A DNA stretch of 64,000 nt, from NCBI GenBank assembly GCA_015068645.1, contig SVKD01000004.1, positions 3,054 to 67,053 on the forward strand. The letters are read 5' to 3'. Of the stretch, positions 1 to 64,000 are shown piece after piece. Positions within the stretch are counted from its first letter, which is position 1, and the number at the start of each line of letters is the position of its first letter. The notes beneath the pieces are model-generated. The model was not told the origin of the DNA, searched no databases, and was given only the letters and a program-made list of their open reading frames with translations. Source of the stretch: Oscillospiraceae bacterium. GTDB lineage: Bacteria > Bacillota > Clostridia > UMGS1840. Made by a program: the position numbers and the translations under genes.

Positions 1-204
1 ACACCGCGGGCCACCGAAAAACCGCAAGCAACCAAACAACCCCAAACAGCTGTTACTTCGGCAAGCAGTAATTTGTATATTACGAAATCCGGCAGTAAAT
101 ATCATCGGGAGGGATGTAGTTCGCTTTCCAAATCTCAAATTCCGATTTCGTATGAAGATGCTGTGGCAAAAGGATATGAGCCTTGCGGAAGATGTAATCC
201 ATGA
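1..204 (+). CDS. 3' fragment of a CDS (5' end outside the window): Pro/Thr/Gln-rich linker followed by a Cys/His tail
   Basis: Frame 1 is open from the window edge to TGA at 202-204. The tail ...YITKSGSKYHREGCSSLSKSQIPISYEDAVAKGYEPCGRCNP resembles the small zinc-binding C-terminal tail on many secreted Firmicute nucleases and MBL-fold hydrolases (from memory, not searched). Confidence 0.5.
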   Translation, partial: TPRATEKPQATKQPQTAVTSASSNLYITKSGSKYHREGCSSLSKSQIPISYEDAVAKGYEPCGRCNP

Positions 205-267
205 TTATCTGTATGAAACGAGATTCGATAAAAAACATGAAATCAATTTGTTGACAGGGAGAGAATT

Positions 268-1542
268 ATGGCTAATAAAGAACAACTGATTCAAAAAATC
301 AATCAGGCGGATGAACGCCTTATAGAGCTTTACGGAAAAGAAAATGTTTCCGTTCAGAAAACTCGTTACATAGAGGCTGTTGAAAAATTTTGCGAGATTT
401 ATGGAGAACGTGATGATTTGATGATTTTTTCCGCACCGGGCAGAACTGAAATCGGCGGAAATCATACTGACCACAATTTAGGAAAAGTTCTGGCAGGGAG
501 CGTGAATTTAGATGTAATTGCCGTGGCTTCCAAAAATGCAGACGGACGTATTCGAGTGCAGTCTAAAGGGCATCGGGAGGCTGTTGTGGCAATTAATGAT
601 TTGGAAATTCACGAAGAGGAAGCAGAACAGTCTGTTTCCCTAGTTCGCGGCATGGCTGCTCGTTTTCAACAGTTAGGATATCAGATTGGTGGATTTGATA
701 CTTATTCCACGTCCAACGTTTTAAGAGGGTCCGGACTTTCTTCTTCCGCTGCTTTTGAAGTGCTCATTGGCACAATCTTAAACGGTTTATTTAACGATGA
801 AAAGGTATCAGCTGTGGAAATTGCGAAAATGTCCCAGTATGCTGAAAACGAATATTTTAAAAAACCTTGCGGACTGATGGATCAGATGGCATCTTCCGTA
901 GGTGGTATTATTACCATTGATTTTAAAGAAAAAGAAAGTCCTGTTATCGAAAAAGTAAACTTTGATTTTCAAAAAAGCGGATATGCGCTTTGTATTGTGG
1001 ATACCGGTGGAAATCACTCGGATTTAACCAATGAGTATGCAAGTATCCCCGGTGAAATGAAAGCAGTGGCAGGGTATTTTGGTAAATCTGTGTTGAGAGA
1101 AGTTACCAAAGAAGAAATCCTTACCAATATTGTTGCATTGCGGAAACAGTTTGGCGATAGAGCCGTGCTTCGTTCCTTGCATTATTTAGATGATAATGCT
1201 CGTGTGGAAAAAGAAGTTGAAGCTTTAAACAATGATGATTTCGAATCCTTCAAGCAGGAAATTATTGCATCAGGTAATTCTTCCTTCAGATTCCTGCAGA
1301 ATGTGTACGCGACGGTGAATCCCAAAGAACAGGGATTATCTTTGGCAATTTATATTGCTGAGAAAATGTTGGAAGGAAAAGGAGCATACAGAGTGCACGG
1401 AGGTGGATTTGGCGGTACTACCCAGAATTTTGTGCCCGTGGAAATGGTAGATGCATTTAAATCTGCTGTGGAACGTGTATTTGGGGAAGGTAAGTGCCAT
1501 ATTCTCTTTATCAGAAATCACGGAGGCATCAGAGTATTATGA
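268..1542 (+). CDS. galK: galactokinase (GHMP kinase)
   Basis: 424-aa ORF with GHMP motifs PGRTEIGGNHTDH and GSGLSSSAAFE. GGGAGAG RBS upstream. Stop overlaps the galT start (ATGA). Confidence 0.9.
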   Translation: MANKEQLIQKINQADERLIELYGKENVSVQKTRYIEAVEKFCEIYGERDDLMIFSAPGRTEIGGNHTDHNLGKVLAGSVNLDVIAVASKNADGRIRVQSKGHREAVVAINDLEIHEEEAEQSVSLVRGMAARFQQLGYQIGGFDTYSTSNVLRGSGLSSSAAFEVLIGTILNGLFNDEKVSAVEIAKMSQYAENEYFKKPCGLMDQMASSVGGIITIDFKEKESPVIEKVNFDFQKSGYALCIVDTGGNHSDLTNEYASIPGEMKAVAGYFGKSVLREVTKEEILTNIVALRKQFGDRAVLRSLHYLDDNARVEKEVEALNNDDFESFKQEIIASGNSSFRFLQNVYATVNPKEQGLSLAIYIAEKMLEGKGAYRVHGGGFGGTTQNFVPVEMVDAFKSAVERVFGEGKCHILFIRNHGGIRVL

Positions 1543-2918
1543 TTAACAAATATTTGTCCGAACTGTTGGATTACGGCATCAAAAGGGAAATGATTACTCG
1601 TGAGGATGAATGTTATATTGTAAACCGCATTTTAAATTTAGTCGGTGCTTCTTCTTTTGAACGTGTGGAGTACACAGCTCATAACAGTTTGGAGGAGCTG
1701 TTGGGAGATTTATGCGATGTTGCCTTTGAAAACGGAAAATTAGAACAGAATACCGTTACATATCGTGATATTCTGTCTGCAGAAATTATGGATTATTTCA
1801 CGCCCACACCTGGTAATCTTTCCCGTGAATTTTGGGCAGCATACGAAGAAAATCCCGAAAAAGCAACCGATTTATTTTACAACTTATCCAAAAATTCCAA
1901 TTATATTATGACCGACCGTGTGAAACGGGATTTGAAATGGAAAACCAACACTTCTTATGGGGAGTTGGATATCACCATCAATTTATCCAAGCCTGAAAAA
2001 GACCCCAAGGAAATTGCGGCAGCCAAAACACAGAAACAGACAGGTTATCCCAAATGTTTGCTATGTCCCGAAAATGTTGGGTTCAAAGGTCATTCTAACC
2101 ATCCGCCCAGAGCCAATCATAGAATCATTTCTATGGAACTTTGCGGGGAAAAATGGGCGCTTCAGTATTCGCCCTATGTATATTATAATGAGCATTGTAT
2201 TCTGTTAAACTGTGAGCACACTCCCATGAAAATCAATCGTGCCACTTTTTCAAAATTACTTCATTTTGTGAAAAAATTCCCTCATTATTTTGTGGGTTCC
2301 AATGCAGATTTACCCATTGTGGGCGGTTCTATTTTAACTCACGACCATTTTCAAGGCGGAAACTATGAATTCCCTATGGCGAAATGTGGCAGTCGTTTTG
2401 CTGTTGAATTTGAAGGCTTTACAAACGTAAAAGCGTATGTGGTGGACTGGGCACTTTCTACCATTCGTTTAGTTGGTGATTCTATTGAAGAACTGTGTGA
2501 TTTGGGGGATAAAATCTTAACTACCTGGCGTGGATATTCCGATGAATCCTGCGAAATTTTAGCACATACCGATGCACCTCATAACACCATCACTCCTATC
2601 GCAAGATATCGTGACGGTCATTTTGAACTGGATTTAATCTTACGAAATAATAGAACTACCGAAGAACATCCTTTGGGTATTTTCCATCCCCATAGTGAAT
2701 ATCACCATATCAAAAAGGAAAATATCGGGCTTATCGAAGCAATGGGCCTGGCAGTACTGCCTGCTCGTTTGAAAAACGAGCTTGGTGAGTTAACAGATTC
2801 CAAAAAAGAAGAAGTGGGACAGATTTTTGCCAAGATTTTGGAAAACTGCGGTGTGTTTAAGAATACCGAGGCAGGAAATGATGGTATGAAAAAATTTGTT
2901 GCCGCGGTAAACGGTTAA
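1539..2918 (+). CDS. galT: UDP-glucose--hexose-1-phosphate uridylyltransferase (long Firmicute-type GalT)
   Basis: ORF 1494..2918. Start moved to ATG 1539 (MINKYLSELL), which overlaps the galK stop. Contains LTHDHFQGG. Leloir-pathway partner of galK. Confidence 0.88.
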   Translation: MINKYLSELLDYGIKREMITREDECYIVNRILNLVGASSFERVEYTAHNSLEELLGDLCDVAFENGKLEQNTVTYRDILSAEIMDYFTPTPGNLSREFWAAYEENPEKATDLFYNLSKNSNYIMTDRVKRDLKWKTNTSYGELDITINLSKPEKDPKEIAAAKTQKQTGYPKCLLCPENVGFKGHSNHPPRANHRIISMELCGEKWALQYSPYVYYNEHCILLNCEHTPMKINRATFSKLLHFVKKFPHYFVGSNADLPIVGGSILTHDHFQGGNYEFPMAKCGSRFAVEFEGFTNVKAYVVDWALSTIRLVGDSIEELCDLGDKILTTWRGYSDESCEILAHTDAPHNTITPIARYRDGHFELDLILRNNRTTEEHPLGIFHPHSEYHHIKKENIGLIEAMGLAVLPARLKNELGELTDSKKEEVGQIFAKILENCGVFKNTEAGNDGMKKFVAAVNG

Positions 2919-3470
2919 ATGAAAAATATGAACACCAAAGTATTTTTGTTGTCACTGACTTCATTTCGTGAAAAATATCCTGATGCTACCAAACGGGAAA
3001 TTGAAAAAATAGCCGGTGATTATGCCCTCAGAAAAGTTTTTTCCGATTTATTTGATGTAAGAGAATTTAAAATCAACCGTGACGGAAAACCCGCTATCAA
3101 GGATAGTCCGTATCATTTCAATCTTTCCCATAGCGGTGATTGGTTATTGTTGGCGGTGGGAGATGCTCCCGTGGGTGCAGATATTGAAAAAATCACCAGA
3201 ATCCGCCCGAAAACGATGGAAAAGTATTTTACGAAATCGGAACAAGAGAGAGTAAAGAAAAACGGTACCAAGGCGTTTTTTGAACTCTGGTGCCAAAAAG
3301 AAAGTTATGTGAAATACACAGGCGAAGGAATCAAAGCCTTATCCAAAGAATCCAAAGATTTGATTTATCCCGAAGGTATTGCTTTCTTTTCTAAAAAATT
3401 TGAAGATTATCAAATCTCGGTTTGTACCGACAAAGAGGATTTACCGAGCAAAATTGAAATATTGCAATAA
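2919..3470 (+). CDS. 4'-phosphopantetheinyl transferase, Sfp type
   Basis: 183 aa with FNLSHSGDW, GADIE and WCQKESYVKYTGEG motifs. Its ATG directly abuts the galT TAA. Confidence 0.8.
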   Translation: MKNMNTKVFLLSLTSFREKYPDATKREIEKIAGDYALRKVFSDLFDVREFKINRDGKPAIKDSPYHFNLSHSGDWLLLAVGDAPVGADIEKITRIRPKTMEKYFTKSEQERVKKNGTKAFFELWCQKESYVKYTGEGIKALSKESKDLIYPEGIAFFSKKFEDYQISVCTDKEDLPSKIEILQ

Positions 3471-3504
3471 AAAAAGCTTCTGCATTGCAGAAGCTTTTTT
3501 GTTT
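3468..3504. terminator. bidirectional intrinsic terminator (convergent PPTase and queA)
   Basis: AAGCTTCTGC-att-GCAGAAGCTT is a perfect 10-bp stem, flanked by an A-run 5' and a T-run 3'. Confidence 0.85.
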
Positions 3505-4529
3505 TACAATAATAGCATACAGTCGCCAAAGGAGAAAAATCTGTATTCATTTTCTTTGGCTTTTTCGTAGGCGTTTAGGATTTTTTCACGGTCGGATAAT
3601 GCAGAAACCAACATCAAAAGGGTGGATTTCGGCAAGTGGAAATTGGTTAATAATCCGTCAATGACTTTGAACTCATAACCGGGGTAAATAAAGATTTCGG
3701 TTTCGCCGGAGCAGGGGACGATACCGCCTTGTTCCTGCGCCATTGCTTCCAAGGTACGAAGACTGGTGGTGCCAACCGAAATAATCCGTCTGCCTTCTTT
3801 TTTGGCAAGATTTAGGATATCTGCTGTTTCTTTGGGCACCTGATACCATTCCTTATGCATCTTGTGGTTATTCACATCATCCACGCTGACGGGACGGAAA
3901 GTTCCCAGTCCTACGTGCAGGGTCACATAGCAGGTGATAACCCCTTTTTCTTCCAGCCGTTTGATATATTCTTCGGTAAAGTGAAGACCTGCGGTAGGAG
4001 CCGCAGCGGAACCGTCAAATTTGGCATACACGGTCTGATAACGGTTTTTATCTTCCAGTTTTTCTTTGATGTAAGGAGGGAGGGGCATATTGCCCAGTTT
4101 TTCTAAAATTGTTTCAAACACGCCGTCGTAGAAGAATTTTACAATTCGTCCGCCGTCATCTAATTCTTCAATCACCTCGGCTACTAATTCGCCATTACCG
4201 AAAATAATTCTGCCGTTTAATTTGATACGTTTGGCAGGTTTCATTAACACTTCCCATTCGTCTAAATTGCGACGTTTTAAAAGAAGCACCTCGATATGAG
4301 CGGTGCCGCCTTCTTTCACGCCGTACAGACGGGCAGGGAGCACACGGGTGTTGTTAAACACCAGCACGTCGCCGGGTTTTACATATTCAATTAAATGATA
4401 AAACCGACTGTGCACAATGTTACCGGTTTCTTTATCAAGCACCATCATTTTGGAGGAGGTGCGGTCTTTTAGGGGAGTTTGTGCTATCATTTCTTCGGGT
4501 AGCACATAGTTAAAATCGTCGGTTCTCAT
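3504..4529 (-). CDS. queA: S-adenosylmethionine:tRNA ribosyltransferase-isomerase
   Basis: 341 aa. Typical N-terminus [20 protein letters not shown] and full-length QueA-like sequence. Confidence 0.93.
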
Positions 4530-5257
4530 AGGTTCTCCTTGTATTCTTCGGGTACGATTTCCAAAAGAGTGATTTCGGCAGGGGTTAGTTCTCTGTATTC
4601 ACCAAGCTTTAAGGAATCGTCAAGCAAAAGACTTCCGATTTGTACCCGTTTTAAGTAGGTCACGGTGGCACCAAGTGCTTCAAACATTCGCTTCACCTGA
4701 TGAAATTTTCCTTCAAAAATGGTGAGGTGACAAGTATTCTCCGATAAAATTTCCAAAAAAGCACTTTTACACTCATAGCCATCGTCAATGGTGATTCCGC
4801 TTTTGAATTTTGCAATCCATTCGGGGATCATCGGTTTATCAATTTGAACAAAATATTTTTTGTTGACGTGGTTTTTCGGCCCTGTTACCCGATGGGCAAG
4901 TTTACCGTCGGTGGTTAAAAACACAAATCCCTCGGTATCTTTATCCAGACGTCCTGCAGGGAATACTTTGTTTTTCGGAACTTCATCATCAGGGAGTAAA
5001 TCCAGTACTGTTTTTTCCCGCAAATCCTCAGTGGCACAGATATAGCCATCCGGTTTATTCATCATCAGATGATAATGCTCTCGGTAGCAAACAGGAATTC
5101 CACTTGCGATAATATCTGCTTCGTCAGGATTTACCTTGGTCGCCGGGTCAGTAATTACGGTTTCGTTTACCGTTACAGCACCTGAACGAATTAATTTTAC
5201 CACTTCTTTTCTCGAACCTACCATGGCGTTTGCTAAAATTTTATCCAGTCGTTCCAT
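4526..5257 (-). CDS. rRNA pseudouridine synthase, RsuA/RluB family (S4 domain plus catalytic GRLDKDTEG)
   Basis: 243 aa with an S4-like N-terminus and catalytic motif [18 protein letters not shown]. 4-nt overlap with queA. Confidence 0.85.
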
Positions 5258-5267
5258 TTTATTTCCT

Positions 5268-7265
5268 CTATTTCACCTGGAATTTTTCGTAATCCTCCTG
5301 AACTTCCTCCTGACCGTCTTGGAAGTATTCTGCGATAACTTCTCTTGCAGCAGGAGCAATAGAGTTCCCGTGGGCACCATGTTCTACTACAACGGAAATA
5401 GCAATCTGAGGATTATCATACGGCGCAAAGGCAACAAACAGACCATTATTGGTGCCCGGCACTTCTGCTGTACCTGTTTTACCGCCTACCGGAATAGAGA
5501 AATCTGTAAAGGTGCTGCTGGCGGTACCGTCTTCGGTAACGGAACGCATACCTTCCATAATTGCCGTATAGTTTTCCGGTTGAATGGAAATGGTATCCAA
5601 AGCAGTGGGATGAATTTCCTTAATCTCACCGGTAGCACGGTCTTTGATTCGATAGAGCAGGTGTGTTTCATATCTGGTTCCGCCGTTTACCACGGTAGCA
5701 ATATAGTTAGAAAGTTGCAGAGGGGTGTACAGATTATCAGATTGACCGATGGATGCTTGCAGTACATCCCCTGGATACCAGGGTTCATCAATTTTTTTAC
5801 GGTATTCGGGACCTGCCACAATTCCTTTTTCTTCGCCGGGAATTTCGATACCGGTGTATTCACCCAAGCCAACTTTTTTGGCATATTCGTTGAGCTTTTC
5901 AATACCAAGTTTGCGGCCCATTTCGTAAAAATAATAGTTACAGGATACTTTGATGGCATCCGATACATTTACATATCCGTGATTTGCAGGATACACATGA
6001 CAGGTGGGTTGATAATCTTTAAAGTATGTGTATTTCCCCAGGTCTTGCACATATTCACCGGGGGAAGCAATATTTTCTTCTAAAATTGCCAAAGAGGTCA
6101 GAATTTTAAAGGTGGAGCCGGGAGCATAGGTTCCTGAAATTGCACGGTTCCAGAATGGTTTTAAAGGATTGCTGTAATTTTGAGCATAATCTTTTTGGAA
6201 ATTGGAAAGGTCGTAATCCGGATAGGATGCCATTGCCAATACTTCACCGGTATGCACATCCACCACGGTAATAGCTCCACCGCCAATATCGGAAATGCTG
6301 TTTCCCAGTTCTGCGATAATATTTTCCAAAGCTTCTTCTGCTGTTTTTTGCAGGTCCAGATCGATAGTTAAAATCAGGTCATTTCCGGGAACTGCATTTT
6401 GCAGAACGTCTGTTTGCGTGATTTTTCCATATTCATTCTGTTCTATTTTTACAATACCGTCTTTCCCTTTTAATTCCAGATCGTAAACTTTTTCAATGCC
6501 TTCTTTACCGATAATATCAGTGAAGCCGTAACCTAAGTCTTTCAGCTCATCATATTCTTCCTTGTAAATCAAACCAACACGGCCCAGCAGATGAGGAGCA
6601 ACCGCCTCCGGATACAATCTGTCGTAAGACGTTACGATATTGGCACCGGGATAGCTTCGGTCATTTTCTTTAATGATGGTTACCACATTCATATTTACAT
6701 TTTTTGCAAATATATAGGGGTTATTCTGAGAGAATTCTCTTTGTTCCATTTCTGAGCGGACTGCAACCATTTTTCTCAGATATTCCGCAGGGATATCTGA
6801 CGGGAGCTGATAACGCTTAGTTAATTCTTTCATACATTTTTCTGCAGAGATATCTTCAGGAAGCTCCAGATTTGAGAAGAATGTTTTTAATTCATCAGCG
6901 GGCATGGTGTAGGTATAAGGAAGTTCAGAAATGGGCAAGTTGTCCACAAATTCCTGGTTTTCCCGTTCCATTAAACGAATCAGTTGATAAACGGTATCAT
7001 TCACCCATTTGGTATCTTTTTTGTATTGTGTGATTTCCACGTTGTAGGTAATCTGGCTGGATACCAGTACCCGACCATAACGGTCTAATATTTCGCCTCG
7101 TTGTGCTTTTAGAGGCATGGTTTTTACCATGCGCTTCATAGAATCCTGAACGTATTCTTCGCCGTTAATAATCTGTAACGAGAACAGACGAAATACGATA
7201 AAAAGCAAAAATACAACTGCAATTACAAGGATAACTGCAATGCGGGAAAACAGATCTTTTTTCAT
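5268..7265 (-). CDS. mrdA: penicillin-binding protein 2 (elongation transpeptidase)
   Basis: 665 aa with an N-terminal TM segment and STFK, SCN and KTGTAE motifs. Follows mreBCD. Confidence 0.9.
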   Translation of the reverse strand: MKKDLFSRIAVILVIAVVFLLFIVFRLFSLQIINGEEYVQDSMKRMVKTMPLKAQRGEILDRYGRVLVSSQITYNVEITQYKKDTKWVNDTVYQLIRLMERENQEFVDNLPISELPYTYTMPADELKTFFSNLELPEDISAEKCMKELTKRYQLPSDIPAEYLRKMVAVRSEMEQREFSQNNPYIFAKNVNMNVVTIIKENDRSYPGANIVTSYDRLYPEAVAPHLLGRVGLIYKEEYDELKDLGYGFTDIIGKEGIEKVYDLELKGKDGIVKIEQNEYGKITQTDVLQNAVPGNDLILTIDLDLQKTAEEALENIIAELGNSISDIGGGAITVVDVHTGEVLAMASYPDYDLSNFQKDYAQNYSNPLKPFWNRAISGTYAPGSTFKILTSLAILEENIASPGEYVQDLGKYTYFKDYQPTCHVYPANHGYVNVSDAIKVSCNYYFYEMGRKLGIEKLNEYAKKVGLGEYTGIEIPGEEKGIVAGPEYRKKIDEPWYPGDVLQASIGQSDNLYTPLQLSNYIATVVNGGTRYETHLLYRIKDRATGEIKEIHPTALDTISIQPENYTAIMEGMRSVTEDGTASSTFTDFSIPVGGKTGTAEVPGTNNGLFVAFAPYDNPQIAISVVVEHGAHGNSIAPAAREVIAEYFQDGQEEVQEDYEKFQVK

Positions 7266-7771
7266 ATGCGAAACACACTCCTGTGTTTTTTACGATTTCG
7301 CTTCTGAACAAGGTGCATCAAAAGGAACATCGCAAAATTATAAACAAATTCCAGCAGGGCAGTGCGGTAGAGTAACACCCAGAAATTTCCTTCAAAAAGG
7401 GAGGTGAAAAGCGCATAGCACAGGGAATATAACAAGCAAGCTATCAATCCGTAAATAGCTTCTAAAACAAAGTTTTCGGAAAATGCACCGTGGTACAGTT
7501 CACGAATACCTAATGCAGTTAGTACCAACAGCGTTGTGTGAATGCCAAAAAAACGGCCGGATACACAGTCTGAGAAAAAGCCGAGAATAATAGCAGACCA
7601 TAGGGAATAGCCGGATTCTTTATGGAAAGAAAGGGCCAGCACAAACGCAAACACAAAATCGGGTGCTACCCCAAGAATACGAATTCTGTCAGCAAAAATA
7701 AGCTGTAACAAAAAGATTGCAGCTGCTAAGAAATATTTTTTTATTAAGTTTAAAAATTCCGGCTGAAACAT
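7262..7771 (-). CDS. mreD: rod shape-determining protein MreD
   Basis: 169-aa polytopic membrane protein immediately after mreC. Overlaps the mrdA start. Confidence 0.8.
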   Translation of the reverse strand: MFQPEFLNLIKKYFLAAAIFLLQLIFADRIRILGVAPDFVFAFVLALSFHKESGYSLWSAIILGFFSDCVSGRFFGIHTTLLVLTALGIRELYHGAFSENFVLEAIYGLIACLLYSLCYALFTSLFEGNFWVLLYRTALLEFVYNFAMFLLMHLVQKRNRKKHRSVFRI

Positions 7772-7794
7772 AGAATGAATCCTTTTATTTACAG

Positions 7795-8622
7795 TTATTT
7801 TTTGGTAATGACCAGAACTTCTTGGATGTTGGTAAAATCAACCAAAGGCATAATGGTGGCATATTGAGCGTTTTGTTGTTCGGAAACTTTGATTTCCTTG
7901 ATTTTTCCAATGGGAATTCCACGAGGATAAATTTCACCCAGACCGGAGGTTTCCACAAAATCACCTTCTGCAACGGTAAACTCTTTGGAAACGTAAAGCA
8001 TTTTTAACATACCGTTATTGACCAGTGTGGTGTCACCTTCTGCTACTGACACATCTCCCGTACGGGTAATACGACACCCTACAGAAGTGGAGGGGTCTAA
8101 AATGGTTTGCACTTTTGCCCATCCGTGACCTGCTTCGAATACCAAACCTATCAAACCGTTTTGCGACATCACTGCCTGATTTACGGCAATACCGCTTTCG
8201 GTGCCTTTATCAATGGTAATAAATCTTCCGTAGTTGGAACCGTCTTTGGCAATTACAGTTGCTGCAGTGGTTTGATATTCCGGATATTTTTCTTTGAGTT
8301 CCAAAAGACCTCTGAGACGCTCGTTCTCGGTTTCCAACGAGCTTAAAGAAGCATTTTCTTGTTCTAACAGATTGTTTTTATAAGTCAATTCATTTATGGA
8401 TTCCACAAGTTCCTTCTTATTCCCGAAAAAATTAAAAAAATTACCGGTGGAATTTGCAATGTTGGTGAAAAAACGGGCTACAGGTTTCACGGTGACATTT
8501 GCAATGTTATCCAAAAATGTCACATTGCCGCGATTTACTGCTGAACTGATGAGCAGTGTAGCGATAATTACCGCGAATACTACAGTAATAATAATCGGTT
8601 TTTTCCGATTGTTTCTTCTCAA
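7795..8622 (-). CDS. mreC: rod shape-determining protein MreC
   Basis: 275 aa with a TM anchor, a coiled coil and beta-barrel domains. Sits in the mreBCD context. Confidence 0.9.
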   Translation of the reverse strand: MRRNNRKKPIIITVVFAVIIATLLISSAVNRGNVTFLDNIANVTVKPVARFFTNIANSTGNFFNFFGNKKELVESINELTYKNNLLEQENASLSSLETENERLRGLLELKEKYPEYQTTAATVIAKDGSNYGRFITIDKGTESGIAVNQAVMSQNGLIGLVFEAGHGWAKVQTILDPSTSVGCRITRTGDVSVAEGDTTLVNNGMLKMLYVSKEFTVAEGDFVETSGLGEIYPRGIPIGKIKEIKVSEQQNAQYATIMPLVDFTNIQEVLVITKK

Positions 8623-8652
8623 AAAAATTCACCTCCCAAGGTAGTCAAACGA

Positions 8653-8687
8653 GAAAAAAGGAGTATACTCCGACGGGGAGCATACTG
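8653..8687 (-). terminator. intrinsic terminator/attenuator between mreB and mreC
   Basis: On the minus strand, AGTATGCTCC-ccgtc-GGAGTATACT (one mismatch) is followed by CCTTTTTT. Confidence 0.6.
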
Positions 8688-8710
8688 TTAGACGAGATTG
8701 CCACAAAGAA

Positions 8711-9748
8711 TTATCTGCGATAATGTTTCATTTGTCGTCTGTCGTTATTGAGCATTTTTAACACGTCAATTTCTTCCAGCAGAAGTCCTGCGCCCATTGC
8801 TACGCAATCCAATGCATTTTCTGCAGCTTTGACAGGCAGCATGGTTTCTTTTGCCAGCAAGGTGTCCAATCCGCGAAGCAGAGCACCGCCACCGGTTAAG
8901 GTGATTCCTTTGCCAACAATGTCTGCGGCTAACTCAGGAGGGGTATTTTCCAGTGTTTCTTTCACTGCATCCACAATATGTTTGATGGGTTCTTCCAGCG
9001 CTTCTCTCACTTCTAAAGCAGTGATTTCAATATTTCTGGGAAGACCGGAAATTAAGTCACGACCGCGAACATCAACAGAATCTTCCAAACCGGAACATTC
9101 ATATACAGAACCGATACGGATTTTCACTGCTTCTGCAGTTCTGTCACCCACGTTTAAGTTGTGATTCTTCTTAATGTAGTTTGCGATGGCAGAATCAAAT
9201 GCATCCCCGGCAATTCGAACACTTTTGGCGGTAACGATGGCACCTAAAGAAATCACAGCAACTTCACTGGTACCACCACCGATATCTAACACCATATTTC
9301 CGAATGCATCAATGATCTGCAGACCTGCGCCTACAGCGGATGCCATGGATTCTTCCACAATATAAACCTCTTTGGCACCGGATTGCAGCACAGCATCCTC
9401 AACGGCACGTTTTTCCACCTCGGTTACACCTGCGGGGACGCAGGCAACTACACGGGGTTTTGCAAAAATACTGCCTTTTAAAACCTTCTTTAAAAAGAAT
9501 TTAATCATTTTGTAGGTCATAGCAAAATCGGAGATAACACCTTCGCTTAAAGGGCGCACTGCGATAATGCTGTCAGGTGTTCTGCCCACCATTTCTTTTG
9601 CTTCGTTACCAACTGCCAAAACGTCTTTGGTATAACGGTTAATAGCAACAACAGAGGGTTCTCTTAACACAATCCCTCTTCCTTTTACGTAAATTAAAGT
9701 ATTTGCGGTACCTAAATCAATACCGATATCTCTTGCAAACATAGACAT
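8711..9748 (-). CDS. mreB: rod shape-determining protein MreB (actin homolog)
   Basis: 345 aa. DIGIDLGTANT and DIGGGTSEVAV actin-fold motifs. Confidence 0.95.
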   Translation of the reverse strand: MSMFARDIGIDLGTANTLIYVKGRGIVLREPSVVAINRYTKDVLAVGNEAKEMVGRTPDSIIAVRPLSEGVISDFAMTYKMIKFFLKKVLKGSIFAKPRVVACVPAGVTEVEKRAVEDAVLQSGAKEVYIVEESMASAVGAGLQIIDAFGNMVLDIGGGTSEVAVISLGAIVTAKSVRIAGDAFDSAIANYIKKNHNLNVGDRTAEAVKIRIGSVYECSGLEDSVDVRGRDLISGLPRNIEITALEVREALEEPIKHIVDAVKETLENTPPELAADIVGKGITLTGGGALLRGLDTLLAKETMLPVKAAENALDCVAMGAGLLLEEIDVLKMLNNDRRQMKHYRR

Positions 9749-9793
9749 TTTGCGATTTCTCCAATCCTTTTAGAATTCTTTATGTAAAGCAAA

Positions 9794-10063
9794 TTAAAAT
9801 ACAAACCGATAAAACAGGGAAGAAATTAAAATTCCCAAAATAACGGCAACATTCACGTGCAGGGAAAAACCCAGCGTAAATGATACAACTGATAGGTCCA
9901 ATACAATCGGCGAGGTCAATCCAATTGTTCGCCCGATAGAAAGCCAGCTCAGTGCGGCAATACCTTTCGAAAAATAAATCATCAGTTCTCCCAGCACAAC
10001 ACCAATCACCAAAATGATGAGTAGGGTAAGGACAGAAAACTGTTTTGCTTTTCCGCGTGCCAT
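9794..10063 (-). CDS. small membrane protein, DUF4321-like
   Basis: ORF 9794..10084. Start set at MARGKAKQF. Two or three TM segments. A position next to mreB is typical for this family in Clostridia (from memory). Confidence 0.55.
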   Translation of the reverse strand: MARGKAKQFSVLTLLIILVIGVVLGELMIYFSKGIAALSWLSIGRTIGLTSPIVLDLSVVSFTLGFSLHVNVAVILGILISSLFYRFVF

Positions 10064-10087
10064 GGTAACAATCCTCCTAGGCATATT

Positions 10088-10603
10088 TTATAAAATTTTG
10101 GAAAGTCGTTTTGTTAAGAGTTCTGCAATTATTCCGATCACGACAGAGGTAAACAAGGTGATAATGGCTGCTACGGGATATAAGCCGAACACAGCTGTGG
10201 ATTTTAACACAAGCATAGACATCAGATACTGAAGCGTGATGTGAGAAAATCCGCCTAGGGCACTGACACCTGCCATAGAAATTTTTTCTTTGCGATACAG
10301 ATGCATTCCCACAGCCATTGCCATACAGGCTCCAATGCTTCCTGCCATTGTGAATAGAAATGAGGAAAATCCCTGAAACAAAAAAGCGGAGAGCAGAATT
10401 TTAAGGCCTGTCATCAGAAAAGCTTCCAAAAAACCGAACAAGGATAAAAATACCAAAATCACTAAATTGGAAAATCCGAATTTGACACCCGGCACACCTA
10501 AAGGGACTATCCATTCCACCCAGGACAGTACAAACAGTGTGGCGAGACACAGTGCTCTGATCGTAATGCGGGATATTTTTTTGCTAGTAGGAGACTGCAT
10601 CAA
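10088..10603 (-). CDS. Gx transporter family membrane protein (Hpre_diP_synt_I-like)
   Basis: 171-aa polytopic protein. The canonical pairing with an upstream NusG-domain-II gene is present, with overlapping reading frames. Confidence 0.6.
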   Translation of the reverse strand: MMQSPTSKKISRITIRALCLATLFVLSWVEWIVPLGVPGVKFGFSNLVILVFLSLFGFLEAFLMTGLKILLSAFLFQGFSSFLFTMAGSIGACMAMAVGMHLYRKEKISMAGVSALGGFSHITLQYLMSMLVLKSTAVFGLYPVAAIITLFTSVVIGIIAELLTKRLSKIL

Positions 10604-10976
10604 CTTTGTCGCCTCCTTCCAGCATAATCATCAATTTATGGGGCAGACAGATTAACATATCGCCTGCTTGGGAGATTGTTCCCATTTGCACACAATCGTG
10701 ATTGGGACAATCGCTATCGGTAATGGCTACCATGCCCGAATTCAGGTATATTTGATTATAGCCATAATCTGTTTTTACCATGATTTCTTTTTCGTATCCC
10801 TCAGAAATAGAATAGGTTGCATATTCACGGGAATCTACATAAATTGTTACCGTGTTTGCCGAAAGAGGTGATCGATAAAATCCGATAGCTGCCGCGATCG
10901 CCACAGCGATAATCATACTGAATATAAAAAAATCGCCTTTTTTGAAAGTGCTAATCAAAAAACGTTGCTTTTTCAT
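10584..10976 (-). CDS. NusG domain II-containing, membrane-anchored protein (DUF1312)
   Basis: 130 aa. N-terminal TM segment and CPNHDCVQMGTIS...ICLPHKLMI motif. Confidence 0.65.
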   Translation of the reverse strand: MKKQRFLISTFKKGDFFIFSMIIAVAIAAAIGFYRSPLSANTVTIYVDSREYATYSISEGYEKEIMVKTDYGYNQIYLNSGMVAITDSDCPNHDCVQMGTISQAGDMLICLPHKLMIMLEGGDKVDAVSY

Positions 10977-11065
10977 AGTTTCCTCAAGCTTTTGATGATG
11001 GAGAAAAGGGAAGTGACAAAGCGTCTTTTCCGAAACTTTCCCACATTATACTCTATAACTATTTT

Positions 11066-11094
11066 ACTATATCATAAAAAAGAGTAATAGTCAA
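11066..11094 (-). promoter_or_regulatory. sigma-A-type promoter for the NusG-II/Gx transporter operon
   Basis: On the minus strand: TTGACT, 17 nt, TATAGT. Confidence 0.5.
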
Positions 11095-11197
11095 GAATGC
11101 AAACTGGATTTTTTTAGAAAAAATATTCTTTTTTTACAAAGAAAAAAATATGGAAAAAAGTTACTGCTTTTTCTTTCAAAATGGTAATTTTTTTGCA

Positions 11198-11226
11198 TTG
11201 ATTTTATGAATAATCTGTGCTAAGAT
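11198..11226 (+). promoter_or_regulatory. candidate promoter of the SLH protein gene
   Basis: TTGATT, 17 nt, TAAGAT, with a TGc extended -10. Leaves a leader of about 150 nt. Confidence 0.4.
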
Positions 11227-11380
11227 GGGTTTGTAACAAACGAAAACATACGAAAGATTGCTTACATACTCAGTGCATACTCCTTATTTTGCTTACATAT
11301 TAAGAAAATCGGCTCATTTGCCTTTGTTCTTGGTATGTAAGCAATTTTCATTTTATTTTAAAAAACGGAGGAGAAAAAGT

Positions 11381-13978
11381 ATGACAAAACAGTCACAGTT
11401 TATGAAAAAGACTCTGGCAATGCTTTTGGGCGTTATTATGCTCATCGGTATGAGTGTTTCATCATTTGCGTATAACGTATCCACAGACCTTCAGGGTACC
11501 AAATACGAGGATGCAGGAGCAGTGCTGGGAGCTCTTGGTATTATGGTGGGTGATCCGGACGGAAACTTCCGCCCCGATGACGGCATTAAACGTTCTGAGT
11601 TTGCAAAAATTGCCGTTCACGTGATGGGACTTGAGGAATCTGCAAAAGCTTCCCAGTCTGCCACCAAATTTTTGGATGTGCCGTCTGAATACTGGGCAAC
11701 CGGTTATATCAATGTGGCAGCGAACCAGAAACTGATTGTAGGGGACCCCGACGGAAACTTCCGTCCGGAAGACAGAATTTCCTATCAGGAAGCGGTTACC
11801 ATTTTAACCCGTATGTTGGGTTATGAGCTGGCGGCGGAATCCAAAGGCGGCTACCCCGGCGGCTATCTGCAGGTGGCAAATCAGTATGGTTTCACCAAAA
11901 ATGCTGCAGGGAGCGGTACCGAGGTGACCAAACGTGGCATTGCGGCAATTTTAACCTACAATGCATTAACCATCGGTATGATGGAGCAGACCGGGTTCGG
12001 TTCCAATTCTAATTTTGAAATTACCGATAAAACTGTATTAAAAGAATATCTTTCTACTGAGCGTTTTTCCGGTCAGGTAACCGGTAACTACTACACCAAA
12101 TTAACCGCTGCAAGCGGTCTGGAAGAAAATCAGATTGAAATTGATTCCGTGGTGTATGAAACCACCGATAAAAATGCGGCAAATTATCTGGGACACCGTG
12201 TGAATTACTATGTAAGAACTGACGATAACGGTGATAAAACCGTCATTTTAGTAAGACCCGAAGCAGGCAGAAACAAAATCATGACCATCGACGGAGCTAA
12301 CATTGAAACCGTGGAAGCAGGTCGTATCAACTACTGGCAGAACAAAGACACCGACAAAGCAACCAAATATGCAAAAATTTCCGCTTCTGCAAAAATGATT
12401 TACAATGGCACCTTCGTATCTTTTGACGAAGCAAAAATCAAAGAAAACGGTACTTTAGCGGGTAACGTGGAACTCTTGGACGTGGATTCCGATGACACCT
12501 ACGATGTGGTATTTGTAAATGAATATAAAAACTTAGTGGTTGACGGTATCAGCAATTTATCTTACACCGTAACCGACAAATACGGCAATCCGTCCTTATC
12601 CTTTGACCCCGAAGAAACCGGAGTGAAATTCTCTTTAACCGACAAAAACGGCAACCCCTTCAAATTTGAAGAGTTAAAAGAATGGATGGTTATTTCCTAT
12701 CTGGAAAATGAAGCACAGGATGTGTTAAAAGCAACTGTTATCACCGATAAGGCGGAAGGCACGGTTGTGGAAATGGAAGGCGACAAATTTAAAATTGGCG
12801 ACAAATTCTATCAGAAAGCAGATAACTATACCGGTGAAATCAAATTAGATGACGAAGGCACCTTCTTCTTAGATATCCGTGGTCGAATTGCAGCAGTAAA
12901 CACCAATTCCGCCCTGTCCGATAAGTACGCATACCTCTTGGATGCTGCAGAAGCAGATGGTATGAATGAGCATATTGACCTGAAACTTTATAATATGAGC
13001 GGGGAAGTGGTAATTCTCTCTTCTCACGATAAAATTTCCTTAAACGGCGGCAGCAGAGAAGCGGCAAAAACCGTTCTGGAAAAATTAAAAGCAGATGGCA
13101 AAGTAACCAAACAGTTAATCACTTATGAAGTAAACGCAGATGGTAAACTCACCAAATTAAACACGGCAGAAGATATTTCCGGCAGCGGTGTTACCATCAA
13201 CAAAGACAAATTTGTGATGAACTATAAAGGTGACAACACCGCTTATAAGAAAACTTCTTCTAAATTAGGCTCTTATGTGATTACCGATTCCACTTTGGTG
13301 TTTGACATTCCTGCAACTGCAACCAATTCCGACGATTATGCCATCAAAAACAAATCCATGTTTGAAGACGGCGGTTTATACGATGTGGAAATTTACGATG
13401 CAGGGGAAGACCTTTCTGCAAAAGTAGTCATCGTGAAAAACTCCACCGGTCTGACCAGCTCCGAGAGCCCGATTGCAGTTATCAATAAAATTTCTCAGTC
13501 CAGAAACGACAAAGGCGAAATTGTAGACAAATTATATGCAGCACACAACGGTCAGATGATTGCCTTAGAAACCTCTGAAAAAGGTATTTTAGTAAACGGT
13601 GAAGGCAAACAGTTAAAAGCAGGGGATGTGATTCAGTTCAGAACCAACGCACAGGGTGTGATTGATAGAATCACCGTTCTCTTTGAAGTGGATGACAAAG
13701 CAACTGAGTTTACAAAAACCGACGGCGATATGCGTCTGGTATACGGTAAAGTAGACCGTAAGTTTGCATCCTCCATTAACGTAACCGTAAACGGCGGAAG
13801 CGTGGAAAACTTCTCACTTGACGGCGTGAAAGTTGTATCTGTGGATACCACCAAATCCTCCACTCAGGTGAAGTTAGCCGATGCAGGTGACATTCAGAAA
13901 TACGATGCAAAGAGCCCCAGACTGGTGCTGATTCGTGAGTATAAAGACCAGGTCCAGGAAATTGTTATCGTAAGATAA
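11381..13978 (+). CDS. S-layer homology (SLH) domain surface protein
   Basis: ORF 11258..13978. Start moved to ATG 11381 behind GGAGGAG. Signal peptide, then three SLH repeats (e.g. GIMVGDPDGNFRPDDGIKRSEFAKI), then a large beta-rich region. Confidence 0.88.
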   Translation: MTKQSQFMKKTLAMLLGVIMLIGMSVSSFAYNVSTDLQGTKYEDAGAVLGALGIMVGDPDGNFRPDDGIKRSEFAKIAVHVMGLEESAKASQSATKFLDVPSEYWATGYINVAANQKLIVGDPDGNFRPEDRISYQEAVTILTRMLGYELAAESKGGYPGGYLQVANQYGFTKNAAGSGTEVTKRGIAAILTYNALTIGMMEQTGFGSNSNFEITDKTVLKEYLSTERFSGQVTGNYYTKLTAASGLEENQIEIDSVVYETTDKNAANYLGHRVNYYVRTDDNGDKTVILVRPEAGRNKIMTIDGANIETVEAGRINYWQNKDTDKATKYAKISASAKMIYNGTFVSFDEAKIKENGTLAGNVELLDVDSDDTYDVVFVNEYKNLVVDGISNLSYTVTDKYGNPSLSFDPEETGVKFSLTDKNGNPFKFEELKEWMVISYLENEAQDVLKATVITDKAEGTVVEMEGDKFKIGDKFYQKADNYTGEIKLDDEGTFFLDIRGRIAAVNTNSALSDKYAYLLDAAEADGMNEHIDLKLYNMSGEVVILSSHDKISLNGGSREAAKTVLEKLKADGKVTKQLITYEVNADGKLTKLNTAEDISGSGVTINKDKFVMNYKGDNTAYKKTSSKLGSYVITDSTLVFDIPATATNSDDYAIKNKSMFEDGGLYDVEIYDAGEDLSAKVVIVKNSTGLTSSESPIAVINKISQSRNDKGEIVDKLYAAHNGQMIALETSEKGILVNGEGKQLKAGDVIQFRTNAQGVIDRITVLFEVDDKATEFTKTDGDMRLVYGKVDRKFASSINVTVNGGSVENFSLDGVKVVSVDTTKSSTQVKLADAGDIQKYDAKSPRLVLIREYKDQVQEIVIVR

Positions 13979-13986
13979 TCTCCTAA

Positions 13987-14016
13987 GAAAAAAGGCAGTC
14001 ATCCGACTGCCTTTAC
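13987..14016 (+). terminator. intrinsic terminator after the SLH gene
   Basis: AGGCAGTC-atcc-GACTGCCT followed by a short T-run. Confidence 0.6.
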
Positions 14017-14051
14017 ATATTTTAAAAAAATTTAAAAAAACAAGAAAAATA

Positions 14052-14079
14052 TTGACGAAATTGATAATTATGATATAAT
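14052..14079 (+). promoter_or_regulatory. promoter of the alpha-galactosidase gene
   Basis: TTGACG, 16 nt, TATAAT, with a TGa extended -10. Confidence 0.6.
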
Positions 14080-14121
14080 GATTATAACAACTTTTTTGCG
14101 TGAACAAGGAGATTTTTGGTT

Positions 14122-16302
14122 ATGAGCATTTCCTATATTTCCAAAGAACAAATTTTTCATTTGCAGACTCCCAACACCAGTTATGTATTGGGCGTTTTAG
14201 ACGGTAAACATTTGCTTCATTTATATTATGGAAAACGGATTGATGAATACACATCTATTTTAGATAATTTCCCCATTGCAGGGGAGTTGGCATTTTCGCC
14301 CATTGATGTTCCTGAACATTTTATGAGCACCAATATGCTTCCTATGGAATATCCTTGCTACGGCAGTGCAGACTTTCGTTCTCCTGCATTCCACGCAGAA
14401 TATGAAGACGGAAGCTCCGTTACCTGTTTTGAATACGAATGCTATGAGATTTTTAAAGGCAAAAAGAAGCTGGAAGGACTGCCTGCCACCTACGTGGAAA
14501 ATGACAGCGAAGCAGAGACGCTGGAAATCACTCTTTGTGACCGTTTGACCGGCGTAAAAGTGATACTCTCTTACACTGTTTTTAATCAAGTGGATGCCAT
14601 TGCCAAAAGCGTTCGTGTGCAAAATGACGGGAATGGGGTTGTTACCTTAAAAAGTGTGCTTTCTTCCACCATTCATCTGTTTGATAAAAATTATGAGTTT
14701 GTGCATTTGGAAGGTGCTTGGGCAAAAGAGAGAAGTATCCAGAAAAGACCGCTGTTAAACGGTTGTATGCAAATTGACAGTAAACGTGTGACCTCAAGCC
14801 ACCATCACAGTCCCTTTGTGGCGTTGGCTCGTCCTTATGCCACCGAAACACAGGGAGATGTGTACGGTTTTAGCTTCGTGTATAGCGGAAACCACATCGA
14901 GCAGGTGGAAGTAAACGAATTTGACACCGCCAGAGTGAATGTGGGTATCAATCCGTTCGGCTTCTCCTGGCAGCTTACTCCTAATGCCGAATTTCAGACC
15001 CCCGAAGTGGTGTTAACCTACTCCGATTGCGGCTTCGGCAAAATGTCAAGAACTTATCATAAACTGTACCGTACCCGTCTGGTTCGCGGGAAATACAGAG
15101 ACGAACAGCGCCCTGTGTTAATCAATAACTGGGAAGCAACCTATTTTGATTTCAACGAAGAAAAAATCTTAAAAATCGCATCCAAAGCACAGTCTGTGGG
15201 TATTGACTTAATGGTGCTTGACGATGGTTGGTTCGGCAAACGAAATTCCGATAACTGTTCCTTGGGGGATTGGGTGGTTGACACAAATAAATTGCCCGAC
15301 GGTATCGAAAGCTTAGCAACCAAAGTCAACGAAATGGGAATGAAGTTTGGTCTTTGGTTTGAGCCCGAAATGATTTCAGAAGACAGTGACTTATACAGAG
15401 CCCATCCTGATTGGTGTATTCACATTGAAGGAAGAAAATGTACCCCGGCAAGAAATCAGTTGATGCTGGATTTAACCAGAGAAGAAATCCGTGATTATAT
15501 TGTGGATGCGGTATGTTCTGTGCTGAAATCCGCACCCATTTCCTATGTAAAATGGGATATGAACCGAAATGCCACCGAGCTTGGTTCCAAATCCTTACCG
15601 CCCCAGCGTCAGCAGGAATTTGCACACCGCTATGTGTTGGGCATTTATGAAGTGATGGAACGAATCACCTCCGCATTCCCCGATGTGTTATTTGAAGGAT
15701 GCTCCGGCGGTGGCGGACGTTTTGATGCCGGTATGCTTTACTATTATCCCCAGTACTGGACCAGCGACAACACCGACGGGGTGGAACGTCTCTCTATCCA
15801 GCACGGCACTTCTATGGTGATGCCTGCTTCCACTATGGGAGCACACATTTCTGCTGTTCCCAATCATCAGGTAGGAAGAACCACACCTCTTACGTTCCGT
15901 GGTCACGTTGCGATGGCAGGTCAGTTCGGTTACGAATTGGATTTAAACACCTTATCCGATGAGGAAATCGAAATCGTAAAAGAACAGGTGAAACTGTATA
16001 AAGATATTCGTGATATCGTTCAGAGAGGGGAGCTCTACCGTCTGGCAAGTCCCTTTGAAGGAAACAATACCTCCTGGGAATATGTGCACGAAGACAGAGT
16101 TGTCCTCACTTATTATACCATCCGTGCGAGAAGCACCACAGGGAAAACCAATGTGAAACTTTGCGGTTTGGATGAAACCGCAAAATATACGGAAACAACC
16201 GGCGGTAAAACCTACAGCGGTTCTTACCTGATGAATGTGGGCCTTTATTTTGAAGATAAAAAAGATTATTCTTCCACTATGTTGATTTTCCAAAAACAAT
16301 AA
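14122..16302 (+). CDS. aga: alpha-galactosidase, GH36
   Basis: About 726 aa. KWDMNR and CSGGGGRFD motifs. ATG 14122 is preferred over TTG 14116 (AAGGAG lies 11 nt upstream). Confidence 0.9.
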   Translation: MSISYISKEQIFHLQTPNTSYVLGVLDGKHLLHLYYGKRIDEYTSILDNFPIAGELAFSPIDVPEHFMSTNMLPMEYPCYGSADFRSPAFHAEYEDGSSVTCFEYECYEIFKGKKKLEGLPATYVENDSEAETLEITLCDRLTGVKVILSYTVFNQVDAIAKSVRVQNDGNGVVTLKSVLSSTIHLFDKNYEFVHLEGAWAKERSIQKRPLLNGCMQIDSKRVTSSHHHSPFVALARPYATETQGDVYGFSFVYSGNHIEQVEVNEFDTARVNVGINPFGFSWQLTPNAEFQTPEVVLTYSDCGFGKMSRTYHKLYRTRLVRGKYRDEQRPVLINNWEATYFDFNEEKILKIASKAQSVGIDLMVLDDGWFGKRNSDNCSLGDWVVDTNKLPDGIESLATKVNEMGMKFGLWFEPEMISEDSDLYRAHPDWCIHIEGRKCTPARNQLMLDLTREEIRDYIVDAVCSVLKSAPISYVKWDMNRNATELGSKSLPPQRQQEFAHRYVLGIYEVMERITSAFPDVLFEGCSGGGGRFDAGMLYYYPQYWTSDNTDGVERLSIQHGTSMVMPASTMGAHISAVPNHQVGRTTPLTFRGHVAMAGQFGYELDLNTLSDEEIEIVKEQVKLYKDIRDIVQRGELYRLASPFEGNNTSWEYVHEDRVVLTYYTIRARSTTGKTNVKLCGLDETAKYTETTGGKTYSGSYLMNVGLYFEDKKDYSSTMLIFQKQ

Positions 16303-16322
16303 ACAGAGCAATACTAAAAAAT

Positions 16323-16357
16323 AAAAAATGCTGACCAATTTGATCAGCATTTTTTTA
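16323..16357 (+). terminator. intrinsic terminator of aga
   Basis: ATGCTGA-9 nt-TCAGCAT followed by TTTTTT. Confidence 0.75.
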
Positions 16358-16428
16358 TTGTGAATACAACAAGGTTCCGGGGCACCCGACCGCAATCTTT
16401 GATTGCGTCATCGGGTCGGGTTCTTATT
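16355..16428 (+). repeat. terminator-associated 64-nt structured repeat, copy 1 (core 16360-16423 flanked by TTATT)
   Basis: Core GTGAATACAACAAGGTTCCGGGGCACCCGACCGCAATCTTTGATTGCGTCATCGGGTCGGGTTC. Near-identical copies at 56233-56296 (+) and 59445-59508 (-). Confidence 0.9.
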
Positions 16429-17141
16429 TATTTGTTCTTCACAATATCTTTTATCACTTCGCCGGCGATAATTAGTCCTGCAACCGATGGTACAAAGGCA
16501 ACACTTCCGGGTGCTTTTCGTCCGGTGGTTCCCTTGTCTTCAGCGGAAGCATCATATAAAGGAGTGAGCGGTTCTTCTTTGGAATACACCACTTTTAAAT
16601 GGTCGATTTTTCGTTTCCGAAGCTCTTGGCGCATCACTCTTGCCAAAGGACAAACCGAGGTTTTGGAAATATCGGTCACTTCCAACTTTGTGGGATCTAA
16701 TTTGTTGCCCGTTCCCATAGAAGAAATGATGGGGATATTTAATTTGTGTGCCGTTTCAATTAAATGAAGCTTTGCTGTCACCGTGTCGATGGCATCTACG
16801 ATATAGTCGATGCCCGAAAAATCAAAGTCGGTTTCAGGCAGATAAAATTCAGTTTTTAAATGCACTTTGGCATCGGGGTTAATGGATAAAATCCGTTCTT
16901 TTGATACTTCGGTTTTATACTGTCCCACGGTATCCTGGGTGGCAATCAGCTGACGGTTTAAATTGGTGAGAGAAACGGTATCGTTATCCACCAAAGTAAA
17001 GGTGCCAACACCGCTTCGGCATAATGCTTCCACCGTGTAGGAACCCACTCCGCCCAAGCCAAATACTGACACGTGTGCTTTTTTTAGTTTTTCTACCCCT
17101 TCTTTTCCAAGAAGAAGTTCTGTACGGGAGAATTGGTTCAT
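16428..17141 (-). CDS. tcdA: tRNA threonylcarbamoyladenosine dehydratase (ThiF/E1-like)
   Basis: 237 aa. Rossmann motif GLGGVGS and TcdA-like length and sequence. Confidence 0.85.
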   Translation of the reverse strand: MNQFSRTELLLGKEGVEKLKKAHVSVFGLGGVGSYTVEALCRSGVGTFTLVDNDTVSLTNLNRQLIATQDTVGQYKTEVSKERILSINPDAKVHLKTEFYLPETDFDFSGIDYIVDAIDTVTAKLHLIETAHKLNIPIISSMGTGNKLDPTKLEVTDISKTSVCPLARVMRQELRKRKIDHLKVVYSKEEPLTPLYDASAEDKGTTGRKAPGSVAFVPSVAGLIIAGEVIKDIVKNK

Positions 17142-18004
17142 TATGCTTCCTCCGCATTAGATTTTTCTGACAGTTTTAACACTTTTCGCATTTTCTTTTT
17201 CATATCGTCATAGCCGATTTTCCAAACAGCCTTTAATTGGTCGGGATTTTTTTCAAACCGTCCCACAGCTAAGGGAGCATCGGGGGCAATCACCACAGCT
17301 TTTCCGTCTTTTTCTAATTGGTCTATGAAGGCTAAGCTTTCGTTATACTGTTGGTGACGATGGTCCAATGCATCAATCATTTTCGGATATTTTTTATACA
17401 TCCGTTTATAAACGCTTCTGAATTTTTCAGGTTTTTTGACAAAGCCTCGTTCTCTTGTTAAAACCACGATCACTTTGTCACAACCGTCTTCCAACGCTTT
17501 TTTTACGGGGATGGAATCTGCTACACCGCCGTCTAAATATTTCCCGCCTTGATACTCCACAATGGGAGCAAACACCGGCAGGGAAGAGGATGCCCGAAGT
17601 ACCATGTTTTTCGGTTCTACGTGAGATTTATCAAAATATTTGGCACGTCCTGTGATAACGTCGGTCACACCCATTACAAATTCGCAGGGAGATTGGAAAA
17701 AAGCGTCATAATCAAAGGGAATCAGTTTGTTGGGAATTTCATCAAAGAGAAAATCCATACCGAACAGAGATTTTGTGGTGAGATAATTTTTCATTCCCAA
17801 ATATCGGCTGTCGGTAATATATTCTGTGTTCGTGCGATAAGCTCTGCCTTTTTGACCCGACACATAAGAGGAGCCGTTGCAGGCACCTGCAGAAACACCG
17901 ATCACGTAATCTGCACGGAAATTTTCATCCATCAGGCAGTCCAACACCCCGATGGTGTAAATTCCACGCATGCCGCCGCCTTCCAAAACAAGTCCGATTT
18001 TCAT
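17141..18004 (-). CDS. patatin-like phospholipase
   Basis: 287 aa. GGGMRG oxyanion motif and GVSAGA (GxSxG) nucleophile elbow. Confidence 0.85.
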   Translation of the reverse strand: MKIGLVLEGGGMRGIYTIGVLDCLMDENFRADYVIGVSAGACNGSSYVSGQKGRAYRTNTEYITDSRYLGMKNYLTTKSLFGMDFLFDEIPNKLIPFDYDAFFQSPCEFVMGVTDVITGRAKYFDKSHVEPKNMVLRASSSLPVFAPIVEYQGGKYLDGGVADSIPVKKALEDGCDKVIVVLTRERGFVKKPEKFRSVYKRMYKKYPKMIDALDHRHQQYNESLAFIDQLEKDGKAVVIAPDAPLAVGRFEKNPDQLKAVWKIGYDDMKKKMRKVLKLSEKSNAEEA

Positions 18005-18022
18005 AAAGGGGTTTCCTTTCCG

Positions 18023-18532
18023 CTAAAATTTGAATCTTCGTAAACGAATGGCATAAAACTGAATTGCCCGCTCCAATACAATATCATACAGCACAATCAC
18101 TGCCATTAACAACACATACAATAGCCAAAGTGCATCTTCAAAGGGGGCAAATAATCTCATCACAAAGTATGCCGCTACCGAAAGTAAACTCACCCATACC
18201 AATTTGATGACCCAACGGATGGCTTTGGAGAATACTTTGTGGTCCACAATATGCTTCACGATAGGGTAGTGGGTAATGATAATGGCATAGGCAACCATAT
18301 CCACCTTACTTGCCACTAACACAAAACCTAACAGCGTAATTACGGCGCAGGTAGCAATTCCGTAACGAACGCCGTATTCTTCTGTGGCAACATAGGTGAA
18401 AAAGGTAGAAAACAGATAGAAAAATGCGGTTACCGTTGGTAAAATGTTGGTGATTAAAAGAGACAATGCTCCCAGTGCAGAGAGCATTGCGCAAAAGGTT
18501 ATTTTTTTGGTTAAGGTTGTTGATTTTCTCAT
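18023..18532 (-). CDS. polytopic membrane protein, unknown function
   Basis: ORF 18023..18598. Start set at ATG 18532 (MRKSTTL) behind AGGAAGG. Five or six predicted TM helices. Confidence 0.6.
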   Translation of the reverse strand: MRKSTTLTKKITFCAMLSALGALSLLITNILPTVTAFFYLFSTFFTYVATEEYGVRYGIATCAVITLLGFVLVASKVDMVAYAIIITHYPIVKHIVDHKVFSKAIRWVIKLVWVSLLSVAAYFVMRLFAPFEDALWLLYVLLMAVIVLYDIVLERAIQFYAIRLRRFKF

Positions 18533-18543
18533 AAGGCACCTTC

Positions 18544-19161
18544 CTAACAGCAGGAGATCAAATCGCCGCCCATCATTTCGCAGCAACAGTCTGCACAAAG
18601 AAGGTTACTGCAACAATCGCAAGTGCTCATACCACCGCCGTAACCATAGGTGTTGCCGGTTTGCTGGTATGTCTGCTGGCGACGGGATACACTGTTTAAC
18701 ATATTGCGGTATTCCATATTGGAGGGTTCCATATCCACTGCTGTCTGCAGATGTTGGATACCTTCAAAATGCCAGCCCTTGTTTAAATAAACCACACCGG
18801 TTAAAAAATGCCACTCTGCAGAACCGTCATTTAGGCGATTCAGTTCTTCTTCCGCTTCTCGGAAACGTCGCATCCGAATCATTGTCCGCACGTTCATAAA
18901 GCTGGAGGAACCGGAATGGTTGTAAGAACCGGAATAACTTCTGCTGCCGGAATAGTTGGAACCGGAACTTCTTCCCGCACGTTCTTTTGTGATTCTGTCA
19001 TACGCTTCGTTGATTGCCTGCAGTTTTTCTTTGGCAAGGTCTTCTAAAGGATTATCTTTATATTTATCGGGATGATATTTTTTCACCAGTTCCCGATAGG
19101 CTTTTTTGATGGTTTCATCACTGTCGGAGGGATTTACTCCTAAAATTTCATAGGGATTCAT
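18544..19161 (-). CDS. J-domain protein with a Cys-rich C-terminal tail
   Basis: 205 aa. N-terminal J domain (YEILGV...KKYHPDK) and a C-terminus CDCCSNLLCADCCCEMMGGDLISCC. Good AAAGGAG RBS. Confidence 0.85.
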   Translation of the reverse strand: MNPYEILGVNPSDSDETIKKAYRELVKKYHPDKYKDNPLEDLAKEKLQAINEAYDRITKERAGRSSGSNYSGSRSYSGSYNHSGSSSFMNVRTMIRMRRFREAEEELNRLNDGSAEWHFLTGVVYLNKGWHFEGIQHLQTAVDMEPSNMEYRNMLNSVSRRQQTYQQTGNTYGYGGGMSTCDCCSNLLCADCCCEMMGGDLISCC

Positions 19162-19197
19162 AAGGGGTCTCCTTTTTAAATTGGTATATCAAAAAAA

Positions 19198-20010
19198 TTA
19201 AAATGATTCCACTGTTTTTCGTAGTCCTAAGTAAATAATATTATCCAAGAGTTCTTTGTTTTTATGGATTGTCAACAGCTCATAGGCGTTGGCAATTTCA
19301 CTTAAGGTGTAAGTAAGGGCAGGGACAAGTTCCTTTTTTAAGTCTTCTTTTTTTATCTTGTTTTCACTTTTTGCTAAAAACGGATTGTAGTTTTTCTTTT
19401 TTTGGTCATGCTCTAAGTCCATATAGGCATCTGTAAAATAGATAAACCGCCCGATGTGATAACCCACTGTTGCTAAAGGTAGGTTATTACCGTCACGGTC
19501 AAACAATGCTTTGGTTAATTTCCCGAAACAGTCTGCCACCTCGTCCGGATTTTTGCAATTTTCCTGTTCTAATTTGCTGAGGTTTTCTAAATTTTCACGA
19601 ATTGCCTTTGCTTGGGTGGGATGTTTTTTTTGTACCCGTTTCATGGGGAAATAATACCAAAGACGAGCAAAACTTTTTGGAGATTTTTCGTCATTCCAAT
19701 CGTCTTTTAATTTATAATAGGTGAGTAGCACCGACATATCCGCACTGTATTGGATACCTTCATCTTTACGGATCACGGGACGTTTTGAAATCGGGTGAGC
19801 AATACAAGGCTGATGTTTTAATGTGATTTCGGCTTTATTCAGCGAGGAAATCAAAATGGCAAGGAAGGTCATATCATAGCTTAACCCGAATCTGGTTAAC
19901 TGATTGAACTGTTTTCCAAGCATTTTGCATAAACCGCAATAATAGCCCCGAAACACATTATAATCGCAGACCCGTAAGAGGTCTTTGTGGGCATTCACAT
20001 AACCGAACAT
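19198..20010 (-). CDS. DUF5685-like protein
   Basis: 270 aa. N-terminus MFGYVNAHKDLLRVCDYNVFRGYYCGLCK is characteristic of this family (from memory). Confidence 0.6.
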   Translation of the reverse strand: MFGYVNAHKDLLRVCDYNVFRGYYCGLCKMLGKQFNQLTRFGLSYDMTFLAILISSLNKAEITLKHQPCIAHPISKRPVIRKDEGIQYSADMSVLLTYYKLKDDWNDEKSPKSFARLWYYFPMKRVQKKHPTQAKAIRENLENLSKLEQENCKNPDEVADCFGKLTKALFDRDGNNLPLATVGYHIGRFIYFTDAYMDLEHDQKKKNYNPFLAKSENKIKKEDLKKELVPALTYTLSEIANAYELLTIHKNKELLDNIIYLGLRKTVESF

Positions 20011-20160
20011 AATTGACTCCGTTTTTATTGTTTAGAAATTTATCTATAATTATCCATTATAATATTTTTATTCTATCATAGTATTGTGAACTTTTCAAGA
20101 AGTTTCCATTTTTTTATTGTTGGATTCGAATCTTTATGTGATATAGGGGATTGCACAATA

Positions 20161-20190
20161 AAAAAGCATCGACATTTGTCGATGCTTTTT
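20161..20190 (-). terminator. terminator downstream of tRNA-Ser
   Basis: AGCATCGAC-attt-GTCGATGCT flanked by an A-run and a T-run. Confidence 0.8.
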
Positions 20191-20192
20191 AT

Positions 20193-20283
20193 TGGCGGAG
20201 AGAGAGGGATTCGAACCCTCGGTTGGGGTTAACCAACACACACTTTCCAGGCGTGCGCCTTAGACCAGCTCAGCCATCTCTCC
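20193..20283 (-). tRNA. tRNA-Ser (anticodon GGA), class II with long variable arm, CCA encoded
   Basis: Reverse complement reads GGAGAGA..CACGC-CTGGAAA-GTGTG..GAGGG-TTCGAAT-CCCTC-TCTCTCC-G-CCA. The cloverleaf was folded by hand. Confidence 0.9.
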
Positions 20284-20319
20284 ATAAGTTTATTCGGTTG
20301 TATCTCGAACACCTAAAAT

Positions 20320-20348
20320 ATATTAACAGAAAAATAATCAAATGTCAA
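20320..20348 (-). promoter_or_regulatory. promoter of tRNA-Ser
   Basis: On the minus strand: TTGACA, 17 nt, TAATAT, about 30 nt upstream of the tRNA 5' end. Confidence 0.6.
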
Positions 20349-20396
20349 GCTTTTTTTATAAAATTTTTAAAAAATTCTGAAAAAATAAAAATACAG

Positions 20397-20438
20397 AAAA
20401 GCGGTCTTCTGTAATTTTTTGGTAGGAGACCGCTTTTC
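20397..20438 (-). terminator. terminator closing the phage-packaging-like operon
   Basis: AGCGGTCT/AGACCGCT stem. On the minus strand it is followed by TTTTCTGTATTTTT. Confidence 0.75.
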
Positions 20439-20445
20439 AAAGATT

Positions 20446-20946
20446 TTATGAAATACTTGCTTGCAAAAGTGACGGTACTTTGTCATCAATAATTATGCCG
20501 AACAAACTTTCCGTCATTTTAATTAGCCCTGTTTTTTTATAACGGGAAATGGAACTGATGCTGAATGCAAAATGATCTGCCGTGTCTTCGATGGTATGTT
20601 CTTCTACATAGTAATACTGAAGAATTTCTCTGATGGTATCGTTAGGGATGTTTTGCATTGCATAGGTGATTTTATGAAACAGATGTTCCGCACGAGCGAT
20701 GGAAGCTTCTGTTTTTTCGATATAAGTATCGTACTCCTGCTCAAAATTTCCTTTGGATTTTTTTAAAAAGGAAATAATGGCAGTTTTTTTGTCGGTTTTA
20801 CGGGCAATTTTGGAAAATTCCAAAATATCTTTTTTTGCACTGCTAATATAATTTTCCAATGTTCGCACACTTTTTAACATTCTTTTTGTACGTTGCAGAT
20901 ACGGTTTTGCCTCACGGTATGTAAATATTTCATTCATTACTTTCAA
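20446..20946 (-). CDS. phage late-transcription activator-like protein (RinA/ArpU/sigma-70 region-4-like HTH)
   Basis: 166 aa. C-terminal IREILQYYYVEEHTIEDTADHFAFSISSISRYKKTGLIKM resembles a sigma region-4 HTH. Confidence 0.5.
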   Translation of the reverse strand: MKVMNEIFTYREAKPYLQRTKRMLKSVRTLENYISSAKKDILEFSKIARKTDKKTAIISFLKKSKGNFEQEYDTYIEKTEASIARAEHLFHKITYAMQNIPNDTIREILQYYYVEEHTIEDTADHFAFSISSISRYKKTGLIKMTESLFGIIIDDKVPSLLQASIS

Positions 20947-21328
20947 TCCTTTCTTTCATATGGTTATCGGATTCTTTTAATTCGGAAAGCACGGATTCGG
21001 CCAATGTAATTAAACGTTCCCGAAGTACTTTATCCGATAAATTCATCTCCTGACTTTCTTCTTTCGGTTCAGTTTTCGTTTTCAAAAGATAGGTTACAAA
21101 TGAATGGTTGAACCGTTTCGTCAGGGCACCGGCAATGAGCCTTGCATACACGGTGTCTCTGGCAAATTCCAGGGTATCTCTTAGTTTCTTATGTTTTTTG
21201 GCAAGGGCGTCCGCTTGTTTTGTGCTAAGGCCGTATTGCACGAAGAACTCGTCTAACACAATGTGATCTTCGTCCCTCAGCCATTCCAATAAGGCATCTG
21301 CCAAAGAACTTACGGAGAGCTTTTGCAT
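20930..21328 (-). CDS. terminase small subunit-like protein
   Basis: 132 aa. N-terminal HTH-like FFVQYGLSTKQADALAKK, then ARLIAGALTKRFNHSFVTYLLK, typical of TerS. 17-nt overlap with the next gene. Confidence 0.5.
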   Translation of the reverse strand: MQKLSVSSLADALLEWLRDEDHIVLDEFFVQYGLSTKQADALAKKHKKLRDTLEFARDTVYARLIAGALTKRFNHSFVTYLLKTKTEPKEESQEMNLSDKVLRERLITLAESVLSELKESDNHMKERIESNE

Positions 21329-21582
21329 TTGGATTTTCTCTCCTTTCGGCGATAATACTGATGCACTTTCTGAAGTTTTTCGGTAAGCTCCTCTTTTTCC
21401 AAAGTGAGCCGTCTTCTTTTTGCCATCAGTGCGATAATGCTTTCATCATACACGGTGATGGAGAGTAAATCACATAAAATTCGGGCAGTAGGGAGGGGGA
21501 GTTTGTAGTTTTCTTCCGCTACCGTCAGACGGATGATATCGCCTTCACGGTACGCCTCCACACTTGGTTCTCTAAAAGGCAC
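21310..21582 (-). CDS. hypothetical 90-aa protein with a basic C-terminus
   Basis: The ORF overlaps both the TerL stop and the TerS-like start, suggesting translational coupling. No recognisable motif. Confidence 0.5.
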   Translation of the reverse strand: MPFREPSVEAYREGDIIRLTVAEENYKLPLPTARILCDLLSITVYDESIIALMAKRRRLTLEKEELTEKLQKVHQYYRRKERKSKCKSSP

Positions 21583-22936
21583 GGCGAACGCCTCCTTTCC
21601 GTCCGGGTGACCACACTTTTTTTATTGGCGTTTTTTCACGGATTGACATCACATAGTAGCGAAGTTCATCTAAAGCATGGTCATCTTTCTTATACGGTTG
21701 ATCACTACCCGGCTGAAAACGGTACCCTTTGATTTCCCGAATCAAATTGGGACAATTTGCAAAGATGTAAAGTCCTGCTTTTCCGTCGGGATAAAGCTCT
21801 TTATCAGGATGGGAACGAATTTTTAAAGCTTCCCGTACCTGCTCAATGCCAACCCATTTGGATTTTTCCACCTTGCTGTTTACCAAAATTTTATGACGGT
21901 AAAACAAGTCAGACACGCTTTTATCTGATGCCAGGGTTTTCTGGTCGGCAGCACTGTCAATTAAGGCATGAAGATTGCCGTTTGGGTCGGTGTTCCAACC
22001 AAGTTCTTTTGCAATCTGATGAATTTCACGGGCGTGTTCTTCCACACTTTTTCCACTTTCGTAATGCTCGCGGATGACGTAAATGGTTCCGTCGGGATCA
22101 CGGGCATAAAAATGGCAGGAAGTTGGCGCATAAAATCCGGGGTCGATACTAATGTTATCGTACCATTCTTTTGGCACATCAAACGGGTCAATTACATGAA
22201 TATTTTCCCGAAATTCCTTGTAAACCAACCCTGATTTTGCCACAAACCTTCCGTACTGACGTGCTTCGCGTTCTTCTTCGGTCAATGATTCTTTCATATA
22301 TTCAATTTCTGACGGATGAAGATAAGGATTATCTTCCCATTGCATAAAAAATGTTTTAATGCCGTTGTCGTTTCGCTCATTTAAATAAATTTGCTCATAC
22401 ACCCAGCTTAAGCCGGAGAGGGGAGTCATGGTGCCCCACATTACACCCATGGTATCTACCACTCTCATCCGGCACTCGTCAAAAATTTCTTTGGGAGGTT
22501 CTTCGTCGAACCACACAAAATCAAGGCTTGTCCCTTGAAATTTGGCACGTCCCTGTTCACAGACCTTGAATCCAATCACGCTGTCTCCACCCGACTGAGA
22601 TTTCACCACAATAAAATCCAAAATAGCATTTTTCGGGTCATCTGCTTCACCACGGCGTGCCACAATTTTTTTAATCCAGGATGGTTCCAGCCACCTTAGA
22701 ATTTCTTTTTGTGCCACATCTCTTTGCACCTCGTTGGTCAAAGAAACCACCCATCCTTTCATTGGCTTGGAAATGGTGCGATAAGGATGGTTGCCTCGGG
22801 CAAACCAAACGGTTTCCACTGCCCCTGCTACTGTTTTTCCTGTACGGTTTCCACCGAAAACCCAACGGATACGGGATTGGTCTTTGTGAAATTCTATTTG
22901 CTTTTTATGGAGTCTCACATCGGTCAGGTAGGGCAT
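21572..22936 (-). CDS. phage terminase large subunit (TerL)
   Basis: 454 aa. Walker A GGNRTGKT and Walker B LDFVWFDEE. RNaseH-like nuclease half with SIDPGF, LIDSAA and DDHALDELRY. Confidence 0.88.
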   Translation of the reverse strand: MPYLTDVRLHKKQIEFHKDQSRIRWVFGGNRTGKTVAGAVETVWFARGNHPYRTISKPMKGWVVSLTNEVQRDVAQKEILRWLEPSWIKKIVARRGEADDPKNAILDFIVVKSQSGGDSVIGFKVCEQGRAKFQGTSLDFVWFDEEPPKEIFDECRMRVVDTMGVMWGTMTPLSGLSWVYEQIYLNERNDNGIKTFFMQWEDNPYLHPSEIEYMKESLTEEEREARQYGRFVAKSGLVYKEFRENIHVIDPFDVPKEWYDNISIDPGFYAPTSCHFYARDPDGTIYVIREHYESGKSVEEHAREIHQIAKELGWNTDPNGNLHALIDSAADQKTLASDKSVSDLFYRHKILVNSKVEKSKWVGIEQVREALKIRSHPDKELYPDGKAGLYIFANCPNLIREIKGYRFQPGSDQPYKKDDHALDELRYYVMSIREKTPIKKVWSPGRKGGVRRAF

Positions 22937-22998
22937 CTCATTATTATAATACCGTAGGCGACATTTGGTCAGCCGTCTGTTTCTCTCTTCCCAAAGAG

Positions 22999-23205
22999 CT
23001 AAGAATTGGGTAATGTCTTCGCGGATGTTTTTGATAATTTTGCCCCTCCTTTTTGAATTGCTTTCACACAGTTTTTACATAAAATAATCTTTCGTGACAG
23101 CGGTTCCTTTTCTTCTCCGAATAAATACTCGCCACGGTTTAAGCAGGTGGGAGTCTCACATTGCAGAACCAATTCACCACGATATTCTTTTAACACAATC
23201 GCCAA
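22999..23205 (-). CDS. small zinc-ribbon protein (TTG start)
   Basis: 68 aa. CETPTC...CKNC four-Cys arrangement. First gene after the LexA-box promoter. Confidence 0.5.
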   Translation of the reverse strand: MAIVLKEYRGELVLQCETPTCLNRGEYLFGEEKEPLSRKIILCKNCVKAIQKGGAKLSKTSAKTLPNS

Positions 23206-23215
23206 GTTTTGTTCG
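23202..23215 (-). promoter_or_regulatory. degenerate second LexA-like box overlapping the TTG start
   Basis: Minus strand CGAACAAAACTTGG against CGAAC-N4-GTTCG. One half is perfect and the other matches 3 of 5. Confidence 0.25.
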
Positions 23216-23276
23216 CCTTCTTTCTTACTTCGTTGTTTTGTTTTCTTTGTGTTTTTTGTTTCTTTTTTTCAAAACA

Positions 23277-23290
23277 CGAACAAATGTTCG
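23277..23290 (-). promoter_or_regulatory. LexA (Cheo/SOS) box
   Basis: CGAACAAATGTTCG is a perfect CGAAC-N4-GTTCG palindrome. It begins about 11 nt downstream of the -10. Confidence 0.75.
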
Positions 23291-23301
23291 CTTTTGTGTT
23301 T

Positions 23302-23329
23302 ATTATAGCACTCAATTTTTATTTGTCAA
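23302..23329 (-). promoter_or_regulatory. consensus sigma-A promoter of the TerL operon
   Basis: On the minus strand: TTGACA, 16 nt, TGcTATAAT (extended -10). Confidence 0.75.
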
Positions 23330-23411
23330 CCCTTTTTTTAAAATTTGACCAGAATCTTTATCATTTTCATAAAACTTGATAAAACGGGGGAGAAATCCCC
23401 AAAATTTCAAC

Positions 23412-23443
23412 AAAAAAAGACCGTTTTCAAACGGTCTTTTCTC
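23412..23443 (-). terminator. terminator of the small membrane protein gene, insulating the SOS promoter
   Basis: AGACCGT-tttcaa-ACGGTCT with an A-run and a T-run. A second GGGGA-gaaa-TCCCC hairpin lies just downstream on the minus strand. Confidence 0.75.
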
Positions 23444-23468
23444 ATATGTATTTCTAAGAATATATCAT

Positions 23469-23669
23469 TTATTTTTTGGAACTTTGTTTGTTAGTGCTTA
23501 ACAATGCTGTCACAACGCAGAAAATGCTCAAAAGAATAATTACGGAACGAGATATCATCTTTGCTGTATTTTCGTGTTCGGTACCGTTAAAAACCAGCAA
23601 ATAACCAATCGATGCAATCATTGCCACAATAATCAGAATAATTCCTGTAATTCGCCAAGCTTTTTTCAT
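23469..23669 (-). CDS. small two-TM membrane protein
   Basis: ORF 23469..23723. Start set at MKKAWR (ATG 23669), 9 nt after AAAGGAG. Confidence 0.6.
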   Translation of the reverse strand: MKKAWRITGIILIIVAMIASIGYLLVFNGTEHENTAKMISRSVIILLSIFCVVTALLSTNKQSSKK

Positions 23670-23861
23670 AATGTGTTTCTCCTTTTTCAGAATTGTTAAT
23701 GGAACAAGCATTTTTTTATTCAAAAAGACGCTCTTTTATTCAAATACGAAATAAAAAGGCTATCGTTCTCGTCAGAGGAAAGATGGTAGGGGACGCCACC
23801 CACATCATCCCGTTACAGCATTTATGGCTACAGTGTAGTATTCTATTGTAGTGGTTTCTTG

Positions 23862-24818
23862 TTATTTTCCAATGATTTGATTAAAAAATGCATCGGTTTC
23901 TTGTGGGGTAGTTCCGGCAAACAGATAACGGAAAACATATCCGCTTTTCTGTGTCACAATCAGTTCTTTTTGGAATCCGTCTGTGCTGCTTAAAGTAACT
24001 GTGTTGTATTCTTCCGGATAATATTCCCCGAACCATTCTCCTGCCGGTGTATAAGTGGTAACTTCGAATGTATTGTCTGCAATCATTGTAACGCCGGTGA
24101 TGGTTTCATCCGGAAAAGCTTCTGATGCATAATATCCGGAAGAGATGGTGGAACCGTTAAATTTCAAAATTAAATAATAATACTGGTTTTGAGAAGGATC
24201 GACATCATATTCACATAACCAATTTCCCTGAAGTGCAGAAAGTAACTCTTCCGTTTTGATATTTGCAGATTGTTTGGTTGAAAGTTTCACAGTATTGGTA
24301 TTTGCATCCCAGTTAACGGATAATCCCAATGCATCGGAAACAGCTCTGACAGGTAGGTAAGTAGTTCCGTCGATAATAAAAGGTTCCACGTAAGTTCCAT
24401 TGGCATCAGTTGGAGTAATTTCTTGATTGTTCAGCGTGATTTTGATATTGTTATACCACAAATTTTTTTGAATGGAACCTGCGGGGAGCACATTTTTTGA
24501 AACACTTGTTGATATATCGTTTGAGGATTGTTCTGAAGATAATTTTACAGTATAGGTATTTGCGTCCCAGTCGACATGAATCCCTAATGCATTGGAAATA
24601 GCTCTGACAGGTAGGTACGTGGTTCCGTCGATAATAAAAGGTTCCACGTAAGTTCCATTGGCATCAGTTGGAGTGATTTCTTGATTGTCAAGAGTAATTT
24701 TAATGTTGTTATACCACAAATCTTTTTGAATTGTGCCAACGCTGGCAGATACACTTGTTGAAGAAATGATTGCGGATATCAGGGTTCCTAAGATTACTCT
24801 TTTCATGTTATGTTTCAT
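23862..24818 (-). CDS. secreted protein with two copper-amine-oxidase-N-terminal-like (stalk) domains plus a C-terminal domain
   Basis: 318 aa with a signal peptide. Duplicated block NNIKITL.NQEITPTDANGTYVEPFIIDGTTYLPVRA.S.ALG..V.WDANT.TVKL. Confidence 0.8.
   Translation of the reverse strand: MKHNMKRVILGTLISAIISSTSVSASVGTIQKDLWYNNIKITLDNQEITPTDANGTYVEPFIIDGTTYLPVRAISNALGIHVDWDANTYTVKLSSEQSSNDISTSVSKNVLPAGSIQKNLWYNNIKITLNNQEITPTDANGTYVEPFIIDGTTYLPVRAVSDALGLSVNWDANTNTVKLSTKQSANIKTEELLSALQGNWLCEYDVDPSQNQYYYLILKFNGSTISSGYYASEAFPDETITGVTMIADNTFEVTTYTPAGEWFGEYYPEEYNTVTLSSTDGFQKELIVTQKSGYVFRYLFAGTTPQETDAFFNQIIGK
24342..24688 (-). repeat. in-frame duplication inside the CDS (258-bp period; 89-nt cores match at 86 of 89)
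   Basis: 24342-24430 against 24600-24688 differ at 3 positions. Flanking homology is weaker. Confidence 0.85.
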
Positions 24819-24943
24819 TTTTATGTTCTCCTTAAAACAAAAATATTTTTATTCTTCATCTTGAGAATTCGCATCTTTAGATTATCATATTTTCGTCGAA
24901 AATGCAACAGTTTTCTGAAAAGGAATAAGCTTTTTTGATCGGG

Positions 24944-24985
24944 ATACAAAAAATCCCTTCTGTTAATCAAAATGACAGAAGGGAT
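24944..24985 (-). terminator. terminator of the corrinoid protein gene
   Basis: ATCCCTTCTGT/ACAGAAGGGAT stem. A T-run follows on the minus strand. Confidence 0.8.
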
Positions 24986-25014
24986 GTAAGAGATTATAAC
25001 TTATTTTGAAAAAA

Positions 25015-25647
25015 TTATTTACAAGCAGAAAGTGCCACTTCGGAACAGGTTGCCGCATCGGGGGTATAATAATCTGCCATAATCTGTTCACAGAATTCCT
25101 GAGTAACGGGAGCGCCGCCAATCATAATGGTGACATTGTCACGGATGCCTGCCTCAGTTGCTTTTAAAATCACCTGTTTCATTTCGTTCATGGTGGTGGT
25201 TAAGAGGGCAGAGCAACAAATTACCTTGGCATTATGCTCAATGGCTTTTGCAACAAAGGTATCTGCGGTGACATCGGTTCCCAAATCAAATACTTCCAAG
25301 CCTTTTGCTTCCAGCATCATTTTGCAGATGTTTTTCCCGATGTCGTGCAAATCACCTTTTACGGTACCGATCACAGCAGTTCCTTTTTTAGATACACCTT
25401 CGGATACTAAAAGGGGACGTAGCAAGTCCACGCCCGCATTCATAGCCCGTGCCGCCATCATTACTTCAGGGATGAACACTTCATTTTTTTTAAATTTTTC
25501 ACCGATTACAGCCATACCGGAAAGCAAGCCTTCTTCCAAAATCCTTTCAGCGGCAATGCCTTCGGAAATTGCTTGGTTTACCAGTTCGGTTACTTTGGGC
25601 ACTCTTCCTCGTTGTAACACGGTGCACAGTTCTTGTAATACGCTCAT
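25015..25647 (-). CDS. cobalamin-binding (corrinoid) protein, MtbC/MtaC-like
   Basis: ORF 25015..25677. Start at MSVLQEL (ATG 25647) behind AAAGGAG. B12-binding DxHxxG motif GDLHDIGKN. Confidence 0.8.
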   Translation of the reverse strand: MSVLQELCTVLQRGRVPKVTELVNQAISEGIAAERILEEGLLSGMAVIGEKFKKNEVFIPEVMMAARAMNAGVDLLRPLLVSEGVSKKGTAVIGTVKGDLHDIGKNICKMMLEAKGLEVFDLGTDVTADTFVAKAIEHNAKVICCSALLTTTMNEMKQVILKATEAGIRDNVTIMIGGAPVTQEFCEQIMADYYTPDAATCSEVALSACK

Positions 25648-25671
25648 AAACGTCTCCTTTAAACAAAAATA

Positions 25672-25746
25672 TGGCACCCCTGGCGCGAATCGAACGCACG
25701 ATTAGTCCTTAGGAGGGACTCGTTATATCCACTTAACTACAGAGGC
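25672..25746 (-). tRNA. tRNA-Arg (anticodon CCT), CCA encoded
   Basis: Reverse complement reads GCCTCTG-TA-GTTA..TAAC-G-AGTCC-CTCCTAA-GGACT..GTGCG-TTCGATT-CGCGC-CAGGGGT-G-CCA. The acceptor stem needs two G-U pairs. Confidence 0.8.
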
Positions 25747-25752
25747 TTACCG

Positions 25753-25816
25753 CAGAGAATACAAAAATGTTGCAAAAACGCAAAATGCCTTTGCTATTCA
25801 TTTTTGTGATTCTCTG
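25753..25816 (-). other. long hairpin (17 bp plus a bulge) between argH and tRNA-Arg
   Basis: Minus strand CAGAGAATcACAAAAATG ... CATTTTTGTATTCTCTG. No U-tract. Ends 6 nt before the tRNA 5' end. Confidence 0.6.
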
Positions 25817-25856
25817 ATTTTGGTATTGATGTTTTTATTTCTGCGAGTATATATGC

Positions 25857-27233
25857 TTAAAGATTCTTTAAGAAATCTTTTGCATTGCTGATAGCCACGC
25901 CCAATGCTTCGGGGGAGGGACCACCATATACATTTCTCTCATTCACACAGGTTTCCAAAGAAATTGCCTGATAGTAATCTTCTTCAATCAGTTCGGAGAA
26001 TTCTTTTAATTTGGAAAGGGGGATTTCTTCTAACGAAATCTTTTCACCGATAGAGTAGGATACCATTTCGCCAATCACTCTGTGAGCATCTCTGAATGGC
26101 ATCCCTTTCTTTACCAAATAATCTGCTGCATCGGTTGCATTGGTGAAACCACCTTTGGCACCGTTTCTCATTTTTTCGGTGTTAACAGTCATGGTTTCAA
26201 TCATTTTAGAGAAAATGGGTAAGCACATTTTCACGGTTTCGTAAGCATCAAATAACGTTTCCTTATCTTCCTGCATATCTTTGTTATATGCTAAAGGAAT
26301 TCCTTTTAAAATGGTTAAAATGGTGATTAAAGAACCGTACACACGACCGGTTTTTCCACGGGTTAATTCTGCAATATCGGGATTTTTCTTCTGAGGCATA
26401 ATGCTGGAGCCGGTGGAATAAGCATCATCCAAGCGAATGAAGGAAAATTCGTCACTGCACCAGAGAATGATTTCTTCCGAAAAGCGGGAAAGATGCATCA
26501 TAATCATAGAAAGGTCGAAAATGAATTCTGCCACATGGTCACGGTCGGAAACACCGTCTAAGCTGTTTTCGGTGGGACCTGCAAAACCAAGCAGTTTTGC
26601 AGTTAAGTGACGATCCAAAGGATAGGTTGTGGTTGCCAATGCACCGCTTCCTAAGGGACAGAGGGACATTCTTCCCAAACAGTCGCACAAACGTTCATAA
26701 TCACGTCTAAACATCTGAAAATACGCCATCAAGTGATGACCTAAGGTGATAGGTTGAGCCTTTTGTAAATGAGTATAACCGGGCATAACGGTTAATTTTT
26801 CAGCTTCTGCCAGATTGGCAATGGTGGAAAGCAGATTTTTCACTTCACCTTTGATATCGTTGATGGCATTTCTGGTATACATTTTCACATCCAGCGCAAC
26901 CTGGTCATTACGGCTTCTGCCGGTGTGAAGTTGTTTGCCGATGCCTTCCAATCTTTCAATCAGAATGGATTCGATATTCATGTGAATATCTTCCGCTTCC
27001 AAAGAAAATTCGATTTTGTCGTCCTCGATATCTTTTAAGATTTTTCCCAGTTCTACCTTGATTTTTTCGGCATTCTCTATCGGGATAATACCTTGTTTTC
27101 CCAGCATGGTAACGTGGGCAATACTGCCTTCGATATCTTCTTTATACATTTTGCAGTCAAAGGAAATGGAACTGTTGAAATCGTCCACCGCTTTGTCTGT
27201 TTCTTTATTAAATCTTCCGCCCCAAAGCTTCAT
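25857..27233 (-). CDS. argH: argininosuccinate lyase
   Basis: 458 aa. MKLWGGRF N-terminus and GSSIMPQKKNPD signature. Confidence 0.95.
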   Translation of the reverse strand: MKLWGGRFNKETDKAVDDFNSSISFDCKMYKEDIEGSIAHVTMLGKQGIIPIENAEKIKVELGKILKDIEDDKIEFSLEAEDIHMNIESILIERLEGIGKQLHTGRSRNDQVALDVKMYTRNAINDIKGEVKNLLSTIANLAEAEKLTVMPGYTHLQKAQPITLGHHLMAYFQMFRRDYERLCDCLGRMSLCPLGSGALATTTYPLDRHLTAKLLGFAGPTENSLDGVSDRDHVAEFIFDLSMIMMHLSRFSEEIILWCSDEFSFIRLDDAYSTGSSIMPQKKNPDIAELTRGKTGRVYGSLITILTILKGIPLAYNKDMQEDKETLFDAYETVKMCLPIFSKMIETMTVNTEKMRNGAKGGFTNATDAADYLVKKGMPFRDAHRVIGEMVSYSIGEKISLEEIPLSKLKEFSELIEEDYYQAISLETCVNERNVYGGPSPEALGVAISNAKDFLKNL

Positions 27234-27289
27234 GATTTTCTCTCCTAATTCTCCAAAAAAGGAGGCACTGCCTCCTTTTTTCGGGTTTC

Positions 27290-28498
27290 TTATTTCTTGT
27301 TCTTTAAGTCAACCAATGCTTTCATTTTGGTTTGTAAACCAAACAGGTTGATAAAGCCTTCTGCATCTTTCTGATTGTAAACTTCGTCTTCGTCGAAGGT
27401 TGCATATTCTTCAATGTATAAGGAATGGTCAGATTTAGAACCTGCAGACATAATGTTACCTTTATACAGTTTTAATCTAACAGTACCGGTCACATTTTCC
27501 TGAGTTTTATCAACGAAAGCGGACAATGCTTCTCTTAAGGGGGAGAACCACAGACCGTCATAAACCAGTTCTGCAAATCTTACAGCCAACTGCTCTTTAT
27601 AATGCATGGTGTATTTGTCTAAGCACAGATATTCTAAATCTCTGTGTGCAAAGTATAACACTTTTCCGCCGGGAGTTTCGTAAACACCTCTGGATTTCAT
27701 ACCAACCAGACGGTTTTCTACGATATCGTCAATACCAACGCCGTTTCTTGCAGCGATTTCGTTTAATTTAGTCACAACGCCTAAGGGAGACAGTTTTTCG
27801 CCGTTTACGGCAACAGCGTCACCTTTTACGAAGTCGATTTCTACATATTCTGCTTTATCAGGAGCAGCTTCGGGAGTTACCATCAGGTGTAACAGTTTGT
27901 CATACTGAGGTTCGTTCCAGGGATCTTCTAAGTCCTGACCTTCGTGAGACAAATGCCAGATGTTTCTGTCCATAGAGTAGTTATCTTCTTTGGTAACGGG
28001 AATGGGAATGTTTCTTGCTTCTGCATATTCAATTTCCTGATCTCTGGATTTGATATCCCAGATTCTCCAGGGAGCGATGATTTTTAAGTCGGGAGCCAGT
28101 GCTTTGATGGTTAATTCAAAACGAACCTGGTCATTACCTTTTCCGGTTGCACCGTGACAGATCGCAGTTGCGCCTTCTGCTCTTGCAATTTCAACCAGTC
28201 TTTTTGCAATACAAGGTCTTGCGTGGGAAGTACCCAGTAAGTATTTTCCTTCGTAAACCGCACCGGCTCTTACGGTGGGGTAGATGAAGTCTTTTACATA
28301 TTCTTCTCTTAAATCTTCAATGTAACATTTGGAAGCGCCGGTTTTAATGGCTTTTTCTTCCAGACCGTCGGTTTCTTTGCCCTGACCAACGTCACCGCAA
28401 ACAGCGATAACTTCATAATCATAGTTTTCTTTTAACCACGGAATGATGATAGAAGTATCAAGTCCTCCCGAATAAGCTAAAATAACTTTTTCTTTCAT
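27290..28498 (-). CDS. argG: argininosuccinate synthase
   Basis: 402 aa. [11 protein letters not shown]-loop and [13 protein letters not shown]. Confidence 0.95.
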
Positions 28499-28706
28499 CT
28501 TGCATTTCTCCTTTATATATGCTATAATATAATAAACGGATTTTGAGTTTTTTGAAAAAACTGTTGAAAAACAAATTTTTTCTAACCCATCTCCAAAATT
28601 ATACTACATTGTTTATAAAAATGCAAGAGTTTTTTGAAAAATATTTTGAAAAATATGAAATAAATCTTGATTTTTCGCAAGTGATGAAAGAAAAGGAGAA
28701 AAACCG

Positions 28707-28755
28707 TATGCAAATTTATGCATAAAAACGGTAATATTTTGCAAATTTATGAGAA
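28707..28755. promoter_or_regulatory. two ARG-box-like AT-rich operators containing a perfect 12-nt direct repeat
   Basis: TATGCAAATTTATGCATA (28707-28724, hand count about 15 of 18 to TNTGAATWWWWATTCANW) and TTTGCAAATTTATGAGAA (28738-28755). TGCAAATTTATG is repeated 31 bp apart, and the second copy contains the ruvC ATG. Confidence 0.3.
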
Positions 28756-29246
28756 TTTTAGGAATTGATCCCGGCTATGCCTTGGTGGGAATCGGGGCAA
28801 TTGAATACGTCGGGAATAAATATTCAGTGATAAAATATGGAAAAATTGAAACTTTTTCGAAGGAAGAGATGTCTAAAAGATTGGAAACCATTTTTCGGGA
28901 GATGAATTTATGGCTTTCAGAAACCAAACCGGATGTGGTGGCAATTGAACAACTCTTCTTTAATACCAACACTACCACCGCGATTGCGGTTGCCCAGGCG
29001 AGAGGTGTGATTCTGCTCGCTTGTCAGCTTCAGGGGGTGCCTGTGTTTGAATACACGCCCTTGCAGGTGAAGCAGGCGGTGGTTGGATACGGGAAGGCGG
29101 AAAAAATTCAGGTGCAGAAAATGGTGAAAACAATATTGAATCTGGAGAAAGTTCCCAAACCGGACGATACAGCCGATGCACTTGCTATTGCAATTTGTCA
29201 CACTAATCATAGCGGTTATCACAGTTATCTGGACAAGTTGAAGTAA
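28749..29246 (+). CDS. ruvC: crossover junction endodeoxyribonuclease RuvC
   Basis: 165 aa. MRILGIDPG and DAADALAIA-like DTADALAIAICH. Confidence 0.92.
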   Translation: MRILGIDPGYALVGIGAIEYVGNKYSVIKYGKIETFSKEEMSKRLETIFREMNLWLSETKPDVVAIEQLFFNTNTTTAIAVAQARGVILLACQLQGVPVFEYTPLQVKQAVVGYGKAEKIQVQKMVKTILNLEKVPKPDDTADALAIAICHTNHSGYHSYLDKLK

Positions 29247-29285
29247 CTATTTTTACGATTTTTTGGAAAGGACGACATCCTTATT

Positions 29286-29876
29286 ATGTACTATAGCATT
29301 ACAGGACTTGGCGAAGCCAAAGAAAATTTTTTAGTGATACATACCGGCGGAATTGGATATAAAATCTACACTTCCAACACTACTCTGGCAAGAGTAACCA
29401 ATCATCAGGAAATGACGGTTTATACTTACCTGAACGTAAAAGAAGACGCCATGGATTTATACGGATTTGCAACCGAGGAGGAACTTTCCACCTTTAAAAT
29501 GCTTCTTTCGGTATCAGGGGTAGGTCCCAAGGCTGCACTGGCAGTATTATCTGCACTCACTCCCACTGAATTTGCTATGAGTGTTGCCACCCAGGACGCA
29601 CAAAGTATCACCAGAGCCCAGGGCGTTGGTAAAAAGTTGGCAGAAAAAATCATTGTGGAATTAAAGGACAAGTTAAAAGGGGTTGACCTTCGTGAAATTG
29701 CAGGGGATACACCTCAGACAGTGTCCGTTTCCAATGATGTTTTACAGGAAGCGGTAAATGCTCTGATGGTGCTTGGTTATTCGGCATACGAATCCCGTCA
29801 GGCAGTGAAGTTTGTTTCTTCGAAATCAAATCAGTTAGAAGAAATTATTAAACTTGCACTCAAAGAATTGATGTAG
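29286..29876 (+). CDS. ruvA: Holliday junction branch migration complex subunit RuvA
   Basis: 196 aa. HhH motifs LLSVSGVGPKAALAVLS and GVGKKLAEKI. Confidence 0.92.
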   Translation: MYYSITGLGEAKENFLVIHTGGIGYKIYTSNTTLARVTNHQEMTVYTYLNVKEDAMDLYGFATEEELSTFKMLLSVSGVGPKAALAVLSALTPTEFAMSVATQDAQSITRAQGVGKKLAEKIIVELKDKLKGVDLREIAGDTPQTVSVSNDVLQEAVNALMVLGYSAYESRQAVKFVSSKSNQLEEIIKLALKELM

Positions 29877-29915
29877 TCTTGAAAAATCACTCATCTTGCA
29901 CTTTTACGCTCATTT

Positions 29916-30077
29916 GCGTACACCAGGTACGCGGCATTCGCTGAAAAGCACAATCTAAGCAATTTTTCTGCAACTTGTTGTGTAAGGAATTCGGCAGAAA
30001 CTATCAAAGCGTACCGATCTTGAAAAGTACGCGGCGTTCGCTGAAAAGCACAATCTGAGCAATTTTTCTGCAACTTG
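29916..30077 (+). repeat. 100-bp-period tandem duplication in the ruvA-ruvB spacer
   Basis: The 51-nt core GTACGCGGC(A/G)TTCGCTGAAAAGCACAATCT(A/G)AGCAATTTTTCTGCAACTTG lies at 29927-29977 and 30027-30077 (49 of 51). Each copy is preceded by GCGTAC, forming a GCGTAC-loop-GTACGC hairpin. Confidence 0.9.
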
Positions 30078-30136
30078 AGTTTTATCTGGAGAATTCAGAA
30101 AATCAGGAAATCCTATGGAAAGGAATCAATGACCCT

Positions 30137-31165
30137 ATGGAAGAAAGAATTGTTTCTCCCGAAGTGATGGGCAATGACTCGGAATTGAGTCTTCGTCCCA
30201 AAACACTTTCGGATTATATCGGGCAGAAAAAAGTAAAGGAAAATATGAAAATCTTTATCGAAGCTGCCAAAAAACGAAATGAATCCCTGGACCACTGTCT
30301 GTTTTACGGACCACCCGGACTGGGAAAAACCACATTGGCAAATATCATTGCTAATGAAATGAATGTAAACCTTCGGGTCACTTCGGGTCCTGCTATTGAA
30401 AAGCCCGGCGATTTAGCGGCAATTTTAACTAACTTAGCGGAACATGATGTGTTATTCATTGATGAAATTCACCGTCTATCCAAAAGTGTGGAAGAAGTGC
30501 TTTATCCCGCTATGGAAGACTTTGCTTTAGATATTATCATCGGAAAGGGACCTGCGGCAAGAAGTATCCGTCTGGACTTGCCTAAGTTTACCTTGATTGG
30601 CGCCACCACCAAGGCAGGAAGCCTTACATCACCTCTTCGTGACCGTTTTGGAGTGCTTCAGCGGTTGGAATTGTATACTCCTGATGAATTGGCTGAAATT
30701 GTACTTCGTTCTGCGCAGATCATGGGAGTTTCCATTGAAGAATCGGGAGCCAGAGAAATTGCAAGCCGATCTCGCGGAACTCCCCGTATTGCCAACCGTC
30801 TTTTACGCCGTGTCCGTGATTATGCGGAAATTAAAGCAAACGGAAATATTGATGAAACAACTGCTGATATGGCACTGTCTATGTTGGAAATTGACCAGAT
30901 TGGGTTGGACAGAACCGATAAACATATGATTATGACGATGATTGAAGCCTTTGGCGGCGGTCCTGTGGGACTGGAAACATTGGCTGCAACCACAGGAGAA
31001 GATTCTAATACCATTGAAGACGTGTATGAACCATACTTAATGCAGCTGGGATTTATACAAAGAACCCCTCGCGGAAGAATGGTTACACGTTTGGGGTATG
31101 CTCATTTCGGTATTCCCTATGATGAGCCCACGGAAAATCCATTTGAACAAATCTCTTTGGGATAA
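30137..31165 (+). CDS. ruvB: Holliday junction DNA helicase RuvB
   Basis: 342 aa. Walker [10 protein letters not shown] and Walker B FIDEIH. Confidence 0.95.
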
Positions 31166-31217
31166 TTGCATAGGTTATGGGAGAAAACACTCCCTTGGAT
31201 ATAGGAAAGGAGGAATT

Positions 31218-33074
31218 ATGCGAAATTTCTTTCGTTGTATTTTCATCAGTTTGTTGCTTCTTGTGCTGGGAGCTTCTATGCCGGCTATGGCACAGGAATC
31301 AGACGACATTAAAATTTATTTTCGAAACAAGCAACTCACATCCGATGCTGCACCTTTTATTGAAAACGGACGTACGATGGTTCCTGTTCGTATGGTTGCG
31401 GAGAATATGGGGTATGATGTGCTTTGGAATCCGTCCAATCGAATGGTTACCATCTTATCTGTGGATCACAGAATGGTGCTGACTATTGACCAGAATACCG
31501 CTCAGGTAGGCAGCAGGCGAGTGACCATGGACACACCTGCCATTATCCGTTATGACAGAACTTATGTGCCAATCCGCTTTATTTCCGAAAACTTTGGCTA
31601 TCAGGTGGATTGGGACAACGATACCAGGAGTGTATTTATTACAGAGCCGGAACCGACTCCCACTCCCACACCAAAACCCACTGCAACACCAAAACCCACT
31701 GCAACACCAAAACCGACAGCAACACCCAAACCCACAGTAAAACCGGGAACTACACCGAAACCATCTACATCGCCCGGAACAGAGAACGATGGACCGTTCT
31801 ATGGTACAGTGGATGAATCGGATGACCTTTCCATCACCAAAATTTTCACGGAGCGTACCACCAATAAATTATACTTAAAGGTTCAGGCAACCGGTGGACG
31901 AATTGAAGATCCGCGCACGATGGAACTGGAGGATCCCTTGCGCTTTGTGATAGATATTCCCGATGCGAAATTAGACACGGGAACCAGAGAAATCAATGTT
32001 GGATCCGAATATATTTCCAAAGTTCGTTTTTCACAGTTTACCAAGGAACCCAATAGTGTTCGAATTGTTATTGACTTAAATATGGAAAACGATGTAACCT
32101 ATGGATATGAGGATGGTTTCTTCACCTTGTCGATGAAGGATTCACCGTCTGAAATCAAAAATATTTCTGCGAAAGAAAATAAAGATTCGGATGAGATTAA
32201 CATTACTTCCAATACCGTTTTGGCACCGGAATATTTTGTTCTTTACAATCCGTATCGAATTGTATTTGATTTCTATAATACCGAATGTAGCGCAGAAACA
32301 TTTGAATTTGAAGGAAAATACATAGAAAAAATTAAGTTCTATGAACATCCTGAAAAAACAAGAGTGACTATTACCGCGGAAGAAAATGCAGAATACGAAT
32401 TTGAAGCAGACGGTAAAAACTTCCGCATTACGGTGACGGAACCCACAGAACCTGTTGCAACACCGAAACCCGGTAATACCGGCGGTAAATACGATATTAA
32501 AATTGTATTGGATCCCGGTCACGGCGGAACCGAACCCGGTAGTGTGGGATACTTAAACGGTAGTGCAGTAAAAGAAAAAGATGTAAACTTAAAGATTGCC
32601 AATAAGGTATTGAAAATCTTAAGAGACAAAGGCTACAACATTATTCCCACCAGAACTACCGATACTTATGTGGGTCTTACCACCCGTGCAGAAATTGCAA
32701 ACTCTGCAAATGCAGATGTGTTTGTATCCATCCATAATAATTCATTCAGTGATTCTTCTGCAAAAGGTACGTTGACAATGTATGCATACGACAGTCCCAA
32801 GTCGGGTCAGAGTATCTCAGGAAAAACCATTGCTCAGATTATGCAGAATGAATTGATTAAGGGTACGGAAGGTCAGAACCGCGGTCTTATGAAGAATTCT
32901 CAGATTGTTGTAATTCGTAAGACCAAGATGCCTGCTATTCTGCTGGAATGCCTGTTTATGTCGAATCAGAGTGACTTACAAAAATTAACAGACGAAGCTC
33001 GCATCAATAAGATTGCAGAACATGTAGCACAGGGTATCGAAAATATTTGCGAAAAGATGGCATCCACCAAATAA
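31218..33074 (+). CDS. N-acetylmuramoyl-L-alanine amidase (Amidase_3) with a Cu-amine-oxidase-N-like domain, PT linker and AMIN-like domains
   Basis: ORF 31098..33074. Start moved to ATG 31218 behind AGGAGG (signal peptide MRNFFRCIFISLLLL). C-terminal LDPGHGG, SIHNNS and ECLFMSN motifs. Confidence 0.85.
   Translation: MRNFFRCIFISLLLLVLGASMPAMAQESDDIKIYFRNKQLTSDAAPFIENGRTMVPVRMVAENMGYDVLWNPSNRMVTILSVDHRMVLTIDQNTAQVGSRRVTMDTPAIIRYDRTYVPIRFISENFGYQVDWDNDTRSVFITEPEPTPTPTPKPTATPKPTATPKPTATPKPTVKPGTTPKPSTSPGTENDGPFYGTVDESDDLSITKIFTERTTNKLYLKVQATGGRIEDPRTMELEDPLRFVIDIPDAKLDTGTREINVGSEYISKVRFSQFTKEPNSVRIVIDLNMENDVTYGYEDGFFTLSMKDSPSEIKNISAKENKDSDEINITSNTVLAPEYFVLYNPYRIVFDFYNTECSAETFEFEGKYIEKIKFYEHPEKTRVTITAEENAEYEFEADGKNFRITVTEPTEPVATPKPGNTGGKYDIKIVLDPGHGGTEPGSVGYLNGSAVKEKDVNLKIANKVLKILRDKGYNIIPTRTTDTYVGLTTRAEIANSANADVFVSIHNNSFSDSSAKGTLTMYAYDSPKSGQSISGKTIAQIMQNELIKGTEGQNRGLMKNSQIVVIRKTKMPAILLECLFMSNQSDLQKLTDEARINKIAEHVAQGIENICEKMASTK
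31671..31742 (+). repeat. four tandem 18-nt repeats encoding a (PKPTAT)n linker
   Basis: CCAAAACCCACTGCAACA twice, then two diverged copies. Confidence 0.85.
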
Positions 33075-33135
33075 TGGGATCATCGTAGCGTCAATCGTCT
33101 ACAACTTTGTTGCAGACGTTTCAAATCCATAATAA

Positions 33136-33172
33136 GAAAAACGCAAGGGATTTTCCTTGCGTTTTTCTTTTG
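33136..33172 (+). terminator. intrinsic terminator after the amidase gene
   Basis: ACGCAAGG-gatttt-CCTTGCGT followed by TTTTTCTTTT. Confidence 0.85.
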
Positions 33173-33236
33173 TGTAAATCATATAAAATTTGAGCATACT
33201 GTTATTATGGAAATTTGGTTTTAAGGGGGATTCGAT

Positions 33237-34142
33237 ATGTTAACATTGCGGACTGATCTGGCATTGGAGAGTATATACACGCACGATAATAAAGGCATTA
33301 TCAAACAAGAGAGACAAGAAGATAATTGTGTGGTTACCGAAATTTCCATCACCACTCAGGAGGCAGCTCAATTGGTAGGGAAACCAATGGGGAATTTTGT
33401 GACATTGGAATTTCAGACTTTTCCCGACCGTGATCCCGTTGTGTTAGAGAAAAATGCCAAAGTCATTGCGAAAGAGTTGGGCAAACTATTGCCACAAAAG
33501 TCGGAACGTATTTTGGTAGTAGGACTTGGAAACCGCAACATCACTCCCGATGCATTAGGGCCTTCTACGCTGGATGGTGTAATGATTACCAACCATGTGC
33601 TGGAATACATCAATACCGAGGGAGAAAACGATTTTCGTGCAGTTTGCGGAATCTGTCCCGGGGTGTTGGGAATTACAGGAATTGAAACGGTAGATATTGT
33701 GCAAGGTGTGGTGGAAAAATATCAGCCGTCTCTTGTGATTGCAGTGGATGCATTGTGCGCAGGAAGTCCGGAGCGGATGTTTTCTACCGTGCAGCTTACC
33801 AATACGGGAATTCATCCCGGTTCCGGGGTTGGAAATCGAAGGGATGGACTGAATCAGGAAACGCTGGGGGTTCCTGTGATTGCAATTGGGATTCCCACCG
33901 TTGTGGATTCTCATTCTATTGTCTACTCTGCACTTACCGGCTTTTTTGAAAAAAACGATAGTTTAGCGGAAGCGGAACATATGATTTCTGATATGATGAA
34001 ATTTGCGAAATCGGGATTATTTGTCAGCCCGAAAGATATTGATAATCTGATTACACACAGTGCCAGAACCTTATCAGGGGGCATCAACTTGGCATTGCAT
34101 AAAAATATCGATTTGGCATTTTCTGAACATTTCGTGTCTTAA
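33237..34142 (+). CDS. gpr: GPR endopeptidase (spore germination protease)
   Basis: 301 aa. MLTLRTDLALE N-terminus and GLGNRNITPDALGP. Confidence 0.88.
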   Translation: MLTLRTDLALESIYTHDNKGIIKQERQEDNCVVTEISITTQEAAQLVGKPMGNFVTLEFQTFPDRDPVVLEKNAKVIAKELGKLLPQKSERILVVGLGNRNITPDALGPSTLDGVMITNHVLEYINTEGENDFRAVCGICPGVLGITGIETVDIVQGVVEKYQPSLVIAVDALCAGSPERMFSTVQLTNTGIHPGSGVGNRRDGLNQETLGVPVIAIGIPTVVDSHSIVYSALTGFFEKNDSLAEAEHMISDMMKFAKSGLFVSPKDIDNLITHSARTLSGGINLALHKNIDLAFSEHFVS

Positions 34143-35182
34143 GGGGTGCTGTTTAATACATCGGCAACTGCTTGTGCCGCCAGTTTTGCTCCTTGTTTAG
34201 CTTCTTCCAAGGTGTTTCCGTGTGAGCCGATTTCAAAAATAACGGAATTTTTAGTGGTGTGAGTATTAAACCGTTCCACTCTTAAATCAAGAGGACGGGC
34301 AAAATTGGGGTAGCTTGCTTGCATAATACCTTGCACTTTCAATGCAAAGGAAAGATTCTCTTTCCAGTGAGGGTGGGGGAGACCGCCTTCGCCGGTTCCG
34401 CAAACCAGCATAACCTGTGCGGTTTCAACCCCGTTAATAGTAGTGAGTGGCCGTACTTTTTCTTGATTTGCTCCGATTATGGCATCGCGGTGCAGATCAA
34501 TCACCACTTCTATTGATGGGTTTTCTTTGAGAGCTTTCGTCACACTTTCCAGACTCTTTTTATAGGATGTAGTGTAGGGAACATCGTGAACAGTGGTGAT
34601 ATGCAGCGTTTTAATGCCGTTTTCTTCCAGTACCTGCTGGAATTCTTCTCCGATACTGATCATGTTTTCCTGAGGGTTTTGGGAACGGTCATTTGGGAAA
34701 TAAGACTCTGTGGTATGGGTGTGAACCAAGAGAACTTTATAGCCCTCGGAATTTTTTTGAAAGGAAATTGGCTTTTGCAATAAATTTGCAACGTCCACAC
34801 TTTGGTTGGTATGATTTTTGATTTGAACATTCTGAGCACTTATTTTTGATAAATCTGCTCGGAGCTGCGGAGTTTCTGTGGGAACGGGAGTTTCCGTGAT
34901 AGCATCAGCAGGAGATTTCGTGGCTGGAGTTTTGGGAGCTATCGATGATTTCTCAAAGGGCATTGCCGCATATACCGTAGGGCCTGATTTTAAAGAGAAT
35001 TTATCAGAAAGTTGGTTTTGCAATTTGTTGTTTTTTTCAAAAAGAATATCTTTGGCGATATATTGGCAAATCCGATGAGGAATTTTTAAGGAGACCGAAC
35101 CGATCATCAGGAGTGTGATGATTGCGATCAGAATCATCTTTTTGATGAAATTTTTGATAGAGATAAAAATTGTTTTTTTCAT
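34139..35182 (-). CDS. spoIIP: stage II sporulation protein P
   Basis: 347 aa. TM anchor, then LVHTHTTESY and IDLHRD motifs. Confidence 0.85.
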   Translation of the reverse strand: MKKTIFISIKNFIKKMILIAIITLLMIGSVSLKIPHRICQYIAKDILFEKNNKLQNQLSDKFSLKSGPTVYAAMPFEKSSIAPKTPATKSPADAITETPVPTETPQLRADLSKISAQNVQIKNHTNQSVDVANLLQKPISFQKNSEGYKVLLVHTHTTESYFPNDRSQNPQENMISIGEEFQQVLEENGIKTLHITTVHDVPYTTSYKKSLESVTKALKENPSIEVVIDLHRDAIIGANQEKVRPLTTINGVETAQVMLVCGTGEGGLPHPHWKENLSFALKVQGIMQASYPNFARPLDLRVERFNTHTTKNSVIFEIGSHGNTLEEAKQGAKLAAQAVADVLNSTP

Positions 35183-35293
35183 AGGAAACCTCTCTTTATT
35201 TTATTGTATGAGGAACTTGTGAAAAAGAGAACTGCTTGTTTCGGTGTATAAACCTGCAAATGACATCGGATAATAATATCAGGGAGTGATTAT

Positions 35294-35527
35294 ATGGAAC
35301 GAAAAAAAACCGTGCTTGAGGAAGCGGAAGAGATTGTTGAAAATTATATTCAGAAACAACAGGAAATTTCACATCGATTTTACCGGAAAGGAAAGAAAGA
35401 CGATTATCATAAACTAAAAAAGATAAAAAAACAAAGCAAACGACTGAATCCAAAGGGGATTGGTCTTTTGCTTTGTCTGGGGGGATCTGTTTTGATATGG
35501 GGCGTTCTTTTTTGGTGGATTTTTTAG
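35294..35527 (+). CDS. small tail-anchored membrane protein (77 aa)
   Basis: AGGGAG RBS 7 nt upstream of the ATG. Charged helical N-terminal half and a C-terminal TM segment. Confidence 0.55.
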   Translation: MERKKTVLEEAEEIVENYIQKQQEISHRFYRKGKKDDYHKLKKIKKQSKRLNPKGIGLLLCLGGSVLIWGVLFWWIF

Positions 35528-35563
35528 TTTTTTGATATTAGCCTTGAAGGACAGCATTTTCGC

Positions 35564-37408
35564 TTAATGACTTTCGTTTTCCTCGTTGTGAAAATACTGA
35601 TAAATATTTAACGCAACCCCGAAAGGAAGGGCTTTTTGCAATTCCTCAAGGGTTGCTTCTTTTATTTGTTTTAAAGTTTTAAAGTGTCCGTACAGTTTTT
35701 TTATGGTAGCCATGCCAACCTTGGGAATTGTCAGAAGCTCTGATTGGGTAGCTGTCAAAGTGTTTTTTTTCTTGTGGTAGGAGATGGCGTTTTTGTGTGT
35801 TTGCTCATTGATTTTGGAAAGAAACACAAACAAAGCTTTGTTGGATTTTAAATCCAACAAGCGATAACCGTCTGTCAGATCCTTCAGACGGTGCTTGTCA
35901 TCCTTCACCATTCCGAATACCGGTATTGAGAATCCGTATTTTAAGAGAACTTCTTTCGCACATTTCACCTGACCTTTTCCACCGTCTACCAAAATCAGAT
36001 CAGGAGCAACTTCAAACCCTTTGTCACTATTGGTAAGGTGATAAATCCGGCGGTCCAGCACTTCGTACATAGCGGCATAATCGTCAGAACCGTTATGGTT
36101 TTTGATGCCAAAGGTTCTCTTTTCTTTTTGAGAGAGAACACCATTTTCGTACACCGTCATAACACCAACTGCATTGGAGCCTGCAGTGTTGGAATTGTCG
36201 TAACTTTCAATTCGCAAAGGAGCTTGTTCCAAACCGACAAATTCTTTTAGCAGAAAGAGCTGGTCATCTATTTTGGTTTTCAGACGGAGTTTGATGGCTT
36301 CAATGGCATTAACTCTTGCCATTTCAATGAGATTTTTTGTGAATTTTCCGCGGCCCCGGGATACGGTGATACCTTCTTGAAACAGCTCTTCCATTTGTTT
36401 GGAAAGTTCTTCATAGGGAATTTGGTAATCTGTATTAATGGATATCACAATTCGTTTTGTGATGGTATCTCTTGCCAGATAAAATTGTTTTAAAAAGGAA
36501 GCAATCATATCCTCATCGGATACATCTCGGGAATCCGGAAAGGTATAGCTTTTTTTATCGTGAATGATTCCGTCTTTCACGGTCAACACCGAAATAGCGG
36601 AAATTTCACCATCGCGGTAGCAATATAAAACATCCAGGTTGACTTTTTTTACAGTCACAACCTGATGCTTTTCAGCAAATTTTTCTGCTAAACGAATATT
36701 GTCCCGATATTTTGCCGCACCTTCAAAATCCAGGTTTTCTACGCAGGCTTCCATTTTTTTTGCTAAAACGGGAATTAAACTTTTCAATCCGGAATCCAGT
36801 GCATGAATAGCTTCTTTGAGCTGATGATCATATTCTTCGCAGCTCACCATTCTTGTGCAAGGTGCAGAGCAGTATCCCATATGATAATTTAAGCAGGGAC
36901 GTTTTTTTTCTTTGGTTAAGTCTGCGTGACAGGTTCTTAGTTTATATTCTTTGGAAATCAAATCAATGGCACCGTTTACCACCTGTGCATTCAGGTAAGG
37001 ACCGTAGTATTTATTGGCGTCCCGTTCGGTTTTACGAACCAGCGAAAGATAGGGGTAAACGGTTTTCTTTTCTATTTTAATAAAGGGGTAGGTTTTGTCA
37101 TCTTTTAAAAGAATGTTATATTTGGGCTTGTATTTTTTGATCAGATTGTTTTCCAGCAGGAATGCATCTTTTTCCGAGTCTGTGATGATATAATCAAAGT
37201 GATCCACATGCAGAACCATCTGCATGGTTTTTAAGTCTTTGGGAGAACCTCCGAAATACTGAGATAATCGGTTCCACAGGGACTTTGCCTTACCTACATA
37301 TATCACGCGGTCATCTCTGTTTTTCATCAGATATACGCCTGGTTTTTTTGGCACCAGCTTCAGCTTTTCTCGATGCTCTGCCAACTTTGGATTTCCGCTT
37401 ATCGGCAT
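35564..37408 (-). CDS. uvrC: excinuclease ABC subunit C
   Basis: ORF 35564..37423. Start at ATG 37408 (MPISGNP), 7 nt after GGAGGG. GIY-YIG domain (GVYLMKN...VIYVGKA). Confidence 0.93.
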   Translation of the reverse strand: MPISGNPKLAEHREKLKLVPKKPGVYLMKNRDDRVIYVGKAKSLWNRLSQYFGGSPKDLKTMQMVLHVDHFDYIITDSEKDAFLLENNLIKKYKPKYNILLKDDKTYPFIKIEKKTVYPYLSLVRKTERDANKYYGPYLNAQVVNGAIDLISKEYKLRTCHADLTKEKKRPCLNYHMGYCSAPCTRMVSCEEYDHQLKEAIHALDSGLKSLIPVLAKKMEACVENLDFEGAAKYRDNIRLAEKFAEKHQVVTVKKVNLDVLYCYRDGEISAISVLTVKDGIIHDKKSYTFPDSRDVSDEDMIASFLKQFYLARDTITKRIVISINTDYQIPYEELSKQMEELFQEGITVSRGRGKFTKNLIEMARVNAIEAIKLRLKTKIDDQLFLLKEFVGLEQAPLRIESYDNSNTAGSNAVGVMTVYENGVLSQKEKRTFGIKNHNGSDDYAAMYEVLDRRIYHLTNSDKGFEVAPDLILVDGGKGQVKCAKEVLLKYGFSIPVFGMVKDDKHRLKDLTDGYRLLDLKSNKALFVFLSKINEQTHKNAISYHKKKNTLTATQSELLTIPKVGMATIKKLYGHFKTLKQIKEATLEELQKALPFGVALNIYQYFHNEENESH

Positions 37409-37437
37409 GCTGTTTCCCTCCAATCTTATTCATTTAC

Positions 37438-37475
37438 AAGAAAGGGCTATTACAACAATGTAACAGCCCTTTTGG
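37438..37475 (-). terminator. terminator after the coiled-coil protein gene
   Basis: GGGCTGTTA/TAATAGCCC-type stem with one mismatch. TTTCTTG follows on the minus strand. Confidence 0.6.
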
Positions 37476-37532
37476 GTTTTTGGTTATTTATATTTTTTGA
37501 ACCCTTTTTTGAGGCATTCGCCGATGCGAATA

Positions 37533-38111
37533 TTAGTCTTTTGCGCTGTTAATAACCTGTCTGGAAGATGCAATTTTATCCAGTAAGGTTTCAGTTTCCT
37601 GATAAGAAGAGCTGATCTGAGAATATGCGGTGTACAGAGTATCTCTTGCAGAATTCACAGTCTTTTCTGCAGTCTGCAGTAAGCTGTCTGCATAATTTTG
37701 TGCACTCTGTTTATACTGGTCTGCTCGTTCTTTGGTTTCATCATAAAGTGCGGTAGCTGCAGCTTCTGCTTTGTGTTTGATTTCTACAGCTTCCATATCT
37801 GCTTCTTTTACGATTTCTTCGGATTTTAACTTTGCAATCTTGATGATTTCAGTTTCGTTAACCATCTGAACCACCTGCTGATTTGCACTTTCAATAATGG
37901 ATGCAGCTTCCTGTTTTGCTTCGTTAATAATACGGTCTCTTTCTTTTTTTACCCACTGAGCCTGTTTTAATTCTTCGGGGTAGTGAAGTCTCATCTGTTC
38001 CACAACGTTCCAGACTTCTTCTCTGTCAATCATACATTTGGTAGAAAGAGGCACTTTCGATGCGCTTTCCACGATTTCTTCCAATTCTTCTATTAACGCC
38101 TGTAAATCCAT
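37533..38111 (-). CDS. coiled-coil protein of unknown function
   Basis: 192 aa, almost entirely heptad-like and rich in E/K/A/Q. Last gene after rsmD-coaD. Confidence 0.6.
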   Translation of the reverse strand: MDLQALIEELEEIVESASKVPLSTKCMIDREEVWNVVEQMRLHYPEELKQAQWVKKERDRIINEAKQEAASIIESANQQVVQMVNETEIIKIAKLKSEEIVKEADMEAVEIKHKAEAAATALYDETKERADQYKQSAQNYADSLLQTAEKTVNSARDTLYTAYSQISSSYQETETLLDKIASSRQVINSAKD

Positions 38112-38130
38112 AACACTTACTCCTTTTATG

Positions 38131-38604
38131 TTAAAATTTGTTTAAAATATCCTGTTCAATTTCTTTGGGAACAAGCCCGGAAAGGTCGCCTTTGTAACGA
38201 GCAAGTTCTTTCACAATGCTGGAGGACAGGAACATATATTCCTGCGCGGTTGGTAAGAACATTGTTTCCAAGTCCGGCATTTGATTTTTGTTGGCTAAAG
38301 CCATTTGAAATTCATATTCAAAATCTGACACAACCCGCAAGCCTTTTATCAGCACGTTGCAGTCGTTTTTTTTGGCAAAATCCACCAGTAAACCATCGTA
38401 ACAAACCACTTCCACATTGGGCAGGTGGCGGGTGGTGCGGCGAATCAATTCCAGCCGTTCTTCCACAGTGAACAAAGGTTTCTTTGCACTGTTGGTAAGT
38501 ACCGTTACAATCACTTTGTCAAACAGTTTTGAAGATCTGGTGATAATATCCAGATGGCCATTGGTTAAAGGGTCAAAACTACCGGGGTAAATCGCTGTTT
38601 TCAT
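38131..38604 (-). CDS. coaD: phosphopantetheine adenylyltransferase
   Basis: 157 aa. YPGSFDPLTNGHLDI. Confidence 0.95.
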   Translation of the reverse strand: MKTAIYPGSFDPLTNGHLDIITRSSKLFDKVIVTVLTNSAKKPLFTVEERLELIRRTTRHLPNVEVVCYDGLLVDFAKKNDCNVLIKGLRVVSDFEYEFQMALANKNQMPDLETMFLPTAQEYMFLSSSIVKELARYKGDLSGLVPKEIEQDILNKF

Positions 38605-39131
38605 TTTTTGACTCCAATTCTTGTTCGTATTCTTCCGAAAACTCTTTCTTTGATCATTTCTATGGATTCGGGAATTGCAACCTCTTCTTTTTCATCACAT
38701 TCCCACACCACAATAGCGTTGGTTGATAAAAGATTGTTTTCCACCAGCTTTTTGAGTGCGGAATCAATCATTTTTTTTCCATAAGGAGGGTCTAAAAATA
38801 CCAAATCAAATTGATGGTTACATTTTCCTAAAAAGTCAAGATAATCGCTTCGAATGATTTCAGACATTTCTTCAAAACGAAGCTTTGCAATGTTTTTCTT
38901 CACAAACTCGGGATTTAAATCCACAAAAGTACAACGTGTTGCACCGCGGCTTAAGGCTTCGATTCCCATAGCGCCGCTTCCTGCAAATAAATCAAGCACA
39001 CATCTTTTTGGCACTTCAAACTGAATCATATTGAAAATTGATTGCTTGACTTTATCGGTGGTGGGGCGGACGGAAAGGTCCGGAGAAGCCTCTAAAATAG
39101 CTCCTTTTCGAATTCCGCTGGTAACCTTCAA
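38601..39131 (-). CDS. rsmD: 16S rRNA (guanine966-N2)-methyltransferase
   Basis: 176 aa. DLFAGSGAMGIEALSRGA and DPPY motifs. Confidence 0.9.
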   Translation of the reverse strand: MKVTSGIRKGAILEASPDLSVRPTTDKVKQSIFNMIQFEVPKRCVLDLFAGSGAMGIEALSRGATRCTFVDLNPEFVKKNIAKLRFEEMSEIIRSDYLDFLGKCNHQFDLVFLDPPYGKKMIDSALKKLVENNLLSTNAIVVWECDEKEEVAIPESIEMIKERVFGRIRTRIGVKK

Positions 39132-39288
39132 ATTATTTCAACTCCGATGTGAGGTTTTTACCGTATTTTGCTACGTTCTGCAGAAAAAAAGATGTGAAAT
39201 CATCAGCTTTTTTTGCAGTATATACAAAATATCATTATCTATTCTAGCATATCTTTATTGATTTGTAAAGTTTTTTTTCAAATATATC

Positions 39289-39317
39289 TTGAATTTTTTT
39301 AAAAATAGTGTTATAAT
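39289..39317 (+). promoter_or_regulatory. promoter of recJ-relA
   Basis: TTGAAT, 17 nt, TATAAT, with a TGt extended -10. Confidence 0.55.
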
Positions 39318-39346
39318 GTAAAAAAATATAAGAAAGCAGGACCTGT

Positions 39347-41056
39347 ATGATGACGAAGAAAAGCAAATGGGTGTTGAAACAGCCGAATCCCGAATTATCA
39401 AAAAAGATAGGAGAAGAGCTGAAATTGCACCCCCTTTGTGCAAATGTTCTTTGCAACCGCGGCATTGAAACTACCGAGCAGGCGACTCGTTTTTTAAACC
39501 CTGATGTGAATACGCTTTTAGATCCGTTTTTACTTCGGGATATGAAAAAAGCAGTAGATAAAATTCAGGAAATCATTGCAGATAATCAGAAAATTGTGGT
39601 TTACGGTGATTATGATGTAGATGGAATCACCGCTGTTTCCATGATGTATCTGTATTTAAAATCCAAAGGAGCAAACGTTTCTTACTATATTCCGTCCCGT
39701 TCTGACGAAGGATACGGTTTAAATAAAGAAGCAGTTCTATCCTTCAAAAATGAAGGAGTAGGCTTGATTATCACAGCTGATTGCGGTATCACCGCATTTG
39801 ATGATATCAGCTATGCCACTTCTTTGGGAATTTCTGTGGTAATTACCGACCATCATAAATGTAAGGAGCAACTGCCTCCTGCCTATGCTATTGTGAACCC
39901 CAAACGTCCCGATTGCCCCTATCCTTTTAAGGAGCTTTCCGGGGTTGGTGTTGCCTTTAAGCTGATTGAAGCGCTGGAAGGCGGCGGAAAATCCAAAGAG
40001 CTTTTGGAACAGTACGGGGATTTACTTTGCCTTGGTACTATTGCAGACATTGTTACCTTAACCGAGGAAAACCGTGTTTTTGTATCTTTGGGTTTAAAGC
40101 TTTTGGATGATCCTCAGAACTTAGGTTTGAAAGCTTTGATTCAGGAAGCAGGCCTTTCCGGTAAGGTTCTGACCTCTTCTCACGTGGGCTTTATTATTGC
40201 TCCCAGAATTAATGCTGTGGGCAGATTGGGCAATGCAGTGGATGCAGTAAAACTGTTTACCACTTCCAATGCCAAAGAAGCTGAAACCTTAGCAAAAATG
40301 TTGTGCGATGAAAATGTTCGTCGTCAGACGATTGAGCAGGAGATTTTATTAACAGCTTGTCAGATTATTGATAAAGAAAAACTTCACACTACTGACAGAG
40401 TAATCGTGTTGGCATCTGAAGCGTGGCATCATGGGGTAATCGGAATCGTAGCTTCCAGAATTACCGAACGTTACGGAAAACCCTGTGTGTTAATGGCAAT
40501 AGACGGTAATGAAGCGAAAGGTTCTTGCCGTGGGGTTCAGGGATTCAATATGTTTGAAGCATTGTCTTATTGCGACGATTTGCTTTTAAAATTCGGTGGA
40601 CACGAATTGGCAGCAGGTTTAACTGTTTCTAAAGATAATATTGATGCATTCCGTGAAAAAATCAATGCATATGCCAAAGAAAATTTCAACACCAAAGTGT
40701 ATGTGGAAGAAATTGCTTATGAAGGTAAGATTACCGACAAAGATATCAATTTGGAATTAACCGATATGTTGGAAAGCATTCAGCCGTGCGGAATGGGTAA
40801 TCCCATGCCTCAGTTCCTGATTGAAAAGGTGAAAATTGAAAATCTTACTTATTTTGGCGATGAAAAACATATTCGTTTGCGTTTTTCCAAAAAAAGCTTT
40901 TCCATTATGGTAATCGGTTTTGGATTGGGTACTAACGAAAGCTTCCGTATGCTTCGTGATGGTGATATTGTGAACGCAATTGTTTCTCCTTACACGAACG
41001 AGTATCGCGGCAAAAAGTATCCCGCCCTGAAACTGAAAGATATTAAATTGGTATAA
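39347..41056 (+). CDS. recJ: single-stranded-DNA-specific exonuclease RecJ
   Basis: 569 aa. DHH motifs GDYDVDGIT and ITDHH. GGH motif FGGHELAAG. Confidence 0.92.
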   Translation: MMTKKSKWVLKQPNPELSKKIGEELKLHPLCANVLCNRGIETTEQATRFLNPDVNTLLDPFLLRDMKKAVDKIQEIIADNQKIVVYGDYDVDGITAVSMMYLYLKSKGANVSYYIPSRSDEGYGLNKEAVLSFKNEGVGLIITADCGITAFDDISYATSLGISVVITDHHKCKEQLPPAYAIVNPKRPDCPYPFKELSGVGVAFKLIEALEGGGKSKELLEQYGDLLCLGTIADIVTLTEENRVFVSLGLKLLDDPQNLGLKALIQEAGLSGKVLTSSHVGFIIAPRINAVGRLGNAVDAVKLFTTSNAKEAETLAKMLCDENVRRQTIEQEILLTACQIIDKEKLHTTDRVIVLASEAWHHGVIGIVASRITERYGKPCVLMAIDGNEAKGSCRGVQGFNMFEALSYCDDLLLKFGGHELAAGLTVSKDNIDAFREKINAYAKENFNTKVYVEEIAYEGKITDKDINLELTDMLESIQPCGMGNPMPQFLIEKVKIENLTYFGDEKHIRLRFSKKSFSIMVIGFGLGTNESFRMLRDGDIVNAIVSPYTNEYRGKKYPALKLKDIKLV

Positions 41057-41092
41057 ATGTTTGATTGCCAGAAAGGTTTGATTGGATAACTT

Positions 41093-43267
41093 ATGGAGCA
41101 GTTTTCCCATCTTTTAGATAAGATTACCAAATATAATCCCAAATGTAACCGGGAGCTTTTAGAGAAGACTTATCGGTTTTGTAAGGATGCCCATGAAGGA
41201 CAGTTTCGTCGTAGTGGTGAACCTTATTATAATCATCCGTTTGCTGTTGCAGAAATTATCGCAGAGTTGAATTTGGATGACGAATCGATTTGTGCTGCAT
41301 TACTTCATGATACCATCGAGGATACCGAATATGGTTACGATTACGTGAAGAAAGAATTTGGCGAAGATATTGCTAATATTGTTGACGGTGTGACCAAATT
41401 AGGTCGGATTGAATTTTCCACCAAAGAAGAGGAACAGGTAGAGAATCTTCGCAAAATGTTTATGGCAATGGCGAAGGATATCCGCGTGATTTTAATCAAA
41501 CTTGCAGACCGTTTGCATAATATGCGAACCATGAAGAGTATGCCGGAGCATAAGCGCCGTGAAAAAGCGCTGGAAACTATGGAAATCTATGCTCCTATTG
41601 CGCACCGTTTGGGGATTTATAATCTGAAGTGGGAATTGGAAGATCTTTCTTTATTGTATTTGGATCCCATCGGTTATAAAGAAATTTCCACCGGGATTGC
41701 CAAGAAAAGAACCCAGCGTCTTCAGATTGTTGACGATATTAAAGAGCAACTCACCGACAAGCTTTCTGAAATCGGTGTTCAGGCTCATATTGAGGGCAGA
41801 GCTAAACATTTTTACAGCATCTATAAAAAGATGTATTCCAAGAACATCACCTTAGACGAAATCTATGATTTGTTCGCTCTTCGTATCATTGTGGGCACCA
41901 TCACAGATTGTTATACCGTGTTAGGTTGTGTTCACGAACTATATAAACCGATTCCGGGCAGATTTAAAGATTATATCAGTATGCCCAAAAAAAATATGTA
42001 TCAGTCCTTGCACACCACTTTGGTGAGCCATGCAGGAACTCCCTTTGAAATTCAGATTCGTACCTGGGATATGCACAGAACTGCTGAATATGGGATTGCT
42101 GCTCACTGGAAGTACAAGGAAGGTGCCCAGAACAAGAACTCCACGGGAGATAAATTCCAATGGGTTCGTCAGCTTCTGGAAACCGAAAAAGATTTTTCCA
42201 ACCCATCGGAATATATCAGTCATATTAAAATTGACTTGTTTGCCGATGAGGTATTTGTGTTCTCCCCGAAAGGAGACGTATATAGTCTTCCCAGCGGTTC
42301 CACTCCCATCGACTTTGCATTTATGGTGCATAGTGCGGTAGGTTGGAGAATGGTTGGCGCTAAAGTGAATAATCGTATCGTTCCCATTGACCAGCATCTG
42401 CAAAATGGGGATATTGTGGAGATTATTACTTCCGCTAATTCTCAGGGCCCCCATTCCGATTGGTTGAAAATTGCACGTACCAGTCAGGCGCGAAGCAAAA
42501 TCAATCAGTGGTTCAAAAAAGAAAAAAGGGAAGAAAATATCCAAAAGGGAAAAGAATTGCTTGAAAAAGAAATCAAGAAATTCGATATGACCTTAAAGGA
42601 TTTAGTAGAAAACGAAGAACTCTTTGGCTACATTTCCAAAAAATACAGCGTGGCAAGAGTGGAAGACTTTTATGCCATTGTTGGTTACGGCGGTATCACC
42701 GCTCAGAAAATCGGTCTTCGAATTGAAGATTATCTGGAACGAACCCGTCCTCAAAGTGATGAATCTGTGTTGGCAGAAATTCAGAATACTTCCAAGGATA
42801 AGCAGGGGAAACATGTAAAACAGGGAATTGTGGTAAAAGGGCAGGAGGGTTGTCTTGTTCGTACCGCAAAATGCTGTTCTCCTGTTCCCGGGGATAAGGT
42901 TGTGGGATATATTACCCGAGGCAGAGGTGTTACCATTCACCGTGCTGACTGTGTGGCTCTTCGTGATATAGAGCGTTCCGATGGTGACAGAAACCGTTTG
43001 GTGGAAGCCACCTGGGAGGCGGAAGACGGCCATACTCACAGCGTAGATTTGGCGGTTACTTCTGCAGACCGATCCGGCTTACTGGTTGATTTGACGTTGG
43101 CATTAAACGATATGAAAGTTCCTGTCAACGCCTTAACCGCAAAAGTGTTGAAAGACGGTTCCGGTTTAATTCAGATTAATATCGATGTTACCGGTCAGGA
43201 TCAGCTGAATAAGATTTTAGTTCGTTTAAACAATGTTAAGAGCGTTATTTCTGCGAAACGAATTTAA
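41093..43267 (+). CDS. relA: bifunctional (p)ppGpp synthetase/hydrolase
   Basis: 724 aa. HD domain (HDTIEDT), synthetase, TGS and ACT regions. Confidence 0.95.
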   Translation: MEQFSHLLDKITKYNPKCNRELLEKTYRFCKDAHEGQFRRSGEPYYNHPFAVAEIIAELNLDDESICAALLHDTIEDTEYGYDYVKKEFGEDIANIVDGVTKLGRIEFSTKEEEQVENLRKMFMAMAKDIRVILIKLADRLHNMRTMKSMPEHKRREKALETMEIYAPIAHRLGIYNLKWELEDLSLLYLDPIGYKEISTGIAKKRTQRLQIVDDIKEQLTDKLSEIGVQAHIEGRAKHFYSIYKKMYSKNITLDEIYDLFALRIIVGTITDCYTVLGCVHELYKPIPGRFKDYISMPKKNMYQSLHTTLVSHAGTPFEIQIRTWDMHRTAEYGIAAHWKYKEGAQNKNSTGDKFQWVRQLLETEKDFSNPSEYISHIKIDLFADEVFVFSPKGDVYSLPSGSTPIDFAFMVHSAVGWRMVGAKVNNRIVPIDQHLQNGDIVEIITSANSQGPHSDWLKIARTSQARSKINQWFKKEKREENIQKGKELLEKEIKKFDMTLKDLVENEELFGYISKKYSVARVEDFYAIVGYGGITAQKIGLRIEDYLERTRPQSDESVLAEIQNTSKDKQGKHVKQGIVVKGQEGCLVRTAKCCSPVPGDKVVGYITRGRGVTIHRADCVALRDIERSDGDRNRLVEATWEAEDGHTHSVDLAVTSADRSGLLVDLTLALNDMKVPVNALTAKVLKDGSGLIQINIDVTGQDQLNKILVRLNNVKSVISAKRI

Positions 43268-43284
43268 AATGGAGATTTTTTAAA

Positions 43285-44037
43285 ATGAAAGAAATCACCA
43301 GTGTGAAAAACAAAACGGTATGTGAGGTTAAAAAACTCAAACAAAAGAAATACCGTACCCAAACAGGAACCTTTTTGGCAGAAGGGTACCGTAATGTGTG
43401 TGACAGCATGAAAAAAACTCTTCCGGAAATGGTTTTTTTAGAAGAAACTTTTGAGTTTGCAGTACCGCAATGCGAAAATACCTATTTGGTTACCAAAGAG
43501 GTGATGAAGGAAATTTGTGATACAGACACCCCACAAGGGATTGCGGCTGTATTTCGGATTCCCGAAGAAGAAGCAATCAGTTCTTCTAAAATGCTTCTGT
43601 TAAATGGCGTTTCTGATCCCGGCAATATGGGAACGATTCTTCGCACTGCTTTAGCAGCAGGTTTTGGCGATATCGTTTTAGATGAAAAATGTGCCGATGT
43701 GTATTCACCTAAGGTGATTCGATCTGCAATGTCGGCAGTCTTTTCATTAAATTTAGTTCGCTGTAAATCTTTGGAAGATGTGATTGTAAAATTAAAACAA
43801 AACGGATATCAGATATGTGCGGCTGCCCTGACCGAAGAAGCTGTTTCCTTGTATGAAACAAAGTTTTTTGGAAAAACCGCTTTAATGTTTGGTTCTGAAG
43901 CCAACGGAATTTCAGAAGAACTATTGCAATTAGCCGATGTTTTCTACATGATTCCGATGGAAAAAGAGATTGAATCCTTAAATGTGGCGGTTGCTGCAGG
44001 GATTAGTATGTATGAGTTGGTACGACGGCAGAATTGA
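43285..44037 (+). CDS. TrmH/SpoU-family RNA 2'-O-methyltransferase
   Basis: 250 aa. DPGNMGTILRTA and GSEANGIS motifs. Confidence 0.85.
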   Translation: MKEITSVKNKTVCEVKKLKQKKYRTQTGTFLAEGYRNVCDSMKKTLPEMVFLEETFEFAVPQCENTYLVTKEVMKEICDTDTPQGIAAVFRIPEEEAISSSKMLLLNGVSDPGNMGTILRTALAAGFGDIVLDEKCADVYSPKVIRSAMSAVFSLNLVRCKSLEDVIVKLKQNGYQICAAALTEEAVSLYETKFFGKTALMFGSEANGISEELLQLADVFYMIPMEKEIESLNVAVAAGISMYELVRRQN

Positions 44038-44108
44038 GCGTATCATAAACGTTGAAGAAAGAATCAGCATATTCTATTACATTATATATATTATGGAGGT
44101 AAAACATT

Positions 44109-44468
44109 ATGGCATGGTATGACAAGGTGAGAAGTACCGCAACCAAAACTGCAAAATACGCAAAGGATAAGTCCACCGATCTTTATGATATTACCCGGAT
44201 GTCTTTTGCAATTAACGAAAAAGAAAATAAAATTGACAAAATTTTCAGAAACATCGGAATGCTTACTTATCGTGATCACGAAAACGGTGCTGAGTTTTCC
44301 GAAGATATTGTGTTATTGTTAGAGGATATTGATAAAAAATACGAAGAGATTGATGCCTTAAAAGCAGAAATCAATAAAATTAAAAACGTGGAAGTTTGCC
44401 CGGAATGTAAAAAAACCAATCCGAATGGAGCTAATTTTTGCTTATCCTGCGGCGCAAAATTAAAATAA
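44109..44468 (+). CDS. zinc-ribbon domain protein
   Basis: 119 aa. Helical N-terminal part and C-terminal CPECKK...CLSCG. GGAGGT RBS. Confidence 0.7.
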   Translation: MAWYDKVRSTATKTAKYAKDKSTDLYDITRMSFAINEKENKIDKIFRNIGMLTYRDHENGAEFSEDIVLLLEDIDKKYEEIDALKAEINKIKNVEVCPECKKTNPNGANFCLSCGAKLK

Positions 44469-44568
44469 CAGAAAAAAAGAATGCTCGGCAAAATATCCTA
44501 ACGGGTATTTTGTCGTCCATTTTTTTGTTTAGTGCTAACTTATTTGATAATACCGGAGGTGTAATGAT

Positions 44569-45930
44569 TTGAAGAAAGAATTAACATCCGGGAAAATCGT
44601 AGTCTTGTTGTTGGGAATTATGCTGGTGTTGTTTGCCTGGTGTAACTTGCTTGTTCCTGTTGCCGGAATGGGCGGAGCAGATTATTATCAGATTGCATCC
44701 GGCGGCTTTTGGTTAAATAGCGGTACCGGTTGTCAGACCTGGTTTTCATCTATTCCTGCTGAAAATAGTTATACCGGCACAATGAATGTGATTTTGCGGC
44801 CGTTATCTGTTGTTTTTCACGGATTCGATGTAAGAATTCTTTCCACGCTGTACTTTGCGGCTGCGTTAGTTGCATTTTTCTTCTTCTTAGCGAAAATGCA
44901 GACGGAAAAACTGTGGCATAAAGCTCTGGTTGGAGGTGTAGCAACCTTTATTTTCTGCGATTTTTCTTATCTTCTGCATTTAAATTCACTCAATGTGGAA
45001 GGTGCTTTGTACTGCTTTATTTTGGTGATGGTTTGTTTACTGTTTTCGCAGCTTTTTACCAAACCCGGTATCTGTCGCACCTTGTTATACTCAGTACTGG
45101 CATTTTTGGTTGCCGGAATGAAAACCGGATATTTTTGGATTGGAATTCTGCTGGTGGTTTGCCAGTTACCTGTGCTGATGATTAAAAAAGAGTTGTGGTA
45201 CCGTATTGTGACCGTTTTTTTGACGGTGGCAGTTTCGATTGGCTGCGTGACTTGCTTTAGTGACGGTGTTTATTACGGAAAAGAGCAGCAGAATAAGTTC
45301 CATTCTGTGTATTATGGAGTGTTAAAAGATAATGAAGATTCGTCTGCTTTGGAAAAACTGGGATTACCCAGGGAAGCAGATGCCTATGTAGGCAAAAGCG
45401 TGTATGAAGTGGATTCATCTGTGGTGGAAAACGCTTCGTTGAATGTTGGTTATTCCAAGGTGATTTCCTATTATTTGACTCACCCGGGAACATTCCTGAA
45501 AAAATTAGAATGCAGTGCTGATAACGGTTATGAAATTCGTCAGCAGTACAATTCCAACTATCCCGAATATCATAAAATCAAACACGGTTTTGACGGTTAC
45601 AGTGCCTTAAAACGTCGTGTGATGCAACCGGATTTATGGTTTGTGTTAGTATTTTTGGGAGCTGTTATTGCTTTTTCTGCTGTACAAATGAAAAAACAGA
45701 ATGATGAGAAGAAGAAAGCATATTATCTTACAATGATTCTTATTTGCACCACAACATTAGCCGTTTTTTTGGCACCTGTTATCATCAGCGGAGAAGCTGC
45801 CTTGGGAGCTGAACTGTTTTTGTATAATTTATTCTTTGATATCGTTCTTTGCTACGTTATCGTTGGCGGAACTATTATGATTTGCAAACGTCGTGAAACT
45901 ATTCAGAAAAAATATGGCGTAGAGCAATAA
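44569..45930 (+). CDS. polytopic membrane protein with a soluble loop (possible glycan-related transferase), TTG start
   Basis: 453 aa. GGAGGTG lies 7 nt upstream of the TTG. About ten TM helices. Confidence 0.6.
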   Translation: MKKELTSGKIVVLLLGIMLVLFAWCNLLVPVAGMGGADYYQIASGGFWLNSGTGCQTWFSSIPAENSYTGTMNVILRPLSVVFHGFDVRILSTLYFAAALVAFFFFLAKMQTEKLWHKALVGGVATFIFCDFSYLLHLNSLNVEGALYCFILVMVCLLFSQLFTKPGICRTLLYSVLAFLVAGMKTGYFWIGILLVVCQLPVLMIKKELWYRIVTVFLTVAVSIGCVTCFSDGVYYGKEQQNKFHSVYYGVLKDNEDSSALEKLGLPREADAYVGKSVYEVDSSVVENASLNVGYSKVISYYLTHPGTFLKKLECSADNGYEIRQQYNSNYPEYHKIKHGFDGYSALKRRVMQPDLWFVLVFLGAVIAFSAVQMKKQNDEKKKAYYLTMILICTTTLAVFLAPVIISGEAALGAELFLYNLFFDIVLCYVIVGGTIMICKRRETIQKKYGVEQ

Positions 45931-45966
45931 TTTACTTGTATTTAAAAGAAAGGATACATAAAACTT

Positions 45967-48612
45967 ATGGAAAAAATGGGTCTTAACCAAATCCGAGAAG
46001 AATTTTTATCATTCTTCCAGGAAAAAGCGCATTTAAGAATGCAGTCTTTTCCTTTGGTGCCGATTAACGACAACTCCCTCTTGTTAATCAATGCAGGGAT
46101 GGCACCTTTAAAAAAATATTTTACGGGAGAAGAAACTCCTCCCTCCAAACGTGTAACCACCTGTCAGAAATGTATCAGAACTCCTGATATTGAACGTGTT
46201 GGAAAAACCGCACGTCACGGTACTTTCTTTGAAATGCTGGGGAATTTCTCCTTTGGTGATTACTTTAAAAACGAAGTAACCGGCTGGGCATGGGAATTTA
46301 TTACCGAACGTATGAAATTACCCGTGGACAGACTGTGGGTCAGCGTGTATCAGGACGATGATGAAGCATATGATATCTGGACCAAAAAAGTTGGTGTTTC
46401 TCCCGACCGTATGGTTCGTTTAGGCAAAGAAGATAACTTCTGGGAAATCGGTACCGGTCCCTGCGGTCCTTGTTCTGAAATTTACTTTGACCGTGGTGAA
46501 GAAAACGGATGCGGCAGCCCCGACTGTGCAGTTGGTTGTGACTGTGACCGTTTCGTAGAATTCTGGAACCTGGTATTTACCCAGTTTGATAAAGATAAAG
46601 ACGGCAACTATAACCGTCTGGCTCATCCTAATATTGACACCGGTATGGGTCTGGAACGTATCGCTGCAATTATGCAGGGCGTTGGTTCCTTATTTGAAGT
46701 TGACACCGTAAAAAGGGTGTTGGACACCGTTTGTCAGATGTCCGGCAAAACCTATGGTGCTGCTCACGAAACCGACGTTTCTATCCGTGTGGTAACTGAC
46801 CATATCCGTTCCACCGTGTTCTTGGTATCTGACGGTGTTATTCCTTCCAACGAAGGCAGAGGCTATGTGTTAAGAAGATTACTCCGTCGTGCAGCCCGTC
46901 ACGGAAAACTGTTGGGAATCGACAAAATGTTCTTAACTGAACTTGCCGATGTGGTAATTTCCCAGTCCAAAGATGCATATCCGGAACTGGCGGAAAAACA
47001 GGATTACATCAAGAAAATTATCTCCACAGAAGAAGAAAAATTCTATAAAACCATTGATGCAGGCCTCTTAATGCTCAGCGATTTCATCACTGATATGAAA
47101 GCGAAAAACGAAACCGTGTTTGATGGTGAAGTGGCTTTCAAACTGTACGATACCTACGGCTTCCCCCTGGATTTAACCAAGGAAGTAGTAGAAGAAAACG
47201 GCTTTACTTTAGATGAAGACAAGTATCAGGCTTGTATGAATGAACAGAGAGAAAAAGCGAGAAACGCCCGTGGTGATACCTCCACTTTAGGTTGGGAAAA
47301 TGAAGTTGCAAAACTCATCAAAGACCTGCCGTTCTGCGAATTTATCGGCTATGATAACTTAACTTGTGATGCAACTGTTACCGCTATCTTAAAAGACGGC
47401 GAACTGGTTGACGCTTTAGGTACAGGAGAATCCGGCACCGTTCTGACCAATACCACCGTATTCTATGGTGAAAGCGGCGGACAGGCAGGGGACACCGGTA
47501 TTCTGTCTGCAAACGGCGTGAAAGCAGTTGTTACCGATACTGTTAAATATACTGACGGTAAATTTGGTCATATGGTAACCGTGGAATCCGGCGTTTTAGA
47601 AAAAGGCGCAACCATTTCTATGGAAGTGGATAAAGCAAAACGTCTTGCAACTGCAAGAAACCATTCCACCACTCACTTACTGCAGAAAGCTCTGCAGACC
47701 GTGTTGGGTGACCACGTTCATCAGGCAGGTTCTTATGTAACCCCCGAACGTTTACGTTTTGACTTTGCTCATTTTGAAGCAATGACCGCTGATGAAATTG
47801 AAAAAGTAGAAGCTCTGGTAAACGATGCCATCTTATCTGCAATGGAAATCAATTGCAGAGTAATGCCCATTGATGAAGCGAAAAAACTGGGTGCTATGGC
47901 ACTCTTCGGCGAAAAATACGGCGACAATGTTCGTGTGGTAACCATGGGCGATTATTCTATGGAATTCTGTGGCGGTACTCACTTAACCAACACTGCTCAG
48001 GCTGGTCTGTTTAAAATTGTTTCCGAAAGTGGTGTAGCGGCAGGCGTTCGCAGAATTGAAGCCGTAACCGGTACCAACTATCTGGAATATATGGCAAAAA
48101 GAGAAGAACTGTTAAAAGAAACTGCGAAAGTGTTAAAAGTAAATAACCTTTCTGATTTAACTGTTCGTGCAAATCAGTTTGTTGATGAAATGAAAGCACA
48201 GAAACAGCAGATGGATGAACTTCGTGCAAAACTTTCCAAAGGGGAAGCAGACGAAATCTTGAATTCTGCAAAGGATGTTTCCGGCGTTGCTTTAATCACC
48301 GCACAAAAAGAAGGGGCAACCGTGGATATGCTCCGTAATCTGTGTGACGAAATTAAGAATAAATTTGCAGAAAATCCCGTTGTGATTGTTCTGTCTAACT
48401 TGGCAGACGATAAAATCACCTTCTTAGCAAGTGCCAACAAAGCGGCAACTGCAAAAGGTGCACACGCAGGTAACATCATCCGTGAAGTAACCAAAGCGGC
48501 AGGCGGTTCCGGTGGCGGTAAACCTGATATGGCACAGGGTGGCGGTAAAGATGCTTCTAAAATTGCGGATGCGATTGCGTTGGCAGAAGAAGTTCTGAAA
48601 GGACAGTTGTAA
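45967..48612 (+). CDS. alaS: alanine--tRNA ligase
   Basis: 881 aa. Class II core FFEMLGNFSFGDYFK, HSTTHLL editing-domain motif and C-terminal DHHA1-like GGGKPDMAQGGG. Confidence 0.96.
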   Translation: MEKMGLNQIREEFLSFFQEKAHLRMQSFPLVPINDNSLLLINAGMAPLKKYFTGEETPPSKRVTTCQKCIRTPDIERVGKTARHGTFFEMLGNFSFGDYFKNEVTGWAWEFITERMKLPVDRLWVSVYQDDDEAYDIWTKKVGVSPDRMVRLGKEDNFWEIGTGPCGPCSEIYFDRGEENGCGSPDCAVGCDCDRFVEFWNLVFTQFDKDKDGNYNRLAHPNIDTGMGLERIAAIMQGVGSLFEVDTVKRVLDTVCQMSGKTYGAAHETDVSIRVVTDHIRSTVFLVSDGVIPSNEGRGYVLRRLLRRAARHGKLLGIDKMFLTELADVVISQSKDAYPELAEKQDYIKKIISTEEEKFYKTIDAGLLMLSDFITDMKAKNETVFDGEVAFKLYDTYGFPLDLTKEVVEENGFTLDEDKYQACMNEQREKARNARGDTSTLGWENEVAKLIKDLPFCEFIGYDNLTCDATVTAILKDGELVDALGTGESGTVLTNTTVFYGESGGQAGDTGILSANGVKAVVTDTVKYTDGKFGHMVTVESGVLEKGATISMEVDKAKRLATARNHSTTHLLQKALQTVLGDHVHQAGSYVTPERLRFDFAHFEAMTADEIEKVEALVNDAILSAMEINCRVMPIDEAKKLGAMALFGEKYGDNVRVVTMGDYSMEFCGGTHLTNTAQAGLFKIVSESGVAAGVRRIEAVTGTNYLEYMAKREELLKETAKVLKVNNLSDLTVRANQFVDEMKAQKQQMDELRAKLSKGEADEILNSAKDVSGVALITAQKEGATVDMLRNLCDEIKNKFAENPVVIVLSNLADDKITFLASANKAATAKGAHAGNIIREVTKAAGGSGGGKPDMAQGGGKDASKIADAIALAEEVLKGQL

Positions 48613-48614
48613 TC

Positions 48615-48959
48615 ATGGAAGATTGTTTATTCTGTAAAATCATCAAAGGGGAAATCCCTTCTAAAAAAGCTTACGAAGATGAAAATGTGTATGCATTCTG
48701 GGATATTGCTCCCACTGCACCCGTACACATTCTGGTGATTCCCAAAAAGCATATTGCCACCTTGAATGATGTAAACGGCGAAAATGCAGATGTGATTGCA
48801 AAAATCTACGAAGCAATTCCGAAAATTGCCAAAGAAAACGGTATTGCGGAAGATGGATACCGCGTAGTATCCAACTGTAATCAGGCAGCAGGGCAGACGG
48901 TATTTCATATTCACTTCCATTTATTGGGTGGCAGAGAATTAACCTGGCCTGCAGGTTGA
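48615..48959 (+). CDS. histidine triad (HIT) family protein
   Basis: 114 aa. HIHFHLLGG. Confidence 0.9.
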   Translation: MEDCLFCKIIKGEIPSKKAYEDENVYAFWDIAPTAPVHILVIPKKHIATLNDVNGENADVIAKIYEAIPKIAKENGIAEDGYRVVSNCNQAAGQTVFHIHFHLLGGRELTWPAG

Positions 48960-49026
48960 TTCCAGTATTTTCAAGATAGCAGAAAAAATATTAAAAAGTG
49001 CCTGTATTGGTACATAGGAGGAAAAC

Positions 49027-50346
49027 ATGTTTAAAGGTATCAGTAAAATTCTGATTGCCATTGCCGTAATTGCGGTGCTTTGTGTCAGCGCGATTACCGG
49101 TTTGACAATCGGTTCTTTTAAGACATACCCTGTTTTTGATGCAGAACACGGTATCAGAAAAGGTTTTGACTTAGCCGGGGGTTCGGTTATAGTTTACCAG
49201 GCATCCCAAAAGGCGGAAGACGGTTCTTTCACAGAAATTGAACCCTCTGCATCTCAGATGGATGTTGCAAGAAAGATTATCCAGGCTCGTCTGGATAGAA
49301 AAGGTTTTACCGAAGGTAGTGTTACTGCAAAAGGAAACATGCTGGAAGTAGAACTTCCGTCTGTACAGGATACAGCGGCTGCAATTAACGAAATCGGTCA
49401 GACTGCAAAGTTATCTTTCTGCGGATATGATCCCGCAACCGGCGAATTTCTTGGCGATGACATTTTTACCGGAGAAGATGTAAAAAAAGCAGATGGGATA
49501 TATATGCAGAGCGGAGTAACAGCTGCTCCCGCTCAGCACGTTGTTGCAATCGAAATTTCAAATGATGCAGCGCAGCGTTTTTACGAAGCAACTATGGAAT
49601 ATGATGGAAAAGCCATTGCTATTAAGTTAGATGACAATATCATTTCTGCTCCCATGGTTACTCAACCGATTAACAGCAACCAGTTTACCATTGAAGGTAA
49701 CTTTGACAAAGATTCTGCTGCCGAATTAGCAGCCTTGATTCAGGACGGTCAGTTGCCTTTCCAGCTTTCCGTTGTTCAACAGAGAACTGCAGGTCCTACC
49801 TTGGGTGAATCTGCATTAAATACCAGTTTACAGGCGGCAATGATTGGTTTAATCATCATTTTTGTGTTTATGATTTTATACTATCGTTTGCCCGGTCTTG
49901 CAGCATCAATTGCATTGGTGTTCTATGTAGTATTATGTTGTCTCATTTATTCCTTTATGAGAATTAATCTGTCATTACCGGGTATTGCAGGGGTTATTCT
50001 GTCCATCGGTATGGCTGTGGATGCCAATGTCATTATCTTCGAACGTATGAAAGAAGAATTCAAACTTGGCAAAACCTTAAAAGCATCTTTGGATGCCGGT
50101 TTCAAACGTGCAATGATTTCTATTATTGACTCCAACGTTACCACTCTGATTGCTGCAGGGGTATTGTATTTCATCGGTTCCGGTCCGATCAAAGGCTTTG
50201 CAACCACTTTAGGTATCGGCGTATTAGTATCTATGTTTACTGCCATTATTGTTACCAAATTCCTGTTAAAAGCAATGGTTGATATGAAGATTAAAAATAA
50301 GTTCCTCTATGGAGCACCCGGAAAAGGAGGTAACAAAAATGCTTAA
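49027..50346 (+). CDS. secD: protein translocase subunit SecD
   Basis: 439 aa. Periplasmic-type domain plus six C-terminal TM helices. Followed by secF. Confidence 0.9.
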   Translation: MFKGISKILIAIAVIAVLCVSAITGLTIGSFKTYPVFDAEHGIRKGFDLAGGSVIVYQASQKAEDGSFTEIEPSASQMDVARKIIQARLDRKGFTEGSVTAKGNMLEVELPSVQDTAAAINEIGQTAKLSFCGYDPATGEFLGDDIFTGEDVKKADGIYMQSGVTAAPAQHVVAIEISNDAAQRFYEATMEYDGKAIAIKLDDNIISAPMVTQPINSNQFTIEGNFDKDSAAELAALIQDGQLPFQLSVVQQRTAGPTLGESALNTSLQAAMIGLIIIFVFMILYYRLPGLAASIALVFYVVLCCLIYSFMRINLSLPGIAGVILSIGMAVDANVIIFERMKEEFKLGKTLKASLDAGFKRAMISIIDSNVTTLIAAGVLYFIGSGPIKGFATTLGIGVLVSMFTAIIVTKFLLKAMVDMKIKNKFLYGAPGKGGNKNA

Positions 50347-51217
50347 TATTTATAAAAACAGATGGATTTTTATTGCGATTTCTGTTGCGCTGATTCTGGT
50401 TGGTATTGTGTTTACTGCCGTAAACGGTTTCAATTTGGATATTGATTTTGCAGGCGGTACCAGCATTACTTTTGATGCAGGACAGGCTATCAATAAAGAA
50501 GAAGTTGCAACACTTGCAAACGATACACTTGGTTTCAACATTTCTGCTGTGCAGGTAAATACCGAAAATCCCAATGAATTTACCATTAAGGCAAAGGATT
50601 TAACAAGTGACCAGTCTGATGCGGTTATTGCCGCATTGATTGCAAAATACGGTTTAGCAGAAGATTATAGTGATTATTCTGTAAATTCTTTTTCTCCGTC
50701 CTATGGTCAAAAATTATTAAAGGAAGCTTTAATTGCAGTAGGTATTGCAGTGGTATTAATGCTGGTGTATATTACCATTCGTTTTGAGTTCTTATCCGGT
50801 TTAAGTGCAATTGTTGCTTTAATTCATGATGTACTCATTATGATTTCGGTATATGCAATTTTCCGTGTTCCGGTAAATGCTTCTTTTGTGGCTGTAGTTC
50901 TGACTATTTTGGGTTACTCTATTAACAACACCATCGTTGTGTTTGACAGAATCCGTGAAAACAGAAAAGCTGCAGGCAACGAGACTTTTGCAGATACTAC
51001 CAATAAAAGTATCAAACAGACTTTGGGACGTTCCATCAACACTACCATCACTACCTTCGTAATGGTTGCAGTGCTGTATGTGTTGGGCGTGGATTCTATC
51101 AGAGAATTTGCCTTCCCCTTAATGGTTGGTGTTATCGGCGGTGCATATTCATCTCTCTTTGTTGTTTCTCCCGTATGGGCAATGTTAAAAGAAGCAACTG
51201 CGAAAAAAGCAAAATAA
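50339..51217 (+). CDS. secF: protein translocase subunit SecF
   Basis: ORF 50309..51217. Start at ATG 50339 (MLNIYKNRW) behind AAAGGAGG. Overlaps the secD stop. Confidence 0.9.
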   Translation: MLNIYKNRWIFIAISVALILVGIVFTAVNGFNLDIDFAGGTSITFDAGQAINKEEVATLANDTLGFNISAVQVNTENPNEFTIKAKDLTSDQSDAVIAALIAKYGLAEDYSDYSVNSFSPSYGQKLLKEALIAVGIAVVLMLVYITIRFEFLSGLSAIVALIHDVLIMISVYAIFRVPVNASFVAVVLTILGYSINNTIVVFDRIRENRKAAGNETFADTTNKSIKQTLGRSINTTITTFVMVAVLYVLGVDSIREFAFPLMVGVIGGAYSSLFVVSPVWAMLKEATAKKAK

Positions 51218-51232
51218 ATCATATCACAACAG

Positions 51233-51266
51233 AAAAATGCTTATCGAGTCCGGTAAGCATTTTTTG
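51233..51266 (+). terminator. terminator after secDF
   Basis: ATGCTTA...TAAGCAT stem followed by TTTTT. Confidence 0.75.
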
Positions 51267-51290
51267 TTTCTTTAGGGCAATTTCTAATTG

Positions 51291-51319
51291 TTGACAAATG
51301 TATCATTAGATGTTATAAT
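51291..51319 (+). promoter_or_regulatory. consensus promoter of the glycosyltransferase/fkp operon
   Basis: TTGACA, 17 nt, TGtTATAAT. Confidence 0.7.
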
Positions 51320-51371
51320 AGGAAGAGAAATTTTTGTTGTTTTTAATCCGTCAGTAAGGAGTTTATCATTT

Positions 51372-52544
51372 ATGAAAAAGAAGATTTTTATTTGTGCCAG
51401 TGCACATTTTCCCCATGGGGATGCCGGTGCCAATCGAATTGAATATATTGCTCAGGCACTTAGTTTAGCTTCTTATGACGTTGTGGTGCTATCTTGTGGG
51501 AAAACACCGGATGGTGCAACCTTAAAAGATGATTATGTATCTTATTTAGGATTTCGGTATCGGAATTTGGAATTAACTGATGCCAGAAAAGAAAAACTTT
51601 TCAGTGGTTATATGATGGCATCGCTTTTAAAAAAATGTGGTGCTCAAAAAGAGGATATTGTTTATATTTATGGTTCCAACAGTTTGTTTGTTTCTCCTGT
51701 GCTGAATTTTTGTAAGAAGAAAAATATCAAAACCGTAATTGACGTGGTGGAATGGCATCAGCCTTTCCAATATCCCAAAGGGGAAAAAGATGTCCGTTAT
51801 AAATCTTCCAATAAAACGTTTACCAAATTATCACCTAAGACCAGCGGAATTGTTTCCATTTCCAAATGTATCCGTGATTATTATTTCAAGCAGGGATGTT
51901 ATACCGAGGTGTTTCCTGTGATCATTGATGCAGATAGTATTTCCTATGATTTGCAAAAAAAATCTCAGGATGAAAAAATTCATCTGATTTATCCGGGCAA
52001 TCCCATGCATAAGGATGATATCGGTGTGATGCTGGAAGGTCTTTCGTTATTATCCAATGAGGAACAGAAAAAAATTACCATGCATTTAACCGGCGTGAAA
52101 GAAGAAAAACTTCGTGCTTTTTTAGGGGATGGACAATCTGTATTTGACCGTTTGGGAGATACCATTTGTTTTCACGGTTGGATGGAATATGACGAGTTGA
52201 TAGAACTCTATCAGTCAGTAGACTTTTTATATATGTCCCGACCGGATAATTTAGTTACCCGTGCTAATTTTCCCAGCAAATTGCCGGAACTAATGGCTTA
52301 TGCTGTGGCACCTATCGGCAATCGGGTAGGGGACTATTATCGGTATTTGACGGATGGTGTGGATTCTGTTTTATTTGATAAGAATACTCCCGAAGATTGC
52401 GCCAATGCTATTCGTCGGGTGATTGCTTTGAGCAAGGAAGAACGAAAAAATATGTGTCAAAATGCCAGAAATACAGTTTGCGAAAAATTTGATTATAAAA
52501 AATGGGCAAAAAAACTGGATAAATTTATGGAGAATCTGAAATGA
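51372..52544 (+). CDS. GT-B fold glycosyltransferase (GT4-like)
   Basis: ORF 51288..52544. Start at ATG 51372 (MKKKIFICASAH). C-terminal half carries an EX7E-like region (FPSKLPELMAY). Confidence 0.75.
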   Translation: MKKKIFICASAHFPHGDAGANRIEYIAQALSLASYDVVVLSCGKTPDGATLKDDYVSYLGFRYRNLELTDARKEKLFSGYMMASLLKKCGAQKEDIVYIYGSNSLFVSPVLNFCKKKNIKTVIDVVEWHQPFQYPKGEKDVRYKSSNKTFTKLSPKTSGIVSISKCIRDYYFKQGCYTEVFPVIIDADSISYDLQKKSQDEKIHLIYPGNPMHKDDIGVMLEGLSLLSNEEQKKITMHLTGVKEEKLRAFLGDGQSVFDRLGDTICFHGWMEYDELIELYQSVDFLYMSRPDNLVTRANFPSKLPELMAYAVAPIGNRVGDYYRYLTDGVDSVLFDKNTPEDCANAIRRVIALSKEERKNMCQNARNTVCEKFDYKKWAKKLDKFMENLK

Positions 52545-53143
52545 AAAATATGATAAAAGGTATTCTTCGATTTTTTTATTATTTGCCTTCTAACTTCAGT
52601 AACCGAATCCGATACAAACTGAAGGGTGTTCGTGTGGGAAAAAAACACGAAACCAAAGGCAATTTATGTATTAAAAATAAAGGAACTATTACCATTGGTG
52701 ATCGTGTCCGTATCAATTCTAAAGGAAGCGCCAACCCCATCGGTGGTGGAGAGAAAACCTATTTTCAGGTGTTGTCCGGTGCTAAGCTTACCATTGGCAA
52801 TGATGTGGGAATGTCCAACTGTGCCATTACGGCAGGGAATAGCGTAACCATTGGTGATTATGTAAGAATCGGCGCCGGAGTGAAAATATATGATACTGAT
52901 TTTCATTCCCTGAATCCTTTTGAAAGAACTGCAAAACCTGAAATTGCTAATGTGGTTACGAAACCCGTTATGCTAGAAGATTATGCTTTTATCGGTGCAG
53001 GAAGTTATATTCTAAAAGGTGTTACCGTTGGAAAATACAGCATTATCGGTGCAGGTTCTGTTGTGACGAAAGATGTTCCCCAAGGGGAAATCTGGGCAGG
53101 AAACCCTGCAAAAAAAATTGGTATTGTGCCATTAGAAACTTAA
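52541..53143 (+). CDS. hexapeptide-repeat (LbH) sugar O-acetyltransferase
   Basis: 200 aa. Repeated [LIV]G hexapeptides and C-terminal IWAGNPAKKI. 4-nt overlap with the GT gene. Confidence 0.8.
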   Translation: MKNMIKGILRFFYYLPSNFSNRIRYKLKGVRVGKKHETKGNLCIKNKGTITIGDRVRINSKGSANPIGGGEKTYFQVLSGAKLTIGNDVGMSNCAITAGNSVTIGDYVRIGAGVKIYDTDFHSLNPFERTAKPEIANVVTKPVMLEDYAFIGAGSYILKGVTVGKYSIIGAGSVVTKDVPQGEIWAGNPAKKIGIVPLET

Positions 53144-53187
53144 GAAATTCTTGAAATTGTTTCATAAAATAACGAAGGAGTCAAGTG

Positions 53188-56184
53188 ATGGAGCATTTAA
53201 CCTCTCTTTTTCTTGCACAATCTTATAGTGACGCCTGGGAAACTTACAAAAGAAGCTTGAAAGCATCCAATGCTGTTTATTGGGATTATGTGATTTTAAC
53301 TGCATCCAATGAGCTTCAAGCGGAAGGTTACCGTTCTCAGTTAAAAGCCCGGGAAGATAGCGGATTTTTGCCAAAACATACCCATTTTGCAGTGATTCCT
53401 GATCCTGACGGAAAACGTGTGGGTAGCGGTGGTGCTACCTTAAGTGTCATTCGTTATATTGCAGAACATAGTGGGAATGTTGATTTTTCGGGACTTCGTA
53501 TCTTAGTCATTCATTCCGGAGGAGACAGTAAGAGAGTACCGCAGTATTCTGCTTTGGGCAAACTTTTTTCACCGGTTCCTAACTGTCTTCCCAATCAGAT
53601 GGCATCTACCTTGTTTGATGAATTTATGATGGTGATGTCTTCAGTTCCCGGCAGAATTCGTGAAGGAATGCTTTTGGCTTCCGGTGATGTTTTGCTATTA
53701 TTCAATCCTTTGCAGATTGATTATTCAGGTGTTGGTGCCTGTGCGATTTCTTTTAAAGAACCTGTGGAAACAGGAAAAAACCACGGTGTGTTTGTGCAAG
53801 GCGAAAATGGGAATGTTTCTGCCTTTTTGCATAAACAAAGTGTTGAAGACCTTACTAAAAAAAATGCAGTCAATGAAAAAGGTTGTGTAGATATTGATAC
53901 CGGTGCTGTGGTGTTTTCTGCAGAGATGCTTTCTTCTTTGTACAGCCTTATTTGTACCAACGGCATTTTTGATACTGATAAGTTCAATCAGTTTGTCAAT
54001 GAAAAAGTTCGCCTTTCTTTATATGGCGATTTCTTATATCCTTTGGCAGAAACTTCCACTTTAGATGCATTTTACAAAGAAAAACCTGAAGGGGAGTTCT
54101 GCGATGAACTAAAAACAGCAAGAGAGCAGGTATGGAGCGTGCTTCGTCCGTATCGAATGAAACTGCTCCGATTTGCACCTGCCAAATTTATTCACTTTGG
54201 CACTACTTCTGAAATTCTTCGTCTGATGTCTTCTGAAATTGATAAATATGATAATCTGGGATGGAGCCGTCAGGTCAACAGCAGTATTCCCCTAAGTGCA
54301 GCAGGATACACCAGTATTGTTTCCGACCAAGCGAACGTGGGGAAAGACTGTTATTTTGAACTGAGCCATATTCATAGCGGTGTAACGGTTGGGGATAACG
54401 TATTGTTATCTCACATTGAAGTGAAAGAAGGAAATATTCCTTCTAATGTTGTGCTGCACGGCTTAAAACAGCGTGACGGGAAATTTGTGGCACGTATCTA
54501 TGGTGTGTCTGATAATCCAAAACTATCGTTAGAGGATAACGCATCTTTGTGCGGTGTTCATTTGGCAGACTTTTTAGAAAAACTGAATCTTTCCCAGAAG
54601 GATTTGTGGGACAGTAATGACCATACTTTATGGAATGCGAAGCTTTATCCTGTTTGTGATACTATGGAAGAAGCAGTTTCTCACGCTTTGAATTTATACA
54701 ATCTTTGCTACGGAGCAGGAGATTTTACTCTTTGGAAAAACACCGAAAGAAAAAGTTTATCTGCCGGATTTTTTGATGCAGATGCAAATGCAATTATTGC
54801 TTGGAATAACCGTATGCGCGAACTGATGGTGATGGAAGGCATTGCAAAAGCTATCGCAGATGGCGTCAGTGCGGATGAAGTATGCCAGGCTTATCGTTTT
54901 CAACATTTAACCAAAATGCAGGAAGATTGGCTGAAAAACTATTTTAAAACAGCAGATTTTTCTGCAAAAATCAGACTGTATTATTATATTGGAAAAATTT
55001 TAGGCGAAACCTATGGTGATGAATATTTTTCCAAATGTTTTGGCTGTATTCGTGACACGATTTTGCAAAACAGTATGGATACTACCACCTACCACAGCGA
55101 ATGCAGAATTCAGATGGACACTCACACAGTTTCTTTGCCGCTCAGAGTAAACTTTGGCGGTGGCTGGAGTGATACTCCACCGTATTGTATTGAGCAGGGC
55201 GGTACAGTTTTCAATGCAGCAATTTTGTTAAACGGTAAAAAACCCGTGGAGGTAACGTTAAAACGGATTCCTGAATATAAAATCGTGCTGGAAAGCCGTG
55301 ATATGGATGTGCACGGAGAATTTACTTCACTCGATCCTCTTTTGGAAACAGGAAATCCCTATGATCCCTTTGCGTTGCAAAAAGCAGCACTTCTTGCTTG
55401 CGGCATTTTACCGAAAGAGGGCGGAAATCTTACCGATATTTTAAAACGGGCTGGTGGCGGCTTTGTGATGGATTCTGAGGTAACCGGTGTTCCCAAGGGG
55501 AGCGGACTGGGTACCAGCTCCATTTTATCAGCAGCTTGTGTGAAAGCCATTTACGAATTTTTTGGAATTTCTTATGATGATGCCAAACTTTATCAGAGCG
55601 TGCTTTGTGTGGAACAAATTATGTCCACGGGTGGCGGTTGGCAGGATCAGGTTGGCGGGGTGACAGATGGATTAAAATATATCACCACCAAGCCTGGTTT
55701 GCTTCAGGATATTCAAGTGGAATATGTGCCGTTAAAACCTGATATTTTAGCAAAGCTAAACCAACGGTTTGCATTGATTTATACCGGTCAGCGCCGATTG
55801 GCAAGAAATCTGTTACGAGAAGTTGTGGGAAGATATATCGGCAATATCCCTGAGGTTGTTTTTTCGCTATCTGAAATTCAGCTGGTTTCTCAAAAAATGA
55901 AAGATACTTTGCTGCTTGGTGATATTGATGCGTTTGCCAATTTAATGAATGAGCATTGGAATTTATCTAAACAAATTGATAGCGGAATTACCAATATTTT
56001 AATTGATCAGATTTTCTTATCTGTGGATGATCTGATTGATGCAAAACTGGTTTGCGGAGCAGGTGGCGGCGGCTTTTTGCAAGTGATTTTAAAAGAAGGA
56101 GTTACTCGTGAGCAGGTTCGCGACCGATTGAAGTCTGTGTTTGGAGACAGTGGTATTGATGTTTGGGATTGTACCATTATATAA
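53188..56184 (+). CDS. fkp: bifunctional L-fucokinase / fucose-1-phosphate guanylyltransferase (Fkp-like)
   Basis: About 998 aa. N-terminal FPGT-like region (WDYVILTASNE..Q..Y..QL, GSGGATL). C-terminal GHMP kinase (PKGSGLGTSSILSAA, GAGGGGF). ATG 53188 lies 7 nt after GAAGGAG. Confidence 0.8.
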   Translation: MEHLTSLFLAQSYSDAWETYKRSLKASNAVYWDYVILTASNELQAEGYRSQLKAREDSGFLPKHTHFAVIPDPDGKRVGSGGATLSVIRYIAEHSGNVDFSGLRILVIHSGGDSKRVPQYSALGKLFSPVPNCLPNQMASTLFDEFMMVMSSVPGRIREGMLLASGDVLLLFNPLQIDYSGVGACAISFKEPVETGKNHGVFVQGENGNVSAFLHKQSVEDLTKKNAVNEKGCVDIDTGAVVFSAEMLSSLYSLICTNGIFDTDKFNQFVNEKVRLSLYGDFLYPLAETSTLDAFYKEKPEGEFCDELKTAREQVWSVLRPYRMKLLRFAPAKFIHFGTTSEILRLMSSEIDKYDNLGWSRQVNSSIPLSAAGYTSIVSDQANVGKDCYFELSHIHSGVTVGDNVLLSHIEVKEGNIPSNVVLHGLKQRDGKFVARIYGVSDNPKLSLEDNASLCGVHLADFLEKLNLSQKDLWDSNDHTLWNAKLYPVCDTMEEAVSHALNLYNLCYGAGDFTLWKNTERKSLSAGFFDADANAIIAWNNRMRELMVMEGIAKAIADGVSADEVCQAYRFQHLTKMQEDWLKNYFKTADFSAKIRLYYYIGKILGETYGDEYFSKCFGCIRDTILQNSMDTTTYHSECRIQMDTHTVSLPLRVNFGGGWSDTPPYCIEQGGTVFNAAILLNGKKPVEVTLKRIPEYKIVLESRDMDVHGEFTSLDPLLETGNPYDPFALQKAALLACGILPKEGGNLTDILKRAGGGFVMDSEVTGVPKGSGLGTSSILSAACVKAIYEFFGISYDDAKLYQSVLCVEQIMSTGGGWQDQVGGVTDGLKYITTKPGLLQDIQVEYVPLKPDILAKLNQRFALIYTGQRRLARNLLREVVGRYIGNIPEVVFSLSEIQLVSQKMKDTLLLGDIDAFANLMNEHWNLSKQIDSGITNILIDQIFLSVDDLIDAKLVCGAGGGGFLQVILKEGVTREQVRDRLKSVFGDSGIDVWDCTII

Positions 56185-56187
56185 GTG

Positions 56188-56225
56188 AAAAAAGTAAGTC
56201 CTCTTATCGGGGACTTGCTTTTTTG
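56188..56225 (+). terminator. terminator after fkp
   Basis: AGTAAGTCC...GGACTTGCT stem followed by TTTTTT. Confidence 0.75.
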
Positions 56226-56227
56226 TC

Positions 56228-56301
56228 TTATTGTGAATACAACAAGGTTCCGGGACACCCGACCGCAATCTTTGATTGCGTTATCGGGTCGGGTTCTTAT
56301 T
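56228..56301 (+). repeat. terminator-associated 64-nt repeat, copy 2 (core 56233-56296)
   Basis: 62 of 64 identical to copy 1 (G24A, C50T). TTATT on both sides. Confidence 0.9.
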
Positions 56302-56356
56302 TTTTTAGGATATGCATATAATGGTCTATCATAAGAACAGGGAGTCGTTGCAAACT

Positions 56357-56788
56357 ATGAAACAGTATCAAAGTTTTATGAAAAACACATGGCTTTCTTA
56401 TCTATTCTCCGAGTTATTTTTAGGATTTTCCATGGCAGTTGCCACATTTTATATTTTCCCATTGTCTGTGGAGATTGCAGGAGTATTAACCGCTCTTTTG
56501 GGAGTTGTGTTATCCGTTTTTTTATTATTGATGATTCCTTTGAAAATCGGGGAACGACCGCATACCTGGTTATTGATTTGCCTGACGGGAATGATGGGAT
56601 ACCGTTTTTTTCGGATGCCGTTTTCTTCGTATTTTCGAAATGGATTGTATCTTGGAATTCTTTCCGGAATTTTATTATCCGTGCAAATTCTGTATCTGTC
56701 GTTGGAAAAGAAACAGCGTGGTTATCAAAAAAAATGGGGGATTTGGTATATTTTAGGACTTGTTTTGGGAATCCTCTTAAAATCATAG
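56357..56788 (+). CDS. small four-TM membrane protein, unknown function
   Basis: ORF 56312..56788. ATG 56357 is preferred because ATG 56312 abuts, and its ORF reads straight through, the putative TATAAT at 56317-56322, and GGGAG lies 12 nt upstream of 56357. Confidence 0.5.
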   Translation: MKQYQSFMKNTWLSYLFSELFLGFSMAVATFYIFPLSVEIAGVLTALLGVVLSVFLLLMIPLKIGERPHTWLLICLTGMMGYRFFRMPFSSYFRNGLYLGILSGILLSVQILYLSLEKKQRGYQKKWGIWYILGLVLGILLKS

Positions 56789-56795
56789 GAATCGG

Positions 56796-56824
56796 TTGAC
56801 GAATGTGATAAACTGTGTTATACT
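56796..56824 (+). promoter_or_regulatory. promoter of fucU
   Basis: TTGACG, 17 nt, TGtTATACT. Confidence 0.6.
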
Positions 56825-56875
56825 GTAACTGTTAAAATATTTTACTTATAATCTTATCAAAAGGAGTATTGAAAC

Positions 56876-57298
56876 ATGTTAAAAGGAATTCCGAAAATTT
56901 TATCTCCCGAATTGTTGAAAATTTTAATGGAAATGGGTCATGGTGACGAAATTGTAATTGGTGACGGTAATTTTCCCGGTGCCAGAATCGGTGATAAACT
57001 GGTTCGTTTAGATGGTCATGATGTGCCCGAAATTTTAGAAGCAATTTTAAAACTGTTCCCTTTAGATACCTATGCTGCTCCTGTATATCTGATGGAGAAA
57101 GTACCCGGTGACACTGTGGAAACTCCTATCTGGGATACCTATAAAGAAATCGTTGGAAAATATACCGATGCTCCCATTGAGTATGTGGAACGCTTTGCAT
57201 TTTACGAAAGAGCAGAGAAATCTTATGCAGTCATTATGAGCGGAGAAAGTGCACTTTATGCCAACATTATCTTAAAAAAAGGTGTTGTAACCGAATAA
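56876..57298 (+). CDS. fucU: L-fucose mutarotase (RbsD/FucU family)
   Basis: 140 aa. MLKGIPKILSPELLKILMEMGHGDEIVIGDGNFP. Confidence 0.85.
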   Translation: MLKGIPKILSPELLKILMEMGHGDEIVIGDGNFPGARIGDKLVRLDGHDVPEILEAILKLFPLDTYAAPVYLMEKVPGDTVETPIWDTYKEIVGKYTDAPIEYVERFAFYERAEKSYAVIMSGESALYANIILKKGVVTE

Positions 57299-57304
57299 TG
57301 AAAC

Positions 57305-57343
57305 AGCAAAAATAGCCGAGAAAATCCTCTCTGCTATTTTTTT
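57305..57343 (+). terminator. terminator after fucU
   Basis: Interrupted TAGC-GAGA...TCTC-GCTA stem followed by TTTTTTT. Confidence 0.65.
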
Positions 57344-57380
57344 GCTTTAATAAAACCATCCCACGGAAGGGAGAATGTTT

Positions 57381-59354
57381 GTGAAGAAAGAACGTCTGTG
57401 GATATCGTCGCTGGTTATTTTTATGGCAACGTTAATTCTTTTGGGAAGCTTTTTTTGCAGAATCCAATATGAAAATAACAGCCGTCAGGCATTTATGTCC
57501 GTAGATATAAAAAATTTGGCGTCTCACGGGAAAGCTACCATATCGCATCTTCATCAATTAAAAGATGCAGGGGCTAATGTGGTTACTGTGGAGCCTCAGA
57601 CCATAAAAGGTCTGGAACAAGCCGGGAAGGTGGAACTGATTTCCTATTCTTCTCTTTTTGAGAAGGAAGATGCAAGATCCCAACAAATCATAACTGCTTT
57701 CGGTGACAATACCTATGAACAAGATCATTTCATGATTGTGGTGACCGATCCTCAAGTGCAGCATTATCTCAGTGAAGAACTTTCCTGTCGCTATGAGGAG
57801 TATACCAGCGTTTTGTTGGAAGATCAAACGACAATGGTATTTGTCATTCCAAAGTTTACCGGGGAAAATGATTTGGTTGTTGGGTATGATAAGCAGCAGT
57901 TGGAACTCATTTCGGAAGCTGATATGAGTTCTGCCTTGGTTTATCCGTCCTACACGTTTGAAAACCCTGCTTACACAAAGTATTTTGAGCGGTTTGTTAA
58001 GACTAATGATATTTCTTTTCTGGTTTTAAGAAACAATCCTTACGATAATGAAATCCCCCTGTCGGAAGAATTTAAAAACGTTTTCAGAAATCTGGACATA
58101 ACCTTGGTGGTCTGGGAAAATGAAAGTCAGATTGGAAACGAAACACCATTTTTATACGATGATTTCTTTTCGATTGCTAAGTATCGTACGCTGCGTGGTT
58201 TCCATATGGATAAATTGGTTGCCCACGATGAAAGCGGATATCGATACCGTTATTATCAGTGGTTTAACTCTGCTTTAGAAAGAAATACCAAATTTATCCA
58301 CGCCAATCTCCTGGAAAATCCCGATATGGATGCGGAAGCCAATTTTAAACTGACCTTACAGGCTATTTCGGATTTCAAAGCAGGACTTAGAAATTACGAT
58401 TTCCCAAAAACAGGAATCGATGTGCCTTATGTTTATCCCGTGCAGACGGCTTCTATGGCAGGCGGTCTGATGCTTTTGAGTTTGGCGTACCTGTATTTGG
58501 TGATTATTTTACGAAAAATCCCCCGTCTATTTACCGAAATTTATTTTATATTGATGGTGACAGTTGCCATTCTATCGTACGCATTTGCCGATTTTTTAGC
58601 AGGACTGTATGCCTTTGGTATTATGGTGATGGCATCTGCTGTGATTAGCGCTTTGCTGTTGTATCTGGAGAAAAACGGAAAAGGAAAGAGGAAATATCTT
58701 TGGATGATTCTTTCCTCCCTTGCAATTACCGTTTCGGGAATCGTTTCCATTAGCTCTTTGTTGGGCGGAATTGAATTCTACACGTCAACCAAGCTGTTTC
58801 ACGGCACCGTGCTCAGTATGCTCTTACCTTTTGCTTTTGCGGTATTCAACGGATATATGATTTATTTATATGATAGTTGCCCCGTTGGAAAAATTTCTTC
58901 CGTTATTGGGAATTGGTGTAAGAAGGGGAGAATTTTTATTTTTCTTCCCATTATAATTGCCGCAGTGGTAGGATTTTTATATTACTGCACCAGAATCGGC
59001 AATTACGAACAGTTAATTCCCTTAGAAGACCACTTCAGAAAATGGCTGACTGATGTTTTCTATGTTCGCCCCAGAACCAAGGAATTTTTATTTGGATATC
59101 CGTTACTGGCTTTGTTCTATTATTGTTCGGCGATAAAAACAAAAATTGAATGGAAGTTGATTTTCGGTATCGGCGCAACCGTTTTGTTTAATTCCATTTT
59201 CAACACATTCTGCCATACTTTTACCGCAGTAACAGTCAGCATTCACCGTGTATATAACGGTTTTTTATGCGGATTTTTAGTTTCTTTTATTGTGATAGTT
59301 TTTCTGTTGCTGATTCGTTATGTGATTGTAATTCTTAGAACCAAGAAGAATTAA
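57381..59354 (+). CDS. large membrane protein: N-terminal TM, about 330-aa extracytoplasmic domain, C-terminal multi-TM domain (possibly DUF5693-like)
   Basis: ORF 57375..59354. GTG 57381 (MKKERLW) is better spaced from GGGAG. The family assignment is from memory only. Confidence 0.55.
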   Translation: MKKERLWISSLVIFMATLILLGSFFCRIQYENNSRQAFMSVDIKNLASHGKATISHLHQLKDAGANVVTVEPQTIKGLEQAGKVELISYSSLFEKEDARSQQIITAFGDNTYEQDHFMIVVTDPQVQHYLSEELSCRYEEYTSVLLEDQTTMVFVIPKFTGENDLVVGYDKQQLELISEADMSSALVYPSYTFENPAYTKYFERFVKTNDISFLVLRNNPYDNEIPLSEEFKNVFRNLDITLVVWENESQIGNETPFLYDDFFSIAKYRTLRGFHMDKLVAHDESGYRYRYYQWFNSALERNTKFIHANLLENPDMDAEANFKLTLQAISDFKAGLRNYDFPKTGIDVPYVYPVQTASMAGGLMLLSLAYLYLVIILRKIPRLFTEIYFILMVTVAILSYAFADFLAGLYAFGIMVMASAVISALLLYLEKNGKGKRKYLWMILSSLAITVSGIVSISSLLGGIEFYTSTKLFHGTVLSMLLPFAFAVFNGYMIYLYDSCPVGKISSVIGNWCKKGRIFIFLPIIIAAVVGFLYYCTRIGNYEQLIPLEDHFRKWLTDVFYVRPRTKEFLFGYPLLALFYYCSAIKTKIEWKLIFGIGATVLFNSIFNTFCHTFTAVTVSIHRVYNGFLCGFLVSFIVIVFLLLIRYVIVILRTKKN

Positions 59355-59439
59355 ATGGAAAGTAAGCTGCAAAATTCCAAGTATCCCATCAAAAATCCGG
59401 TTGGGAAACAGAAAGAATCCAAGCATAGATAAGAGCTGG

Positions 59440-59513
59440 AATAAGAACCAGACCCGATGACGCAATCAAAGATTGCGGTCGGGTGCCCCGGAACCTTGTT
59501 GTATTCACAATAA
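59440..59513 (-). repeat. terminator-associated 64-nt repeat, copy 3 (core 59445-59508, inverted)
   Basis: 63 of 64 identical to copy 1 (G59T, which weakens the outer stem). TTATT on both sides. Its GTGAATAC end abuts hairpin 59516-59545. Confidence 0.9.
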
Positions 59514-59567
59514 AAACAACAAGATCGCTTGCAATCTTGTTTGTTGCTTTAAAATATAGGAAAACTA

Positions 59568-59596
59568 TGGACATTACCATGTTACTATGGTATAAT
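59568..59596 (+). promoter_or_regulatory. promoter of the GT-C-like membrane protein gene
   Basis: TGGACA, 17 nt, TGgTATAAT. Confidence 0.55.
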
Positions 59597-59644
59597 GAAT
59601 CGTGTATTTGAATGACTCCAAATTACCGGGAAAGGTGGATTGCT

Positions 59645-61633
59645 GTGAAAAAAATAATAAAGTTGGAATGGCTTGTTTGTATATGCTCATTGCCGGTACT
59701 ATATTTTTTATTCTCCAGATTAAGCACATTTTTATCGGTAGTTTTCGGTTTTTGTTGCACAGAATCTCTTCGTTGGATTGGAATTATAATATCAGAGCTT
59801 CTTGTGGTCGCTTTTCGAAATAATTTGAAAGAATATCTGTTTAAAGACATCAGTGCCAAAACAGGGAGCGTTGCTTTTTGCTTGTCATTTCTTGTTTCTT
59901 TCCTGTTGCAATCCGTTGTTTTGCGAGGATGCACGCAAGGGAGTAATATGAGTTGTCTCATTGGATCTTCTTTGCTGTTCGGTGCTTTTTTGATTCTTTT
60001 TTTCCGAAATATCAAATACTTTTTTGGTAGATTGAAAATGGTTTCTGTTTCCAAAAAAGATGTCTTTTTTGCAGGCTCTGTTTTTCTTGTTGTCAACCTG
60101 ATTGCAGTGTTATATTGCATGTTCTTAAAAAAAATTTTCACCTGGGACAATGCAGGCTATTTTACCAGTGTGCATCAGTATAATACAATGTTTCCCGGCA
60201 TTTCTTACTGGAAGGAAGTCTATAACTCTATTTTTACCACAGATTATAATTACGTGATTATGATTCCTGCCAGTCTGTTTTGTAAACTTTTCGGGGAATC
60301 CAGATTGGTCTTTGTATTATCTATCATCAACTGTTATATCTATCCTGTTTTGATGTTGATATACTTCTGTGCGAAACGGCACTTTCATGTAAGCAACTGG
60401 AAAATTATCTGTGTTTATTTATGTCTTTGGTATTTGATGTTTGCTGCCAATACGGGTTTTATCGATGTTGGTGGAATTGCGCCTGTACTGTTGGCATTGA
60501 TACTATACTATTTTGGTCGCAGAGAAAAACAAGGAATCCTTATCGGTGTGCTGCTGTCGCTTTCTGTATACTTACGAAGATGGTATTCCTTCTTTGCCTT
60601 AAGCTTTGTAATTACTGTGTTTCTTCACGGTATCACCAAGAAAAATCTGAAAGCATTTTTCGAAATCTTAGTCTCATTTACCTTTGTGTTGCTGTTTTTT
60701 ACCCAAGATTTTGTCAGCGAAAAGTTAATGGCGGATTATCGACATATTTATGCTGCTTATCAGCTCGGTATCCGCACCGATGTGATGATTTTCACTCGTT
60801 ATTACGGTGTGATGATGACCGCTTCGGTATGTCTGTATACGATTGCAAAACAAGTTTTTAACCGTAAAAAACTACATAGAGAAACATTTGTTTTATTCCA
60901 GACCATTTTGATGTTTACGTTGTTTGTGGGTGTTCAGACCCACGGACAGCAACATCTTTGCTTGTATGTTCCTGCCTTCTCGGTATTACTTTTATCTCTA
61001 ATGAAACAGGTCAACCGAAAATTTGCAACGGTAGCAGTGGCAGCCGCTTCTGCTTTTCAGACGGTGAATACTTTTATTCCACGAGTGCAGCCAACCTCCA
61101 TTTCGGAGATAAAGCAGGCAGCGATATTTCCCAATTATTCGTCCTATCCTCCCGTTGACCCAAATGTTGAAGGGATTTTAAAAGTGACTGCTTATATGGA
61201 TAAGGAAATCGGAGAGAAGGGGAAACGTGTTTGCTTTTTGGCATCTTCCCTAAAACTCAATTATGAAACATTAAAAAATGCAGAAATTTCTGTGTCGGTG
61301 CAACCACCGTCACAAATTGAAAGATCAACTTATTACTACGGTATTTCAGATGTGGATAAGCGAAACGGATTATCGGAAAGTTTGTTCTGGACAGATTATA
61401 TTTTGGTACCGTCCACCTTGCAGATTCACTTAGCGGAAGAAGAACAGCGGGTGATTGCCGTTCCGTATTACGAAATCACGGAACAGGTGGGGATCGGTAC
61501 TGCTTATGAAAAAGAAGAAATATCGTTTCCCTTGGCAGACGGCACCGAAATCTATTTATATCGAAAAATCCGTGAGGTGACTCCTGAAGAAATCGAAGCC
61601 TTACGGGAACGGATTTTTAATCCTGCTCCATAA
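59645..61633 (+). CDS. large polytopic membrane protein, GT-C/ArnT-like glycosyltransferase candidate, with a C-terminal soluble domain
   Basis: ORF 59612..61633. GTG 59645 (MKKIIKLEW) sits 6 nt after GAAAGGTGG. ATG 59612 would be almost leaderless with no RBS. Confidence 0.55.
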   Translation: MKKIIKLEWLVCICSLPVLYFLFSRLSTFLSVVFGFCCTESLRWIGIIISELLVVAFRNNLKEYLFKDISAKTGSVAFCLSFLVSFLLQSVVLRGCTQGSNMSCLIGSSLLFGAFLILFFRNIKYFFGRLKMVSVSKKDVFFAGSVFLVVNLIAVLYCMFLKKIFTWDNAGYFTSVHQYNTMFPGISYWKEVYNSIFTTDYNYVIMIPASLFCKLFGESRLVFVLSIINCYIYPVLMLIYFCAKRHFHVSNWKIICVYLCLWYLMFAANTGFIDVGGIAPVLLALILYYFGRREKQGILIGVLLSLSVYLRRWYSFFALSFVITVFLHGITKKNLKAFFEILVSFTFVLLFFTQDFVSEKLMADYRHIYAAYQLGIRTDVMIFTRYYGVMMTASVCLYTIAKQVFNRKKLHRETFVLFQTILMFTLFVGVQTHGQQHLCLYVPAFSVLLLSLMKQVNRKFATVAVAAASAFQTVNTFIPRVQPTSISEIKQAAIFPNYSSYPPVDPNVEGILKVTAYMDKEIGEKGKRVCFLASSLKLNYETLKNAEISVSVQPPSQIERSTYYYGISDVDKRNGLSESLFWTDYILVPSTLQIHLAEEEQRVIAVPYYEITEQVGIGTAYEKEEISFPLADGTEIYLYRKIREVTPEEIEALRERIFNPAP

Positions 61634-61643
61634 TATAACATAG

Positions 61644-61686
61644 AAAAAAACAGCAAGAAATCTGGTATGGTTTCTTGCTGTTTTTA
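61644..61686. terminator. bidirectional terminator (GT-C-like gene and rlmB)
   Basis: CAGCAAGAAA-10 nt-TTTCTTGCTG perfect stem, with an A-run 5' and a T-run 3'. Confidence 0.85.
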
Positions 61687-61695
61687 TTTGTTGAT

Positions 61696-62472
61696 TTATT
61701 TCATTCGCTGGTCTAATGCTTCGTATATCATAATGCCGGCACAAACGGAGGCGTTTAGTGAGTTTACCTGTCCTAAAATGGGAAGGCTTACCAAGGTATC
61801 GCATTTTTGTTTCACATGCTCACTCATACCATACCCCTCGGAGCCGATGACAATAGCCAACGGAACAGTTAAGTCGGGATCTTTGTATGACATATTGGCA
61901 GATGCATCCGTTCCTACAATCAAAACGCCCTGTTCCTTTAATTCCAAAATAGTGGAATTTAAATTGGTCACTCTGGCAATTTTCATATAGTTTACCGCAC
62001 CTGCAGATGCCTTGTAAGCACCGCTGTTTACCCCTGCGGCACGTCGTTTGGGAATAATCACACCGTCGCAACCTGCACATTCGGCACTTCTGACGATAGC
62101 ACCTAAGTTATGAGTATCTTCAATGCCGTCTAAGATAACCAAAAAAGGATTTTTGCCTTTTTCATAAGCAGACTGCAGAATTTCTTCCACGGATACATAT
62201 TTTGCCTGAGAAACCGATGCGATAACACCCTGATGGTTTTTTACTTCGCTCATTCGGTCCAGCTTTCCTTTTTCCACACGGGAAACAGGGATTTTTTTCT
62301 GGTTGGCAAGTTTCACAATCTGATATAAAATCGGGTCCTTGAAATGATTCATCACATAGATTTTATCAATTTCGGTATCTGCTTTTAAAGCTTCCAACAC
62401 CGGGTTTCTTCCCTCGATTTTATCGTCAATTCTTTCATTTTCGTTAAAATGTTTTTTATTCATTTCTGCCAT
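61696..62472 (-). CDS. rlmB: 23S rRNA (guanosine2251-2'-O)-methyltransferase
   Basis: ORF 61696..62505. Start at ATG 62472 (MAEMNKK). SpoU motifs DPHNLGAI-like DTHNLGAIVRSA and GSEGYGMS. Confidence 0.85.
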   Translation of the reverse strand: MAEMNKKHFNENERIDDKIEGRNPVLEALKADTEIDKIYVMNHFKDPILYQIVKLANQKKIPVSRVEKGKLDRMSEVKNHQGVIASVSQAKYVSVEEILQSAYEKGKNPFLVILDGIEDTHNLGAIVRSAECAGCDGVIIPKRRAAGVNSGAYKASAGAVNYMKIARVTNLNSTILELKEQGVLIVGTDASANMSYKDPDLTVPLAIVIGSEGYGMSEHVKQKCDTLVSLPILGQVNSLNASVCAGIMIYEALDQRMK

Positions 62473-62482
62473 AATCGGTTCC

Positions 62483-63619
62483 TCATTCCTGAATCGGACT
62501 ATCATAGATGGGTGCCTTTTCTAAATAGAATTTGGTGAAGGTGCCCTGTTCAATGTGATGACGGATATCTGCCATCAGTTCGTTATAGAAATATAAGTTA
62601 TGCATCACGCAAAGTCTCATTGCCAGCATTTCTTTTGCCTTGAACAAGTGTCTGATATAGGCTCTTGAGAAATTGCGGCAAGTGGGACAGTTGCAGTTTT
62701 CGTCAATGGGACGCTCATCCGTTTCATATTTTTTGTTCATCAGATGCATAATGCCGTTTTTGGTATAGATAGAAGCGTGACGTGCATTTCTTGCAGGCAT
62801 AACGCAATCGAAGAAATCCACCCCTCTTGCCACCGCATTCAAAATGTTGCCGGGGGTACCAACGCCCATTAAGTAGCGGGGTTTATCCTTGGGCATATAG
62901 GGAGTTACCGCTTCAATAATACGATACATTTCCTCGTGGGTTTCACCAACGGCAAGTCCGCCGATCGCGTAACCATCCAATCCCATTTCGGCAATCTGTT
63001 TCATATGTTCCACACGGATATCGTCATAAATACCACCTTGATTGATACCGAATAACAATTGGTTGGGATTCACGGTGTCGGGCAGGGAGTTAAGGCGTTC
63101 CATTTCCTTCTGGCAACGCTGTAGCCAACGAACGGTCATAGCGGCAGAACGTTCCACATAACTGTGAGTAGACGGATTTGCCACACATTCGTCAAACGCC
63201 ATAGCAATGGTGGAACCTAAGTTAGACTGAATCTGCATGGACTGTTCGGGTCCCATAAAAATACGGCGTCCGTCAATATGGGAAGCAAAGGTTACTCCTT
63301 CTTCCTGGATTTTACGGAGTTTTGCCAGGGAGAAAATCTGAAATCCGCCACTGTCGGTTAAGATAGGACGGTCCCAATTCATAAATTTATGTAAGCCGCC
63401 CATTTTTTTCACTACCTCATCTCCGGGACGAAGATGCAGATGATAGGTGTTGGATAATTCTACCTGACAACCGATGTCTTTTAAATCCAGAGCAGACACC
63501 GCACCTTTAATAGCCGCAGCAGTTCCCACATTCATAAACACGGGAGTCTGAATGGTTCCGTGAACAGTTTTAAATTCACCGCGCCGTGCATCATTTTCTT
63601 GTTTTAATAACTGATACAT
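62483..63619 (-). CDS. tgt: tRNA-guanine transglycosylase (queuine tRNA-ribosyltransferase)
   Basis: 378 aa. TPVFMNVGT, DSGGFQ and zinc site CNCPTC...H. Confidence 0.95.
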   Translation of the reverse strand: MYQLLKQENDARRGEFKTVHGTIQTPVFMNVGTAAAIKGAVSALDLKDIGCQVELSNTYHLHLRPGDEVVKKMGGLHKFMNWDRPILTDSGGFQIFSLAKLRKIQEEGVTFASHIDGRRIFMGPEQSMQIQSNLGSTIAMAFDECVANPSTHSYVERSAAMTVRWLQRCQKEMERLNSLPDTVNPNQLLFGINQGGIYDDIRVEHMKQIAEMGLDGYAIGGLAVGETHEEMYRIIEAVTPYMPKDKPRYLMGVGTPGNILNAVARGVDFFDCVMPARNARHASIYTKNGIMHLMNKKYETDERPIDENCNCPTCRNFSRAYIRHLFKAKEMLAMRLCVMHNLYFYNELMADIRHHIEQGTFTKFYLEKAPIYDSPIQE

Positions 63620-63631
63620 AACAAAATTCCT

Positions 63632-64000
63632 TTATACATTGAAACGGAACAAAATAATGTCGCCGTCTTTTACCACATATTCTTTTCCTTCGCTTCGTAC
63701 CCAACCTTTTTCTTTTGCAGCGGTCATAGAACCTGCTTCAATCAGCTCGTCATAGCCGATTACTTCTGCACGGATAAAGCCACGTTCAAAGTCAGAATGG
63801 ATTTTACCTGCAGCACCGGGCGCTTTGGTACCTTTTACAATGGTCCAGGCTCTGGTTTCAGGTTCTCCTGCGGTTAAGTAAGAAATTAAACCAAGGAGCG
63901 AATAACTTGCCTGAATCAGACGGTCAAGCCCTGACTGTTCTAAGCCTAATTCTTCTAAGAACATTGCTTTTTCTTCGTCATCCAATTCAGAAATTTCTGC
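63632..64000 (-). CDS. ychF: redox-regulated ATPase YchF, C-terminal part (N-terminus beyond the window)
   Basis: TGS/YchF C-terminal domain ...[17 protein letters not shown]...[19 protein letters not shown]. The frame stays open to the window end. Confidence 0.85.

Follow-up and report, generated by a model that had tools for sequence, protein, structure and literature searches.

What are the three near-identical pieces of intergenic DNA, each lying behind a terminator-like hairpin, that occur in the 64,000-nucleotide stretch of DNA analysed here (the window)? Its gene content (mreBCD, ruvABC, relA, alaS, secDF, tgt, queA and sporulation genes) is that of a housekeeping region in the chromosome of a spore-forming member of the Clostridia; a phage terminase remnant adjoins tRNA-Ser within it. 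Few mobile elements are known that pick their targets by terminator-hairpin shape and not by sequence; the classic example is the class C group II introns. The first-pass annotation of the window had named a non-autonomous element that targets terminators as one candidate, and the arrays, decayed copies, presence or absence in related species and hairpin association described below support that candidate.

Results

Three copies behind three terminators

The 64-nt core picked out by the first-pass annotation does occur as three near-identical copies, at 16360-16423 (plus strand, no mismatch), 56233-56296 (plus strand, two mismatches) and 59445-59508 (minus strand, one mismatch), against an expectation of zero chance matches from 100 shuffles. 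A covariance model made from 48 distinct family members finds exactly these sites in the window (Table 1), with the runner-up at 14 bits and no other site above 15 bits, and the 69-mer of copy 1 was found identical at two of the loci collected elsewhere (L004 and L010). At the gathering score, Rfam matches only two tRNAs over the whole window and no family corresponding to the element, in agreement with the earlier remark that it resembles no known RNA family. A permissive local Rfam scan around copy 1 gave only sub-threshold, terminator-driven matches, and permissive scans around L063, L111 and L077 gave nothing relevant.

All three copies are flanked on both sides by TTATT, and their upstream hairpins are terminator-like and mutually unrelated. 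The hairpin of copy 1 sits between convergent genes for a GH36 alpha-galactosidase (14116-16302, plus strand) and a ThiF-family protein (16428-17141, minus strand), the stop codon of the latter (16428-16430) beginning 2 nt past the element. This hairpin, kept in the relatives L063 and L064, is symmetrical and lies between an A-run and a T-run, which is why the consensus terminator scan assigns it to the minus strand, and it is therefore a bidirectional terminator between the two genes. The terminator of copy 2 belongs to a fucose pyrophosphorylase/kinase gene (53185-56184, plus strand). The hairpin of copy 3 has no minus-strand gene upstream and is probably the bidirectional terminator of a plus-strand DUF5693 gene (57375-59354); since copy 3 lies between that gene and its probable terminator, the reverse complement of the element would form part of the DUF5693 3' UTR.

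Table 1. Positions of the element copies, of the parts of copy 1 and of the target structures in the window.
Feature	Position	Strand	Basis
Copy 1, 69-nt element (TTGTGAATAC...GGGTTCTTA)	16358..16426	+	exact core match; covariance model 97.3 bits
Copy 2 of the element	56231..56299	+	core with 2 mismatches; covariance model 95.4 bits
Copy 3 of the element	59442..59510	-	core with 1 mismatch; covariance model 91.3 bits
Element ends: left TTGYG...CAACAAGGTTCCGGGG, right GGGTCGGGTTCTTATT			
Left junction TTATT of copy 1 (T-tail TTA, then the element's TT)	16355..16359	+	left-flank logo
Small 5' hairpin of copy 1 (TTGT-GAAT-ACAA)	16358..16369	+	covariation and DNA fold
Motif CAACAAGGTTCCGGGG, 5' of the large hairpin and extending into it	16367..16382	+	invariant in alignment A4
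Large bulged hairpin	16376..16420	+	96.5% of cells paired; covariation
3' tail TTCTTA plus TT; terminal TTA(TT) is the target motif again	16421..16428	+	right-end logo
Bidirectional intrinsic-terminator hairpin, target structure of copy 1	16323..16355	.	folding and terminator scan
Terminator hairpin with T-run, target of copy 2	56188..56224	+	scan: 16 pairs, T tail
Hairpin with minus-strand T-run, target of copy 3	59518..59541	-	consensus terminator scan

Anatomy and fold

That the element is multi-copy had been recognised, but its extent had been put at 64 nt and the hairpin at its 5' end had been missed. The natural unit in the window is 69 nt (TTG...TTCTTA, or more fully TTGYG...GGGTTCTTA) and ranges from 66 to 74 nt among 48 distinct members, its limits being ambiguous in that the exact breakpoint is unplaceable within TTA^TT (the caret marks the junction). 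The small hairpin, TTGY/RCAA, has 4-5 bp and stands at the extreme 5' end, where its first two T's are common to the left TTATT; its closing pair (positions 7 and 15 of alignment A4) is U-A in 34 members, C-G in 10 and U-G in one. The invariance of CAACAAGGTTCCGGGG in that alignment is partly an artefact of ascertainment, because both collection scans required this motif, and it is variable in more distant copies of L116.

The large hairpin consists of three helices, TCCG/CGGG (16376-16379 with 16417-16420), ACCCGA/TCGGGT (16384-16389 with 16411-16416) and CGCAATC/GATTGCG (16391-16397 with 16401-16407), with a loop of TTT, one bulged base and a variable bulge of 3 nt at 16408-16410. A terminator-like 3' hairpin had been described before and does exist, but the register then given, ACCCGACC/GGTCGGGT, is unsupported, these helices taking its place. 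Six pairs show compensatory changes, among them pair 39-64, which occurs as A-U, C-G, U-A and G-C, and in the copy from Acetoanaerobium a pair of the outer helix changes from G-C to C-G. Compensatory changes support the pairing of both hairpins, the pairing and covariation values being reached by none of 500 shuffles, while slid registers fall to 32-46% paired; RNAalifold recovers an identical large hairpin. The two hairpins are unrelated to one another in sequence, the 5' end matches the reverse complement of the 3' end at only 2 of 16 positions, and no reading frame is conserved because members differ by indels, so that the earlier statements that terminal inverted repeats and a conserved frame are lacking both stand.

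Pairing preserved in both hairpins by compensatory changes, together with the terminator-like forward strand (a G+C-rich hairpin followed by TTCTTATT), would suit a host-useful structured module, an RNA or a DNA site, that is maintained by selection and whose mobility is old or incidental. Behind leaky terminators, such a module could serve as an auxiliary one-way terminator or insulator; placed directly after stop codons, it could act as a hairpin of the 3' UTR or as a binding site for a protein. Against it, the consensus scan of the window called no promoter-like site in or beside the element, Rfam gave it no match, and its mismatches are balanced (12 G-T vs 14 A-C) and mark neither strand as RNA. 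From this balance RNA, single-stranded DNA and either strand of it are inseparable by these data, and a forward-strand bias once read from the mismatches was dropped. An outward promoter, TTGATT-17-TCTTAT, was likewise considered and rejected, as it has no -11 A and the scan called nothing there. Likenesses to parS, the integron attC core, the tRNA T-arm and group II domain V were rejected on inspection of the sequence.

Target site and junctions

Whatever the genome, the element is oriented with its 5' end towards a sequence-unrelated hairpin; this orientation is fixed, and the target is laid out as hairpin, T-run and TTA^TT. When one fixed hairpin rule was applied to the genome loci and the window, with occupied and unoccupied sites taken from the same DNA, a hairpin lay at most 12 nt upstream at 31 of 33 occupied sites and at 50 of 249 unoccupied intergenic TTTTA sites (p = 4e-17); motif and intergenic location alone are therefore insufficient to account for the association. 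The placement of copies directly 3' of unrelated hairpins and T-runs, first remarked on in the window, extends in this way to dozens of genomes.

The left-flank logo is rich in T between -7 and -2 and has A at -1 in 44 of 45 sites. The right-end logo (56 sites) reads T (50), T (49), A (49), then T (51) and T (46), and conservation of the right flank stops after this TT. The TTATT noted on both sides of the window copies is accordingly a junction motif of the whole family. The further proposal that it is a 5-bp duplication does not survive: nine loci have a variant left triplet (TCA, CTA, TGA or ATA), and eight of them nevertheless end in TTA on the right; only L030 departs, having CTA at both junctions. 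As left variants are not mirrored on the right, the right TTATT is part of the element or a fixed requirement of the target, and not a duplication. An ordinary MITE moved by a DDE transposase would share the small size, the many copies and the intergenic location, and some IS5-family elements do make 3-bp TNA duplications, which the flanking TTA resembles. Its strict single orientation relative to a hairpin would be unexpected, the flanking triplets are not duplicates of one another, and the lack of both terminal inverted repeats and a target-site duplication effectively refutes this explanation, which we regard as extremely improbable.

The junctions also bear on conservative site-specific recombination by a tyrosine, serine or DEDD (IS110-like) recombinase, in which TTATT would be a core common to a circular junction (...GGGTTCTTA^TTGTG...) and the terminator tail. 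TTATT at both junctions throughout the family, the matching CTA triplets of L030, the single TTATT shared by array units (see below) and the lack of a visible strand bias would all agree with such an exchange. A variant left core is nevertheless accompanied by an unchanged right TTA in the other eight loci, and the right flank is conserved only as far as TT, whereas an IS110-type target has specificity on both sides. Why a sequence-unrelated hairpin is needed would be left unexplained, no recombinase gene was found in the window or near the copies, and on balance we consider recombination of this kind quite unlikely.

Copies usually lie in convergent gene pairs. Of 39 copies, 11 supply the convergent ORF with its stop codon through the element's terminal TTA (read TAA), and at 6 the triplet that follows is the stop codon; in 23 of 39 the stop codon lies within 11 nt. 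The copy in Acetoanaerobium has a like arrangement. Because the element and its target end in the same five bases, the right-hand gene keeps its last bases and its stop codon. The resemblance of the element's own 3' end (hairpin-TTCTTA) to the target likewise accounts for head-to-tail arrays.

Family, distribution and signs of proliferation

Two collections of further copies were made. An exact 21-mer scan of one genome per species gave 36 loci in 20 metagenome-assembled genomes (MAGs) of uncultured Clostridia, with up to 11 copies per MAG; the labels of the carriers are Acutalibacteraceae, Oscillospiraceae or Eubacteriales, and their sources are the guts of ruminants, deer and humans. A scan of metagenomes that excluded the canonical base after GGGG gave about 33 additional true loci from other subfamilies, mostly from human gut, after many 16-mer matches had been set aside as chance matches to the rpiB coding motif NKVPG. 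In the plasmid collection there was one site only, on a 2.63-Mb replicon of an Acetoanaerobium noterae isolate (order Peptostreptococcales) that is a mislabelled chromosome, where a full copy (62.6 bits) and an internally deleted tandem copy lie behind a terminator. Phage records held no copy, and viral contigs a single decayed one. The further copies that the first-pass annotation had advised looking for are thus plentiful. Our literature searches for a small, terminator-targeting repeat family in Clostridia found no description of one.

Each genome has its own subfamily of nearly identical copies. These are single or head-to-tail and never form inverted pairs; another copy precedes 14 of 91 copies, and arrays of two to at least four units, with a single TTA between units, occur at L003, L005, L117, L092, L095, L111, L074 and L122. 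Decayed or internally deleted copies were seen at L070, L086, L095, L120 and L121, and the sole longer variant, at L111, is 178 nt long with a 113-nt non-coding insert in the apical loop. Proliferation is indicated by the tandem arrays, by the deleted copies and by presence or absence between related species.

Presence, absence and conservation

Whether sites can be found empty was followed through relatives of the genes beside the three copies. The strain-level contigs with an identical ThiF or FucU protein carry the element at all three window sites, and the predicted empty site of copy 1 had 0 matches in the metagenome scan. Among ThiF relatives 88-94% identical, L062, L065 and L066 have other terminators and no element, and L063, which has kept the hairpin, lacks the element and has an unrelated insert some 160 nt long. 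L064 has the same hairpin and gene pair, with 38 nt where the window has 125 nt, and the body of the element is missing; its junction is diverged and still has TTGAAATA, a sequence similar to the first bases of the element, and the ThiF stop codon has been lost. On these grounds L064 was dropped as a clean empty site and may instead be a deletion remnant, not an ancestral empty site. L057-L059, whose FucU is 96% identical, have no element, which in L058 and L059 is absent downstream of the DUF5693 gene as well; they are not true empty sites, because the intergenic DNA is unalignable. The check for presence and absence thus came out in part: related species do differ and the distribution is patchy, strain-level sites are all filled, and no clean filled and empty pair was seen among the relatives compared.

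In four pairs of orthologous loci, from different species or alleles, the element is present throughout. These orthologous copies differ at 8 of 274 positions, as compared with 557 of 2403 in the flanks (300 nt on each side of the element, mostly coding; Fisher p = 1e-19), so that they evolve about eight times more slowly, with the differences in loops and the bulge, while in L004/L015 and L008/L021 the upstream terminator hairpin has diverged beyond recognition. This could reflect either purifying selection or the re-occupation or conversion of sites from an active pool within the genome, and the genome-specific subfamilies fit the latter.

Given the slow evolution, the resident copies may have a host function, and the selected module introduced above is further consistent with the fixation of the three window copies across strain-level contigs and with the position of the reverse complement in the convergent gene's 3' UTR, directly past the stop codon, in about half of the copies. 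Against this, the neighbours are unrelated housekeeping genes in all orientations, and arrays, deleted copies and genome-specific, near-identical subfamilies resemble proliferation and not regulation; turnover or gene conversion among copies could also produce the slow evolution. We judge such a host-maintained module to be unlikely.

Search for a mobilising enzyme and for strand bias

Pfam searches of about 60 ORFs in the window revealed no transposase, RAYT, reverse transcriptase or recombinase. Clustering of the ORFs around 40 genome copies gave no recurrent mobility gene, the only shared ORFs being paralogues of ABC transporters, AraC, GFO/IDH and aminoacyl-tRNA synthetases, and no RAYT gene is encoded in the 8-kb stretches around copies. 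Two element ends separated by coding DNA were found neither among the loci collected nor in the plasmid and phage collections, and a screen for copies with only a left or only a right end returned truncated copies and the one long non-coding variant. The links to IS200/IS605, RAYT or group II introns that had been suggested earlier are putative, no such gene or full-length element having turned up in the DNA searched.

Two rough proxies, both applied to short loci, gave no sign of a replication-strand bias: GC skew was positive on the element's strand at 20 of 34 loci (p = 0.39), and the gene-strand majority agreed with the element's orientation at 19 of 34 (p = 0.61). This would be compatible with mobility through an RNA intermediate, the element being a SINE-like passenger of terminator-recognising retro machinery like that of class C (IIC) group II introns. 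Read-through of the preceding terminator would transcribe the element, target duplications are absent, and its placement downstream of an inverted repeat and T's, in sense orientation, is that of IIC introns (PMC1702495). At 69 nt the element is, on the other side, too small for the ribozyme domains; it begins (TT)GTGAA or GCGAA, not GUGYG, has no group II intron match in Rfam, and is accompanied by no reverse transcriptase gene in the window or beside copies. We know of no mini group II element that is mobilised in trans, and take this route to be very unlikely.

Discussion

We suggest that the element is a non-coding, non-autonomous mobile family of 66-74 nt that is moved in trans, most likely as single-stranded DNA by an enzyme of the HUH/Y1 type, an explanation that we prefer while placing it somewhat short of an even chance. 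The mobilising enzyme would be encoded elsewhere, and would cleave and join single strands in the manner of IS200/IS605 PATEs and REP/RAYT systems. The large hairpin would be its binding site, and the cuts would fall at distances from the hairpin foot of about 18-26 nt on the 5' (left) side and 6-10 nt on the 3' (right) side. In a terminator, the hairpin and the TTA behind its T's would mimic the element's own right end. The copies themselves show that the element integrates in one orientation, just 3' of TTA (TTA^TT) where the T-run behind a G+C-rich hairpin ends, in the tail of an intrinsic terminator, with neither terminal inverted repeats nor a true duplication.

Several observations run against this preferred explanation. 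All strain-level contigs carry the three copies, and slow evolution of orthologues is unexpected for inert resident copies; there is one large and one tiny hairpin, no strand bias by the two proxies and no partner gene in the DNA searched. Recognition of a target hairpin unrelated in sequence also lies, to our knowledge, outside the known IS200/IS605 mechanism. A possible, if rather unlikely, alternative is a previously undescribed terminator-homing element, for which an enzyme or ribonucleoprotein reads the shape of the hairpin and inserts a cassette at TTA^TT. The cassette would be built to do no harm: the neighbouring gene would get back its stop codon and final bases, a hairpin would be added, and selection in the hosts would afterwards preserve the cassette as a module of the 3' end.

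On either of these two accounts, the element would be a parasite made nearly neutral, landing where transcription is already over and carrying a copy of its target motif, so that an overlapping stop codon is regenerated. A 69-nt DNA or RNA that targets terminators without a ribozyme would suggest a second structure-guided integration machinery in abundant, uncultured gut Clostridia, and if the resident copies are truly under selection, they would represent a terminator-linked domestication comparable to that of REPs in Proteobacteria. There are practical consequences as well. Such repeats break MAG assemblies, alter 3' UTRs and gene ends, and create spurious ORFs, for example 16360-16767 in the window; their conserved 3' tail and the covariance model can aid annotation.

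Comparison with known systems

The PATEs (palindrome-associated transposable elements) of the IS200/IS605 family are non-coding derivatives moved in trans by TnpA, a Y1 HUH transposase (PMC3597680, PMC7290912). IS608 is cleaved on the left 19 nt 5' of a hairpin and on the right 10 nt 3' of one (PMC3597680); it has a guide sequence 5' of the hairpin foot, neither terminal inverted repeats nor a target-site duplication, and inserts 3' of a tetra- or pentanucleotide (PMC3597680; PMC7290912). The present element is similar in lacking terminal inverted repeats and target-site duplications, in its insertion 3' of a short motif (here TTA or TTATT) and in its hairpin linkers, about 18-26 nt (5') and 6-10 nt (3') beside the 19 and 10 nt of IS608. 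It differs in its size, 66-74 nt as against 271 nt for a described PATE (PMC7290912), in having one large and one tiny hairpin where IS200/IS605 elements have a similar hairpin at each end, in that its target must adjoin a foreign hairpin, and in that the lagging-strand bias of IS200/IS605 was not seen for it. No parent IS or tnpA gene was found in the window, in the loci around copies, or among plasmids and phages.

Like the element, REPs and REPINs are short G+C-rich hairpins that lie outside genes in many copies, frequently between convergent genes and in 3' UTRs; they too have a genome-specific sequence class, persist at orthologous sites and are presumed to be moved in trans by HUH enzymes (PMC3333891, PMC2817692, PMC3337134). 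Unlike REP/RAYT systems it lacks a GTAG-type 5' tetranucleotide and inverted REP pairs (BIMEs or REPINs), forming head-to-tail arrays instead; its choice of site in the terminator tail is precise and in a single orientation, it occurs in Clostridia, and no RAYT was found for it. Integron attC sites and ORF-less cassettes offer a bulged hairpin (60-140 nt for attC) that is recognised by structure, lies directly past stop codons and can be in tandem, but the element has no RYYYAAC or GTTRRRY core sites, and its copies are dispersed at the terminators of housekeeping genes, not collected in one array beside an integrase. Correia, RUP, BOX and other MITE-like repeats of bacteria are also small and intergenic, and can bear terminator-like hairpins and change the 3' ends of their neighbours, but they have either terminal inverted repeats and target-site duplications or a modular box structure, and do not target terminators specifically.

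Class C group II introns, finally, home just past the stem-loop and T's of intrinsic terminators in sense orientation (PMC1702495), and the element has in common with them the terminator-tail site, the sense orientation and the absence of duplication. The introns are ribozymes several hundred nucleotides long that begin with GUGYG, possess domains I-VI and usually carry a reverse transcriptase ORF, and the element has none of these. It is PATE- or REP-like in its make-up and IIC-intron-like in its choice of site, and departs from each in defining features.

Variants of the element and sequences at its sites

At locus L111, the apical loop of a 178-nt version of the element, which is unit 1 of a three-unit array, holds a 113-nt structured, non-coding insert, and the element's loop can therefore carry cargo. 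In Acetoanaerobium noterae, tandem copies of the element, one full and one internally deleted, follow a terminator, and the element's terminal TTA provides the convergent gene with its stop codon. The 2.63-Mb record that contains this locus is named 'plasmid pTPELB2' and is evidently a chromosome.

At the ThiF/GH36 terminator of a related species (L063; GCA_045631485.1, JAZQUU010000019), an unrelated insert of ~160 nt stands in place of the window's element; it is single-copy among the loci compared, has no Rfam match, and the ThiF ORF extends into it. At this terminator in the window, a mechanically called GTG ORF of 135 aa starts within copy 1 of the element and crosses the ThiF-family gene in antisense direction; it is an artefact of an open frame spanning the element.

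In a human-gut species (L077), the element has the tmRNA gene and a pair of terminator hairpins upstream of it; only ~25 nt downstream is the ribosome-binding site of a gene with the same orientation, for which no promoter is visible. In two relatives without the element behind the DUF5693 gene (L058 and L059), a conserved leader-like sequence (…AAGACCTTGTTTTAAGGGGTGAATTCCCATGGG…) precedes the next gene, of 614/662 aa; this sequence is missing from the window's corresponding spacer.

As the element 16-mer CAACAAGGTTCCGGGG is one possible coding of the conserved RpiB/LacAB motif (A)NKVPG, a dozen chance 16-mer matches arose in soil metagenomes, at L076, L079, L082, L087, L089-L091, L093, L100 and L108-L110.

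Coordinates of the features described
Feature	Location	Strand
178-nt element version	L111 7170-7345	reverse
~160-nt insert	L063, about 3223-3383	reverse
Tandem element copies (L122)	NZ_CP154629.1 2428100-2428225	
Region with tmRNA gene and element	L077 1600-1995	
Leader-like sequence	L058 6140-6200; L059 2740-2800	
135-aa ORF	window 16360-16767	+
tRNA-Ser	window 20193-20283	
Small ORFs (no Pfam match)	window 20446-21582	
Phage-type large terminase ORF	window 21572-22936	minus
ORF with 212-nt repeats	window 23862-24818	
212-nt repeats	window 24262-24473; 24520-24731	
51-nt direct repeats	window 29927-29977; 30027-30077	

Other features of the window

The terminase ORF and the small ORFs directly adjoin tRNA-Ser, and this region (20193-23000) is probably what remains of a prophage or satellite that integrated at the tRNA gene. 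The ruvA/ruvB spacer contains two 51-nt direct repeats (96% identity, 100 nt apart). A further pair, of 212 nt and 85% identity, is internal to an ORF and coincides with repeats of copper amine oxidase N-terminal-like domains.

Follow-up and report, generated by a model that had tools for sequence, protein, structure and literature searches.

In SaPI satellites, a LexA-regulated operon (operon I) carries terS and genes for interference with the phage, among them modulators of the late activator of the helper (PMC5052747, PMC3152322). SaPIs excise and replicate, and they borrow TerL from their helper; they further possess an integrase, the regulators Stl and Str, Xis, a primase-replicase, an origin, and att sites. 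Other TerL-carrying satellites, the cf-PICIs among them, are elements distinct from the helper phage with large and small terminase subunits of their own. In cf-PICIs, these are accompanied by genes for capsid, portal, and head-tail connector proteins, for an integrase, and for replication. Gene transfer agents (GTAs) and PBSX-type defective prophages are phage-derived, chromosomally fixed, vertically inherited, stress-linked, and under purifying selection; they encode heads and tails, and their terminase lies within the structural cluster. GTAs can be split over several loci and have been linked to LexA/SOS. In phages, the late or packaging module comprises a RinA/ArpU activator, TerS, TerL, and the portal protein.

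Here, we analyzed a window of 64,000 nt, the whole stretch of DNA considered in this work, from a gut Oscillospiraceae bacterium (GCA_015068645.1, contig SVKD01000004.1, positions 3,054-67,053). As judged from sequence comparison, it contains a phage-derived packaging operon that is chromosomally fixed and under purifying selection in a clade of uncultured, Oscillospiraceae/Ruminococcaceae-like Clostridia. Its closest analogue appears to be the packaging and interference operon I of SaPIs. Common to both are LexA control (here predicted) in a chromosomal element without capsid genes, an own small terminase along with factors acting on the helper and on its late-gene activator (here proposed), and expression when SOS induces the helper (likewise proposed). 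However, the cassette has none of the SaPI integration, regulation, and replication functions listed above, encodes a TerL of its own plus a RinA-like factor, and appears to be vertically inherited. It shares with cf-PICIs the possession of a large and a (here TerS-like) small terminase subunit, but their capsid, portal, connector, integrase, and replication genes are all absent from it. The traits that GTAs and PBSX-type prophages have in common recur here, whereas structural genes were not found in the window. As in a phage late module, the five genes are of phage pedigree or phage-module association, including a Terminase_6 TerL, a TerS-like protein, a sigma-region-4 activator, and a Zn-ribbon protein of a kind found beside TerL in related prophages. 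The cassette differs from such a module by the lack of portal, capsid, tail, and lysis genes, by its gene order (ZnR, TerL, ORF90, TerS, activator), by a host-type promoter under predicted direct LexA control, and by a TerL that apparently starts at ATC.

Operon architecture and predicted LexA control

The compact operon occupies positions 20446-23329 of the window on the minus strand, and its five ORFs are co-oriented and overlapping. From 5' to 3', it consists of a consensus promoter, a LexA box, ZnR, TerL, ORF90, ORF132, ORF163, and a terminator. The sigma-A-type promoter (23302..23329, minus strand; TTGACA, 16 nt, TATAAT with a TG extension) agrees with the consensus at all 12 positions, and TTGACAAAT...TGnTATAAT was kept in all nine cassette lineages with a mean nucleotide identity of 0.87. 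A predicted LexA (Cheo) box, CGAACATTTGTTCG, an exact CGAAC-N4-GTTCG, is situated at 23277..23290. Its first nucleotide lies 12 nt past the -10 hexamer, so that it sits over the expected transcription start of the operon with the TerS-like gene. This box was the sole match in the 64 kb, with a chance expectation of 0.07 exact matches per window, and LexA binding to it is inferred from the known Firmicutes consensus. In nine of nine lineages, those with rearranged contexts included, the box was either CGAACATTTGTTCG or a one-mismatch variant (CGAACATTTGTTTG, CGAACATATGTTTG). Promoter and operator showed 0.87-0.89 nucleotide identity across lineages, on par with the best coding DNA.

Terminators precede the promoter at 23385-23440. 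The operon's own terminator (20385..20449, minus strand; inverted repeat I4), in which a T run follows a 12-bp G+C-containing stem, is placed directly after the ORF163 stop. An earlier, sequence-only reading of this DNA had described a stand-alone phage packaging operon that begins and ends inside the window, flanked by a promoter and terminators and under dedicated SOS control; the five-ORF anatomy, the flanking signals, and the exact Cheo box agree with that description.

The encoded proteins and their phage relatives

TerL (21572..23035, minus strand; about 487 amino acids from the start proposed below, 21572-22936 as called) passed the Pfam gathering cut-offs for Terminase_6N (50 bits, cut-off 22) and Terminase_6C (27.1 bits, cut-off 22.6), and matched phrog_2 at 6.5e-35. 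Its alignment profile hit the solved terminases 5OE8 and 5OEA in the PDB at 3e-9. The motifs GGNRTGKT, DFVWFDEE, SIDPGF, LIDSAA, and DDHALDELRY, from which an intact large subunit had been read, are all present. Across 17 aligned sequences, phage homologues included, the Walker B motif WFDEE and the acidic nuclease residues D265, D327, D419, and D423 were invariant, and the Walker A motif GGNRTGKT was nearly so (90% or more). By its sequence, TerL is thus a Terminase_6 protein of the T4-like fold, with an N-terminal ASCE ATPase domain and a C-terminal RNaseH-like nuclease domain, both with intact motifs. The C-terminal tail is basic (RKGGVRRAF), in contrast to the acidic, aromatic tails of the phage relatives in this alignment, so TerL may fail to dock to the portal of a helper.

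The length of 454 amino acids and the ATG start originally assigned to TerL required correction. The frame is open for 46 codons 5' of the ATG at 22936, and the segment encoded there has its homologue in the N-terminal part of full-length phage TerLs. Read in the -1 frame, it overlaps the ZnR 3' end; its amino acids are conserved, with mostly synonymous changes in the DNA. Most lineages possess no ATG, GTG, or TTG for this segment; GGAGG or GGGGG, followed after 9-10 nt by ATC, was found in every lineage. In the window, the Shine-Dalgarno sequence GGAGG (23045..23049, minus strand) is located within the ZnR coding sequence, 9 nt 5' of the proposed start. TerL translation likely begins at this non-canonical ATC (23035-23033), which would make the ATG at 22936 chosen by gene callers an internal one.

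The first gene encodes ZnR (22999..23205, minus strand), a 68-amino-acid Zn-ribbon protein with a CxxxxC...CxxC pattern and four invariant cysteines, which starts with TTG here and with ATG in orthologues. At 12 prophage or viral loci, genes for weak HMM relatives (E 7e-5 to 8e-3) lie about 400-500 nt 3' of TerL. ORF90 (21310..21582, minus strand), a small conserved protein with a GTG start and an 11-nt overlap with the TerL stop, has no relative in Pfam, PHROG, or the PDB. Outside the cassette, it was found only beside the 76%-identical TerL of one further locus (L089).

ORF132 (20930..21328, minus strand) is a divergent TerS-like small terminase candidate. Its score against Pfam GP3_package was below the cut-off (20.4 versus 29.4 bits), and it had no direct PHROG match. 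An exhaustive profile search retrieved 85 distant relatives (E<=1e-3), and of the 60 scanned, most fell into terminase or small-terminase PHROGs (29 in phrog_3064, 18 in phrog_309, and 7 in phrog_606), which supports the initial assignment of a TerS-like protein. The AlphaFold model (pLDDT 72) comprises five N-terminal helices, forming a putative domain of DNA-binding type, and a long C-terminal helix; Foldseek returned no significant match to it in the PDB. Residues 22-85 are almost invariant. ORF132 is encoded two genes downstream of TerL, not immediately upstream as is usual for TerS.

The last gene, ORF163 (20446..20937, minus strand), encodes a phage-type sigma-70 region 4 factor of the RinA/ArpU/DUF1492-like kind. 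Its start is most likely the ATG at 20937 (163 amino acids) rather than that of the longer ORF166 (20446-20946), since gene callers chose the former in every orthologue. ORF163 scored just below the cut-off for Pfam Sigma70_r4 (6.7e-5; 22.8 versus 24.1 bits) and below that of the curated ArpU model TIGR01637 (18.2 versus 43.1 bits), and matched phrog_36 (5e-13) and phrog_248 (1e-7). The top PDB matches of its AlphaFold model (pLDDT 92) were almost all sigma factors, none with E below 0.07, and PDB sigma-4 domains superpose on the model with an RMSD of 1-3 Å and a probability of 0.99. Among 11 BFVD matches at E<=1e-3, with TM-scores up to 0.71, most were phage sigma-region-4, DUF1492, or activator proteins. 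The gene had been taken for RinA- or sigma-like, and the phrog_36 match, the BFVD matches, and the model support a phage sigma-region-4 activator-like protein. Relatives with 44-48% identity lie in the early region of a real phage, one of them (P0136) confirmed by context. In phage L093, a 45%-identical homologue is encoded about 8 kb 5' of the terminase genes, amid genes for early functions and replication. In the cassette, ORF163 is placed at the operon end, not upstream of terS at the head of a late operon.

The best viral TerL match was 58% identical in IMG/VR and about 30% identical among GenBank phages. IMG/VR contained no relative of the TerS-like or the sigma-like gene, nor did GenBank phages contain one of the sigma-like gene. 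Clostridia MAGs commonly harbor prophages in which a 53-60% identical TerL is part of a normal TerS-TerL-portal-capsid layout, and most of these TerL loci show the order TerS, TerL, an ORF of about 620 amino acids, and an ORF of about 390 amino acids. Viral contigs with 52-55% identical TerL share source metagenomes with the cassette. The closest phage TerL relatives are paired with another TerS, and homologues of ORF90 and ORF163 could not be detected with them, so the cassette is better viewed as a mosaic than as a known arrangement in inverted form. The inverted gene order previously ascribed to it is only partly meaningful as a description. Other small modules with TerL alone were detected between housekeeping genes in other Clostridia, and a related solitary TerL without accessory genes resides in a sporulation/cell-wall neighborhood.

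Genomic setting, inheritance, and selection

The cassette is flanked by genes for RuvABC, ArgGH, a B12-binding protein, DUF5685, and a DnaJ-domain protein; ruvCAB is about 5.4 kb away, and uvrC and recJ are also in the window. Pfam scans of 30 other proteins in the 64 kb revealed housekeeping and sporulation families only, with two ORFs unmatched, in agreement with the previously noted absence of any other phage gene. Structural genes were found neither in the window nor within ±10 kb of eight orthologous loci, an integrase neither in the window nor at the orthologous loci, and none of the nine lineages has a structural, integrase, or replication gene with the cassette. The five genes and their neighbors yielded no match to master repressor, primase-replicase, or origin families, and PADLOC reported no defense match; typical defense-island neighbors were absent. 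Repeats flanking the cassette, inspected as possible att sites, were AT-rich ones of 75-78% identity only. Within these 64 kb, neither a helper phage nor a pac site for the module was identified.

The cassette lies between a tRNA-Arg gene and tRNA-Ser(GGA) (20193..20283, minus strand), the latter with its own promoter at 20348-20320. The sequence-only reading correctly placed this gene and promoter downstream of the operon but was incomplete, as tRNA-Ser is a conserved neighbor in several lineages: it follows the cassette in L001, L007, and L096, and is absent from this position in L006, L010, and L091. L007 carries an extra XRE/ImmA-like/DUF4417 block directly after tRNA-Arg, and in L006 a tmRNA gene is 2.4 kb from the cassette.

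The same operon with its promoter and LexA box recurs in at least nine related uncultured Oscillospiraceae-like lineages, and none of the relatives examined has a prophage around it, a finding that the sequence-only reading had named as one that would refute it. Overall dN/dS of the five genes was 0.04-0.14 at a dS of about 1-2 (TerL, 0.04-0.08; ZnR, 0.08-0.14; ORF90, about 0.14; ORF132, about 0.1; ORF163, 0.09-0.10). Where estimable, dS was 0.9-2.9, comparable to that of the flanking RuvA, RuvC, and ArgH; it was saturated for some ORF90, ORF132, and ORF166 pairs. The ORFs are intact in eight of the nine lineages. The exception is the L183 MAG, whose TerL has an in-frame TGG-to-TGA nonsense codon; barring a sequencing error, at least one lineage can therefore dispense with the module. 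Rather than mobile, the cassette looks to have been passed down vertically at a single ancestral locus that underwent local rearrangements. As selection keeps the operon and its predicted LexA switch intact, the sequences argue for a working phage-derived module and not dead prophage scrap. The view that it is no decaying remnant, put forward earlier from motifs and gene packing, is thereby strengthened by the low dN/dS, the recurrence of the cassette, and control signals as conserved as the best coding DNA.

Candidate functions

The sequence-only reading had suggested a minimal satellite that hijacks helper capsids, a lateral-transduction helper, or a terminase-derived nuclease for damage or phage responses, among which the sequence evidence does not discriminate. 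We tentatively propose, as a reading that falls somewhat short of an even chance, that the cassette is a helper-dependent packaging and interference module. In undamaged cells, LexA would shut the strong promoter. DNA damage, a signal also inducing resident prophages, would derepress the operon, leading to production of ZnR, little TerL owing to its non-canonical ATC start, ORF90, the cassette's own TerS, and the late-activator-like factor. Because TerS and TerL cannot build particles alone, the holoenzyme is proposed to act in trans on procapsids that a helper phage, induced or infecting, provides. Instead of the phage genome, it would package the DNA recognized by its TerS, presumably that of the chromosome in or close to the cassette. 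Potential helpers exist, given how common prophages with a 53-60% identical TerL are among Clostridia MAGs. The sigma-like factor might switch on helper late genes or compete with the helper's own activator, although this is a guess. In favor of this reading are the operon anatomy, the exact and conserved LexA box, purifying selection on all five genes, the lack of phage context in nine lineages and of further phage genes in the window, the absence of the TerS-like and sigma-like genes from IMG/VR, and the SaPI precedent. Against it speak the basic tail of TerL, the nonsense codon in the L183 TerL, the lack of PADLOC matches, the failure to identify a helper or pac site in the 64 kb, and the apparent vertical inheritance of the cassette, which fits a function for the host better than a selfish satellite.

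A rather unlikely alternative is that the locus represents the packaging and regulatory part of a dispersed GTA or PBSX-like defective prophage, supplying terminase for particles that benefit the host, with ORF163 switching on head, tail, and lysis genes at other genomic sites after SOS. The operon ends in a late-activator-like sigma-region-4 factor with a nearly invariant DNA-binding helix region, and since all genes overlap, there is no obvious ORF163 target promoter within the operon. Vertical inheritance under purifying selection is expected of a domesticated element, and the multilocus organization and LexA/SOS linkage of GTAs would also fit. However, neither the 64 kb here nor the ±10 kb flanks in eight other lineages contained a structural gene, and to our knowledge, known GTAs keep terminase with the head genes.

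It is also unlikely that the cassette acts as an anti-phage or abortive system, in which the TerL nuclease/translocase, guided by TerS, ZnR, and ORF90, would cut or sequester replicating phage DNA, or the activator would mistime late transcription, without productive packaging. Intact nuclease and ATPase motifs, predicted SOS control, and an ATC start that would hold a dangerous nuclease low are compatible with this role, as are the existence of SaPI operon I mainly for interference with the helper and the small TerL modules between housekeeping genes in other Clostridia. Against it stand the lack of any PADLOC model match and of typical defense-island neighbors. Moreover, in phage lambda, the N-terminal region of the large terminase subunit contacts the small subunit, and a complete TerS and TerL holoenzyme with a conserved N-terminal segment suggests that real packaging has been retained.

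Co-option for a cellular DNA-damage task, e.g., processing or translocation of damaged or concatemeric chromosomal DNA, is very improbable. Predicted membership in the LexA regulon, a neighborhood rich in repair genes (ruvCAB, uvrC, recJ), and the solitary TerL in a sporulation/cell-wall context point in this direction, but a retained TerS and a phage late-activator homologue are hard to explain, the distribution is limited to a narrow clade, and one lineage carries a TerL nonsense mutation. Most improbable is a neutral, not-yet-decayed remnant of a prophage once located between tRNA-Arg and tRNA-Ser: the position between two tRNA genes, the L007 block, the L006 tmRNA gene, and the L183 stop codon would suit it, but dN/dS of 0.04-0.14 at saturating dS in all five genes largely refutes it, and intact ORFs in eight of nine lineages and a promoter and operator conserved at 0.87-0.89 identity also speak against it.

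For the helper-dependent packaging and interference module that we favor, the net effects in these Clostridia would be phage interference and transduction of host DNA.

Layout and components of the operon

The cassette occupies positions 20446-23329 on the minus strand, where five ORFs are tightly packed in the same orientation. As called, these are ZnR, encoding a 68-aa Zn-ribbon protein (22999-23205), TerL (21572-22936), ORF90 (21310-21582), the TerS-like ORF132 (20930-21328), and the sigma-like ORF166/163, which has two candidate starts (20446-20946 or 20446-20937). The operon is headed by a minus-strand promoter of perfect consensus (TTGACA, 16 nt, TG-n-TATAAT; 23329-23302). Two terminator hairpins of the preceding gene lie upstream (23385-23440), and a hairpin terminator downstream (20385-20449) is followed by tRNA-Ser(GGA) (20193-20283), which has its own promoter. 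In a Pfam scan of 30 further proteins of the window, only housekeeping and sporulation functions were detected (among them GalKT, MreBC, PBP2, Gpr, SpoIIP, UvrC, RecJ, RelA, AlaRS, SecDF, and Tgt), and two ORFs were without a match. A search for att sites and terminal repeats in the flanks of the unit returned only AT-rich repeats of 75-78% identity, which we judged to be due to chance. The ORFs, the TerL domain matches, the flanking signals, and the Pfam scan of the window confirm the stand-alone phage packaging operon proposed in the sequence-only reading, which was right in outline and had also placed the promoter, terminators, and tRNA-Ser as we found them.

An exact Cheo box, the Firmicutes LexA operator, was found at 23277-23290 (CGAACATTTGTTCG), beginning 12 nt downstream of the -10 hexamer. 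No other match occurs within the window, even with one mismatch allowed, and an exact match is expected by chance 0.07 times. Promoter and LexA box are kept in all orthologous operons, at a nucleotide identity (0.87-0.89) equal to that of the best-conserved TerL coding DNA.

The identity of TerL as a predicted terminase large subunit is secure. Its matches pass the curated Pfam thresholds for both Terminase_6N (50 bits, threshold 22) and Terminase_6C (27.1, threshold 22.6), it matches phrog_2 at 6.5e-35, and its profile matches solved large terminases at 3e-9. Every motif quoted in the sequence-only reading is present, and in a 17-sequence alignment with phage homologs Walker B, D265, D327, D419, and D423 are invariant, with Walker A found in at least 90% of the sequences.

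The TerL reading frame remains open for 46 codons 5' of the annotated ATG. The translated stretch (...FLALWEERNRRLTKCRLRYYNNE...) aligns to the N-termini of phage homologs of full length (about 490-510 aa), and in the orthologous loci the segment is conserved, with mostly synonymous DNA changes. The ATG equivalent to that at 22936 is missing in several orthologs, and most orthologs lack ATG, GTG, or TTG anywhere in the segment. In every lineage, GGAGG or GGGGG is followed after 9-10 nt by ATC, within the 3'-terminal part of ZnR and in the -1 frame relative to it. Because of the open upstream frame and this universal arrangement, we infer that TerL probably starts at the ATC at 23035-23033, which would give a protein of about 487 aa. 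In the window, the TerL frame just 5' of the ATC reads ATG TAA, a start codon followed at once by a stop, within the ZnR/TerL overlap (22999-23077); in two close relatives, P0270 and P0268, CAA replaces TAA, resulting in a canonical ATG and a 502-aa ORF. A near-cognate ATC start would hold TerL scarce relative to ZnR.

We also considered a -1 frameshift fusing ZnR to TerL, with slippage at the A-run in TCAAAAAC, stimulated in the manner of dnaX by the SD-like element upstream. This was rejected, since the A-run is absent in the orthologous loci L010 (ATCAAG) and L096 (ATCAGC) and it is the ATC and the SD that are universal; it is further disfavored because the TerL frame of L010 opens just two codons before the conserved ATC.

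At the other end of the protein, the cassette TerLs and the related TerLs of loci L089 and L099 share a basic C-terminal tail (RKGGVRRAF, KKGKGVKRAF, and KKKNKRKKRLV; window 21572-21640), in contrast to the acidic, aromatic tails of phage relatives, e.g., ...DDDDDTRPGDRGFFAM. Judging from these alignments, the difference may mark a changed binding partner.

ORF132 is a predicted divergent TerS. Its Pfam match to GP3_package is sub-threshold. Of 85 relatives that an exhaustive profile search recovered (E<=1e-3), 60 were scanned: 29 matched phrog_3064 ("terminase"), and 18 and 7 matched phrog_309 and phrog_606, respectively (both "terminase small subunit"). The AlphaFold model (pLDDT 72) comprises a helical N-terminal domain and a long C-terminal helix; a fold search against the PDB was uninformative. 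ORF163 is a phage-type sigma-region-4 factor. It scores just below threshold for Sigma70_r4, matches phrog_36 at 5e-13, and does not reach the threshold of the curated ArpU model. Its structure is predicted with a pLDDT of 92 and a pTM of 0.80; the best PDB structural matches are nearly all sigma factors or isolated sigma-4 domains, none with an E value below 0.07, and the 11 significant BFVD neighbors (E<=1e-3) are mostly phage proteins annotated as "sigma-70 region 4," DUF1492, or "transcriptional activator." Weak relatives of ZnR (E 7e-5 to 8e-3) occur a few hundred bases 3' of TerL at 12 loci of prophages or viruses, and the sole relative of ORF90 adjoins the 76%-identical TerL of L089. 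Searches of PDB sequence profiles with ORF90, ZnR, and ORF163 gave no significant match.

A scan of synonymous-site constraint for a pac-like element showed a modest rise outside gene overlaps, at positions 21134-21193 within the TerS-like gene, where the codons of same-amino-acid pairs are identical at 0.72-0.78 compared to a gene average of 0.57. The rise could reflect an element acting as DNA or RNA, for instance a pac site, or else noise.

Conservation of the operon and its locus

An identical operon is present on other contigs of the same organism, and orthologous operons were found in L006/L009, L007, L010, L090, L091, L096, L182, and L183. Their TerLs are about 82-93% identical across the full length of the protein, and their accessory proteins are 55-90% identical. 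MAGs carrying the cassette include GCA_045638525.1, GCA_045541975.1, GCA_045540295.1, and the E7413 Ruminococcaceae MAG. Near these cassettes we detected no portal, capsid, tail, or lysis gene and no integrase or replication gene of the cassette's own; the only recombinases near any of them, in L183, belong to distinct mobile elements that have inserted upstream. The family is narrow: 18 protein clusters came from the sigma-like search and 41 from the TerS-like search, all at least 54% identical, and only two GTDB species representatives carry a close TerL.

The ancestral locus has the order argG, argH, tRNA-Arg, B12-binding gene, variable segment, cassette, tRNA-Ser, DUF5685, and DnaJ-domain gene. 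It is retained in part elsewhere, namely on the upstream side in L182, on the downstream side in L183, and as only tRNA-Ser and a 145-aa ORF in L096. A single ancestral locus whose two sides have been rearranged points to vertical inheritance and not mobility.

Several features of the surroundings were observed along the way. The tRNA-Ser(GGA) gene with its promoter and terminator accompanies the cassette in the window (20193-20283), L007 (12639-12729), and L096 (10652-10742), and in L096 nucleotide similarity runs through this gene despite an otherwise different context. It is absent 3' of the cassette in L006, L010, and L091; in L006, a tmRNA gene lies 2.4 kb downstream instead. Directly after tRNA-Arg(CCT), L007 carries an insert (6111-8571) encoding an XRE HTH protein, an 81-aa ORF, an ImmA-like M78 peptidase, DUF4417, and two small ORFs, with the B12-binding gene standing between insert and cassette. 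A protein that appears DUF4417-like by eye is encoded in L089 (1995-2450), directly 3' of a trio of ZnR, TerL, and an ORF90-like gene, which hints that DUF4417 is tied to the cassette terminase lineage. For the B12-binding protein of the window (25015-25746), the longest ORF (GTG at 25677) overlaps tRNA-Arg(CCT) at 25672-25746; the gene is likely the 210-aa version called in other genomes, with a start near 25647. Two large ORFs of the window, at 44569-45930 (453 aa) and 59612-61633 (673 aa), did not match Pfam at E<=1e-4 and lie in well-annotated housekeeping surroundings.

Pairwise NG86 estimates of dN/dS were 0.04-0.08 for TerL, 0.08-0.14 for ZnR, about 0.14 for ORF90, about 0.10 for ORF132, and 0.09-0.10 for ORF163, and the dS of the cassette (0.9-2.9) was comparable to that of the flanking RuvA, RuvC, and ArgH genes. 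In the L183 MAG, a conserved Trp codon of TerL (8250-9740) reads TGA instead of TGG, in frame (LEPG*IKKI), and an IS3 element and a serine recombinase adjoin the cassette; the nonsense codon represents either decay in one lineage or a sequencing error. A neutral remnant is largely excluded by the selection data: dN/dS of 0.04-0.14 and the conservation of operon, promoter, and LexA box support the earlier contention that the unit is not decaying. At the level of sequence, it is firmly shown that this is a predicted phage-derived, stand-alone packaging operon, conserved and under purifying selection, with a conserved predicted LexA operator.

Phage relatives and other orphan terminases

The next-closest TerLs (53-66% identity) reside mostly in ordinary prophages with the layout TerS, TerL, and ORFs of roughly 620, 210, and 390 aa. 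Prophage status was judged from listings of ORF architecture, the portal of the prophage-type locus L008 being unusable as a probe since portals differ. These prophages carry a classical TerS (e.g., ...IFWLKNRRPDKWRDK in L008), and homologs of ORF90, ORF132, and ORF163 were undetectable in them. Relatives of ORF163 at 44-48% identity were found; P0136, the sole one checked in context, belongs to the early region of another phage (L093), whose genes include those for DNA polymerase A, VapE, and SNF2 and whose TerL is unrelated to the cassette TerL by BLAST. IMG/VR profile scans detected no relative of the TerS-like and sigma-like genes, with a best TerL of 58% identity; GenBank phages gave a TerL identity of about 30% at most and no sigma-like match; and a metagenome scan for the cassette returned one 1.5-kb contig. 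The cassette is thus a mosaic of parts derived from phages and is absent from any catalogued virus.

Other orphan TerLs were identified in Clostridia. That of L099 (3276-4733), which is 61-64% identical, is solitary, with intact motifs and a hairpin 5' of its ribosome-binding site. Its neighbors on one side are Amidase_3 and SipL, a sporulation protein, and on the other Cu_amine_oxidN1/VanY, cell-wall, and metabolic genes; no other phage gene and no LexA box were found at this locus. In a rough neighbor-joining tree, it is sister to the clade of L089 plus the cassettes. Three further loci have TerLs of 55-58% identity. L013 (9189-11389) comprises a LacI regulator, a 178-aa ORF, and TerL. In L047 (7456-11320), two ORFs and TerL are followed by a cation-efflux gene and a Mur ligase, with housekeeping genes on either side. 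L076 (7109-13214) contains GroEL, a sigma-like gene matching phrog_36, TerL, and an ORF of 129 aa; beyond these, the opposite strand encodes an integrase and an XRE repressor. Structural genes are absent from all three loci, and together with L099 they make small orphan terminase modules seem recurrent in Clostridia. Among the orphan TerL modules, selection was measured for the five-gene cassette only.

Proposed function and implications

Inactivation of LexA would allow the strong promoter to fire, and a terminase holoenzyme with its own DNA-recognition subunit would appear, with a late-activator-like factor, as resident prophages are induced. Since no capsid is encoded nearby, the most economical reading is that this terminase would act in trans on helper procapsids, so that DNA chosen by the cassette TerS would be packaged, thereby interfering with the phage. 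The closest documented analog is SaPI operon I, a LexA-repressed operon in which terS is accompanied by modulators of the helper late activator (PMC5052747, PMC3152322). However, the cassette lacks the integrase, repressor, replication functions, and att sites of PICIs and SaPIs; it would thus behave as a satellite component without itself being a satellite.

Other functions are conceivable. The operon could supply packaging and regulation to a dispersed GTA or to a defective prophage, or it could serve a cellular damage function. It might also be a nuclease-based anti-phage system, against which stands the lack of any match in PADLOC.

Modules of this general kind, phage-derived and satellite-like or domesticated for packaging, are already known, and the finding itself is real; a literature search for orphan, stand-alone, or domesticated terminases turned up no description of it. 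It is tempting to speculate, albeit tentatively, that gut Clostridia harbor a hitherto undescribed class of "packaging-only" phage-derived elements, i.e., integrase-less, non-replicating, chromosomal, SOS-fired terminase operons that load helper capsids in situ and would act as a built-in engine for lateral transduction and phage interference. All would carry TerL, optionally joined by TerS, a late activator, and small cofactors, and the cassette, L099, L047, L013, and L076 would be variants. If the cassette packages DNA in this way, one would expect a step in virome-DNA coverage that begins at its position, a phage yield that depends on the operon, and low-level translation of a nuclease from the conserved ATC codon.

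The operon also holds a lesson for annotation, as gene callers shorten TerL to 344-454 aa in most genomes, and NCBI labels the TerL and TerS-like proteins of the window (MBE7018707.1 and MBE7018709.1, from a Ruminococcaceae/Oscillospiraceae MAG) as "hypothetical protein."

Should the cassette indeed fill borrowed capsids with DNA, no known helper-dependent element would be more reduced: it would combine a complete terminase and late activator with an inability to excise, replicate, or build particles. It would further demonstrate that bacteria, or their resident elements, can keep a terminase under direct LexA control, which would link DNA damage to host-directed transduction and interference with phages in abundant uncultured gut and rumen Clostridia.
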